A DNA stretch of 64,000 bases from Eledone cirrhosa. Lineage: Eukaryota. Below are positions 1-64,000 of the stretch, one piece after another; the first letter of the stretch is position 1, and every line of letters starts with the position of its first letter. The DNA is taken from positions 13,764,001 through 13,828,000 of the forward strand of contig OZ024763.1 of the NCBI GenBank assembly GCA_964016885.1. Direction: 5' to 3'. The notes below the pieces were generated by a model. It had not been told where the DNA came from and did no database searches. It was given only the letters and a program-made list of their open reading frames with translations. The position numbers and the translations under genes are program-made.

Positions 1-3000
1 ATCATCATCACATCATCATCACCGTTTTACGTCCGTTCTTCCACGCTAGCATGGGTTAGACGGGTTGTCCTGTTGTGGGCAGTGTCTGGTCGGCTGACCA
101 TGCCTTGCTCATACAGGAACTGATCTGGCTTGATTTCTACAGCTGGATGCCCTTCCTAACACCAACCTCATTTACAGTGAGTGCTGGGTGCTTTTTCGTG
201 GCGCCTACACGTCCACTTTACAGTGTGGGCTGGGTGCTTTTTTGCCGTGGCACCTCCACGACCACCTTGCGGTGGGGGGGGGGGGGGGGGGGGGGCATAT
301 TGTTTATATGCTTCAGCATGTACCCATGGGAGGTCGGGTACCCTGTATTACTGCGTGACGCCAGAAGTCACGGTCGTGTGTCATTGACTTTGAGAGGTGT
401 AGTTGGGTAAGGTCGGCTTTTATCACCTCATCCCAAGTCATCTTGGGTCTCCCCACTCCGCGGTTTCCATCAACTTCTAGTGCTCTGCACCTTTTTATGC
501 AGCTGTCATCCTTCATACGCATCACATGTCCATACCAGCGTAACCGCCTCTCCTGCACGCAGCATTTGATTCCTCTTATGCTCAGTCTCTCTCTCAATTC
601 ATTTATGCTTTGTCGTTCACGTATATTACTGTTACACATCCATCGGAGCATGCAGGCTTCGTTTCTCTCTAATCTACGTAAGTCTTCCACCTTCAGCGCC
701 CAGGTCTCACTACCATGCAACATCGCTGTTCGGATACACGCATCATACAGTCTGCCTTTCATTCTGAGGGAGAAGCCTTTTGCAGCTAGCAGTGGTAGTA
801 GTTCCCTAAACTTCTTCCATCCCGTTCTTACCCTAGTTATTGTACTTTCTGAGCACCCACCTCCGTTGCTAATTCGGTCACCTAGGTAGCAGAAGCTGTC
901 TACTGTTTCTACAGGGCCCTCCCAGAGATTGGTGGTACTTGTTTCCTGTGGCTGTTTGCTTGCTGTTTCAGCACAGCTGCTGCATGTGAATCCTACATTC
1001 TTAATTAAGCTTCCTGAGATCCCGCTACATCTCTTGTGTACCCATTGTTTGCATTTGGGGCAAAGAATGGAGTTCCTACCTACACCTTTCCTACATACTG
1101 AGCAAGGCCATTTCCCTGAGGGGATCTGGGTTCTGTTTTCTCGTCTACTTATAAGGACCTTAGTCTTTGTCATGTTGACTTTGAGGCCCTTTCTCTCTAG
1201 TCCCTGCTTCCAGGTTTGGAATTTATTCTCTAGTTCTACCATAGATTCAGCTATGAGTGCGAGGTCATCAGCATACAGGAGTTCCCATGGGCATCCGGTC
1301 TTAAACTCCTCCGTTATTGCCTGCAGGACTATGATGAACAGGAGAGGGCTAAGAACAGAGCCCTGGTGGACCCCAACCTGTACGCTAAATTCCTCGCTAT
1401 ACTCATTGCCAATCCTAACTTTGCTGACTGCTCCCCTATACATGGCTTGTACCGCTTTCACAAGCCATTCATCTACTCCTAGTTTTCTAAGAGCCCACCA
1501 GATTACTGCACGTGGAACTCTGTCAAAGGCTTTCTCAAGGTCGACAAATGCCAAGTAGAGTGGCTTACTTTTAGCTAGGTACTTTTCCTGTAATTGCCTC
1601 ACAAGGAAGAGCGCATCAGTGGTGCCTTTCCCTGGAACAAACCCAAATTGCATCTCGTCTATATTCACCCGGTCCCTAATCAGCTGTGCTATAACTCTTT
1701 CTGTTACTTTCATGACCTGGTCCATCAACTTTATACCTCTATAGTTTCCTCTATCTAGTGCATCGCCTTTACCTTTGTAGCAGTTGACAATGATGCTACT
1801 GCACCAATCTTTTGGTATGGCCCCCTCTAGTATTACCTGGTTAACGATACGTGTGGTTATAGTGTGACCTACAGACCCAGATGCCTTCAGCATCTCGGCA
1901 GCTATACCCGATGGACCGGTTGCCTTCCCTATCTTCATATCTCTGATTGCCTTACTTACTACGCTGCCGCTGACTTGTACTGCTGGTCCCTCTATAGGGT
2001 CTACGTGGGGTAGGGTCTCTTCTTCCCATGCATTCTCCTCATTTAGTAATCTATCATAATGACTCTTCCATGCATCTTTCTTCTCAGCACTTGTGAGGGC
2101 AAGCTCACCTTTATCATTCCGGATACACTTCTCTCCAATGACATCACAACTATCTCTGACACACTGCCTCGCAATCTTGAATACCTCCTGTTTCTGGTCC
2201 TCACGTTGTAAAACATGCTTGAATTTTCTATCCTCTGCTTCCCTCCTAGCTAAGTATACTTGTCGCCTAGCTTCCCTCTTGGTCTCTATGTAATGTACCC
2301 TGCTCCCCCCGTTCTTCCATTCTTTCCATGCCTGTCTCTTGGCCTTGACTGCTTCATCTACCTTATTGTTCCACCACCAAGTCACTCTCCTCCTGCTTGA
2401 GGTCTTACTCCAGCCACAAACCTCATCCGTCGCCTCTAGTAAGTTATTTTTTAGGAACTCCCAGTTCTCTTCTACGTTAAATGTCTCTATCTGTTCTTCT
2501 TTACTGTCGTAGGCGTTGAGTAAAATATCTTTAAATCTGTTACTGGTTGAGGGGACTTTCAGCTTCCAGATCTTTCTTCTCCAGGTTGGCCTCTGTTTCA
2601 GGGCTCGTCTAGTTCTGACCGTGAGGTCGCTGACAACTAAGCTATGTTGGGATGTACATTCCTCACTAGGGAAGGCTTTTGTGTTTACGACCGTCCATCT
2701 GTCACGTCCTCTGATGAGGATAAAATCTAACTGACTAGAGTGCTCCCCTGATCTATAGGTGATCAGGTGGTTGTCGGGTTTTTTAAAGTTTGTGTTACAT
2801 ATCGACATGTCATTGGCGTCGCAGAATTCTAGAAGTCTGAATCCTTCCTCATTCCTTGTGCCAACTCCATGGCCTCCATGTACTCTATTGAAGCCGTCGC
2901 AGTGTTTACCTACGTGTCCGTTAAAATCTCCTGCAATGATTAGGAAGTCCTTGTCGTCTGTTAGAGCAGTAGTGTGTATTAGGGACTCGTAAAACCTATC

Positions 3001-3690
3001 CTTAAGTTCGTCTGGCAGCCCCGATTGGGGTGCGTAAGCTGATATTATTGTGGTAATTGTCTTATTCAGGACTAGTCTGAGTTTAATGATTCTTGCATTT
3101 ACCCTGTACACTGAAATTACTTTATCTACCCACTTGTCAGCTAATAGTATACCTACACCACCCATCCCATCGTCATTTCCCACCCAGAAAAATTTGTAGC
3201 ACTGGCTTTTTCCTACAAGGACTCTAGCAGACCCTCCTCTCCATCTAGTCTCTTGCACACAGCATACATCAACTTCCTTTCGCTCTAGCATTTCTACGAT
3301 TTCTCCTGCTCTTCCTTTCATTGAGCCTACATTGATGGTACCAACTCGGAGTTTTGGGCATTTGTCGACACTCGTAGGGGAGGGTCTCTGGGTTGGCGCT
3401 TCACGTGGGTGCTTGGTAGCTCGCAGATTCATATTTCATCTATTGATTCAGAGTTGCTCGTGTATTCCCAGCTCATCCATCCCTAACGGTGGGAAAATTG
3501 AGGGCTAGAAGGACAGTGGTGGTGGGGTAATGGCAGGGTGTGTTGGGATGCGCCAGAGGAGGAGAGAGTTAGTTAGGCAGGTAGTAGCAGCAGCAGCAGT
3601 GGAAATGGCATGCTAGGTTTGATTGGTCGAATAGACTATGGTGGTGTGTGGGGGTGGGGGGGAGGGAAATTGTGAGGTAGGAACTGAGGG
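1..3690 (-). mobile_element. RTE-clade non-LTR retrotransposon, near full length
   Basis: Single long ORF; ~260 bp pyrimidine-rich 5' leader; 3' UTR at 1-312 with GGAAGGGCATCCAGCTGTAGAAA motif and a (TGA)n tail, seen as (CAT)n at 1-21 on +. Confidence 0.95.
313..3432 (-). CDS. RTE LINE ORF: AP endonuclease + reverse transcriptase with inserted PHD-like C4HC3 finger
   Basis: 1039 aa without stops; APE motifs GTINV, VQET, YAP, GDFNGH, LDFI, SQH; RT motifs NYRGIKL, QFGF, FVDLEKAFD, GVHQGSVLSPLLF, YADD, FCYLG; RTE C-terminal RRLRWYGHV and GRP..W. Confidence 0.97.
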   Translation of the reverse strand: MNLRATKHPREAPTQRPSPTSVDKCPKLRVGTINVGSMKGRAGEIVEMLERKEVDVCCVQETRWRGGSARVLVGKSQCYKFFWVGNDDGMGGVGILLADKWVDKVISVYRVNARIIKLRLVLNKTITTIISAYAPQSGLPDELKDRFYESLIHTTALTDDKDFLIIAGDFNGHVGKHCDGFNRVHGGHGVGTRNEEGFRLLEFCDANDMSICNTNFKKPDNHLITYRSGEHSSQLDFILIRGRDRWTVVNTKAFPSEECTSQHSLVVSDLTVRTRRALKQRPTWRRKIWKLKVPSTSNRFKDILLNAYDSKEEQIETFNVEENWEFLKNNLLEATDEVCGWSKTSSRRRVTWWWNNKVDEAVKAKRQAWKEWKNGGSRVHYIETKREARRQVYLARREAEDRKFKHVLQREDQKQEVFKIARQCVRDSCDVIGEKCIRNDKGELALTSAEKKDAWKSHYDRLLNEENAWEEETLPHVDPIEGPAVQVSGSVVSKAIRDMKIGKATGPSGIAAEMLKASGSVGHTITTRIVNQVILEGAIPKDWCSSIIVNCYKGKGDALDRGNYRGIKLMDQVMKVTERVIAQLIRDRVNIDEMQFGFVPGKGTTDALFLVRQLQEKYLAKSKPLYLAFVDLEKAFDRVPRAVIWWALRKLGVDEWLVKAVQAMYRGAVSKVRIGNEYSEEFSVQVGVHQGSVLSPLLFIIVLQAITEEFKTGCPWELLYADDLALIAESMVELENKFQTWKQGLERKGLKVNMTKTKVLISRRENRTQIPSGKWPCSVCRKGVGRNSILCPKCKQWVHKRCSGISGSLIKNVGFTCSSCAETASKQPQETSTTNLWEGPVETVDSFCYLGDRISNGGGCSESTITRVRTGWKKFRELLPLLAAKGFSLRMKGRLYDACIRTAMLHGSETWALKVEDLRRLERNEACMLRWMCNSNIRERQSINELRERLSIRGIKCCVQERRLRWYGHVMRMKDDSCIKRCRALEVDGNRGVGRPKMTWDEVIKADLTQLHLSKSMTHDRDFWRHAVIQGTRPPMGTC

Positions 3691-3954
3691 TAAAATTAAC
3701 AATAATAACAATATATATGTATATATAATATATATTTCTTAAAATAACAGATTAAAGTTAAAGCAAAGAATCGCTGCTTTTAATAAATATTTGTTCTATG
3801 GTTTTTGTATATATATTATCCTTATCGAGACCTCTTTGGATTTTAGTCTTCATATTTATTATTATTACTATATATATATTTTACATTTTTATGAGATTGG
3901 CACCTTCCAGCCCTTTTAAAGTCAAGCACTCTTCAGTCAAAAGGATTTTTAACC

Positions 3955-4940
3955 ACATATATAATGTGTGAAACCCCCATCCCACACTGTAAAGTGGTCA
4001 TGATAGCAACACGACAAAAAGCACCCAGCCCACTCTGTAAGGTGGTCTTATGTGTGTCATGACAAAAAGCACCCAGAATCCAATGTAAATGTGGTTGGCA
4101 TTGGGAAGGGCTTCAAGCTGTAGAAACCAAGCCAAAATCAGTTTTGTATGAGCAAGACATGGTCACCTGACCTAGAATTTCTCACAACTGTATATATGTG
4201 CTCCAGCTTTGGCCTGTTCCCATGGGAAGTTGGGTCTTCTGTATCACTGCATAATGCCAGAGGTCTCGGTCTTGTGTCATCGCCTTTGAGAGGTGCAATT
4301 GGGCAAGACCAGCTTTTATCCCCCTCATCCCAAGTCTTCCTGGGTCTCCCCACTCCAAGGCTTCCATCGACTTTGAGTGCCCTGCACCTTTTTATGCAGC
4401 TGTCATCCTTCATACGCATCACATGTCCATACCAACGCAACCTCCTCTCCTGCACGCAGCATTTGATTCCTCTTATGCCCAGTGTTATAACTCTTTCTGT
4501 AACTTTCATGACCTGGTCCATCAGCTTTATACCTCCATAGTTTCCTCTATCTAGTGCATTTCCTTTACCCGTGTAGCAGTTGACAATGATGCTGCTGCAC
4601 CAATGCTTTGGTATGACACCCTCTAACATTACCTGGTTAACAATACGTGAGGTTATGGTGTGACCTAACGACACAGATCCATTCATCATCTTGGCAACTA
4701 TTCCCAGTGGACCAGTTGCTTTTCCCAGTCTTTATATCCTTACTTACTACACTGCTGGGCCCTCTATGGGGTCCACTTGGGGGTAGGGTCTCTTTCTCCC
4801 ATGCATTCTCCTCATTCAGTAATCTTTATCGTCACTCACACACTTCTCACGAATAACATCGCAATTTTATTTAACACACTGCCTCGCAATCCTGAACACC
4901 TCCTGTTTCTGGTTTTCACGCTACAAAACATGCTTGAATG
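3955..4940 (-). mobile_element. Internally deleted, rearranged copy of the same RTE family
   Basis: 4215-4940 matches pieces of the intact ORF (about 320-585 joined to 1685-2225); 3955-4190 matches its 3' UTR but in + orientation. Confidence 0.85.
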
Positions 4941-5027
4941 TTTTATATATTTATTTATGTATGTATATTTACATGTATGTATATGTGGAAAATGTGATAT
5001 ATCTATCTATCTATCTATATATATATA

Positions 5028-5220
5028 TGGGAAAATGTATGACCCCGATGGCAGAGCTCAAGCCGTTTCGAAGACTATTTCAGTCCAGAAATAGCCGTCG
5101 AAATGGCTTGAGCCCTGCCGTCGGGGTCATACATTTTCCTATTACCCACTCTACTACCCTAAGTATTGAATACTCTAGTGCGTTATGGTCCATCTGGTTC
5201 CTTACCACAACTCCTTCGTT
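5028..5220. mobile_element. Foldback hairpin element in (TA)n, probable Penelope-like remnant (further copy 15136-15330; related 15965-16140)
   Basis: ~55-bp inverted arms GGAAAATGTATGACCCCGA...TCGGGGTCATACATTTTCC followed by an ACTC...GA(G/A)TACTCT tail; flanked by (TA)n. Confidence 0.65.
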
Positions 5221-5361
5221 ATATATATATATTATATATGCATATGTTGTTTGAAATACACCATCACATTATATATTTTTGTATGTATATTTATATGTAT
5301 GTATATGTAATAAATGTGTGTATATATATATATATAAGATTATTATTATTATCTGTGTTAT

Positions 5362-5552
5362 AGGGCGGTGGATTGGCAGTATCGGTAGAGGGTTGGACGC
5401 CATGCTTTCCAGCATAGTTATGTCCCTTTACGATCTGAATTCAAATCTCACCGAGGTTAACTTTGCCTTTCATCCTTAAGGGGTTGATAAAATAAAGTAC
5501 CAGTAATACACTGGGTAATTGCTGGCCTTGTGCCAAAAGTAGAAACAATTAT
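5362..5552 (+). mobile_element. tRNA-derived SINE with Meta-type central domain (others at about 21350-21487, 21504-21693, 22155-22270, 47438-47628, 49185-49375 on +; 22500-22650, 29205-29303, 39877-40030, 49090-49175, 62670-62860 on -)
   Basis: A-box-like TGGCAGTATCGG, B-box (G)TTCAAATC, domain TTGCCTTTCATCCTT..GGGGTCGATAAAATAAAGTACCAG, tail GGCCTTGTGCCAAAAGTAGAAACAATT; over 10 similar copies in the window. Confidence 0.9.
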
Positions 5553-5580
5553 TATTTGTGTTATATATTATATATGCATA

Positions 5581-5812
5581 TCATCATCATTTTACGTCCA
5601 CCTTTCCCTGCTTGCAAGGGTGGGACGGAAACTGATTCTGGCTTGATTTCTACAGCTGGATGCCCTTCCTAACACCAACCTCATTTACAGTGAGTGCTGG
5701 GTGCTTTTTTGCCGTGGCACCTCCACGACAACTTGCAGTGGAATGATAGGGACCCCAGTTCCTATCATCTCATTTCTACAGCTGAGTAAACTGGAGCAAT
5801 GTGAAATAAAGT
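5581..5812 (-). mobile_element. 5'-truncated copy of second SINE family (RTE-derived tail)
   Basis: Matches the 3' two-thirds of the 8200-8525 copy; (TGA)n tail. Confidence 0.85.
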
Positions 5813-5887
5813 GGCATATGTTGTTTGAAATACACCATCACATTATATATTTTTGTATGTGTATTTATATGTATGTATATGTAATAA

Positions 5888-5930
<43 letters not shown>

Positions 5931-5973
5931 ATTATTATTAATCTGTTTACTTTCTCTTCTCTCCAACAAATAG

Positions 5974-6170
5974 AAAAAAGACCGATGGTTGATGAAAACG
6001 AGAAGGTTGTGGTCATCTCCCTGTCGGTCATCCTACCTGTGGCTCTGGCCATTCTTGGTATGTTAGCCTTTATTCTGGCGAAACACACCCAACAGGACAA
6101 AACCAATTCACAAGAAGACATCCTGCCAACAAAATGTCCATCTTCCAAGAAATATGTCCACAGTGGAAAT
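5974..6170 (+). CDS. Internal exon encoding the transmembrane helix of a type I membrane protein
   Basis: Pyrimidine tract + TAG acceptor (5971-73), GTAAGT donor (6171); open frame (E)KRPMVDENEKVVVISLSVILPVALAILGMLAFILAKHTQQ...HSGN; hydrophobic stretch followed by KH; phase 1 to phase 0. Confidence 0.85.
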
Positions 6171-6299
6171 GTAAGTAAAAACATATCTGTTTAATATATA
6201 TATATATATCGTGTATCAGTGTCATCCAATACTGGGCTCCAACTGGTCCCTTCACATAGCGGTGCCATCCAACGCCAGGCTCCAGCTGGTCCCTTCATA

Positions 6300-7072
6300 T
6301 CATCATCATCATCATTCGTCGACTACTGTCGAGATGATGGATCTCACTCTCATGCCCCAGAATTCCCTGTCCCCCATCGCTGCCTCCAGGTCCTGTCTAC
6401 TGATTCCCGTATCCCTAGAGATTGTAGGTGCATCATGATCAGAAACAGGACCCGAGAAAGCAGGGGCTGGACCTATATCAACAGGTATACCATATAGTGT
6501 GGTTCCCTGAGGAACAGGAACCCTGGTGCAGTTAGTTGCGAAATCCATCATCTTTTCAAATAGCTAATAATGTGTGTGGGCGCCACTACTACACACATGT
6601 GAAAGAATTTGACAGCCAAGTCTTGAAGAAGGTGCTTTTCTCCGTGTGGTGGGTTACCCGGCGCCAGATACCAGCCTGGCATTTATACCCTCACCCTAAT
6701 TGTTCGTGTTGCAAGCACTAGAGTAGTTGCTAACCAAAGCTACGGACCCACTCTATCCGTCTGGAGATACGTTGTACTAGTTTACCAGCATACTAGTAGC
6801 AGGAAGTTGACTTTTCCGGCACTGCAGCGCCTTTCAGCGGGCCGTGCTGGTTTTGGATGGCCATTGACTCCAAGAGCTCTAAGAGCTCCCAGGAGTTCCT
6901 TTGCCCTTTGACAGGTTTTGTTTTTAGTCCTACAGGATGTCCAAAGTCACCCTCCTCACCAAGAAATCTTGGTGGGGTTGCCAGTTTAGTCGCCAACGAC
7001 CCGACCATGAGACAGGTTGTACTGGGATACATGTTACCAGTAGCACCAACTGGTGACCTGACAACAACTAGC
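6300..7072 (-). mobile_element. Short non-autonomous RTE derivative (5' region fused to 3' end)
   Basis: RTE-like C-terminus ISRDTGI..DLEAAMGDREFW then (TGA)n tail at 6300-6315; GC-rich leader with GTCG..GCGACTAAA motif; flanked by ~73-bp direct repeats. Confidence 0.6.
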
Positions 7073-7740
7073 CAATACTGGGCTCCAGCTGGTCCCTTCA
7101 TATAGTGGTGCCATCCAACGCCAGGCACCAGCTGGTCCCTTCATATAGTGGCGCCATCCAACGCTAGGCTCCCAAACTGTGGCCCTGCACCTGTCCCTCC
7201 ACACCCAGTACTGGGCTCCAACTGGTCTCCTCCACATAGTGGTGCCATACAACGCCAGGCTCCCAAACTGTGGCCCTGCACCTGTCCCTCCACACCCAGT
7301 ACTGGGCTCCAACTGGTCCCCTCCACATAGTGGTGCCATCCAACGCCAGGCTCCCAAACTGTGGCCCTGCACCTGTCCCTCCACACCCAGTACTGGGCTC
7401 CAACTGGTCCCCTCCACATAGTGGTGCCATCCAACGCCAGGCTCCCAAACTGTGGCCCTGCACCTGTCCCTCCACACCCAGTACTGGGCTCCAACTGGTC
7501 CCCTCCACATAGTGGTGCCATCTAACGCCAGGCTTCCAAACTGTGGCCCTGCACCTGTCCCTCCACACCCAGTACTGGGCTCCAACTGGTCCCCTCCACA
7601 TAGTGGTGCCATCTAACGCCAGGCTTCCAAACTGTGGCCCTGCACCTGTCCCTCCACACCCAGTACTGGGCTCCAACTGGTCCCCTCCACATAGTGGTGC
7701 CATCTAACGCCAGGCTTCCAAACTGTGGCCCTGCACCTCT
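7073..7740. repeat. 91-bp GC-rich minisatellite, about 7 copies
   Basis: Unit GTACTGGGCTCCAACTGGTCCCCTCCACATAGTGGTGCCATCCAACGCCAGGCTCCCAAACTGTGGCCCTGCACCTGTCCCTCCACACCCA. Confidence 0.95.
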
Positions 7741-7769
7741 TCTTCTTTATCCAGTACCAGGACCCATAA

Positions 7770-7940
7770 CTGTGGCCATGCTGTGAGATGGGCCAGGCTC
7801 CTAAACTATGGCTCCGTTGTGAGATGGGTCAGGCTTCAAAACTGTGGTTACGTTGTGAGATGGGCCAGGCTCCTAAACTATGGCTCCGCTGTGAGATGGG
7901 TCAGGCTTCAAAACTGTGGTTACGTTGTGAGACGGGTTCA
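7770..7940. repeat. 36-bp (72-bp dimeric) minisatellite
   Basis: TGTGAGATGGG(C/T)CAGGCT..AAACT(A/G)TGG repeated 4-5 times with alternating variants. Confidence 0.9.
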
Positions 7941-8199
7941 ACGCGGGCAACTGGCCAGTCCCTCCTCATAATGGAGCCACCTAGTCCCAAACTGTAAATG
8001 TGGTTGGGGTTAGGAAGGGCATCCTGCTGTAGAATACCTGGCCAAATTTATAGTCCACGCCGGAGCAAGGTGCGACACATAGTCAACCCTGGCCAGACTT
8101 GCCTCCCGACATGAACGACCTGTCTAACCCATGCAAGCATGGAAGAATTGATGCTAAATTGATGATGATATATTGTGAAGGGGCACAAATGTGAGGTTC

Positions 8200-8525
8200 A
8201 TCATCATTTCATCTTATGTCCGCTTTTCCCTGCTTGCAAGGGTGGGACGGGAACTGATTCTGGCTTGATTTCTACAGCTGGATGCCCTTCCTAACACCAA
8301 CCTCATTTACAGTGAGTGCTGGGGGGCTTTTCTGCCGTGTCACCTCCACGACCACTTTGCAGTGGAATGATAGGGACCCCAGTCCCTATCATCTCATTTC
8401 TACAGCTGAGTAAACTGGAGCAATGTGAAATAAAGTGTCTTGCTCAAGGAAACAACACATCACCCGGTCTGAGAATTGAACTCACAACCTTTCGATTGCA
8501 AGGCCAATGCTCTAACCACTAAGCC
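8200..8525 (-). mobile_element. tRNA-head SINE with RTE-derived tail (further copies 8717-9047 and 19967-20308; related head at 45780-46005 on +)
   Basis: Minus strand: GGCTTAGTGGTTAGAGC (A box)...GAGTTCAATTCTC (B box)...TCCTTGAGCAAGACACTTTATTTCAC...GGCATCCAGCTGTAGAAA...(TGA)n. Confidence 0.9.
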
Positions 8526-9345
8526 CTGTGTCTCTATTCTGAGTTCAATTCTCGAACCAGGGGATGCATTGTGTCCTTGAGCAAGACAACCGGTAGATAG
8601 TATCAGCAATAGAAAGACCAATGGAAACATTGTTTCCTTGATTTGATTTGATGAGGTCCACCCCACTTGTGAAGCGAATGAAGTCTGGGATATTGTTGAT
8701 CGATCAAAGCGACATATCATCATCATCATCATCATCATACGTCCGCTTTTCCCTGCTAGCAAGGGTGGGACGGGAACTGATTCTGGCTTGATTTCTACAG
8801 CTGGATGCGCTTCCTAACACCAACCTCATTTACAGTGAGTGCTGGGTGCTTTTTTGCCGTGGCACCTCCACGACTACTTTGCAGTGGAGTGATAGGGACC
8901 CCAGTCCTATCATTTCATTTCTACAGCTGAGTAAACTGGAGCAATGTGAAATAAAGTATCTTGCTCAAGGAAACAACACATCACCTGGTCTGAGAATTGA
9001 ACTCACAACTTTTCGATTGCAAGCCCAATTCTCTAACCACTAAGCCATGTGCCTTTATATATATATATATGACGGTGGTGATGATGATATATATATATGA
9101 TGGTGGTGATGATGATATATATAGAGAGACAGACAGACATTTTAAAATCAATTGACACCAAAGATGGTTCTTCAAATCATTTCATTAATGTCTCCACATG
9201 TTTCAACATCAATATTACCAAGTAATACTAAAGCTTCACCAAAACAGTAATTCATGATTTGGGTGATGCAAGTCTCAAACAAATACGAGAACCCATAGTT
9301 AATATGGTAAAGAAACTGAAGAGGTATTTCTGGAGAGATTTTTAA

Positions 9346-9709
9346 CCCTTTACCATTCACATTACTCTATATATACTATTATATTTTCAAGGTAAAGTCT
9401 TTACCTCACATAATATCTCACATAACATTTACATTACTCTATATATACTATTATATTTTCATGGTAAAGGCTTTACCTCATATAATATCTCACATAATAT
9501 CCACATTACTCTATATATACTATTATATTTTCAAGGTAAAGCCTTTACCTCACATAATTATCTCACATAATATCGAATCTATGAGATTTTGAAAGTATTT
9601 ATTTTGAGAACAATACCTTAACATCAGTCTGAGTGACCAGTTACAGCCAGTTTCAACAGAATGAGGTAGAGAATTCTGGCCGGTTTTGGCCGGTTTGAAC
9701 ATTAAAGGG
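9346..9709. mobile_element. piggyBac-type MITE with internal ~71-bp triplication
   Basis: TTAA|CCCTTTA ... TAAAGGG|TTAA termini; related inverted copy at 44838-45056. Confidence 0.75.
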
Positions 9710-10529
9710 TTAAAGAAATAGAGAGAAAGTAATTTTATCTTCGGTGACGCAAAAGCAAAGTAGTTGTGTAAAGTAGGCGTGAGCTTTTTGAGTGACAAGT
9801 GACTGAAGAGGTTTTTTGAAGAGATTTTTTTTTAAAATAAAGAAGGTTATTTTATCTCTGGAGAATCACATGCAAAGTAGTTAATTAATTGTGTAAAATA
9901 GTCATGATTTTTTCAGCAACAAATGATTAGTTATAAATATATGCAGATTTAAAATATAGTTTTTATGCTCTGTATTCTTCCATAAGTGGCTAATACATTG
10001 AGATTTTTGGTATTTGGTAATAAACGAATCTAATACCCACATTATTCAGCTCCTAGATTGATAACTATAGAGTTATACCAATATCTCTTTCAACACACAA
10101 TTTTGTATCAATAATCTTTCAAAACCAATACAAATACGAGGTATATCATCATCATTGCCATTTTTATATCCAATTTTCCACGCTTGCATGGGTTGGATGA
10201 GTCCTTTTCAGCACAGTATCTCTTCACTTGTTGCGTTCCATGTGTATATATAAATATAATTTTTTTCTTTTTCCGTTTCCACCCTGATTGTCTCCTCTAT
10301 CTTTCTATTTATTTTTTATTTCTCATTCTATTTTCTGATAAAGGACTAGCATCTGAAACATTAAGACTCTTTTCCTACTATATCAAGCAGAAAACTAATA
10401 TATTTCTTCATCGTACTATGTTGTTTGCTTCGTTATTTCTGTTTACCTTTTGCATATATATATATTTATATATATAAAAACAAGAAGTGTAAGTCAACAG
10501 GTTAAAATTAACTTTGTTTATTCATAATC

Positions 10530-10588
10530 GCTGTTATATATATTTTGGTAATAACTATTATTCAACAGCTATGACCTCATCAGACAGC
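10530..10588 (-). ncRNA. Degenerate type I hammerhead ribozyme (G12 to A)
   Basis: GCTGT-CTGATGA-GGTCATAGCTGTT..AATAGTTATTACC-AAAA-TATATATA-ACAGC; stems preserved, GAAA core mutated. Confidence 0.65.
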
Positions 10589-10868
10589 TAGATTTTGAAC
10601 AGGAAAAACAGAAAAACATAATGATGGAATAAAGCTTACTTCTGTTATTTTAATTTGTTGATATGCTCCATGCTGAAGTTTGGTGTTGTTTTCTCAAAGC
10701 ACTGGTTGAAATATATAACAGCGAAAATGAATAGACTAAGTTAATTTTAACCTGTTTACTTACACTTCTTATTTTTAAATTACTCCGGAGTAAACAGGCC
10801 CACCTGCGCTCTTTGTTGAGTGCTCTACCCTGCATACTGAAGTGTCAGTAATTAACCAACATATACTA

Positions 10869-10904
<36 letters not shown>

Positions 10905-11063
10905 GATAACAAATTATTGTTTTAGGTAATCCAGTTAGAGGTTGTGAGTACTCTGTACTATGGATAGTTTTAACATATGGTGTTGTTTGACTCAACAAGA
11001 GGTTTCCTTAGTTAGGTGGCGAGTTCTCGGGAATTCCTATGTAGGTTAATCTTGGAGTAATAG

Positions 11064-11380
11064 TAGTGAAAGAGTGAAGTATAACATGGCCAACAGTACA
11101 AAAAGGGTATTATTTACAGTATTGACAATTGTTTCATTGATTAAGTTGTCTAAAAATTGCTAATCACTTGAAGTTGTGTCACTCAATTTTACAACCGCTG
11201 TATATAATTTTAATCAGTTTTTCCGATGGTTTGATTAGGCATACATTGTATTTAAAATTGAGTGACACAACTTCAAGTGATTAGCAATTTTTAGACACCC
11301 TAATCAATGAAACAATTGTTAATACTGTAAATAAAACCCTTTTTGTACTGTTGACCATGTTATTCTTCACTCTTTCACTA
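11064..11380. repeat. Inverted repeat with ~125-bp arms (Penelope-like foldback)
   Basis: 11064-11191 is the near-perfect reverse complement of 11253-11380; carries a hammerhead-like 3' half GAAACAATTGT(C/T). Confidence 0.8.
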
Positions 11381-11446
11381 TATATATATATATATATATA
11401 AGAGAGTATTGAAGTTTGCTTGAAGTAATGTGGAATAATAAGGTAA

Positions 11447-11593
11447 ATATCTTTAAGTCGTTTGGAAGCCTCGACAATGCAAATGGGTAAATCTCCGGGT
11501 AACAAGATCCGGTGGTGGAGAGAGAGATGTAAGTGGGTGTACCCGGAGATTTACCCATTTGCATTGTCGAGGCTTCCAAACGACTTAAAGATA
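11447..11593. repeat. Perfect ~55-bp inverted repeat
   Basis: ATATCTTTAAGTCGTTTGGAAGCCTCGACAATGCAAATGGGTAAATCTCCGGGTA and its exact reverse complement about 37 nt downstream. Confidence 0.9.
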
Positions 11594-12037
11594 TATATTT
11601 AAGTTAACGAGGTATCGTTTAAGGCCATCCAATGTGCTTGCTAAACCAATGTGAACTTAAAACTTTGAAAGTAATTTTATTTTGTGAACATTTACCTGTA
11701 ATTTACCTGTAACATTACCTTTGAAGTCTTGCTGTCTTTTATCAGGATGCTTCTGTATTTTCAATGTTACTCGGAATAAACCCTAATGTATAGCCGATCC
11801 GTGTTATTCTTCACTCCTTTATTATATATATATATATACAGTCCTCCTATACGAGTGAGACATGGTCACCCGATCAATCTTGCCTCAAGTGGGACAATTC
11901 CCGTCTAACCCATGCTAGCATGGAAGATGGACGTTAAATGATGATGATGATGATATATATATATATATGTATATATATATAAAATAATTAAGTCAAATAT
12001 GTAAAATTTGGCTTCGTTTATTATAAATTATAGATAT

Positions 12038-12092
12038 ACTGCTATATATATTTCGGTGACAGCTATCATTTGCTGTGACCTCTTCAGGCAGT
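12038..12092 (-). ncRNA. Type I hammerhead ribozyme, intact core
   Basis: ACUGC-CUGAAGA-GGUCACAGC(AAAUGAUA)GCUGUCACC-GAAA-U(AUAU)AUA^GCAGU: stem I 5 bp, stem II 8/9 pairs, short palindromic stem III; mutated + copy at 12232-12286. Confidence 0.85.
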
Positions 12093-12496
12093 CCGAATTG
12101 GTGTGGTAGAGACAGGTACACATGTTGTTGAAGTGTGTTTTACTCCGTCAATACATCGATATGTCCAGCTCCTGTTGTGTTGTTATTTCCTTGTGGAACT
12201 GGAATCATATGATTCGGACATAACAATTCGGACTGGCTGAAGAGGTCAGAGCCAATGATAGCTGTCACTGAAATGTATATAGCAGTATATCTATAATTTA
12301 TAATAAACGAAGCCAAATTTTACATATTTGACTTAATTAATTTACATTACTCCGGAGTAAACAAACCAACCGTTGAGTGCTTCAGCCTGCATACTGAGGT
12401 GTCGGTAAACAAACAACATATACTCAAAATTTATATATATATATATATATATATACGATATTAAACAAATGGAAACTATATTTATAAAACCATATT

Positions 12497-12562
12497 TATT
12501 TCATTATACATATTTCGGGGATACCATATTAAAAATATGGCATGCCTTCTTCAGATAAAATA
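12497..12562 (-). ncRNA. Type I hammerhead ribozyme, antisense copy in left palindrome arm
   Basis: Reverse complement of 12806-12871. Confidence 0.75.
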
Positions 12563-12805
12563 CAATATATAAGCAGTTTTATAAATAATTTTGACGTACC
12601 ATAAATATTGATCAACTTTCATGTAAGAAGTTGGTTTGGTAGTGAGATGTTTATAAATATTGTAAATATTTTATAACTGATATAAACCAACTGATATAAA
12701 CCAACTGATATAAACCAACTGATATAAACCAAACCAACTTCTTACATGAAAGTTGATCAATATTTATGGTATGTCAAAATTATTTATAAAACTGCTTATA
12801 TATTG

Positions 12806-12871
12806 TATTTTATCTGAAGAAGGCATGCCATATTTTTAATATGGTATCCCCGAAATATGTATAATGAAATA
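12806..12871 (+). ncRNA. Type I hammerhead ribozyme, sense to host intron, copy 1
   Basis: UAUUUUAU-CUGAAGA-A-GGCAUGCCAUAUU(UUU)AAUAUGGUAUCCCC-GAAA-U(AUGU)AUA^AUGAAAUA; predicted cut after 12863. Confidence 0.78.
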
Positions 12872-13015
12872 AATATGGTTTTATAAATATAGTTTCCATT
12901 TGTTTAATATCGTATATATATATAAATAAATTTTGAGTATATGTTGTTTGTTTACCGACACCTCAGTATGCAGGCTATTATGGTCAAAATTATTTATAAA
13001 ACTGCTTATATATTG

Positions 13016-13081
13016 TATTTTATCTGAAGAAGGCATGCCATATTTTTAATATGATATCCCCGAAATATGTATAATGAAATA
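13016..13081 (+). ncRNA. Type I hammerhead ribozyme, sense to host intron, copy 2
   Basis: Direct repeat of copy 1, 210 nt downstream, one G>A change in stem II; predicted cut after 13073. Confidence 0.75.
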
Positions 13082-13258
13082 AATATGGTTTTATAAATAT
13101 AGTTTCCATTTGTTTAATATCGTATATCTACTCCAAAACTTGTTGAGTGCTTTATATCAGTTATAAAATATTTACTCGTTGTAACCCAACAATTTTAAAT
13201 AAAACTTTTGCATATATATATATATATATATATATTTTTATTTTTTTATTTTATTTAG

Positions 13259-13483
13259 GACAAGGATTCTACGGTTGTGAAGTTGTTTGTTGACAATGAT
13301 CAGAAGCCAATTCGGACAACCAAGATTCGACTCCAGGACACCCGGAGTGAACGAGTTCCTCTCAACAGCTACGCCGACATGCCAACACAACTACAGGTGT
13401 TTACGTCAGTAGCCCTTAACGACGTAGAAGAAGAAGAACCAGAATTTGAAGAACGACCAAACGGTTACCTTGGTCTCATGTAG
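13259..13483 (+). CDS. Terminal coding exon: cytoplasmic tail of the membrane protein
   Basis: T-rich tract + TTTAG acceptor; phase 0 matches the 6170 donor; DKDSTVVKLFVDNDQKPIRTTKIRLQDTRSERVPLNSYADMPTQLQVFTSVALNDVEEEEPEFEERPNGYLGLM*. Confidence 0.85.
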   Translation, partial: DKDSTVVKLFVDNDQKPIRTTKIRLQDTRSERVPLNSYADMPTQLQVFTSVALNDVEEEEPEFEERPNGYLGLM

Positions 13484-15325
13484 AACTGAACATTGGTCAA
13501 ACGGCTAATTTTGGCCTCTTGTAATTGTAACGCTGACCAACAACACTAACACCACCACCACCACCACTACCACCGCCGCCACCACCAATTTTCATCCTTC
13601 CGTGGGTGTCGATAAAATAAAGTACCAGTAACATTCTGGGGTCAATTTAATTGACTTACTCCTCCCTCAAATTAGAAGCAATGATTAACACAACCCTTGT
13701 CTTCCGAATTTACTCACAGATCTCAGATTAAAGTGAATAATGATAATAATGACTCCCCCCTCCTCCTCCCCTCATATTGTTGGCTCTTTTGTAGCGCCAT
13801 CTATTTTTTAAAGTTGTCCAGGAAGATAACTAACAAAGGTAGATAACTCAGAAATGTTTCTTTCTCTTGCCACCAACCAGTAATGTATTAAATATGACAC
13901 AAATGACACAAACAATACTGTCAAGACTCTCATCTTGCTAAACCAATGTGAACTTAAAACTTTGAAAGTAGTTTTATTTTGTGAAAATTTACCTGTAATT
14001 TACCTGTAACATTACCTTTGAAGTTTGCTGGCCTTTATCAAAATGCTTCTATATTTTCAATGTTAATCTCTTAACTACCAACAGCAATTATACATATTTA
14101 ATGTATTGACTCCTCTATTACCATACTTCTATTGGAAGATGCTGTTTTTGGTTTTCATATCATTTTGGAAATAATGAAGAATTTGGAGGTATTTAATAAT
14201 ATAACTTTCTCATTATTAAATCTGGTGTTTGGAACATAACTTAAGAAAGGTTCTTGCATAAAATAATGATGGGAGGTGTTTTAGATAAATATAAACATTT
14301 TATCCCATTCATTGCCGTATTTCATATGAAATACACTGTCTATGTTTGGAACAAAACTTAACAAAGGTTCTTACATAAAATTTTGATGGAAGGTGTTTGA
14401 ACCCTTTCATTGCCGTATTTCATATGAAATACACTGTCTCTGTCTGGAGCATAACTTAACAAAGGTTCTGACATAAAATATGGATTTTTAGGTAAATATA
14501 AACACTTTAAAACAAACAGTTTTGTATTGTAAAACCAGTGGCGGTGGTTTTAGGTGGTTTGGTACCCAAAGGGTTTGTTTCAACCCTAAATATATGAACA
14601 CTTATTTTTTTAACATGGTGAAAGGACAGCTTTTTGAAACTCAACTAGAATCATCACGAATGAGTTTTGTTTTGTAAGGTGTGATTAAAGAAACAAAACA
14701 TGATGAGAGAAAGTCCGTTAAGGTTTAATTGTGACGAGGTTGAGGTAGTACCGAACGATATCATGAATTTTGAACGATTTTTTTTTTTTGCAAGATGTGT
14801 ATAAAACAGGAGAAAGATTATACAGAAGTATAAATGTATATATATATATGTATGGAAGTGTGAATATATCTATGGAAGTGTATGTATATATGTATGGAAA
14901 TGTGTATGTTTGAGTGCATGTGTGAGTATATATCTATGGGAGTGCATGTGTGTATAAAAGTATCTATATATGTGTGTGTATATGTATGTATATATCGATG
15001 TATGTATATTTTTGGAGAAGTTTGAGCTATGGAAAGAAATTAAAATGAAAAAAAAATGAAATATTGGATAGGGCAACACACAATATATATATATGTACAT
15101 ATATATATATACATATATATATTATATATATATATGGGAAAATGTTTAACCCCGACGGCAGAGCTCAAGCCGTTTTGACGGCTATTTCAGTCCAGAAATA
15201 GCCGTCGAAACTGCTTGAGCTCTGCCGTCGGGGTTAAACATTTTCCCATTACCCACTCTACTACCCTGAGTATTGAGTACTCTGGTGCATTATGGTCCAT
15301 CTGGTTCCTTACCAGACTTCCTTTG

Positions 15326-15405
<80 letters not shown>

Positions 15406-15931
15406 ATCCATCTATAAGATGGGCACACAAATCTAAACTGCCACTCAAATATTTTTCAAATGAAATTTTTTTTTCTTTCTATGAGTGAAATATTTGGAAG
15501 TAATTTGTAAAAAGTAAATGGTTATAAATATATGATGATGATGAAGATGATGATGCTATAACTACCAAAAAGTTGTGCTGCATTATTCCATGTACATATG
15601 TGTGTGTGTATATATATATGTATACATACATATATGTGTATACATACATGTATGTGTATATGCATATATACGTGTATGTATATGTACATATATATATATA
15701 TATACACACACACATTTTCTTTATAAATATCTCTGTTCATTGTCTGTGTAAAGATGAATATATTTGTCAAATGCATTTTTTTTTAATGGTTTGTAAAGTG
15801 AGTTTGAGGAAATTGGGAGATACATACACACACACACACATCCATGCACATATACATACATATAAACTCACAAACAACATATATACACATACATACACAT
15901 ATATATGCACATGTATACATACACATGTGTT

Positions 15932-15963
<32 letters not shown>

Positions 15964-16789
15964 TATGAAAAAATTCAGGACCCTGGCAGCTGAGCTCCTG
16001 ACGTTGATCTAGCTGTTGAAACAGCAGGAGCTCAGCCATCGGGGTCCTGAATTTTTTCATATTACCCACTCTACTACCCCAAATATTGAGTACTCTGGTG
16101 AGTTAGGGTCTAACTGGTTTTTACCACCACCATTCTGATATATATATATATATACACACTTTATAAACAACAATCAAAGAGTGTTTAAAAATACTAACGG
16201 TCGTTTCATCCAAGCACAAGGCCGGATTCATCAGAGTACAAATAAAAGTTTGAAACAGATAAATTTGTCAAAAAACATTCTGGGGATACCACATATGGGA
16301 AGAAAGCATAAATAATAGATATTTACAAGATATAAGAGAGGAAAGCAAGAAGCATATATATATATATACACATACTCATACACACACACATATATATACA
16401 AACATATGTATACATACACATATACAACACATATCTGTCCAATATTTTCCCTGTAGTTCTGTTTTTCCCATGTTGTGCTGTCTTGGGTCACTGGCGTGGA
16501 CTAAACTCCCGTAAACCAAACATTCTTTCCTTTTGTCAGACACCATAGCCACTATCACCACCACCACCATCACCATCACCACAACTCCCATACCCACCAT
16601 CGCCACCATTTTCATTGCTTTCTTTTCTTTTTGTTGTATTGTCTTTGGTCCCTGGCGTGGATTAAAACCCCGTAAACCGATTTCTGTTTCCTTCCTAGTA
16701 TGTATACATATATACACACAGCATTCCTATACATATATATACACACACACATTAATATATATATATGTATATGTACACACACAACATCA

Positions 16790-16830
16790 TATATATACAT
16801 TTACACACATTCATATATATGTACTCATAC

Positions 16831-16901
<71 letters not shown>

Positions 16902-17000
16902 CACACACACATTCATATATATGTACTCATCCAAAATTATATATATATATATATATAAATACACACACACACACACACATTCATATATATGTACTCATCC

Positions 17001-17080
<80 letters not shown>

Positions 17081-17116
17081 ACACACACACACACATTCAT
17101 ATATATGTACTCATCC

Positions 17117-17178
<62 letters not shown>

Positions 17179-17245
17179 ACACACACACACACATTCATAT
17201 ATATGTACTCATCCAAAATTATATATATATATATATACACACATT
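16790..17245. repeat. Compound VNTR: CACACATTCATATATATGTACTCATCCAAAATTA + variable (TA)n, 5 copies
   Basis: Constant ~34-nt core recurring near 16805, 16905, 16975, 17090 and 17190. Confidence 0.9.
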
Positions 17246-17832
17246 TTTTTAAATATTCATCTAGGTAGGTCCTCCTCCATTCACACAGATTCTCCATCAA
17301 CAGAAGACCAAATATTTTAGAACCATCTCTCAGAATCCTCACACATCACTAAAACTATCTGATGTACATTTTGTAAAAAAAAAAAAGAACAGAACAAATA
17401 GTCCCAAAAAATATAACGAAAATGTTTTTTTTTTGTTTTTTTTTTTACATTTTTCATGTAATAATTTTTCTATCATTTTTGTTCTCATGCTGTCACTAGA
17501 GATAGATCCTGTGTGGGAGAAGTGAAAGATTCTAGGCCCTGTAACATGGACATTTGTCTCAGTATATATATATATATATTTACTTATATATCTCTAATGG
17601 CTGAGCTCTTCAACTAGCTGATGAAGCAGCAGGAGTTCAGCCCTTTGGGGGTCCTGAATCCTTGATTCATTTACACACACACACACATACACACACACAT
17701 ATATATACTGAGACAAATATATAGGCCCTGTAATATGTATATCTTTTTCTGCATCTATCCTATCTGAAGTGTCAGCCCCATCATTGATTTAGTTGAACTG
17801 TTTTGAGGTCTGGAGTCTGCTGAAAACACACA

Positions 17833-17885
<53 letters not shown>

Positions 17886-18399
17886 ACATGTATATATATA
17901 TATATATATATATATAACATGTCTATATGTATATAACATGTCTATATATGTATATAACATGTCTATATATATATATATGTATATAACATGTCTATATATA
18001 TATGTATATAACGTATATATATATATATATATACATATATATGCATTATTAATCATCAACAACATGTTTATCAACACCAGACTGAAGAACGTTCCCATTA
18101 ATGTCTAGTTTTGTTTTTTTAATTCTGTAATGTGTTCTAAATAAGACACATTTTTGATGTATAAATCAACTAAAAATAATAAAATTTGTGTAAACATATT
18201 CCCTGTCTTGTTTTAATTAAATCATTAATTAATCATTGTTAATATTCTTGATATTCTATTTATTGTTCACTCTATAAAAATTTTAAGGATCCAAAGTTTT
18301 AAATTCTGGGATTGAAAGTTCGAATTTTAACACTTCAAAATCATATTTGACAATCAAACTCTCGGCCACAGTATTAGAGGTCATTCAACAACCAATCAA

Positions 18400-19335
18400 C
18401 CAACCTGTCTCTCATCAATCAGTCGCTTACCAACTGCCCAACCAGTCACTCACCAACCAGTCTCTCACTAACTTTAGAGCCAGCCAGTCACACTCACCAA
18501 CCAGATAACCAACCAACCAGCCAGTGATTCACCAACCAGCCAGCCAGCCACTCACCAACTGCCTAACCAGCCAACCAACCTCTCACCAACTGCCTAACCA
18601 ACTAACCAGTCTCTCACCAACCGCCTAACCAACTAACCAGTCTCTCACCAACTGCCTAACCAGCCAGCCAGTCTCTCACCAACCGCCTAACCAACCAACC
18701 AGCCTCTCACCAACTGCCTAACCAGCTAACCAGTCTCTCACCAACCGCCTAACCAGCCAACCAGTCTCTCACCAACTGCCTAACCAGCCAGCCAGTCTCT
18801 CACCAACCATCTAACCAGCCAACCAGCCTCTCACCAACTGCCTAACCAGCCAACCAGCCTCTCACCAACCGCCTAACCAACCAACCAGCCTCTCACCAAC
18901 TTCCTAACCAGTCAACCAGTCTCTCACCAACTGCCTAACCAACCAACCAGCCTCTCACCAACCGCCTAACCAACCAACCAGCCTCTCACCAACCGCCTAA
19001 CCAGCCAACCAACCTCTCACCAACCAACCAACCAACCAACCAACCAACCAACCAACCAACCAACCTCTCACCAACTGCCTAACCAACCAACCAGTCTCTC
19101 ACCAACCGCCTAACCAACCAACCAACCTCTCACCAACCAACCAACCAACCAACCACTCACCAACCAACCAACCAACCAGCCTCTCACCAACCGCCTAACC
19201 AACCAACCAGTCTCTCACCAACCGCCTAACCAACCAACCAACCTCTCACCAATCAACCAACCAACCAACCACTCACCAACCAACCTCTCACCGCCCAACC
19301 AACCAACCAGTCTCTCACCAACCGTACAACCAGCC
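18400..19335. repeat. (CCAA)-derived ~28-bp minisatellite
   Basis: CTCTCACCAAC(C/T)GCCTAACCA(A/G)CCAACCAG reiterated. Confidence 0.92.
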
Positions 19336-20409
19336 AACCTTCCAGTTTACGAAACGTTCAATCTGGCAGCCAGTTTACGAAACGTTCAATCTGGCAGCCA
19401 GTACTACGTCCAGTCAACAGTTCTGCTAACAGATCAATAGATCAACCATTCAAGCAGTACGGTACACCAGCCGTCCTCCGAAAAGTCTATCTTGGGCTAG
19501 AAATAGCAGCTAAAAACACACAACCTGTTATCTATTAAAATGCTGGAATTGGCAGCCAAATCACCCTACAATAAGGGCCTCTTCTACTGTAGAATGCTAG
19601 AAATAGCAGCCAAAAATCACTCAAACAACAGAGAAGAGACATTGTATATATCTAAATTCTGTTTTCCAGAAAATATCTGGAACAAAATCAATGATAATCG
19701 ATTTATGACAATGGATACATTTAAATGTTACAGACACGCACATATATATATATATATATATATGTTAGGTAATTCCGAAGGAAAAGGAAAGGAAAAAAGA
19801 GTGCTCTATGTATAGAACAGAGCTATTTAATTAGAAAGTGAACAACACAAAATATAACTTGTTATAACATCTCTGTCTGACGACCGATCCAGACGTATAT
19901 TATTATTGTCTGGGTTCCTTTGGTAATGGAGTAGTTATATTTTGTGTTGTTCACTTTCTATATATATCATCATCACCATCATCATCATCATCATTTTACG
20001 TCCGCTTTTTCCCTGCTTGCAAGGGTGGGACGGGAACTGATTCTGGCTTGATTTCTACAGCTGGATGCCCTTCCTAACACCAACCTCATTTACAGTGAGT
20101 GCTGGGTGCTTTTTTGCCGTGGCACCTCCACGACCACTTTGCAGTGGAATGATAGGGGCCCCAGTCCCTATCATCTCATTTCTACAGCTGAGTAAACTGG
20201 AGCAATGTGAAATAAAGTGTCTTGCTCAAGGAAACAACACATCACTCGGTCTGAGGAGAGTTGAACTCACAACCTTTCGATTGCAAGCCCAATGTTCTAA
20301 CCACTAAGATGTGCCTCCTATATATATATAATTAAGACACTGGTGTTTTGAAAACAATGTTAGATATTGTGGTTATATTAAAGAGGTAAAGTTTTTAGTT
20401 GTGTATGGC

Positions 20410-21340
20410 TGTATTTTCATTTCTTTATTTCATGGAAGCTTTGCCGCCTACAGCACCATTTATCCAAACACAAATACTCGGGCATTTGTATAGAGACACC
20501 AGGGCAGCAAGAAGCTGACCATCAATCCAATACATCTGAAAAACTTTCCACAGCAGATCCCGAAGAATCTGGTCAAAACCCTTCTCAAGGTCCACAAAAC
20601 AACAATATACTTCTTGGAAATATTCCCATGATTTCTCGTAGTGTGAATATTTGGTGAGCTGTGCTGCATCTGGTGCGAAAACAGCACTGTTTATCATTTA
20701 GCTTCGACTCAACAATCTCTTTGCCATAGACTTTACCAGGGAGGCTTAACAAGGAGATCCCTCTGTAATTGGAACAATCTCTCTTGACTCCATTTTTGAA
20801 AATTGGGTTTATCACCTCCAATTGCCATTGCTTAGGTGCCTTTCCAGAGATCCAGTCTATTTAAGGCTTTTAACATCTCAGGCCGGATTTCATCTTCCAC
20901 AGCTGCTTTACCACATTTGAGCTCTGTCACTGTTCTTGTGACCTCAACTTCTGAGAGATTAGTCACTGCTCCCAGATGCCCTTCATGTACAGCTAAAGAT
21001 GCTGTTGTGATCGGGTTTAGGAGATCAGCAAAGTATTCCCTCCACCTTGCGAGGATTTACCTCTCAGAAGAGAGAAGAACCCCAGACGCATTCTTGATAG
21101 CAGGTGTGGAGGAGGGCTTCTTATTACACAAAGTCAGCAGATGGTCTGCCAGAATACTTTATTTGCTGATCTTAAGTCGGATTCCAGTTTAACCCCAAAG
21201 TCCTTCCATGTCTTAACTTTGAACGCTTTAACTGTCTCTGGTGCGATTTTTCATGCCTGCTTGTACCGCAAGTGCAAGAAGGAGGACTTATTTCCAAGCC
21301 AAGCTTTGTGACCCTCCTTCTGGATGGCATTATTGAGCTC
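20410..21340 (-). mobile_element. Decayed RTE (BovB/Expander-like) RT fragment
   Basis: Frameshifted NYRGISLLSLPGKVY, FVDLEKGFD, DEIRPEMLKAL motifs. Confidence 0.85.
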
Positions 21341-22353
21341 TTGCCATTCTGAGTTACGGCCCTTGCCATTCTGAGTTCAAATCCCGCCGAGGTTAACTTT
21401 GCCTTTCATCCTTATGGGGTCGATAAAATAAAGTACCAGTAATGTACTGGATAATTGCTGGCCTTGTGCCAAAAGTAGAAACAATTATTGAGCTCTTGAT
21501 TATAGGACGGTGAATTGGCAGTGTCGATAGAGGGTCGGACGCCATGCTTTCCAGCATAGTTACGTCCCTTTACGGTCTCAGTTCAAATCCCGTCGAGGTT
21601 AAGTTTGCCTTTCATCCTTACCGGGTCGATAAAATAAAGTACCAGTAATGCACTGGGTAATTGCTGGCCTTGTGCCAAAAGTAGAAACAATTATTGACCT
21701 CTTGATTGAACCAAGGAGTTTTCCTTGTGCCTATGGCAAGCAGTGAAATTGTGCCCCTACCCAGCACTGTATGTTTACCTATGGGCCTTATAATTTATAT
21801 AAATGGTTTAATGACCCAGCCACCATAGTGTTCTCACCCATGATAGAGACAGATCATACATCTGGGGGAGTTTCTTTTTTCACTCTCCGACGAGGCTTAT
21901 TTGACTTTAATAGAACGTGCTCCTCGTCCAAGTGGCACGCCCTTCATGTGGCGCCCTCATGGTACGTGCCATGCTTGGCATACCCTAGTTATAACCCTGC
22001 CTACAGATATACTGTCTCTTACCTCTACCTCTCTTTTATCTCTACTACAGTGGCCTCTGCTCCTCGGCGCTTGATGCTCTCATGTCATCTCAATTGAGCC
22101 CTGTACACAATAATTTCATTATTATTATTATAAAGACATTATTATTATTATAAAGAGTTCAAATCCCGCCGAGGTTAACTTTGCCTTTCATCCTTACGGG
22201 GTCGATAAAATAAAGTACCAGTAATATACTGGCATAATTGCTGGCCTTGTGCCAAAAGTAGAAACAATTATTATTATAAAGACACTCCTCTATTCAACCT
22301 CCAGTCTCTCTATTCCAGAAGGTTTGCTCCAAGGAACTCTAGGTTCGTCTTAC

Positions 22354-22482
22354 CAAAAAATATTAGCAGTATCGATATCTCCGGCCTCGAAATACTTAGC
22401 AAACACACATTAAGATAAAAATAAAATCAATCAGTCGGTCGCAGAAATTCCCATAAAATTGACGTTAGATTTATACCCCAAC
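22354..22482 (-). other. Candidate non-coding exon
   Basis: TTATTTTACCAG acceptor and TTG|GTAAGA donor; stops in all frames. Confidence 0.35.
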
Positions 22483-22698
22483 CTGGTAAAATAATGGTTT
22501 CTGATTTAGGCACAAGGCTAGCGATTTTGAAGGAGGAGAAAGTCGATTAAATCTACCCCAGTACGTGACTAGTTCTTTATTTTATCGACTCTGTAAGGAT
22601 AAAATGCAAAGCTAACTTCGGCGGGATTTGAACTCAGAACGTAAAGAGGTACGTTTTAAAATAATGACGGGCGCATTCAACGATGTAGTCTTAGTTAC

Positions 22699-22780
22699 TC
22701 GTATAAAAGCAGGATTGTCACGGTTGGAATCCCATTGATTAAACATATGTAGAATCATCTTCTTTTGCTCCAGGTCCTAC
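22699..22780 (-). other. Candidate non-coding exon
   Basis: Strong acceptor CTTACTTTTATCCACAG, donor CGA|GTAACT. Confidence 0.35.
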
Positions 22781-22944
22781 CTGTGGATAAAAGTAAGCAA
22801 CAACAGGTCACTATGTTTTCATTCCATTTGTTAGAAATAGCATCCAAATTTCCCTCGAATTACGAAGGTGAATTAGCTGTGACACATGTAAAGGTAATCT
22901 TTAGAATTTTATCTGTATAGGAAGAGATTAATAGGATATTTTCA

Positions 22945-23187
22945 CCTTTGATTAAACTGTATGGTCATATCAAAAGATCAACTCGTGGTGTAAGTAAGTT
23001 ATGCCTAGAAGTAAAGTTGGCCGGTAAGAGAAGCAGAGGTCGGCAACCAAAACGATGGCTTGATAATGTCAACTTATGGACTGGACACGACCTTTGCTCT
23101 TTAAACTCTGCTGTTGGTGATCGAACTTTGTGGAGAAAAATATCTCATGTTGATGCGCTGTCCGCAACTGCCAGAGTTAGCGTCTAG
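22945..23187 (+). mobile_element. RTE 3' fragment
   Basis: LYGHIKR...GKRSRGRQPKRWLDNV...DRTLWR. Confidence 0.8.
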
Positions 23188-23334
23188 AGAGATATACAAA
23201 TCTATGTTGATCAGGTGTGACCGGTGATAAAAATAAACGTGTGTGTGTATTACGTATATATAATTACTGTCTGTAGTAGATAATTTGATATCGATTTCAT
23301 CATACCTCCTGAACTCTGAAGAAAACGGAGAGAG

Positions 23335-23824
23335 TGAGGTTAGATGAAGAAGGGTTTCTCCCTGCGTACGAAAGGCCGGTTGTATGAGGAGCGCAATGCT
23401 GCATGGTAGTGAGACATGGGCAGCAACTGCAGAGGATATGCGACGGCTGGAGAGAAATGAGGCAAGCATGCTCCGTTGGGTGTGCAATGTAAATGTGCCT
23501 GAACGGCCCAGCATGAATGTGCTGAGAGAGAAACTGTGTCTGAGAGGGATAGAATGTAGTGTGCAGGAGAGGAGACTGAGGTGGTATGGACATGTGATGT
23601 GCATGGAGGATTACCGATGGGTTAAGAAGTGCCAGGAAATGCCAGTTGAAGGAAGACGTGGTAGAGTTAGACCACGAAAAACATGGGCGGAGGTGGTGAG
23701 AACAGACCTCAGATAGTTGAAGCTGAAGATGACGAAGGACCGTGATGAGTGGAGAGATGCTGTGCTGAATAAGACCCGTCCCACCCTTGCGAGCAGGGAA
23801 GAGCGGACGTAAAATGATGATGAC
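23335..23824 (+). mobile_element. 5'-truncated RTE, second subfamily (another copy at 43595-44056)
   Basis: MLHGSETW...RRLRWYGHV...RPRKTW; ends CCGTCCCACCCTTGC.AGCAGGGAA..CGGACGTAAAATGATGATGA. Confidence 0.9.
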
Positions 23825-24063
23825 GGTTTGCAAATTTTTTATTTATTTCCCAAAACAGATTAGTTACCATCTTGAAGTATATTCACTTACATGTTAAATA
23901 TTCTGTATATATGTACAAAATACTAGTGGTTTCTAAATTAATATATATATAGAAATGGAATGATAGTGAAGTAACACGGAATATATTTTAAGGCGTGTTA
24001 TCTCGCTTCCTTCCTGTTTCTCTGTATATATTTTTTTAAGTAAATAAAGTAAGACTAATTTAC

Positions 24064-24255
24064 TCAGTAGAATTGCGGCTTCGCGTGGCGATGCGCGTAG
24101 TGGTTCGGACTTTGTCGCCTACTTATGTATGGCGTGACCATTCTATGTGTCTGAAGATCGAATCGTTGCGGTGGCATGCGGCCTTGTTGGCACCCGGGAC
24201 GATTTGCAGGCTGGCTATATGCTGGCCTGCGTCTTGGACCGCGCGAGGAATCCAT
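24064..24255 (-). CDS. Candidate 63-aa small ORF / first exon
   Basis: CpG-rich unique island; ATG just downstream of promoter-like motifs; stop TGA directly followed by GTAAAT donor; no recognisable homology. Confidence 0.3.
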   Translation of the reverse strand: MDSSRGPRRRPAYSQPANRPGCQQGRMPPQRFDLQTHRMVTPYISRRQSPNHYAHRHAKPQFY

Positions 24256-24269
24256 CTATCCCACTTTTG

Positions 24270-24360
24270 CTCGAAATTTGATTAGAGTTATCTCCCTTTA
24301 TTTAGAGTGACTTCCCCTTTATGGAATTCTTTTTTTTTTTTATTGACTTCCGGTCAAAAT
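24270..24360 (-). promoter_or_regulatory. Putative promoter
   Basis: ETS-type ACCGGAAGT on - (24346-24354) and two AGAGT(T/G)A(T/C)(C/T)TCCC(C)TTT motifs next to a CpG-rich segment. Confidence 0.45.
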
Positions 24361-25089
24361 CATTCTGGATATTATATTCATGTCAAGAGGTATGTAATGT
24401 TTTTATTTGCTCAACCTTCTCCCTATACATTTTATTAGATACACTATATGTCAATAACTCTCACAATGTTTTATTTGCCGTGTATTAGGCTTGTACATTT
24501 TATTCTAAGAAACTAAACCCCTTTAGACACACATTCTTTCTAGCACTTCTAAATATCATAACTAAACACATACGTACAGCTACATTTTATCTTTCTGGCA
24601 CTTCTTCACCCACATTCTTTCTTTTAACATAAACAAACTAGACATAGTTATTCTTTATATATACATCTTTTTCTTTTTCTAAGAAGAAAACCTTTATAAG
24701 TATACAGTCGAGTCCGCTTAAGAGTATAGCATAATCAATTCCCGTTTATATATTTTCTATATAATTTAGTAATGAATACGGTAAAGTAAATTGGTCTTAT
24801 AATATAACATAACCATTTTAAAACAATTTAAAATGAAATGCGATGATGTCATTTATACAACCATTCTAAAAGCAATTTAAAGTTTAATATATGCAAATAA
24901 AAAAAATAATAATTCATTGTGTCATAAAAATGTCTTTGAAACGCTCTGCTTTATCCATTACTCAAAAAATATCCATTACTCAAAGGTTAGTATGTATTAT
25001 TTTTATATTTATAATATGAATGTGCATAGGTACCTAACATAACTTTAATCATTTATCAATATCTTAGATCTCTGGAAAAGAAGGAATAA

Positions 25090-26909
25090 ATGCTTTCTAC
25101 GGACACGGTTATAAAAACTTATTGAAAATTAATATTTATAAACCTACTTTTTCAATTTTTTATAAAAACAAAATTTCTGTACAAGGTTTTCATGTAAACC
25201 TGACAGAGATCGAACCCCTAATCAATATCACCACTGTCTCTAATGTCTACCACTAGACCACTGAGACGGTTATGAAATCGTAGTGAAAATTAATATTTAT
25301 AAACTTACTTTTTAATGGTTTTTATTTTAGAAGTGGTAAACTAAAAATTAATAATACCCATAATGTAGAACCAGATAGAGATTGAACCCTAGACCAGGCT
25401 TTCACCGTTCCTAATACATATCATTGGGCCAGAGAGAATGTACGAATTCGTAGTGAAAATTAATATTTATAAAACTACATTTTGTTCGGAAGTAATTCAA
25501 ATAAACTATTGTTTCTGACGATCCCGTAACAAGTTGAAAGCAGCGATTCTTTGCTTAAACTTTAATTTGTACTCATAATAAATAAATAAACATATGTATT
25601 TATGTGTGTATACATGTATATGCGTTGCTTTGATGCTATTTCTAGCATATTTATTGTTGTTTTTTTTTTATGAAAAATACAGAAACCGGAAGTGAAAAGA
25701 TTGAAAATCTTTGGTCAAAATTCAGGCGAACTTTTTTAAACAAAAGGATTTTTTTTGTAAACAAACTTGAAATTTTTGCCAAGAAACATAACTCTTGCCT
25801 GACTTAAACGCAAAAATTGATGCAAAAAAATTGCGTGTCTGCAAATTATAGGGACTGTACGAATTCGTTCTGAAAATTAATATTTATAAAACTACATTTT
25901 GTTCGGTTGAAAACTCGATGTAGTGGCGTTCATGGCTTTTTCGGGACGTCCTTGAATTCATCCCCCGAGGGGAATTCATAAAGTAAATCTAGACTGTATT
26001 TCTCATTGCTCTAGGCTTGATTTGAACCTACAATAACTCCGTCTGCAATAATGTCATACGTCATTCCAGCTTAGTACGCCGTACCTGTAAATTGTTAAAC
26101 GTGATTCCTATATATACATAGAAGTAAGATTTGAACCTACAATGCTGTGCTTAATTTCTATTAAGTGTGTTTTATAAAAGAAAGTAAAGAAACAATTTAA
26201 TGAAAGTAAAAAATTTATTTTATTCAGTCATGGTTTTATTTTTATTTTATGTATTCACTTCATTAACTGCTGAATAGTTATCTTGCTTTTGTTTGTTCTT
26301 ACCATTGTTTACTGTAAATGGCGACTGGATTAAAACCAAGTTTTACTGGATGATGGCATTTCCTTATTGGATTATTTTGTTGTCAGTGGACATCTCTCTA
26401 AATACCTGGATTAAACATATGGTGCGTCTTTTACGTAACATTTCATTTAATATCTGATGTTCCAATGGATCACTTTTAAAATAAAACCAATAAAATGGAC
26501 AGGTAGACTCCACCAAAAGAGACCACAGAGATGAGGTACGAATAATCTAAAATTAACTTTAAAAAAAAACAAATATTAAAAAAGGATTTGCAACAAACAC
26601 GTAAAGACAATCACATCCACAATTTAATATCCGAAGATCAACATTTTTCACGATATAAATAAAACTAAATATGTAAAGTTAAGTGACCTCTCATTTATTT
26701 TCTCTAACTTTATTTTACTAATCTATATTCTGTAGACATGTTTAGGGTGACCCATGGGCGATTTCATATATACATACACACATATATATACAAGTTATTG
26801 ATTACAGGGTCGGGCTAGATCGATACAGAACAACCTTAAGCTGATGAATAGCGAAACGCGCGCCACGAACCAATAAAGGTAATGAAGGTGTACCCATTCG
26901 TCCTTGTTT

Positions 26910-26943
<34 letters not shown>

Positions 26944-29900
26944 TTATTTATTTATTTATTTAATTCCACCTGGAGTTTCGACCGATAGATAGTATTAGCA
27001 ATTGGAAAGACCAGTGGAAACATTGTTTCGTCGGTCCGATCTGACGAAGGTCGATCGACTGTCTATATATGTATATACATACCCATACATTCATATTTAC
27101 TCACTTCTATGTAAAACAGATACCATATACCAGCTTAAAAACGATTGACTAACCATCAGGACACATGCTTGCTCTTGTTAAAATTTCACAGAGATACTTA
27201 TGAAAACCGAACTTGCAACGCCACGTACACTTACATACACACACCTGTACATACACAGACGTATAGAAAAGGTATGACTTATATAGGTACATCAAAGTTA
27301 ATGTTCCACTATAGCACCATTCGAGGTAGATAAAACGAAGTACCAGTGTAGAACTGGGGATCGATTCTTCTTCTATATCTCTTTCTTACTTCCTTTCTCC
27401 TACTTTCTCTCCTTCTCTGGTAAATATCTCCTCTGATCAGATCTAGGGTAGAGATGGGATCAGTCAGCTTTTACAAAATGCCCAAGACACCCCGAATATC
27501 AACGTGGGGTCACCAAGACTCCCTCGCAAGCTATATGTCCCTAGATACATACATAGCAACATCAGACAGATCCTTTATGTAGATCACTTTTACTCGATAT
27601 GGAAGACAAGTTTTCAGTGAGTCAGAAAGGAATATTTGCGATATGAAGGGAGAACCTCTCTGAATAAATATTAGATAGTTAAGATGCTACGTAAAGCAGG
27701 CGGTGACAACATCGAGGACCAGAGATGCCATGTGGAAATAGACATCGACATATAAATATACAAAGATATGGGGACCTTATCATCATAGACACTTGGGCTT
27801 ATGAATAAACACACAAATATATATATATATACATACATACATGCATGTGAGTGTGTCTCTCTCTCTCTCTTGCAGGACTAGAACGGTTTCATTCGGAAGA
27901 AATCAAGGGCTTTCCTGATGATTTTTTTCCGAATGAAACAGTTCTAGTCCTGTAGAAGCCATTTTTATATTAAATATTATTTATTAAGTATTTATACCCT
28001 GCTATGTAATGAGTACTTTATTTACTGTGGTTACCGCCGATTGAACCGGGATAAACATATATATATATATATACGGGTGCACAGGTGTACGGTGTCCTCA
28101 AGTTAACACTAAGGATTACGCTCGCTGTCCCGTCACACATCACTACATCTTCGAGTAAATGTTGATTAGTAAATAAACCGTGTATCTCACATGTAAGAGG
28201 AAAACTATAGCAAGTGTTGGGGATAAGAGACGTGTGAAAATAATAATAATAATAATGATTTCATTTATTAGCCACAAGGGCCGACATGTAGGGGACAATA
28301 CAAAGACAGGGACAGTGGGGGTTTACAATAAGGTCGAGTAAAAGTGCACAACAGTGTTACAATTATTAATAGTAGTAGTTGTAATAATAAAGTGAGGCGG
28401 GACAACATTATCATAAATAGTTATGTACACACAAGCTTACACAGGTACACATTCGTACACGTATCTACACACGTACCTACATAAACGTTTATAAATAAAA
28501 GACGAAGCTGATAAAAAGAACATATATTACCGTATCGCGTTTGGAACGATACACTTGACGTTGAGTTCTTGAATCTGATCCCATCATCGGTTGCTGATAC
28601 CATTATTGCACTCACAACACAAGTTTAAATAGCCGCCTGTTTAGAAACAATATTTTCAGGCCGCCATCTACTCACTAAGGTATGACAGCTGAAGGACATC
28701 ACTGGATGTCAGCTGGTCGTTGGATGAAATAAACCTAGTAATAAGAATAAATGTCATGATACTCCAGAAAAGTAAAAATCATGTCAACTCGTTTGTGGTA
28801 TTAATAAGACTGAGAAAACCATGAACACCACCACGTCAATTAAGCTTCGAAAATAGAAAGTAGGTTTATATACATTAATTTTCAGTATATTTTTTTAGCC
28901 GTCTCGTTTGCCTATATGTAGGTGATTATATAGATCCTGGCCAAGATAGAAACCGAAACCAGGATCTCTACCGTCTCTCATACCTCCCTCTAAGCTACAG
29001 AGACAGCTTCAAAATAATATTAAAAATTAATATTTATAAACTTACTTTATATTTTGGAAGATTAATTGAAGTGGTGGTGGTGCTGTTATTAGAAAGGGTC
29101 GACTTTGTCTTTCATAATTCAGGGTCTTTCACGAAGTAAAATATTCATTTTATTTCTTAACGCCCTAGTATTGATTTGAACCTACAATTACTTCGTCTGC
29201 AATAATTGTTTCTACTTTAGGCACAAGGCCAGCAAATTACCCAGTGCATTACTGGTACTTTATTTTATCGACCCCGTAAGGATGAAAGGCAAAGTCAACC
29301 TCTGCAATAATGTTCACTAATTTCAAATCTGTCATAACTAAATCCTGTGTGCGACTTAGAAATAAATTGTTAAATGTCACTTTTATATATTTACCAATGT
29401 AAGATTGGAACCTACAGTGATGTGTTTTGCAGTAATATCCCGTAACTCCAACTAGATTGCTCTAAGCTTATATATTTCTTTCGTCCGTACAACATAATGG
29501 TTTCGATCCCAGTTCGCTACTGGTACAAGAAATAATTTAAAGAAATTCTATATCCCCAGTAAAATATTGAACTCCTAACGACATTGTACGTTACTTAATA
29601 CCAATAACCCCATTACGCCCTGAACACACATTTATATTTATTACTCAATTTCCAATGTTTTAAATGATATTACACCACCTTTGTGTTCTAGGTGAAAATC
29701 CTGTCGATATTAATTTACAATTTTATAACTTTAGAGAAGAAAAATAGAGTACCAGTCATTTTATGGGTTCAAATTAATCGATCGGCTTCACCCTGTCAAT
29801 CACTTGACATTTTCCAAACAGTATAAATATGATACGACAAATTTAAAATAAATTACGTGTTTAATTAAGAAAAAAATTATTGAAAGTAAGAAATTATAAT

Positions 29901-32900
29901 TATTTAGTAATAATATTTTTATTCTTTGTTTTCACTGCATTAACTGCTGAGTGTGACTTTTAATTTTCTTACTATTTTCTACTGAAAATGGCGGCTGAGA
30001 CGTTATTGGAGTATTACTAAGGTTTACTGGATGATGTCGTTTCCTTATTGCATTATTTTACAAACAGTGGACATCGGAATATCCTTCTATATACCTGGGA
30101 TAAATGTAAAGAGCATTGTTAAGTTATACATAGTACAATGGTCATCTCTTCTATTTACATTTTTCCCCAATTCTGTATTTTGAAGTCTTCATTATTTTAA
30201 ATATTTCTAGCATGTCACTCGTTTGATTAATCTCCTCCAAAGTTGTAATTCTATGTGTTTGTCCTTGGTATAGTGAACTAATGTTGATATTTTCAAGTCT
30301 TGGTATTTATATGGAATAGTGTACTAATATTTAAATAGTCTTTATGTTTTTGTCTAGTCTCCCCTAAGATTTATCTCCCCTAAATTTACAAAAGTTTCTC
30401 ATCTTCCTTCACAAAACAGATCCCTAAATAATTCTAGTGTCTTCTGTTTTCTTCTTCTCTGGGTTGCTTCAAGAGCCTCACCTTTTTTTTCGGATGTCAG
30501 TTGACCATGGCCCAAAACAATATCCTCAGTGGTATCACACATATTTATCTAGAGTTTTAGATTTTTCAGCATTTAGATAGGAAAAAGAATGTTTTACTAT
30601 TTCTATTATCCGCTTCGCTGTTTTGCTTCAACATGGTTAGTCATCTTTCAATTCATATTCATAGATATTCACAATTCTTCTGTGAGGGGTATAAGAAGCT
30701 CGTTGTTTGCTCAACATTCGATACCAAAACATGTTTCCTTTTTATAACTTCGTTGTACAAATATAATTATTAAAGTAGATATATATATATATACAAGCCA
30801 TGTATATATATTTATATATATATATATATAGCTGCTTATTAACTGTTTCCCGAAACATTTCTTCAAAATAAGGTAAGACATATCCCGAAAAATATTATAA
30901 GGTGTCTCAATAATTATTCCATTGCAATCAATTTCTCATTTCAGTTTTCTTTAGAAATATCTTGGCGTTGAAGATACATACATTTGTCCTTCTCATAGTA
31001 ATTAGCTTGTCTCAAAATTGTTCGTATTGTTTCCATGTTTAGTGTCACAAACTATCGTCAATTCAAGATTTTGCTCTAATGTAATAAATGTTACTTTTAA
31101 AAGACTAAAGCTCTCAATTTTTTTCTTTCTCTTGTATATCGATATCTAAAGAATAACAAATGTATGTGTTTTGTGATAGGAGAAAAAACCCACGGCCTTG
31201 TTTCCTCGCTATAGAAGGCGAACTGACAATGTTGTTCGTAGGCGTGACAAGTACACAACAACAGTGAGCATCACATGTTTACTGCCTTTTATATACCATG
31301 TTAACTGGAAAGATTTGCCAAGTATGGATACACTCTCTCCTTATCAATATTGTCCGAGCCCGAGAAACATTTTCTCCCTGGTTAAGGAGTGAGATAAAAT
31401 ATTAGGGATCAATCTCTAGCAATAATTTAATTAAATTATATTTAACCAAAACTGTTATGTCGTGGTTTCAATGTTTATCAGGGGTTGTAGAATTAGTTTT
31501 ATCTAATTATTCTCAAACAAAAAAGATGTATATATTGTCGTTGTACGTTGAAATCACATATATAGATTTATATACACACCAAGGATGGAGGGAATTGAAG
31601 ACGGAATTGAAAACCAAATTGCTGAGCAGAACATTGCAGGATCAAATATATCACACACACACATATATATATATATCATCAGGTTGTAGCATGAAATCAA
31701 CCCTAAAAGCTCGAGAAGAATAAAAATGAAAGTGAACCATTTTGAATTGGGAAAGCCATGAAGGCCACTACATCAATTTTTCTTTTAAATAGAAAGTAGG
31801 TTTATAAATTTTAATTTTGATAATATTTTTGTATCTGTCGCGGTAGCTTATTGGTAGGTGTTGGGACAGTGGTGATGCTGGTCTGGGGTTCAATCTCAGT
31901 CAGGAATCTCTCAAGAAATTTAATTTTTTTAAATTTTTCATAAAATAAACAAAAAATAGCGGTTGCATGAATCTGACTCAGATCGAACCCCAGACCACCA
32001 CCTCTAATACTTACCACTAGCATTTATAAAATTACATGTTTCTCGGTTGAAAATTCGATGTAGTGGCGTTCATGGCTTTTTCGGGACGTCCTTGAATTCT
32101 TAAAGTAAATCTAGACTGTATTTCTCATTGCTCTAGGCTTGATTTGAACCTACAACAACTCCGTCTGCAATAATGTCATACCTTATTCTGGCTTAGTACG
32201 TCGTACCTGTAAATTGTTTAATGTGGTTCCTATATATACATGCAACTAAGATTTTGAACCTACAATGCTGTGCTTAATTTTTATTAAGTGTGTTTTATAA
32301 AAGAAAGTAAAGAAACAATTTAATGAAAATAAAAAAAATTATTTTATTCAGTCATGGTTTTATTTTTATTTTATGTATTCACTTCATTAACTGCTGAATA
32401 GTTCTCTTGTTTTTGTTTGTTCTTACCATTGTTTACTGTAAATGGTGACTGTGACGAGACTGGATTATTACCAAGTTTTACTGGATGATGGCATTTTCTT
32501 ATTGTATTATTTTGTTGTCAGTGGACATCTCTCTAAATACCTGGAATAAACATATGGTGTGTCTTTTACGTAACATTTCATTTAATATCTGATGTTCCAA
32601 TGGATTACTTTTAAAATAAAACCAATAAACAGGACAGGGAGACTCCATGATGAGGTACGAATAATCTAAAATTAATTTTTAAAAGAAGACAATGTTTAAA
32701 GAAAGACAAACAATCACATCCACAATTTAATATCTGAAGATCAACATTTTTCACGATATAAATATGTAAAGTTAAGTGACCTCTCATTTATTTGCTCTAA
32801 CTTTATTTTACTAATCTATTCTGTAGACTTATATTTTCGTTGGTGTACATTACGATTTCGTTGATGAAATGTTCTTTCGTCTTTAGATCTATATTTTACT

Positions 32901-34695
32901 TCTGGAATACTGTATTAACAATTATATCACTTGTCTTTAGATCTTTATTTCTTATAAAAGTTATAATACTCACCTCTTCCCATTATATTTTCATATATAT
33001 ATATATATATTTGAAAAAAGGAAAAGAATGACTTTGATTTAGAACTACAAATGAAGTCATTCTTTTCCTTTTTTTAAAATATACCTGACTGTACCAAGGA
33101 TTTCACACACACATATATATTTCTACCTGGAGTTTCGACCGATAGATAGTATTAGCAATTAGAAAGACCATTTATATATACCCATACATTCATATTTACT
33201 CACTTCTATGTAAATATACATACATATATATTAAAAGCACATACCATCATAATAACGATTGACTAATCATCAGGACACATGCTTGCTCATGTAAAAATTC
33301 TCAGAGACACTTACATACACATATATAGGTACATCAAAGTTTAGGTTTCGCTCTTGTACCATTCGAGGAAGTTAGAAACAAGTACCAGTGTAGTACTGGG
33401 TCGATTCTTCTATATCTTTTTCTCAATTCCTTTCTCTCACTCTCTGTAAGAGATCTGGGGGTGGAGATGGGATCTGTCAACTTTTACAAAGTACCCTAGA
33501 CACCCTGAATGTCAATGTGGGCCCTCTAGAACTCCCTCACAAGTTATAGGTCGCTACATACATATATAGCAACATTAGACAGATTCTTTAGATCTCTTTT
33601 ACTCGATGATGCAAGACAAGTTTTCAGTGAGTCAGAAAGGAATATTTGTGATATGAAGGGATAAATATTAGATAGTTAAGATGCTACGTAAAGCAGGCGG
33701 TGACAACATCGAGGACCAGATGTGCCATGTGGAAATAGACATCGACATATAAATATACAAAGATGGGGGGACCTTATCATCATAGACAATTGGTCTTATG
33801 TATGTATATAAATATATGTGTGTGTGTGTGTGTGGCTTCTGCAGGACTAGAACGGTTTCATTCGAAAGAAATCAAAGGTTTCCTGATATTTTCCGAATGA
33901 AACAGTTCTAGTCCCGTAGAAGACATTTCTATATGAAATATTTATACTCTGATATATATTGAGTACCTTACTTACTGTGGCGTTCATGCCTTTCTTAGTG
34001 TTGCTGTTATTAGAAAGGGTCGACTTTGTCTTTCATAATTCAGGCTCTTTCATGAAGTAAATATTCATTTTATTTCTTAACACCCTAGTATTGATTTGAA
34101 CCTACAATGACTTCGTCTGCAATAATGTTCACTAATTTCAAATCTGCCATACCTAAATCCTGTGTGCGACTTACAAATAAATTGCTAAACGTCACTTTTA
34201 TCAATGTAAGATTGGAACCTACAGTGATGTGCTTTGCAGTAATGTCCCGTAACTCCAACTAGATTGAGCTAAGCTTGTATATTTCTTTCGTCCGAATAAC
34301 AATGGTTTCGATCAAAGTTCGCTACTGGTACAAGAAATAATTTTTAGAAATTCTATATCCCCAGCTAAATATTGAACTCCTAACGACATTTTATGTTACT
34401 TAATACCAAAGCCCTGAACACACATTTATATTTATAACTCAATTTCTAATTTTTAAATGATATTACACCACCTTTGTGTTTTCGGTGGATATTAATTTAC
34501 AATTTTATAGCAGAAAAATAGAGTACCAGGTTCAATTTAATCGATCGGCTTCTACCCGTCAATCACTTGACAAACAAAGACACACAAACAGTATATATAT
34601 ATGATACGACAAATTTGAAATAAATTACGTGTTTAAGAAAAAGAATTATTGAATGTAAGTAATAATATTTTTATTGTTTGTTTTAACTGCTGAGT
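25090..34695. repeat. Macro-repeat cluster 1 (~3.5-kb units in alternating A/B forms)
   Basis: 25.1-30.7 kb colinear with 51.76-57.23 kb; 30.15-32.0 kb with 49.85-51.75 kb; 32.04-34.69 kb is a deletion-rich repeat of 25.9-29.95 kb. Confidence 0.92.
29980..31400 (-). mobile_element. Highly decayed CR1-type LINE 3' part inside repeat unit (also 49850-51010, 56450-57230)
   Basis: Remnant peptides ITTLEEINQTSDM(L/I)EIFKIMK; colinear with the clearer copy at 57.4-58.7 kb. Confidence 0.7.
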
Positions 34696-37600
34696 GTGAG
34701 AGAGAGAGAGAGGGGTGGATGGAGAGAGAGAGGGATGGAAGAATGATGAATGGAGAGAGAGAGAGAGAGAGAGGGATGGAAGAATGATGAATGGAGAGAG
34801 AGAGAGAGAGAGGGATGGAAGAATGATGAATGGAGAGAGAGAGAGAGAGAGGGATGGAAGAATGATGAATGGAGAGAGAGAGAGAGGGGTGGATAGAGAG
34901 AGAGTGAGGGATGGAGAGAGAGGGATTGATGGAGAGAGAGGGATGGATGGAAGGAGAGAGAGGGATGGAGAGAGGGAGAATGATGAATGGAGAGAGAGAT
35001 GGGAGGATAGAGAGAGGGATGGAGAGAGTGAGGAATGGAGAGAGAGGGATGGAGAGAGAGGGATGGAGAGAGAGGGATGGAAGGATAGAGGGAGTTGGAT
35101 GGAGAGAGGGATGGAGAGTGAGGAATGGAGAGAGAGAGGGATGGAAGGAGAGAGAGAGAGAGAGAGGGATGGAAGGAGAGAGAGAGAGAGAGAGGGGTGG
35201 AAGGAGAGAGAGAGGGATGGAAGGATAGAGAGAGGTATGGAAGGATAGAGAGAGGGAGAATGATGAATGGAGAGAGGGATGGATGGATGGAGAGAGAGAG
35301 AGGGATGGATGGAAGGAGAGAGCGAGGGATGGAGAGAGAGAGAGGGAGAATGATGAATGGAGAGAGGGATGGATGGACAGAGAGAGAGAGGGGTGGATAG
35401 AAAGAGAGAGGGATGGATGGACAGAGAGAGAGAGGGGTGGATAGAAAGAGAGATGGATGGAAGGAGAGAGTGAGAGGGATGGATGGAGAGAGAGATGGAT
35501 GGAGAGAGAGATGGTTGGAGAGAGAGAGAGAGATGGATGGAGAGAGAGAGAGAGATGGATAGAAGGAGAGAGTGAGGAATGGAGAGAGAGATGGAAGGAT
35601 AGAGAGAGAGAATGATGAAGAGAGAGAGAGAGAGAGAGGGGTGGATATAGAGAGAGAGAGGGATGGAGAGAGTGAGAGAGTGAGAGTGATGGAGAGAGAG
35701 GGATGGAAGGAGAGAGAGTTGGATGGAAGGAGAGAGAGGGATTGATAGAGAGAGAGAGTGGGATTGATAGAGAGAGAGAGATGGATAGAGAGAGGTGGAT
35801 AGAAGGAGAGAGAGGGGTGGATAGAAGGAGAGAGGGGTGGATAGAAGGAGAGAGTGAGGAATGGAGAGAGAGATGGAAGGATAGAGAGAGAGGGATGCAT
35901 GGAGAGGGATGGATGGGGAGAGAGAGAGAGAGAGAGATGGATGGAGAGAGAGAGAGGGATGGAAGGAGAGGGAGGGAGGGATGGAGAGAGAGAGAGAGAG
36001 ATGGAGAGAGAGAGAGAGAGGGGGATGGAAGGAGAGAGAGAGGGATGGAAGGTGAGAGAGAGAGAGGGATGGAAGGTGAGAGAGAGAGAGGGATGGAAGG
36101 TGAGAGAGAGGGGGGGAAGGGATGGAAGGAGAGAGGAATGGTAGGAGAGAGAGAGAGGGGGATGGATGGAGAGAGAGGGAGTAGGGATGGATGTATAGAG
36201 AGAGGAATGGAAGGAGAGAGAGAGAGAGGGATGGATGTATAGAGAGAGAGAGGGAGAGGGATGGAGAGAGGGGGAGAGGGATGGAAGGATAGAGAGAGAG
36301 AGGGAGAGGGATGGAAGGAGAGAGAGAGAGAGGGATGGAGAGAGAGGGATGTAGAGAGAGAGAGAGAGAGAGAGAGATCTATAGAGAGAGAGAGAGGGAT
36401 GGAAGGTGAGAGAGAGAGAGAGGTATGGAAGGAGAGAGAGAGGAAAGGGATGGAAGGAGAGAGAGAGAGGGGGATGGATGGAGAGGGTGGGAGTAGGGAT
36501 GGATGGATAGAGAGAGGAATGGAAGGAGAGAGATATATATAGAGAGTGAGAGGCATGGAAGGAGAGAGAGGGATGGATGTAGAGAGAGAGAGAGAGAGGC
36601 ATGGAAGGAGAGAGAGAGAGAGGGATGGAAGGAGAGAGAGAGGAATGGAAGGAGAGAAAGAGAGAGGGGGAGAGAGGGGGATGGATGGAGAGAGGGAGTA
36701 GGGATGGATGGATAGAGAGAGGAATGGAAGGAGAGAAAGAGAGGGGGATCGATGGAGAGGGAGTAGGGATGGATGGATAGAGAGAGAGAGAGATGGATGT
36801 AGAGAGAGAGAGAGAGGGATGTAGAGAGAGAGAGGGATGGAAGGAGAGAGAGAGGGATGGAAGGAGAGAGAGAGAGGGATGCATGGAGAGAGAGGGAGTA
36901 GGGATGCATGGAGAGAGAGGGAGTAGGGATGGATGGATAGAGAGAGGAATGGAAGGAGAGAAAGAGATGGAAGGAGAGAGAGAGGGATGGAAGGAGAGAG
37001 AGAGAGGGATGGAGAGAGAGGGATGGAGAGAGAGAGAGAGGGGGATGGAAGGAGAGAGAGAGGGATGGAAGGAGAGAGAGAGGGATGGAAGGATAGAGAG
37101 AGGGAGAATGATGAATGGAGAGAGGGATGGATGGATGGAGAGAGAGAGAGAGATGGATGGAAGGAGAGAGTGAGGGATGGAGAGAGAGAGAGAGATGGAT
37201 GGAAGGAGAGAGTGAGGGATGGAGAGAGAGAGAGGGAGAATGATGAATGGAGAGAGGGATGGATGGACAGAGAGAGAGAGGGGTGGATAGAAAGAGAGAT
37301 GGATGGAAGGAGAGAGTGAGGAATGGAAGGAGAGAGAGGGATGGATGGAGAGAGAGAGAGGGAAGGATAGAGAGAGGGAGGGATGGAGAGAGGGAGAGAG
37401 AGAGATGGATGGAGAGAGAGATGGAGAGGGATGGATAGAGAGAGAGAGGGAGGGAGGGATTGATAGAGAGAGAGAGATGGATAGAGAGAGGTGGATAGAA
37501 GGAGAGAGAGGGGTGGATAGAAGGAGAGAGTGAGGAATGGAGAGAGAGAGATGGAAGGATAGAGAGAGAGAGGGATGGAAGGAGAGAGAGGGGTGGATAG

Positions 37601-38058
37601 AAGGAGAGAGTGAGGAATGGAGAGAGAGATGGAAGGATAGAGAGAGGGATGCATGGAGAGAGAGGGATGGATGGAGAGAGAGAGAGGGATGGATGGAGAA
37701 GAGAGAGGGATGGATGGAGAGAGAGAGAGAGGATGGAAGGAGGGAGGGAGGGATGGAGAGAGAGAGAGAGAGGGATGGAAGGTGAGAGAGAGAGAGGGGG
37801 GGGGGAAGGCAGAGAGAGAGAGTCGGGATGGATGGAGAGAGAGGGGGTAGGAATGGATGGATAGAGAGAGGAATGGAAGGAGAGAGAGAGAGAGAGAGAT
37901 GGAAGGAGAGAGAGAGAGAGAGAGAGATGGAAGGAGAGAGAGAGAGAGAGAGATGGAAGGAGAGAGAGAGAGGAATGGAAGGAGAGAGAGGGAGTAGGGA
38001 TGGATGGATAGAGAGAGAGAGAGATGGAAGGAGAGAGAGAGAGAGAGAGAGAGATGGA

Positions 38059-38094
<36 letters not shown>

Positions 38095-39740
38095 AGGAGA
38101 GAGAGAGAGAGAGAGAGAGATGGAAGGAGAGAGAGAGAGAGAGAGAGAGAGAGGGAAGGAGAGAGAGAGAGAGAGAGAGAGAGAGGGATGGAGAGAGAGA
38201 GAGAGAGAGATGGAGAGAGAGAGAGAGAGAGATGGAAGGAGAGAGAGAGAGAGGGGGATGGAAGGAGAGAGAGAGAGAGAGGGATGGAAGGAGAGAGAGA
38301 GAGAGAGAGGGATGGAAGGAGAGAGAGAGAGAGAGGGATGGAAGGAGAGAGAGAGAGAGAGGGATGGAAGGAGAGAGAGGGGGATGGATGGAGAGAGAGG
38401 GATGGAAGGAGAGAGAGAGGGGGATGGATGGAGAGAGAGGGATGTATATAGAGAGAGAGAGGGATGGAAGGTGAGAGAGAGAGAGGGGGGAAAGGGATGG
38501 AAGGAGAGAGAGGCATGGAAGGTGAGAGAGAGAGAGGGGGGAAAGGGATGGAAGGAGAGAGAGGCATGGAAGGAGAGAGAGAGAGAGAGGCATGGAAGGA
38601 GAGAGAGAGAGAGGGGGATGGAAGGAGAGAGAGAGAGAGAGGGGGATGGAAGGAGAGAGAGAGAGAGAGGGATGGAAGGAGAGAGAGAGAGAGAGGGATG
38701 GAAGGAGAGAGAGAGGGGGATGGATGGAGAGAGAGGGATGTATATAGAGAGAGAAAGGGATGGAAGGTGAGAGAGAGAGAGGGGGGAAAGGGATGGAAGG
38801 AGAGAGAGAGAGAGGGGGATGGATGGATAGAGAGAGAGGGGGATGGAGAGAGAGAGGCATGGAAGGAGAGCGAGAGAGATGGATGGAGAGAGAGGGGGAT
38901 GGAAGGAGAGAGTGAGAGAGAGGGATGGAAGGAGAGAGAGAGAGAGGGATGTAGAGATGGAAGGAGAGAGAGAGGGATGGAAGGAGAGAGAGGGATGGAA
39001 GGAGAGGGAGGGATGGAGGGAGGGAGGGATGGAAGGAGAGAGGGGATGGAAGGAGAGAGGGGATGGAAGGAGAGAGAGAGAGGGGATGGAAGGTGAGAGA
39101 GAGAGAGGGATGGAAGGTGAGAGAGTAGGGATGGATGGATAGAGAGAGGAATGGATGGAGAGAGAGGGGGATGGATGGAGAGAGGGAAATGGATGGATAG
39201 AGAGAGGAATGGATGGAGAGAGAGAGGAAGAGGGATGGAGAGAGAGGGAGTATGAGAGAGCGGGTAGGAGAGAGAGCGGGTAGGAGAGAGAGAGGGATGG
39301 AAGGAGAGAGATGGATGGATAGAGAGAGGAATGGAAGGAGAGAGGGAGTAGGGATGGATGGATAGAGAGAGGAATGGAAGGAGAGGGAGAGAGAGAGAGA
39401 GAGAGAGGGATGGAGAGAGAGAGAGAGAGAGGGATGGAGAGAGAGAGAGAGAGAGATGGAGAGAGAGAGAGAGAGGGATGGAGAGAGAGGGATGGAGAGA
39501 GAGAGAGGGATGGAGAGAGAGAGATGGAAGGAGAGAGAGAGAGAGAGGGATGGAAGGAGAGAGAGAGAGAGAGGGATGGAAGGAGAGAGAGAGAGGGAGA
39601 GGGATGGAGAGAGGGATGGAGAGAGAGGGAGAGGGATGGAGAGAGGGATGGAGAGGGATGGAGAGAGGGATGGAGAGAGAGGGAGAGGGGTGTAAGTAGA
39701 GAGAGGGATGGATGTAGAGAGAGAGGGATGGAGAGAGCTG
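34696..39740. repeat. 5-kb purine-rich satellite built of (GA)n + GGATGGAA
   Basis: + strand nearly C-free; internal higher-order duplications (about 35.2-35.9 kb vs 37.0-37.65 kb). Confidence 0.97.
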
Positions 39741-39767
39741 AGAAATAGGAAAACATGTAAGACTTAC

Positions 39768-39840
39768 TTTTTTGTGATGTCAAATAAAGTTTGACAGTAC
39801 TTTTAGATTTTACAATTATAGGAATGACTCGACATGGTAA
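39768..39840 (-). CDS. Candidate internal exon (LPCRVIPIIVKSKSTVKLYLTSQK)
   Basis: Acceptor TTTTCTTTCTTGTGTAG, donor GTAAGT, only one open frame; phase does not directly join the 44162 exon. Confidence 0.5.
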
Positions 39841-40584
39841 CTACACAAGAAAGAAAATATACAGAAAGTAATATAATTGTTTCTACTTTTGGCACAAGTC
39901 CAGCAATTACCCACTGGTAATTTATTTTATCGACCCCGTAATGATGAAAGACAGTTAACCTCGGCCGGATTTGAACTCAGAATGGAAAGGGGCGTAATTC
40001 TATGCGTCAAAGCATGGCGTCCGACGGTGTAGTGTGGTGATATGTGTGGTGATGTGTGTGGTGTGGTGTGTAGAAGGTAATGTGCATTGTGTAGTGTGTA
40101 GAGTATAATGTGTGGTGTGTAGAACATAATGTGTGGTCAGTGATGTGTATGGCGTGGTGTGTGCACATGGTGTATGAGTACATGTGTGGAGTATGTGGTG
40201 TGTAACGAGGGTGTGGTGTAATTGTGTGTATGTGTGAGTGTTTAATGTGCTGTGTTAATGAGTGGACTGGAGTAAAAAGGAGTCACACAATCTTTAAAAG
40301 ACCCTAAATTAACTTGCCCTTATTACTATATATACTCAAATAAAAAAGGGATCGGCTTATAATTGAGAAATAGGACAGAATCCAAACCCCATTTATAAGC
40401 CATGGTGGCTAATCAACAGACGACAGTTTTGAAATTCTCATGAGTGGAGAATATATTTATGAAGTTTTAAGTGTCATTTAGAGTATAGTTTTTATTTCAC
40501 TTCTTTATGTAATGAGTTACCATTTTCTGATTGATTTCAAGGTCATATTCATTAAAATCATCAAACATAATAGCAAATACAAAT

Positions 40585-42830
40585 TTCACCTCCAAATTGA
40601 AACTGGTGTAATATATCCACCACCAAAGTGAAACTGGTGTAATATATCCACCTCCAAAGTGTAAACTGGTGTAATATTCCAAAGTGTAAACTGGTGTAAT
40701 ATTCCAAAGTGTAAACTGGTGTAATATTCCAAAGTGAAACTGGTGTAATATTCACCTCCAAAGTGAAACTGGTGTAATATATCCACCACCAAAGTGAAAC
40801 TGGTGTAATATATTCACCTGCAAAGTGAAACTGGTGTAATATATTCACCTGCAAAGTGAAACTGGTGTAATATATCCACATCCAAAGTGAAACTGGTATA
40901 ATATATTCACCTGCAAAGTGAAACTGGTGTAATATTCTAAAGTGAAACTGGTGTAATATTCACCTCCAAAGTGTAAACTGGTGTAATATTCCAAAGTGAA
41001 ACTGGTGTAATATTCACCTCCAAAGTGTAAACTGGTATAATATTCCAAAGTGAAACTGGTGTAATATTCCAAAGTGAAACTGGTGTAATATATCCACCAC
41101 TAAAGTGAAACTGGTGCAATATTCACCTGCAAAGTGAAACTGGTGTAATATATGCACATCCAAAGTGAAACTGGTGCAATATTCACCTACAAAGTGAAAC
41201 TGGTGTAATATTCCAAAGTGAAACTGGTGTAATATTCACCTCCAAAGTGTAAACTGGTGTAATATTCCAAAGTGAAACTGGTGTAATATATTCACCTGCA
41301 AAGTGAAACAGGTGTAATATATCCACATCCAAAGTGAAACTGGTGCAATATTCACCTACAAAGTGAAACTGGTGTAATATTCCAAAGTGAAATTGGTGTA
41401 ATATTCCAAAGTGAAACTGGTGTAATATTCCAAAGTGAAACTGGTGTAATATTCCAAAGTGAAACTGGTGTAATATTCCAAAGTGAAACTGGTGTAATAT
41501 TCACCTCCAAAGTGCAAACTGGTGTAATATTCACCTCCAAAGTGTAAACTGGTGTAATATTCACCTCCAAAGTTTAAACTGGTGTAATATTCCAAAGTGA
41601 AACTGGTGTAATATTCCAAAGTGAAACTGGTGTAAAATTCACCTCCAAAGTGTAAACTGGTGTAATAATCCAAAGTGAAACTGGTGTAATATATTCACCT
41701 GCAAAGTGAAACAGGTGTAATATATCCACATCCAAAGTGAAACTGGTGCAATATTCACCTACAAAGTGAAACTGGTGTAATATTCCAAAGTGAAATTGGT
41801 GTAATATTCCAAAGTGAAACTGGTGTAATATTCCAAAGTGAAACTGGTGTAATATTCACCTCCAAAGTGTAAACTGGTGTAATATTCCAAAGTGAAACTG
41901 GTGTAATATTCCAAAGTGAAACTGGTGTAATATTCCAAAGTGAAACTGGTGTAATATTCCAAAGTGTAAACTGGTGTAATATTCCAAAGTGAAACTGGTG
42001 AAATATTCACCTCCAAAGTGAAACTGGTTAATATATCCACCACCAAAGTGAAACTGGTGTAATATATCCACCACCAAAGTGAAACAGGTGTAATATATCC
42101 ACATCCAAAGTGAAACTGGTGTAATATATCCACCTCCAAAGTGAAATTGGTGCAATATTCACCTACAAAGTGAAACTGGTGTAATATTCCAAAGTGAAAT
42201 TGTTGTAATATTCCAAAGTGAAACTGGTGTAATATTCCAAAGTGAAACTGGTGTAATATTCCAAAGTGAAACTGGTGTAATATTCCAAAGTGAAACTGGT
42301 GTAATATTCACCTCCAAAGTGTAAACTGGTGTAATATTCCAAAGTGAAACTGGTGAAATATTCACCTCCAAAGTGAAACTGGTGTAATATTCCAAAATGA
42401 AACTGGTGTAATATTCCAAAGTGAAACTGGTGTAATATTCCAAAGTGAAACTGGTGTAATATTCTAAAGTGAAACTGGAGTAATATTCACCTCCAAAGTG
42501 TAAACTGGTGTAATATTCCAAAGTGAAACTGGTGTAATATTCACCTCCAAAGTGTAAAATGGTGGAATATTCTAAAGTGAAACTGGTGTAATATTCACCT
42601 CCAAAGTGTAAACTGGTGTAATATTGCAAAGTGAAACTGGTGTAATATATACACCACCAAAGTGAAACTGGTGCAATATTCACCTACAAAGTGAAACTGG
42701 TGTAATATTCCAAAGTGAAACTGGTGTAATATTCACCCCAAAGTGTAAACTGGTGTAATATTCCAAAGTGAAACTGGTGTAATATTCACCTCCAAAGTGA
42801 AACTGGTGCAACATTCATCTCCAAAGAGAA
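40585..42830. repeat. Minisatellite, core CAAAGTG(T)AAACTGGTGTAATAT with 2-8 nt variant linkers
   Basis: Direct reading; roughly 85-90 units. Confidence 0.96.
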
Positions 42831-43332
42831 AATATTATAGCACCTCATTTACATATAATTTTTAAGTTGGTGAAATCAAAATATTGACCTCGAAGACAAG
42901 TCCTCCTCCCTATTTTACCATCAATATTTTGTCTCATTTATCGACATATATACAAGTATATACAATATTTACTTTACATAAATTATCAAAAGATTTGCTA
43001 TTTATGTAAACAGAATTATCCGAAACTAAATCTAATAAAATTTCTTTTAATTAAATTTAAGAAAAAAAAAATAGTTTGAAAGAAAACTAGAGATCACTGC
43101 TCCGACCAAGGTGTAGGAGTCACTGATTTTGACCAAGGTGTAGGGGTCACGACATACAAAATAAACAGTACTCACTGTAAATGTGGTTAGCGTTTGGAAA
43201 GGCTTCCAGCTGTTAAAGCGAAGCCAAGATCAGTTCTGTATGAGCAAGACATGGTCACCTGACCTGGCTTTGCCCACAATAGGACAACTCGTCTAACCCA
43301 TGCAAGCGTAGAAAAATGGACATTAAATTGTG

Positions 43333-43374
<42 letters not shown>

Positions 43375-43376
43375 GT

Positions 43377-43407
<31 letters not shown>

Positions 43408-44062
43408 TCTCGGGTTCAATCGAGGGGGAAACCACAGTAGGTAAAGTACTCAATACATTAGTAGAGTATATACAAAATATAATATAGAAATAGCTTCTAC
43501 AGGACTAGGAATATTTCATTCGAAGGAAATCATTAGGAAAGCCCCGATTTCCTTGAAATGAAAGTTCTAGTCCTGTAGAAGTCATTTCTATATCATTCTG
43601 TTGACAAAGGGTTTCTCCCTACGAACGAAAATCCAGTTATATGATGCCTGTGTGAGATGGGCAGCAACTGCGGAGGATATGCGACGGCTGGAGAGAAATG
43701 AATCAAGCATGCTCCGTTGGATGTGCAATGTCAATGTGTGTGAACGACCAAGTATAGACGAGTTGAAAAAGAAACTGGGAATAAGAGGGATAAGTTGTGG
43801 TGTGCAGGAGAGAAGACTGCGATGGTATGGACATGTGATGCGCATGGAGGATGACCGCTGGGTAAAGAAGTGCCAAGAAATCCCAGTAGAAGGAAGATGC
43901 AGTAGAGGAAGACCACGAAAATCATGGGCAGGAGTGGTGAGAGCTGACCTCAGATCGCTGAAACTCACAGATGACGACGAAGGACAGTGACGATGGAGAG
44001 ATGCTGTGCTGAATAGGACCCGTCCCACCCTTGCAAGCAGGAAAACTCAGACGTATGAAAAG

Positions 44063-44099
<37 letters not shown>

Positions 44100-44161
44100 A
44101 GAATCAAATATACTACTTGACCAATATACTAATATGTATAGATAATATAGATATAACAAAC

Positions 44162-44304
44162 CTGTTGGTATAAACATCAACACTGGTAGACTCCTTCAGT
44201 ACAGGAGAGGGGCAGATGATACTCCTGGCTTGTGTTTGATCAATAGCATCACTCCTTCCCTCTGGCACATAAATTTCTATTTGGTAGTGACCAGTTGTTT
44301 CCTC
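44162..44304 (-). CDS. Candidate internal exon (EETTGHYQIEIYVPEGRSDAIDQTQARSIICPSPVLKESTSVDVYTN)
   Basis: Acceptor TTTCTTTCTTAGTAG (distal AG), donor CAG|GTTTGT; single open frame, phase 0 matching the 45125 donor. Confidence 0.6.
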
Positions 44305-44378
44305 CTACTAAGAAAGAAATACCACCAGGGGTCAGAAGGTTAATTTATGAGTTTTATTTATTTAGTTTATGTATCATA

Positions 44379-44460
44379 TACAGGGTGTCCCCAAAAAATG
44401 TATACACGCTTCAACAATATTCTTATAAATATGTGTATGCATTTTGGGGGGTAACCCTTT
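44379..44460. mobile_element. Short Tc1/mariner-type MITE remnant
   Basis: TA-CAGGGTGTCCCCAAAA...TTTTGGGGGGTAACCCT imperfect TIRs. Confidence 0.5.
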
Positions 44461-44765
44461 ATTTGTGGCTGAATTTTTGTGGTGGTGGTGGAAGGTTATT
44501 GTAGCTGAGGGAAGGAAGGAAGGGAGGGAGAATGTAGATTGTATGTGTGTTGACTGTGCGTGCGTGTGTGTGTAAGTAGAAGAGAGAGAGAGAACCTGAG
44601 ATGGGAGAGACACATACATGTATGTGTGTCTCCCATCTCACGTTCTCTCTCCCTTCTACTTGCACATGTGTATGTGTGTGTGTACCCCAACTCTTGGAGG
44701 AGTCGGGGCGCCATAAAGATGTAGAGTGTGCCTTGGGCATTTATAAACCTGGTGGAGCCCATCTC

Positions 44766-44805
<40 letters not shown>

Positions 44806-44837
44806 GAGAGAAAGAGAGAACACATACGCATGTTTAA

Positions 44838-45056
44838 CCCTTTAGCATTTAAACCGGCCATATCTGGCCAGAATTCTCTCACTTCTTTCTGTTCAAACCG
44901 ACCGTAGCTAGCCACACATACTGATGTTAAGGTATTGTTTTCAACGTAAATAATATCATCATCAAAATCTCAGATTCGATGTGAATAATTATGTGAGATC
45001 AAGTCTTTACTGTGAAAATACAATAGTAGATATAGAGTAATGTGAATGCTAAAGTG
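44838..45056. mobile_element. piggyBac-type MITE
   Basis: TTAA|CCCTTTAGCATT ... AATGCTAAAGTG|TTAA. Confidence 0.75.
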
Positions 45057-45124
45057 TTAAATACACACAAACACACACACAAACATACATATACACAGCC
45101 TTAATATAAACCAACAATACTTAC

Positions 45125-45310
45125 CATAGATATACAGTGTTGTTTACCATCTCCGGTCAGTTTAAACTGGAGATGGTAGACAGCCAGACCAATCTCAGAG
45201 ATAATATTTACGTTTATGTTGACAGAGGGCAAATGGGTGGGTATTGGTGTGGTCAGCCAGAACAATGACGTCCCCTTCTTCTGTAAGGTTGCCAGGACGG
45301 GACTGGGTCA
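45125..45310 (-). CDS. Candidate exon, 62 codons, first codon TGA ([U]PSPVLATLQKKGTSLFWLTTPIPTHLPSVNINVNIISEIGLAVYHLQFKLTGDGKQHCISM)
   Basis: Acceptor GTTTTGATTTTGTAG, donor ATG|GTAAGT, 186 nt; frame continuous with the 44304 exon. Confidence 0.55.
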
Positions 45311-45409
45311 CTACAAAATCAAAACAATATTTGTTATATGAACAGTGTGTGTGTGAGTAGGGGGGTAATTTTTTGTGTGGGGGTTAATTTAGAGAATATA
45401 GGGTTAACA

Positions 45410-45705
45410 TCAACAATGTGGAGGTAATATGGCTAACATGAAGAGTGTGGTGTGTGTGTGTATGTGGGGGGCTAACATGAAGAGTGCGGTGGCGGGGGGG
45501 GGGGTAAACATGGCGAGAGTGCGGTGGGGGGCAAACATGGCGAGTGTGTGATGGGGGGCAAACATGGCGAAAGTGTGTGATGGGGGGACAAACATGGCGT
45601 GAGTGTGATGGGGGGACAAACATGGCGAGAGTGTGTGTGTGGGGGGACAAACATGGCGAGAGAGTGTGTGTGTGGGGGCTAACATGGAGATAGTGTGGGG
45701 GCTTT
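45410..45705. repeat. AACATGGCGAGAGTGTG..GGGGG minisatellite
   Basis: About 9 units of 26-35 bp. Confidence 0.85.
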
Positions 45706-46324
45706 TGAACAGGAGGGGATATAGTATGCGTGTAGTTGTAGAAGGGTAACGTGTGTGTGTGTGTGTGTAGAGAGAGAGAGGGGCACGTGGCCTAGTGGTA
45801 AGGGTCTTGGACTTACAATCATAACATCGTGGGTTCGATTCCTGGGTTCTGTGTTGTGTTCTTGAGCAAAACACTTCATTTCACGTTGCTCCAGTAAACT
45901 CAGCTGAAAATGAGTACCAACAATAGATGGAGGTTTAACCCTGCGATGGACTGGCACCCTGTCGAGGGTGGTGTCTTGTACTCTCAGTCGCTTCATGCCA
46001 TAATGCATTGAAAATCTAAGTCGTTTAACTACAGAGGTACAACGTCAAACCATTCTAGCCCATTACTATAAAAAGTTATTTCAAAAATAAATAGATGATA
46101 AATAGAAAAAGAGAAATGGGGAATACATATACATACACAAATATATATATATATATATTTATTTATTAAAATAACAGATTAAAGTTTAAGCAAAGAATCG
46201 CTGCTTTCACCCTTAACGGGATCTGTTATTTTAATAAATATTTGCTGTACGGTTCTTATATATTTGATATATATTCATCCTTATCGAGCCCTCTTTGGAT
46301 TTTAGTCTTCAAATTTATTATTAT

Positions 46325-46394
<70 letters not shown>

Positions 46395-46403
<9 letters not shown>

Positions 46404-47215
46404 AGTGAGTTTTATTATTTATGGAAATATAATAATATCCCCCACCCCTATATATATATATATATATATATAGGGGTGGGGGATATTATTATATTGCCAG
46501 AAATAATAAAACTCACTTTTTGGTTTGGGTTGGATTTCACTTCCATATATTTTATATCTATCCCTATAGTTAATTTAACTAGCAATCAATGTTTTATTGA
46601 TTGACCAACAGTTTTATATATATATATAGTCTCCCAGAGTTCTTTCGTCACACACCTGTGACATCAGTGATACTATTGTTTCTTCCTGTTGTATTGTAAT
46701 GATGGTACAACAACCAATCAAAGGCCATAAGAAAGATTAAAGTGGTAGAAAAGCCAGGATCTACTATAAAATCCCTGAATTAGGGAAGCAACTGAAATAG
46801 AACCAAGAAAACCGAAGTAGAACAGAAAACTTGAATGGAACAACAACAACCATACAAATACACACTAGTGACCAAAGATAGAATACAAACACGAACACAA
46901 ACCAAACAGAAAACGCGCATAGAAACACATTCGGAAATCGAGACAAATAAATAAACAATTGAATAAGTAAACATTACAATACAACGGGAGGAAACAATAA
47001 TATCACTGATGATGTCACAAGTGTGTGATGAAAGAATTCAGACTATAAATAAATATATATATATATAAACAGTTGGTCAATCAATGATAAACATTGATTG
47101 CCAGCTAAATTAACTATAGGGATGTAGAATATACGGAAGCCAAAACCAACCCAACCCAAACTGTTTTATTATATATTTCTAGCAATACTATAACAATATG
47201 ACCCTCCCCAAATAT
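46395..47215. mobile_element. Nested Penelope-like foldback elements with hammerhead-like core
   Basis: 46.53-46.70 kb is inverted relative to 46.97-47.16 kb; CTGATGA-TGTCACA(AGTG)TGTGAT-GAAAG near 47007-47035. Confidence 0.6.
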
Positions 47216-50200
47216 AATTTGTTTCGACATGCGATTTCATATAAAAAAACGTTGCAAACAAATTAGTTCGGATCTAGCTGTCGAAACATCTAGCTTCTGT
47301 GTTTTTTTTTCTTTTGTTTTTCCTTTCCCTTTCCTTTATATTATATTATATTATATTATATTATATATTTGTTTGTGCTTTCGTTCTGTAAATATTGTAT
47401 TATATTTCTTTTTATAAGAAATATAATACAATTTTAAGGGCAGTAGATTGGCAGTATCAGTAGAGAGTCGGACACCATGCTTTGCAGCAAAGAGTCACGG
47501 CCCTTTACGCTCTCAGTTCAAATCCCGCTGAGGTTAACTTTACCTTTCATCCTTACGGGGTCGATAAAATAAAGTACCAGTCATGCACTGGGATAATTGC
47601 TGGCCTTGTGCCAAAAGTAGAAACAATGATATTTCTTTTTATACAAAATAAAATTTAAATCATCTATAATACTTAGATACAACAATACAATAAAAATATT
47701 GCAAATGAGAGGTGTCATTTACCTTTAATCTCACCTCTTCCCATTAGATCTATATTTTTCTTCTGGAATACTGTATTAACATTTATATTTTCATGTCTAT
47801 ATTATTAAGTATTAAGGTTGTTTTATAATATTTAGAATACAGACAAGGGGAAGTAGGGAAGGGATAATTATTTAAACAATGATCTCTCGACTCCATCTTT
47901 ATTTAGCTTACCCCAGGGTTTCCCAACCTGGGCGATTTCATATATACGGACACACATATATTCATTAATAGCCCTTCTTTAATATTTAACTCTGCACCTT
48001 AAGCATTGAGCACACCTCGCTTCGGCTATTGGCGTCTAGTATACTGTACCACACTTTTTTGTCTCCTCTTTTCTTATGATACATATCTTCTCTTTAATAT
48101 ATACATATATATATATATATGCACACATACATGCATAAACACTTCTATGCAAATACTCATACAGATATATTAAAAACACATATATACCAGCATAATAACG
48201 ATTGACAAACCATTAGGACACATGCTTGCTCGTGTGAAAACCGAACTCGCTACTCTACGTACACTGACGGAAACAGATATGTACATAAACACACAAACAG
48301 AACTGGTATGACTTATATAGGTACATCAAAGATTTTGTTCCAATATTGAACCATTCGAGGTAGTTAGAACGAAGTAGCAGTGTAGTACTGGGGTCAATTC
48401 TTCTATATCTCTTTCTTAATTCCTTTCTCTCACTCTATATCCGTCTCAGGAAAACATAACCTATCTGGGGTAGAGATCGGATCTGTCACCTTATACAAAA
48501 TGCCCCGAACACCCCGAATGTCAACTCCCTCACAAGTTATAGGTCCCTACATACGTACATAGAAACATCAGAGATATCTTTTATATCTTTCACTCGATAA
48601 TGCTAGACAAGTATTCCGTGAGTAAGAAAGGAATGTTTGCGATATGACGGGAGAACCTCTCTGAATAAATATTAGATAGTTCAGATGCTACGTAAAGCAG
48701 GCGGCGACAACATCGAAGACCAGAGATGCCATGTGGAAATGGACATCGACATAACACACATAGGGTTACCTTATAATCATAGACATTTGGGCTTATGAAC
48801 ACACACACACACACACACACATATACATATATACGGGTGCACAGGTGTACGGAGTTCTCATGTCGCCACTAAGGATTCCGCCAGATGTCCCGTCACACAT
48901 CTCTACACCTTCCATTAAATGTTGATTAGTAAATATATAGTAAGTATATATCACATGTAAGAGGGAAAGCCATAGCAAGTGTTGAGGATAAGAGACGTGT
49001 GGAATTAATAATAAAAATATTGTTAAAATTATTAATAGTAGTAGTTGTCACAATAAAGTGGGGAAGACAACATTATTATAAATAGTTATAATTGTTTCTA
49101 CTTTAGGCACAAGGCCAGCAATTAACCAGTACATTACTGGTACTTTATTTTATCGACCCCGTCAGGATGAAAGGCGTTGTTTAGAGGGCGGTGGATTGGC
49201 AGTATCAGTAGAGGGTCGGACGCCATGCTTTGACGTATAGAGTTACGGCCCTTGCCATTCTGAGTTCAAATCCCGCCGAGGTTAACTTTGCCTTTCATCC
49301 TTACAGGGTCGATAAAAGAAAGTACCAGTAATGTACTGGGTAATTGCTGGCCTTGTGCCAAACGTAGAAACAATTATTATAAATACTTATATACACACAA
49401 GCTTAAACAGGTATACATACGTACGCTTATCTAGACTCGTACGTACATAAACGTTTATAAATAAAAGCCGAAGCTGATAAAAAGAACATAGCTTACCATA
49501 TCGAATTTGGAAGGATGCACATAACGTTGCTTCAACATGGTCCCATCAGCATTTGCTGATACGATTATTGCATACGCAACACAAGTTTAAAGGGCTATCT
49601 GTTTAGAAACCATCAAGCCAGGCCACCATCTAGACACTGAGGTATGACAGTTGAAGGACATCAGGTGGTTATAGCTTCAAATCAAACCTAAAGAGATAAA
49701 AATAAAATCATGATATATTTTCTGAAAACTACAGAATAGTAAAAGACATGTCGACACCTTTGCGGTATTAATAAGACTGAGAAAGGTATGAACGCCACCA
49801 CGTCAATTAAGCTTCGAAAATAGAAAGTAGGTTTATATATCTATTAATTTTCATTTTCTTCCCCAATTCTGTATTTTGAAGTGCTTTCATTATTTTAAAT
49901 ATTTCTATCATGTCACTCGTTTGATTAATCTCCTCCAAAGTTGTAATTCTATGTGTTTGTCCTTGGTATAGTGAACTAATGTTGATATTTTCAAGTCTTG
50001 ACATTTATATGGAATAGTGTCCTAATATTTAAATAGTCTTTATATTTTTATCCTGCTCCCCTAAGATTTATCTCCTCTAAATTTACAAAAGTTCACATTT
50101 CTTTCACAAGATAGATCCTTAAATAATTATAGTGTTTTCTGTTTTCTTCTTCTCTTGGTTGCTTCATGAGCCTCACCGTTTTTGCGGATGTCGGTTGACA

Positions 50201-51288
50201 ATTTTCTCAGTGGTATCATACATATTCATCTAGAGTTTTAAATTTTTCAGCAATTAGCTAGGGAACAGAATGTTTTATTATTTCTATTATCCGTCTCCCT
50301 CTTTTGCTTCAACATGGTTAACCGTATTTCAATTCATATTCATACATATTCACAATTCTTCTGTGAGGGGTATAAGAAGCTCGTTTTTTGCTCCACATTC
50401 GATACCAAATCATGCTTCCTTTTTATAACTTCGTTGTACAAATATAATAATTAAAGTATATATAAGCAATGTATATATATATAGATAGCTTCTTATTAAC
50501 TCTTTCCCGAAACATTTATTTCTTCAAAATAAGGTAAGACATATCCCGAATAATATTGTAAGGTGTCTCAATAATTATTTCATTTCAATCAATTTTTCAT
50601 TTCAGTTTTCTTTAGAAATATCTTGGCGTTGAAGATTTGTCCTTCTCATAGTAATTAGCTTGTCTCAAAATTGTTCGCAGTGTTTCCATGTTTAGTGTCA
50701 CAAACTATCGTTAATTCTAATGTAATAAATGTTACTTTTAAAAGAGTGAAGCTCTCAATTTTTTCTTTCTTTTGTATATTGATATCTAATGAATGACAAA
50801 TGTATGTTATGTGATAGGAGAAAACACACACAGCCTTCTTCCCTCGCTATAGAAGGCTAACTGACAATGTCGTTCGTAGGAGTAACAAGTCACCTCTTAC
50901 TGCCTTTTATATACCATGTGAACTGGAAAGATTTGCCAAGTATGGATACACTCTCTCCTTATCAATATTGTCCGAGTCCGAGGACATTTTCTCTCTGGTT
51001 AAGGAGTGAGAAGAAATATTAGGGATCAATCTCTAGCAATAATTTAATTAAATTATATTTAACCAAAGCTGTTATGTCGTGGTTGTTGTTATATTTTATA
51101 GTCGTGGTTTCAATGTTTATCAGGGGTTGTAGAATTAGTTTTATCAAATTATTATCAAACAAAAATGATGTATATATTGTCGTTGTACGTTGAAATCACA
51201 TATATAGATTTATATACACACCAAGGATGGAGGGAAGACGGAATTGAAAACCATTATTGCTGAGCACAACATTGCAGGATCAAATATA

Positions 51289-51323
<35 letters not shown>

Positions 51324-53294
51324 ATCATGTATGACCATTGATGAATGTCCCTGCAGATCATCAGGTTGTAGGATGAAATCAACCCTAGAGAAATGATAAG
51401 GTATATTTTACGGAAGCTCGCGAAGAATAAAAATGAAAATGAACCATTTTGAATTAATATCATTGGGAAAGCCATGAAGGCCACTACATCAATTTTTCTT
51501 TTAAATAGAAAGTAGGTTTATAAATTTTAATTTTGATAGTAATTTTGTAGTTGTCTCGGTAGCCTAGTGGTAGGTGTTGGGACAGTGGTGATGCTGGTCT
51601 GGGGTTCAATCTCAGTCAGGAATCTCTCGAGAAATTTAATTTTTTTTAATTTTTCATAAAATGAACGAAAAATAGAGGTTGCAGGAATCTGACTGAGGTC
51701 GAACCCCAGACCAGCACCTCCATCACCTCTAATACTTACCACTAGTCTACGGAGGCGGTTATAAAAACTAACTGAAAATTAATATTTATAAACCTACTTT
51801 TTCAATTTTTTATAAAAACAAAATTTCTGTACAAGGTTTTCATGTACACCTGACAGAGATCGAACCCCTAATCAATATCACCACTGTCTCTAATGTCTAC
51901 CACCAGACCACTGAGACGGTTATGAAATCGCAGTGAAAATTAATATTTATAAAACTACATTTTGTTCGGTTGAAAACTCGATGTAGTGGCATTCATGGCT
52001 TTTTCGGGACGTCCTTGAATTCATAAAGTAAATCTAGACTTTATTTCTCATTGCTCTAGGCTTGATTTGAACCTACAACAACTCCGTCTGCAATAATGTC
52101 ATACCTCATTCCAGCTTAGTACGTCGTAGCCGTAAATTGTTAAACGTGGTTCCTATATATACATGCAAGTCAGATTTGAACCTACAATGCTGTGCTTAAT
52201 TTCTATTAATAAGTGTGTTTTATAAAAGAAAGTAAAGAAACAATTTAATGAAAGTAAAAAATTTATTTTATTCAGTCATGGTTTTATTTTTATTTTATGT
52301 ATTCACTTCATTAACTGCTGAATAGTTCTCTTGTTTTTGTTTGTTCTTACCATTGTTTACTGTAAATGGTGACTTGACGAGACTGGATTATTACCAAGTT
52401 TTACTGGATGATGGCATTTCCTTATTGTATTATTTTGTTGTCAGTGGACATCTCTCTAAATACCTGGAATAAACATATGGTGTGTCTTTTACGTAACATT
52501 TCATTTAATATCTGATGTTCCAATGGATTACTTTTAAAATAAAACCAATAAACAGCACAGGTAGACTCCATCAAAAGAGACCACAGAAATGAGGTACGAA
52601 TAATCTAAAATTAATTTTAAAAAAAAGACAATGTTTAAAGAAAGACAAACATTAAAAAAATATTTCCAACAAACACGTAAAGACAAAGACAATCACATCC
52701 ACAATTTAATATCTGAAGATCAACATTTTTCACGATATAAATAAAACTAAATATGTAAAGTTAAGTGACCTCTCATTTATTTGCTCTAACTTTATTTTAC
52801 TAATCTGTATTCTGTAGACATATATTTTCCTTGGTGTACATTACGATTTCGTTGATGAAAGTTTTCACTCGTCTTTAGATCTTTATTTCTTATAAAAGTT
52901 ATAATACTCACCTCCTCTCATTAGATCTCTATTTTACTTCTGGAATACTGTATTAACATTTATATTTTCATCTCGATATTATTAAGTATTAAGGTTGCCA
53001 TGTATTACAATACAGTATATAAACAAGGGAATATGAGGAGGGGTAATCATTTAAAAACAGCTAACCGCACGCTCTGTGTATTTAGATTACACCAGGGTGT
53101 CCCATGGGCGATTTCATATATACATACACACATATATATACAAGTTATTGATTACAGAGTCGGGCTAGATCGATACAAAACGAACCTTAAGTTGATGAAT
53201 AGCGAAACGCGCGCCACGAATCAATAAACGTAATGAATGTGTACCCATTCGTCCTTATTTTATTATATATATATATTTTAATATATATATCTTA

Positions 53295-53344
<50 letters not shown>

Positions 53345-55124
53345 TAATTTATTTATTTCCACCTGGAGTTTCGACCGATAGATAGTATTAGCAATTGGAA
53401 AGACCAGTGGAAACATTGTTTCGTCGGTCCGATCTGACGAAGGTCGATCGACTGTCTATATATGTATATACATACACATACATTAATATTTACTCACTTC
53501 TATGTAAATATATATACATATTAAAAACACATACCATATACCAGCTTAAAAACGACTGACTAACCATCAGGACACATGCTTGCTCTTGTTAAAATTTCAC
53601 AGAGATACTTATGAAAACCGAACTTGCAACGCCACGTACACTTACATACACACACCTGCACATATACAGACGTATAGAAAAGGTATGACTTATATAGGTA
53701 CATCAAAGTTAATGTTCCACTATAGCACCATTCGAGGTAGATAAAACGAAGTACCAGTGTAGTACTGGAGTCGATTCTTCTTCTATATCTCTTTCTTACT
53801 TCCTTTCTCCTACTTTCTCTCCTTCTCTGGTAAATATCTCCTGTGATCAGATCTAGGGTAGAGATGGGATCAGTCAGCTTTTAAAGAATACCCAAGACAC
53901 CCCGAATATCAACGTGGGATCACCAAGACTCCCTCGCAAGCTATACATCCCTACATACATAGCAACATCAGACAGATCCTTTATGTAGATCACTTTTACT
54001 CGATGATGGAAGACAAGTTTTCAGTGAGTCAGAAAGGAATATTTGCGATATGAAGGGAGAACCTCTCTGAATAAATATTAGATAGTTAAGATGCTACGTA
54101 AAGCAGGCGGCGACAACATCGAGGACCAGAGATGCCATGTGGAAATAGACATCCACATATAAATATACAAAGATGGGGGACCTTATCATCATAGACACTT
54201 GGGCTTATGAATACACAAATATATATTTATATACATACATACATACATATATATACATGTGTGTGTGTGTGTGGGGGGGGGGGGCTCCTGCAGGACTAGA
54301 ACGGTTTCATTCGGAAGAAATCAAGGGCTTTCCTGATGATTTTTTCCGAATGAAACAGTTCTAGTCCTGTAGAAGCCATTTCTATATTAAATATTATTTA
54401 TTAAGTATTTATAATCTGCTATGTAATGAGTACCTTACTTACTGTGGTTACCGCCGATTGAACCCGGGATAAACATATATATATATACGGGTGCACAGGT
54501 GTACGGTGTCCTCAAGTTAACACCAAGGATTACGCTCGATGTCCCGTCACACATCACTACATCTTCGAGTAAATGTTGATTAGTAAATAAACCGTGTATC
54601 TCACATGTAAGAGGAAAACTATAGCAAGTGTTGAGGATAAGAGACGTGTGAAAATAATAATAATAATAGTGTTACAATTATTAATAGTAGTAGTTGTAAT
54701 AATAAAGTGAGGGGGGACAACATTATTATAAATAGTTATGTACACACAAGCTTACACAGGTACACATTCGTACACGTATTTACACAAACGTTTATAAATA
54801 AAAGACGAAGCTGATAAAAAGAACATATATTACCGTATCGCGTTTGGAACGATACACTTGACGTTGAGTTCTTGAATCTGATCCCATCACCGGTTGCTGA
54901 TACCATTATTGCACACACAACACAAGTTTAAAGAGCTGCCTGTTTAGAAACAATATTTCCAGGCCACCATCTACTCACTAAGGTATGACAGCTGAAGGAC
55001 ATCACTGGATATCAGCTGGTCGTTGGATGAAATAAACCTAGTGATAAGAATAAAAGTCATGATATATTTTCTGAAAACTCGAGAAAAGTAAAAACCATGG
55101 CGACTTGTTTGTGGTATTAAAAAG

Positions 55125-55603
55125 ACTGAGAAAGCCATGAACACCACCACGTCAATTAAGCTTCGAAAATAGAAAGTAGGTTTATATATATTAATTTTCA
55201 GTATATTTTTATATCCGTCTCGTTGGCCTATTGGTAGGTGTTAGAGACGGTGAAGATCGAGGTTTGGGGTTCAACCTTAGCCAGGATCTATATAAAATAA
55301 GGGGGTTTTACTAATTTTTTTCAGCTTTTTAAAAATGTAAAAAAGTAGATAAAAATTTTTTTTCATTTTACCATAGATTTTTTTACGTTTGCATTGAAAA
55401 AAGCTGAAAAAAATTAGTAAAACCCCCTTATTTTATATAGATCGTGGCCAAGATCGAAACCCAGACCAGGATCTCCACCGTCTCTCATACCTCCCACTAG
55501 GCTACAAAGACAGCTTCAGAATAATATTAAAAATTAATATTTATAAACATACTTTTGATTTTGGAAGATTAATTGAAGTGGTGGCGTTCATGCCTTTCTT
55601 AGT
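55125..55603. mobile_element. Long palindromic (foldback) element with a tRNA-like A/B-box module in each arm (others at 28808-29080, 31750-32080, 51465-52000, 58870-59640, 62890-63240; right arms only at 25100-25480)
   Basis: ACTGAGAAAGCCATGAACACCACCAC...GTGGTGGCGTTCATGCCTTTCTTAGT outer arms; perfect 46-bp inner arms 55285-55330 / 55398-55443. Confidence 0.8.
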
Positions 55604-56268
55604 GTTGCTGTGATTAGAAAGGGTCGACTTTGTCTTTCATAATTCAGGCTCTTTCATGAAGTAAATATTCATTTTATTTCTTAACGCCCTAGTATTGATT
55701 TGAACCTACAATTACTTCGTCTGCAATAATGTTCACTAATTTCAAATCTGCCATACCTAAATCCTGTTGCGACTTACAAATAAATTGTTAAATGTCACTT
55801 TTATATATTTACCAATGTGAGATTGGAACCTACAGTTATGTGCTTTGCAGTAATGTCCCGTAACTCAAACTAGATTGCGCTAAGCTTGTATATTTCTTTC
55901 GTCCGAACAACATAATGGTTTCGATCCCAGTTCGCTACTGGTACAAGAAATAATTTAAAGAAATTCTATATCCCCAGCTAAATATTGAACTCCTAACGAC
56001 ATTTTATGTTACTTAATACCAATAACCCTGTTACACACTGAACATCTAAGCCCTGAACACACATTTATATTTATGACTCAATTTCCAATTTTTTAAATGA
56101 TATTACACCACCTTTGTGTTCTAGGTGAAAATCCTGTCGATATTAATTTACAATTTTATAACTTTAGAGAAGAAAAATAGAGTACCAGTCATTTTATGGG
56201 TTCAATTTAATCGATCGGCTTCACCCCGTCAATCACTTGACATTTGCCAAACAAAAACACACAAACAG

Positions 56269-56299
<31 letters not shown>

Positions 56300-57399
56300 C
56301 GACAAATTAAAATAAATTACGTGTTTAATAAAGAAAAAAATTATTGAAAGTAAGAAATTATAATTATTTAGTAATAATATTTTTATTCTTTGTTTTCACT
56401 GCATTAACTGCTGAGTGTGACTTAATTTTCTTACTATTTTCTACTGTAAATGGCGGCTGAGTCGTTATTGGAGTATTACTAAGGTTTACTGGATGATGTT
56501 TCCTTATTGCTTTATTTTACAAAAAGTACCAGTAATGCACTGGGTAATTGCTGGACTTGTGCCTAAAGTAGAAACAATTATTTTACAAACAGTGGACATC
56601 GGAATATCCCTCTATATACCTGGGATAAATGTAAGGAGCATTGTTATGTTATACATAGTACAATGGTCATCTCTTCTTATATTTACATTTTCTTCCCCAA
56701 TTCTGTATTTTGAAGTACTTTCATTATTTTAAATATTTCTATCATGTCACTCGTTTGATTAATCTCCTCCAAAGTTGTAATTCTATGTGTTTGTCCTTGG
56801 TATAGTGAACTAATGTTGATATTTTCAAGTCTTGGTATTTATATGGAATAGTGTACTAATATTTAAATAGTCTTTATATTTTTGTCTTGTCTCCCCTAAG
56901 ATTTATCTCCTCTAAATTTACAAAAGTTTCTCATCTTCCTTCACAAGACAGATCCCTAAATAATTCTAGTGTCTTCTGTTTTCTCCTCTCTGGGTTGCTT
57001 CAAGAGCCTCACCGTTTCTTCGGAGGTCAGTTGACCATGGCCCAAAACAATATTCTCAGTGGTATCACACATATTCATCTAGAGTTTTAGATATTTCAGC
57101 ATTTAACTAGGAAAAAGAATGTTTTATTATTTCTATTATCCGTCTCCCTGTTTTGCTTCAACATGGTTAGTCATCTTTCAATTCATATTCATACATATTC
57201 ACAATTCTTCTGTGAGGGGTATAAGAAGCTCGTTTGATGATCGAACCTGACTGAAAATCGTAAGGTCCTCAGATACGTCTTGATTCTACGAAGCAGATTT
57301 TCCTATTTCCATACATTTATATACACACCAAGGATGGAAGACAGATCTCTGTATATTTTCATGAAATTAGATTCACCGTTAACATGGAGTGACGACTAA

Positions 57400-58760
57400 A
57401 CTGTAGTTATGTCCAAGCCAGTTGATACAATTCTAAGTTAGTTGATATATTTTGAAGTATTGCGAGATTTACTGAGTTCTTTTCTTATTGCCATAGCATG
57501 ATCAAATTCACTACAATGCTTTCTGCTCACTTTTACTCAGCATCACAAATATTTCGTTCTTCATCTGTCATATCTTTTTATCATCATTTACTGTTGTGTC
57601 GTCTACTCCATCATTTAAACTATTCAATTCACTAATATCTCTTTGAGAAATATATATTTTCTGATGTCTTTAGAGCATTGTATCTTATAAACAGTATAAT
57701 GGTGTCCTCTTCTTACATTTTCTTCTGATTTTCAAGTCCTTTCATTATCATAAATATTTCTGTCGTGTCTCCCCTTAGTTTTATCTCCTCCAAAGTTGTA
57801 ATTCCTAGATTTTTACACCTTTCTTGTCAAGACAGATTTGTTAATAATTCTGGTATTTCATGCTTCTTTCTTCTCTGGATTCCTTCAATAGCTTCTCTCT
57901 CCTTTCGGAAGTCGGGTGACCATACCTGCAAATAATATTCTAAGTAGTATCACACATATCATTTATCTAGAGTTTCAATATTTCTGTATGTTGGTAGGTA
58001 TAGTAATATTTTATCATTCCTATAATCCGACTTGGTGTTGTGGGTTTTTTTATGTGAGATGGTTAGTTAACCTTAAATTCAAATTGTTACATATTCCGAT
58101 TTTGTTGGGGTGGGTGAAACAAGAGACACATTTTTACATAAAAATTCGATGTTAAAACCTGCTGGCGTCTTATACATCCAAGATACGAATATGATAATTA
58201 TATATGTTTGTACTAGCCATGTATAAGTATATCCCTATTTATAACTCTTCCTCAAAACAATATATTCCGAAAAATGCCGTATGATGTCTCCGTGAGTGTT
58301 CCATTTCAATCAATATCTCATTTCGATTTTCAATAGATTGTGTGGCCCTTGAAGATGCAATCATTTCTCCTTTTTATAATAATTAATTTGTTTTACAATG
58401 TTCGTATTGTTGCTTCGTCCATTTTACGTTTAGTGTCACAAACTATCGTTAATTCAAGATTTTGCTCTAATATAATAAACTATACTTTTAAAAGACTGAC
58501 ATTCTCATATTCATTCTATCTCTTCTATATAGTTATCTAACCGATAAAAGAATGTATGTGGTATGTGAGAGGTAGAAATAACACGACCTTCTTTCACCGC
58601 TGCAGATAGCAAACTGGCAGTGTGTTTAGCTGATAACGGTGAACATCACGTGTTTAGCGTTAAGTCCCAACATAGTGCCATTTTTATACCGGGTTAACTG
58701 GAAAGTCGGACCAAATAAGGATACAATCTTCTGCCCTTATCAACATTCTCCGATCTTGGT
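57400..58760 (-). mobile_element. Decayed CR1-type LINE RT C-terminal region (also about 60330-62450)
   Basis: LEYYLQVWSPDFRKEREAIEGIQRR...NLS*QERCKNLGITTLEEIKLRGDTTEIFMIMKG and LNSLNDGV match the CR1 consensus LEYC.QVWSP...LE.RRLRGD.IE.FKI.KG / WNSLP. Confidence 0.85.
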
Positions 58761-61700
58761 CCCTGAATAAATAGTGAGATAAAGTGATAGGGTTGAATCT
58801 CTATCAAGAATTACAGTAGGTTATTTTTAACGAAGGACATCAATAAATTTAATAGTGAGGTATCACAGTTGAAGAAGGCCACTGCAGATTATCGGGTTGT
58901 AGGATGAAATGAACCTTAGAGAAAGTAAGTGAAGATATATTTTCTGAAATTGCCAGAAGAATAAAAATCCCATGTCGACCCTTTTGAAGTATTGATAATG
59001 CTGAGAAAGGCATGAATGCCACAACATCTATTATGCTTGGAAATACAAGGTGGGTTTCTGAAAGCTCCAGAGGAATAAAATACAAGGTCGGTCGTTGGTA
59101 GTGCGAATAACATAGAAAAAGACATGAAGGCCACCACATCAAGTTTGCTTGGATATAGAAAAGTAGCTTTATAAATATAAATGTTCATAGTACTTTTGTG
59201 GCAGTCTCTGTGGGCTAATGGTATGTGATAGAGACGGTGAAGATCCTGGTCTCTGGTTCAATCTCGACCAGGAACTACACTAACTTTTTTCATTTTACTA
59301 GAGATAAAATAAAAAAACTTTTAATTTTTTCACTAAGACCCCTCTAGTCCTGGCCAAGATTGAACCCGACACCAGGATCTTCACCGTCTCCCATACCTTC
59401 CACAAGGCCACCGAAACTTGCTACAAAAAGTGATTGAAAATTAATATTTATAAACCTACTTTACTATTTTCAAGCAAAATTGATGTGGTGGCGTTCATGC
59501 CTTACTCAATGTTATAAATACTAAAAGGGGTCGACTCTGTCTTTCATCCTCCTGGGTCTTTGATAAATTAAATCTTCACTTTGTTTCTTATCGCTCTACG
59601 GTTGATTTGAACCTACAATGTCCCAGTCTACAATAATATTTACTAACTTTAAATCTATCATACCTGGTTTGTGTGTGTGTGTGTGAAATATTCCCACCTC
59701 GTACAATACGCCCGTAAATTGTTAAACCCGATTTCTATATAGATAATATACGTAGCAGTGTAAGATCTGAACCTACAATGATATGTTTTGCAGTAATTTT
59801 ACACAATTTCAACTAAATAGCGATATGTATATGTTTTTCGTTTCTTAAAAATAAAAGAAATTCTATATCCGCAGCTAAATATTGAACTCCTGACAGCACC
59901 ACAAACTACATTAAATACTTAACTACCAAGTCTCACACGACTTTGTAACTAAATGATAAAATAATAACACCTCAATTTTTAATTGATATTACTTCACCTT
60001 TTTGTGTTCTCATCTTGGTGAAAATCTGGCCCTGATTAATTTAACATTTTTATTTTTGGAGAGATAAAATATAGTACCAGTCACATAGTGGGATCAATTT
60101 AATCGATCGAATTCTCACCGTAAATTTTTGACTTCTGCCTCAGTTACAAACAAAGAGAGTTTATCTGTGTGTGTATATATATATATATTAGTTAAAGTAT
60201 GTGTTAGCAATAAATAAATGAAAAAAATTAAATAATGACAGTAAGACATTTTTATTCAGTAGTTTTATTTTTATTGTGATTTTCAATACATTAACTGTCC
60301 AGTGTTTTTGTTTCTGCTTATATTCTATTGCAAATGGCGGCTACGGCGAAACTGGATTACCAAGGTTTACTGGATGTTGTCTTTTGCTTTGTGGATTACT
60401 TTACAAACTGGAGACATCAGGATATCTACCGCAATACCCGAGATAAACATAAGGTGTGTCTTTTACGCAATATTTCGTTTTACAGACATGTTCGACTTGA
60501 TCAAATTTGACCTGTCTATGAGACAGATTCTATTTCAAAACAAACCACACAGACCAACCACGAATAATCTAACATTAGTTTTTCAAAAGATAATCCATCT
60601 TTAAAGAGAGACAAATATTTAAAAATTGACGTTCAAAGGAACACTCGATAGCAGAAAGAATCTCAGCCGCAATTTAATGTCTGAAGTTAGACATTTTTCA
60701 CGACATAAATATAGTTTAATGCCCCTCCTCTCACATCTGACTCGTTTTCTTAAAACTTACTTCTAATAATACATATTTTATAGACATATACTTTCGAAGG
60801 TAAACATTGTTTTTGTGTTATGTTTTGTAATTTTTCAAGTAATTCGTAGTTTTAGAAATGACATTCCGATTATGTAGAAAATCTATGACATTATTCTGAT
60901 TGATATTATACTTTATCAACATGAGATTGGAAGACAGGCATAATTAACGAATTTTCAAGTTTATATTTAGCCGACTCCAAACACAGTACGTAAGTTTTTA
61001 GTACACGAAATCTTTAACGAACTTAACTACATACAATAATGAAAGTATTTGAAGTAAATTAATGAGTTTCACCGACATTATCGTAATCTACATCATGGAA
61101 GACGGATCTCTGTATATTTTCATGTAAAATATATTCACCGTGAACAAATTCATGGAGTGACGACTAAACTGTAGTTATGTCCAAGCCAATTGATACCATT
61201 CTAAGTTAGTTGATATATTTTGAAGTATTGCGAGATTTACTGAGTTCTTTTCTTATTGCCATAGCATGATCAAATTCACTACAATGCTTTCTGCTCACTT
61301 TTACTCAGCATCACAAATATTATTTAATCTATTCATTCGTTCTTCATCTGTCATATATTTTTTATCATCATTTACTGTTGTGTCGTCTACTCCATCATTT
61401 AAACTATTCCATTCACTAATATCTCTTTGAGAAATATATATTTTCTGATGTCTTTAGAGCATTGTATCTTATAAACAGTATAATGGTATCCTCTTCTTAG
61501 ATTTACATTTTCTTCCGTAATTTCAAGTCCTTCCATCATCTTAAATATTTCTATGTCTCCCCTTTGTTTTATCTCCTCCCAAGTTGTAATTCCTAAGTTT
61601 TTACATCTTTATTCTCAAGACAGATTTCTTAATTCTTTTGTTTTATTTTTTGTTCTTCTCTGGATTCTTTCAATATTTTCTGTCGTGCGTCCATGTCCCT

Positions 61701-63361
61701 ACGGAATACTCTACGTGGTGTCGCTCATATCATTCATCGATAATTTAAAATTTGTTTGCATTTAGCTAGGTAAATTATTATTCCTATCGTCTCACTTGCT
61801 ACTTTTTGCCTTTAACATGGTTAGCCACCTTTCAATTACAATATACATATTCGAAATATATTTTTTTGTGGGGTGGGGGAATAAGGGGTACTTTTCTACC
61901 CGAAAAAAAAAAAAAAAAAACCGATGTAAAAAAAAACAACAAAAAAAAAAACCGTCTGCCCTTTCCTTAAAGGTACGAATATAATAAACATTATATATAT
62001 ATATATATACATATATATACACACACTCCATGAACAAGGATAGCTGCATATTTACACTTCCCCCAATCATTTTGTCTTGAAAATAAACATGTCTTAAAAT
62101 CTATGTGTTCCATTTCAATTAATTTCTTATTTCGTGTTTCAGTACATTTGTTCTTAAAACTAAGGGGGTCTTACATCCCAAAAAATATTGTAAGATGTCT
62201 CCATAGATTGACATTCTCAATTTAATTCTTTCTCTTGTGTATTGTTCTCTAATGGATAACATATGTATGTTGTTCATTAGAGGTAGAAGTAACACGACCT
62301 TCCCTCATCGCTGCACAGATCTAACTGGCAGTGTGTTTAGCATGAGTGCTGGTAAGTATTCGACAACTGTGAACATCAGCTGTGAAGTCAGAACAAACTG
62401 CCTTTATATAGGGTGTTAATTGGAAAGACTAAACAGTGAGATAAAGTGACGAGGTTCAATTTCTACCAAGAATTACACAAGGTTATTTTAAACCAGAAAT
62501 TATTATGTTGTTGCTGTAAATGTGTAGTCAGGGTTTCAATCCTTAGCAGGGTTTGTAGAGTTACATTTATGTAATTATTAACAAATAAAAACAGATTTAT
62601 ATAGCGATGTTGTACGTTCAAATAAAACACACACACATATATATATATAAATAAATATTTATATGTTATATTGTTTCTAATTTTGGCACAAGGCCAGCAA
62701 TTATCCCAGTGTATTACTGGTACTTTATTTTATTGACCCTGTAAAGATGAAAGGCAAAGTTAACCTCGGCGGGATTTGAACTCAGAATGGCAAGGGCCGT
62801 AACTCTATGCTGGGAAGCATAGCGTTTGAACCTCTACCGATTCTGCTAATATACCGCCCCTGCCAAGACACCGCCCTATGTAGTGTTAATAAGACGGAAC
62901 CAGCATGAATGTAACCACATCTATTTAGCTTGCTAATAGAAAGTAGTTTCATATATATTAAATTTCAATTAGTTCTGTAGCTGTTATTGTTACGGTGGCC
63001 TAGTGGGGGTTATTAGAGACGGTGGAGGACCTGGTTTGGTTTTCAATGAAGACATACATTAAGGGGGTCTTACTTTTCCATTTTATAAGAGAAAAAATGT
63101 AAGATTTAGTGAGATTATATCCTGATTCAGATCGAACTCACGACCAGGAACGGATTCACCTCTAATACATACCACTGGGTCACCAAAACGGATGTAAAAC
63201 CTCACTGAAAATGAATATATATCAACCTACTTTCAATATGGAACCAATATTGTTGCAGATGTTCGGTTTTCTCTTAGCTTTCATAAATTGAATGTTGAAT
63301 TAGCTTCTCATCGATATAGGGAAGATTGGAACATTCAATAATTCCGTATATATATATACAT

Positions 63362-63407
<46 letters not shown>

Positions 63408-63869
63408 AAGAAATAAGTCACCAAGTTCAACAGTTTATAAATTATTTATTTCATCAACACTTGTTTCATTGCTATTACATGTTACACATCTTAAGAAAGA
63501 CATCGTCAGGAACAATTCTAAACATAACATTGGAAGTCTACAATATAAATTAAATCAATTTTGAGGTTGAATATATATTTCAATGCCATATTGTTGTTTT
63601 ATCAACTGATAGAATTTTCAACACGTAATATATATATATATATATACGTAAGCATGTATGTTTATATATATATATATGTATGTGTTTATATATATGTGTG
63701 TATATATATATACATGTGCGTGTATATGGCAATAGGGAGCAAGAGTAACACACTATTGAACTCCCGAACTAGGGTGCCACAGTATGGCACTTTAGAGCTT
63801 CAATGCTGCACTATGGTATTTAGTAGATTTAACTAAACTTAGTACTGACTTAGTACTGAGTTAGTAGAG

Positions 63870-64000
63870 TTAAAAGCGAATACAAGCAGCCAAAATGGGG
63901 TTCCTCGAAAGGGTCTTTGGAGTAACGTTACTTGATAAAGTGTGTAGCTCAGAGATCAGAGAGTCACTCCAGGTAGAGCTGCTACTTCTCCCAACAGAGA
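63870..64000 (+). mobile_element. RTE fragment running off the window end
   Basis: KRIQAAKMGFLERVFGVTLLDKVCSSEIRESLQVELLLL resembles RTE RIQAAEM.FLRRV.G.TL.D.VRSSEIR.SL. Confidence 0.8.

Follow-up and report, generated by a model that had tools for sequence, protein, structure and literature searches.

Two same-strand hammerhead motifs in an Eledone cirrhosa intron as the probable product of a truncated Penelope-like insertion with a folded-back arm

The window analysed here is a 64,000-nt stretch of the Eledone cirrhosa genome (assembly GCA_964016885.1, contig OZ024763.1, positions 13,764,001 to 13,828,000 of the forward strand), and it contains two exons of an octopod CUB-domain membrane protein gene, separated by the last coding intron (Table 1). 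These two exons are contiguous in three octopod CUB-domain membrane proteins (P0121–P0123, from Octopus bimaculoides, O. sinensis and Argonauta hians). This protein homology and the GT..AG borders support the placement of a pair of hammerhead motifs inside this intron and on the pre-mRNA strand, as an earlier note on this DNA had claimed; the second predicted cut lies 185 nt 5′ of the acceptor AG, in keeping with the distance of about 190 nt given there. One sequencing-run contig (X3) covers the last exon from 13261, but its edge is a masked repeat and it is not evidence of splicing. A paralogue of the last exon, 95% identical, is found 310 kb downstream (L062:1245–1504, G000:C24), in a region with no match to the transmembrane exon. 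The paralogous intron was considered as an empty site and rejected, since its blocks are common with those of the window only up to position 11938; beyond that point the two diverge, and the paralogous intron has an older antisense insertion of its own from the element family found in the window, 80% alike and ending almost at the acceptor.

Table 1. Features of the host gene and of the hammerhead-bearing insertions in the window (. marks a feature with no strand given)
Feature	Position	Strand	Remarks
Host exon	5973..6170	+	Encodes the transmembrane segment of an octopod CUB-domain membrane protein; 74% identical to residues 186–251 of P0121
Last coding intron, 7088 nt	6171..13258	+	GT..AG, phase 0; donor GT at 6171
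Family 2 (older hammerhead repeat), inverted short arm	11977..12105	-	Core 12087, predicted cut after 12043
Family 2, sense arm	12219..12430	+	Core 12237, predicted cut after 12281; the (TA)n at the end of its 3′ tail took the younger insertion
Left flank (family 2 tail), template for the inter-hammerhead spacer	12384..12434	+	100% match to 12926–12976, opposite strand
Left arm: antisense 5′-truncated pLTR, short 3′ end	12448..12661	-	Core 12554; 99.5% to the L039 pLTR
28-nt element tail piece	12662..12689	-	Equals 13148–13175; template jump at left-arm end
14-nt repeat, three periods, from tail piece to fold-back	12675..12730	.	Composed of letters from the tail and of letters that complement the left arm
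Sense copy 1: fold-back copy of the left arm	12728..12920	+	Core 12814
Spacer	12921..12982	+	Shortened (TA)n, 51-nt inverted left flank (12926–12976), 6-nt junction
Sense copy 2: right arm, 5′-truncated pLTR, long 3′ end (tail)	12983..13211	+	Core 13024
(TA)n target remnant, pyrimidine tract, acceptor AG (13257–13258)	13212..13258	+	
Last coding exon, 74 codons and stop	13259..13483	+	70% identical to the C-terminus of P0121; 95% paralogue 310 kb downstream

A descriptor scan places the two sense hammerhead cores (CUGAAGA) at 12814 (+) and 13024 (+), with the GAAA motifs at 12852 and 13062 and the predicted cuts after 12863 (copy 1) and 13073 (copy 2), i.e., 210 nt apart. An antisense hammerhead has its core at 12554 (−) and its predicted cut after 12505, and three further cores lie at 12237 (+), 12087 (−) and 16234 (−). 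The six descriptor matches in the window, compared with 0.083 per window in 60 first-order resamples, indicate that the hammerheads did not arise by chance. The type I core CUGANGA, GAAA, UH and three stems with covariation are present. Stem I is paired at 8 of 8 positions, and stem III consists of A15.1–U16.1 and U15.2–A16.2 around AUGU and is self-complementary with G–U pairs. Stem II starts with an A·C apposition (or an extra A) and carries a C·C mismatch. The 10.1–11.1 pair, usually G–C, is A·C in the homologous register and becomes G–C only when the A is counted as an extra nucleotide, a feature that has been described for the hammerheads of Penelope-like elements (PLEs) in PMC4209133; in the homologous alignment, older subfamilies have A–U or G–U at this pair. 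Copy 2 also has a private C·A mismatch in stem II (C13038/A13054), where a private G>A at 13054 breaks the pair. Thus, the scan bears out the earlier note in its description of two type I hammerheads with these cores, cuts and spacing and a 2-bp stem III with a self-complementary loop. The exact antisense copy that it reported was likewise recovered, with 12497–12562 being the exact reverse complement of 12806–12871, though the inverted arm is longer than that. The Rfam hammerhead model, which the note had named as a check, did not recognise the motifs: no hammerhead was returned at gathering scores, and at E ≤ 10 there was none among 79 matches in 11900–16400, all of which were low-complexity; minimal PLE variants need not be covered by the models.

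The hammerhead fold was examined in 20 natural variants, comprising 17 of 24 family-1-like sequences (seven near-identical young ones were left out) and three of family 2, an older hammerhead repeat directly upstream. Pairing was retained in 92.8% of 360 cells, and two-sided changes occurred in 11 of 18 pairs. The percentage of paired cells was reached by none of 500 shuffles, a count that is not a probability, since the sequences are related and were picked by core pattern. These observations support the conservation of the fold across subfamilies through compensatory changes; the motif therefore matters to the element and, contrary to the folding prediction given below, may cleave in vivo with help. 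A mismatch at the fourth stem II position, mostly C·C, was also observed in both unrelated families and in most subfamilies (window 12824/12848 and the 12247 region; alignment A1 columns 21 and 55), and its retention possibly reflects a conserved tertiary or protein contact.

Family 2 is arranged head-to-head as well, with its own 129-bp hairpin. The search returned 1416 candidates, 40 of which were scored, the others of the family being 89–91% alike; most copies have the canonical G10.1–C11.1, and no autonomous partner was seen in 19 other loci. Other head-to-head inverted structures occur in the intron at 10472–10873 and 11088–11383, one with a family 2-like tail, and the end of the intron is a cluster of head-to-head insertions. 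A 135-nt direct repeat (11637–11772 and 13934–14068; 98% and 86% in two blocks), with its copies 2297 nt apart, brackets this cluster together with the last exon. Elsewhere in the window, a type I hammerhead of a third family is found at 16196–16234 (−), with the core CUGAUGA, stem II paired at 6 of 6 positions and the loop III CGACCG. An uninterrupted 1040-codon frame at 313–3435 (−), in the host gene region, encodes the endonuclease and reverse transcriptase of a non-LTR element, which we take to be RTE-like.

The younger repeat unit has 765 candidates in the genome, the best matches being 95–100% alike, and its 42-nt core occurs in 546 exact copies, compared with none for the reversed control. 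Four longer genomic stretches were examined for an ORF partner of the pLTR. In one long copy (L039), an inverted truncated copy is followed by a pLTR, an ORF and a second pLTR; the pLTRs lie at 3572–3800 and 7634–7781, with their cores at 3613 and 7675, i.e., 4062 nt apart, and an ATG is found 51 nt past the long end of the unit. Further ORF copies are present at L038 and L040, and every ORF copy seen is interrupted. An RT-like ORF at L020 was rejected as the partner, as it is located beyond the pLTR and is part of an adjacent element. The element ORF, which stands between direct pLTRs in other family copies and is missing from the copy in the window, combines an RT with a C-terminal GIY-YIG-like domain. 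At E ≤ 0.001, 374 relatives of the protein were found; among those with a name, one from Argonauta ranks best. Its motifs were compared with the Hydra-clade list in section 11 of PMC8557442 and include RT motifs (LYRDD), RWR (RWK in three of seven aligned relatives), DKT, CNCRNKSKC (CxCX5C), the GIY-YIG-like motif, CDLC (CxxC) and CRH (CxH). In Pfam, the family's own ORFs, that of L039 included, matched neither an RT nor a GIY-YIG model, RVT_1 being matched by one of the seven aligned relatives at 9e-6, and a PDB sequence search with the alignment of ORF relatives returned nothing; the assignment of the element therefore rests on motifs. The features of endonuclease-bearing (EN+) Penelope-like elements were found, i.e., an ORF with RT and GIY-YIG, a hammerhead in the pLTR, and an inverted 5′-truncated copy with a tail at one end, and the insertion is bounded by (TA)n, as for Hydra-clade targets. 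By these comparisons, each hammerhead is shown to be the pLTR of a young Penelope-like element, placed in the Hydra clade by its motifs, which fits the earlier description of the hammerheads as minimal ones of the Penelope kind. No description of this octopod Penelope hammerhead family was found in the literature consulted, mostly open-access papers; the family lists of PMC8557442 may contain it.

The usual footprint of the family was assessed at 68 other loci, a non-random sample: 28 of them came from a short-end query as its best matches, and the other 40 were chosen among the first 100 of the 546 core places. Here, the short end is the equivalent of 13130 and the long end that of 13211. Head-to-head pairs (a minus arm, then a plus arm) are present at 39 loci, and 33 of these have exactly one short and one long end. 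The remainder comprises 26 loci with a single arm within the examined stretch, two with same-strand pairs more than 600 nt apart, and one below the identity threshold; none of the 68 has a close same-strand tandem. The first 100 core places yield 30 minus/plus neighbours at distances of up to 6 kb and one same-strand pair (4 kb), with no such pair inside 500 nt; the other 446 places are outside this count and may include further close tandems. The same-strand copies at L066 and L099, about 1.0 and 1.2 kb apart and both long-ended, are probably one insertion beside another. L021, which had been flagged as a flank fold-back in a test of 40 nt of flank, was counted as negative, since its apparent flank is an adjacent older family copy; none of the 68 loci thus has a true flank fold-back. 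An inverted 5′-truncated copy with a tail at one end is also the layout published for PLEs in the relevant parts of PMC8557442 and PMC3846280, and opposite-strand hammerhead pairs 100–700 bp apart are reported in PMC4209133. The antisense arm is thus the ordinary insertion footprint of the family and not a special switch.

Within this footprint, the standard pair of the locus consists of 12448–12661 (short) and 12983–13211 (long), and what is unusual is the extra sense copy with 51 nt of inverted flank, which is copied off the antisense arm. The segment 12728–12976 is the reverse complement of 12384–12640, save for one substitution and a shorter (TA)n. The 14-nt unit before it draws some of its letters from the tail and the others from the arm's complement at 12630–12640. 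The 210 nt between the two cuts are a one-off chimera: 57 nt belong to the pLTR 3′ part, 5 nt to a TA/linker stretch, 51 nt to the inverted flank and 6 nt to the junction, and 91 nt come from the pLTR 5′ part. Full cover of the 86 letters of the spacer/unit junction was obtained only at the locus itself (41 matches; 40 of 96 candidates scored), with the others stopping by letter 55, and no full second copy of the loop junction was found. All three arms have a minority sub-lineage letter in common, and their private changes number zero in the left arm, one in copy 1 and two in copy 2, suggesting that the arms come from one source and one short period.

The arrangement can be compared with several known systems, as far as the cited parts of the respective papers describe them. 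Like Hydra-clade PLEs (PMC8557442, PMC3846280), the family combines a hammerhead pLTR, a GIY-YIG after the RT, RWK/DKT/CxCX5C-type motifs and (TA)n targets with head-to-head truncated arms and a tail at one end only. Unlike them, it has a unit of about 4.1 kb (about 1.6 kb of it 3′ non-coding) compared with the "generally <3 kb" described for them, 3′ ends about 80–90 nt apart instead of a 30–40-bp tail, and, at the present locus, a third, fold-back arm with copied flank. The type I core, long stem II, short palindromic stem III, dual opposite-strand copies 100–700 bp apart and low expected activity are those of the minimal PLE hammerheads of Cervera and de la Pena 2014 (PMC4209133), whereas a stem I of 8 bp or more, the A·C of the young family (or the extra A in a shifted register) in place of the usual G10.1–C11.1, and the C·C kept at the fourth stem II position in two unrelated families are not. 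Animal non-LTR retrozymes (PMC7229834, 10.64898/2026.07.22.740005) resemble the locus in having two same-strand type I hammerheads, here 210 nt apart, with low GC and no coding capacity; the locus differs from them in that there is no repeated monomer, only a single locus, that the hammerheads belong to the pLTR of an autonomous element, and that an arm sequesters one copy. The inverted duplications at L1 sites, which are attributed to self-annealed 3′ ends (10.1101/2024.12.14.628481), have in common with it a microhomology turn, inverted neighbouring DNA and end-joining to the other side. However, the turn there is mostly on the reciprocal genomic end, whereas here it is on the cDNA-bearing end, so that element sequence was duplicated along with the flank.

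Based on these observations, we propose that a truncated, back-to-back Hydra-clade PLE insertion took place in (TA)n, that its left arm likely folded back and copied itself together with 51 nt of flank, and that the resulting tandem is predicted to stay uncut; we give this reading a probability of roughly 0.68. Its starting point is the pLTR hammerhead, together with the family's habit of inserting as two head-to-head 5′-truncated arms, normally with one short and one long 3′ end. Both arms would have been reverse-transcribed from the two sides of one (TA)n break. A Penelope protein cuts and extends both target strands in vitro, two internal start sites give the tail, and ribozyme cleavage is unnecessary for insertion in that system (PMC11167929). 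Against two-sided priming, PMC3846280 explains head-to-head pairs by self-priming on the antisense template instead. Read from left to right, the plus strand corresponds to the first-strand cDNA of the left arm, running from (TA)n through the hammerhead to 12661, then the 28 nt of tail and the stutter. The left cDNA would thus have jumped to the tail, stuttered and self-annealed via a few bases; extension in the reverse direction, by either the element's RT or a host repair polymerase, would then have carried it across the arm, the (TA)n and the flanking host DNA before it was joined to the right arm at 12977–12983. In the transcript, the left arm, which is made first, is predicted to zip with copy 1 into a hairpin of about 245 bp, leaving copy 2 without a dimer partner, and neither cutting nor release of a 210-nt circle would be expected at a meaningful rate. 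In the literature consulted, again mostly open-access papers, no snap-back or inverted-duplication junction of this type was described for a PLE.

The same element and the same inert outcome could also be reached if the extra copy was added later, by a template switch of a host replication or repair polymerase at the two-arm hairpin and a subsequent return. Such a switch would find a ready substrate in a perfect inverted repeat that ends in (TA)n, ordinary two-arm pairs are common, and the product sequence would be identical; however, the left arm has no private change for copy 1 to inherit, and the turn is located where the end of a nascent cDNA would be, at the left arm's truncated 5′ end and beside the tail jump and the stutter. 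These two points favour, without proving, a fold-back at insertion time. The timing comparison has only a handful of changes to go on (0, 1 and 2 private sites) and is compatible with a switch soon after insertion, and we consider a later origin rather unlikely. No empty allele was found, and the order of events is read from one sequence. An assembly artefact would be another source of the extra copy, since assembly is difficult across (TA)n runs and inverted repeats that are nearly perfect (PMC8557442), and none of the contigs listed from four sequencing runs bridges the junctions. Yet the three arms differ from each other (at 12772, at 13054 and in (TA)n length), both junctions have their own complex sequence, which is not expected of simple mis-joining, and the window contains no N, which makes an artefact highly improbable. 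The proximity of the second cut to the acceptor, together with a relative of the element just before the acceptor of the paralogous intron, might point to a selected device that regulates how the last intron is spliced. However, the insertion is of very recent origin, with 0–2 private changes per arm, copy 2 has already lost one stem II pair, and the copy in the paralogue is a different, older antisense insertion explained by (TA)n preference; a selected device is therefore hardly credible.

The remaining alternatives concern the RNA. Folding of 12384–13258, an equilibrium prediction that takes no account of proteins, editing or kinetics, pairs copy 1 with the antisense arm at probability 1.00, and copy 1 is predicted to be fully locked in the hairpin. 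The predicted duplex energy of the arm is −389 kcal/mol with copy 1 and its flank, compared with −220 kcal/mol with copy 2. The suggestion of the earlier note that the arm could pair with one copy into long dsRNA is in line with this prediction. Its "built-in off switch" stands only as far as this pairing goes and is otherwise overstated, since the arm is the standard footprint and the template of copy 1, is transcribed first, and has no evident trigger. Dimeric PLE hammerheads were reportedly studied by Lunse et al. 2017. The note had further suggested that a 210-nt RNA could be released from the intron between the two hammerheads and circularise, or that the intron could cut the pre-mRNA, its output being tuned by the arm and ADAR. 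Both cores are indeed complete and on the pre-mRNA strand, 210 nt falls inside the 170–400 nt of animal retrozymes (PMC7229834), and it is possible to draw a nested double hammerhead that includes one non-canonical pair, at a predicted cost of 7.7 kcal/mol above the ensemble in the isolated tandem and 11.3 kcal/mol without the arm. In context, i.e., with the arm, the penalty rises to 152 kcal/mol, and to this are added the A·C at 10.1/11.1 and the further C·A in copy 2. Minimal PLE hammerheads do not cleave alone and do so poorly even as dimers (PMC4209133), and cleavage was absent in eight of nine Xenopus dimers (10.64898/2026.07.22.740005). Editing of repeats is widespread in cephalopods (PMC9068888), and the hairpin is a plausible ADAR substrate; however, editing that loosens the hairpin would be expected to strike core adenosines too. 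No fossil ADAR signature is present in the three arms, and letter differences over the element in the run contigs were rejected as editing, since they stem from other genomic copies. With copy 1 locked and stem II of copy 2 mismatched, release of a 210-nt circle is unlikely, as is a cut pre-mRNA, and the full suggestion with its tuned output appears very unlikely. The retrozyme reading of the note fails on sequence structure as well: the 210 nt are not a repeat unit but five parts of different origin, only 148 of them are common to the two copies and the rest is local flank, and the junction has no daughter copies among the candidates scored. A related but distinct proposal is that the locus is a snapshot of the birth of a retrozyme, in which the fold-back during Penelope insertion turned a pLTR into a same-strand dimer and created a new 210-nt unit retaining the short reverse-transcription start site of the element, so that only loss or editing of the mirror arm would separate it from a self-excising, circularising and re-insertable RNA. 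This would supply the missing step from pLTR to animal retrozyme and explain silent newborn dimers, and it seems to us a long shot. By the features tested, the locus is a PLE that at most works like a disabled retrozyme dimer, and it is most likely a copying scar and not a circular-RNA element.

Hundreds of copies of this young transposon end exist; the present one bears a rare copying accident (one of 69 loci examined). Tandem and inverted Penelope ends are named as an open question in the part of PMC8557442 that concerns them, and the mechanistic value of the present junction is that it apparently records a cDNA end jumping, stuttering and folding back into its flank. It also calls for caution, as a pair of hammerheads a few hundred bases apart is not the same as a retrozyme. 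Should the 210-nt fragment be freed in vivo, it would point to one path by which a pLTR becomes a retrozyme, and to a means by which such insertions cleave host pre-mRNA.
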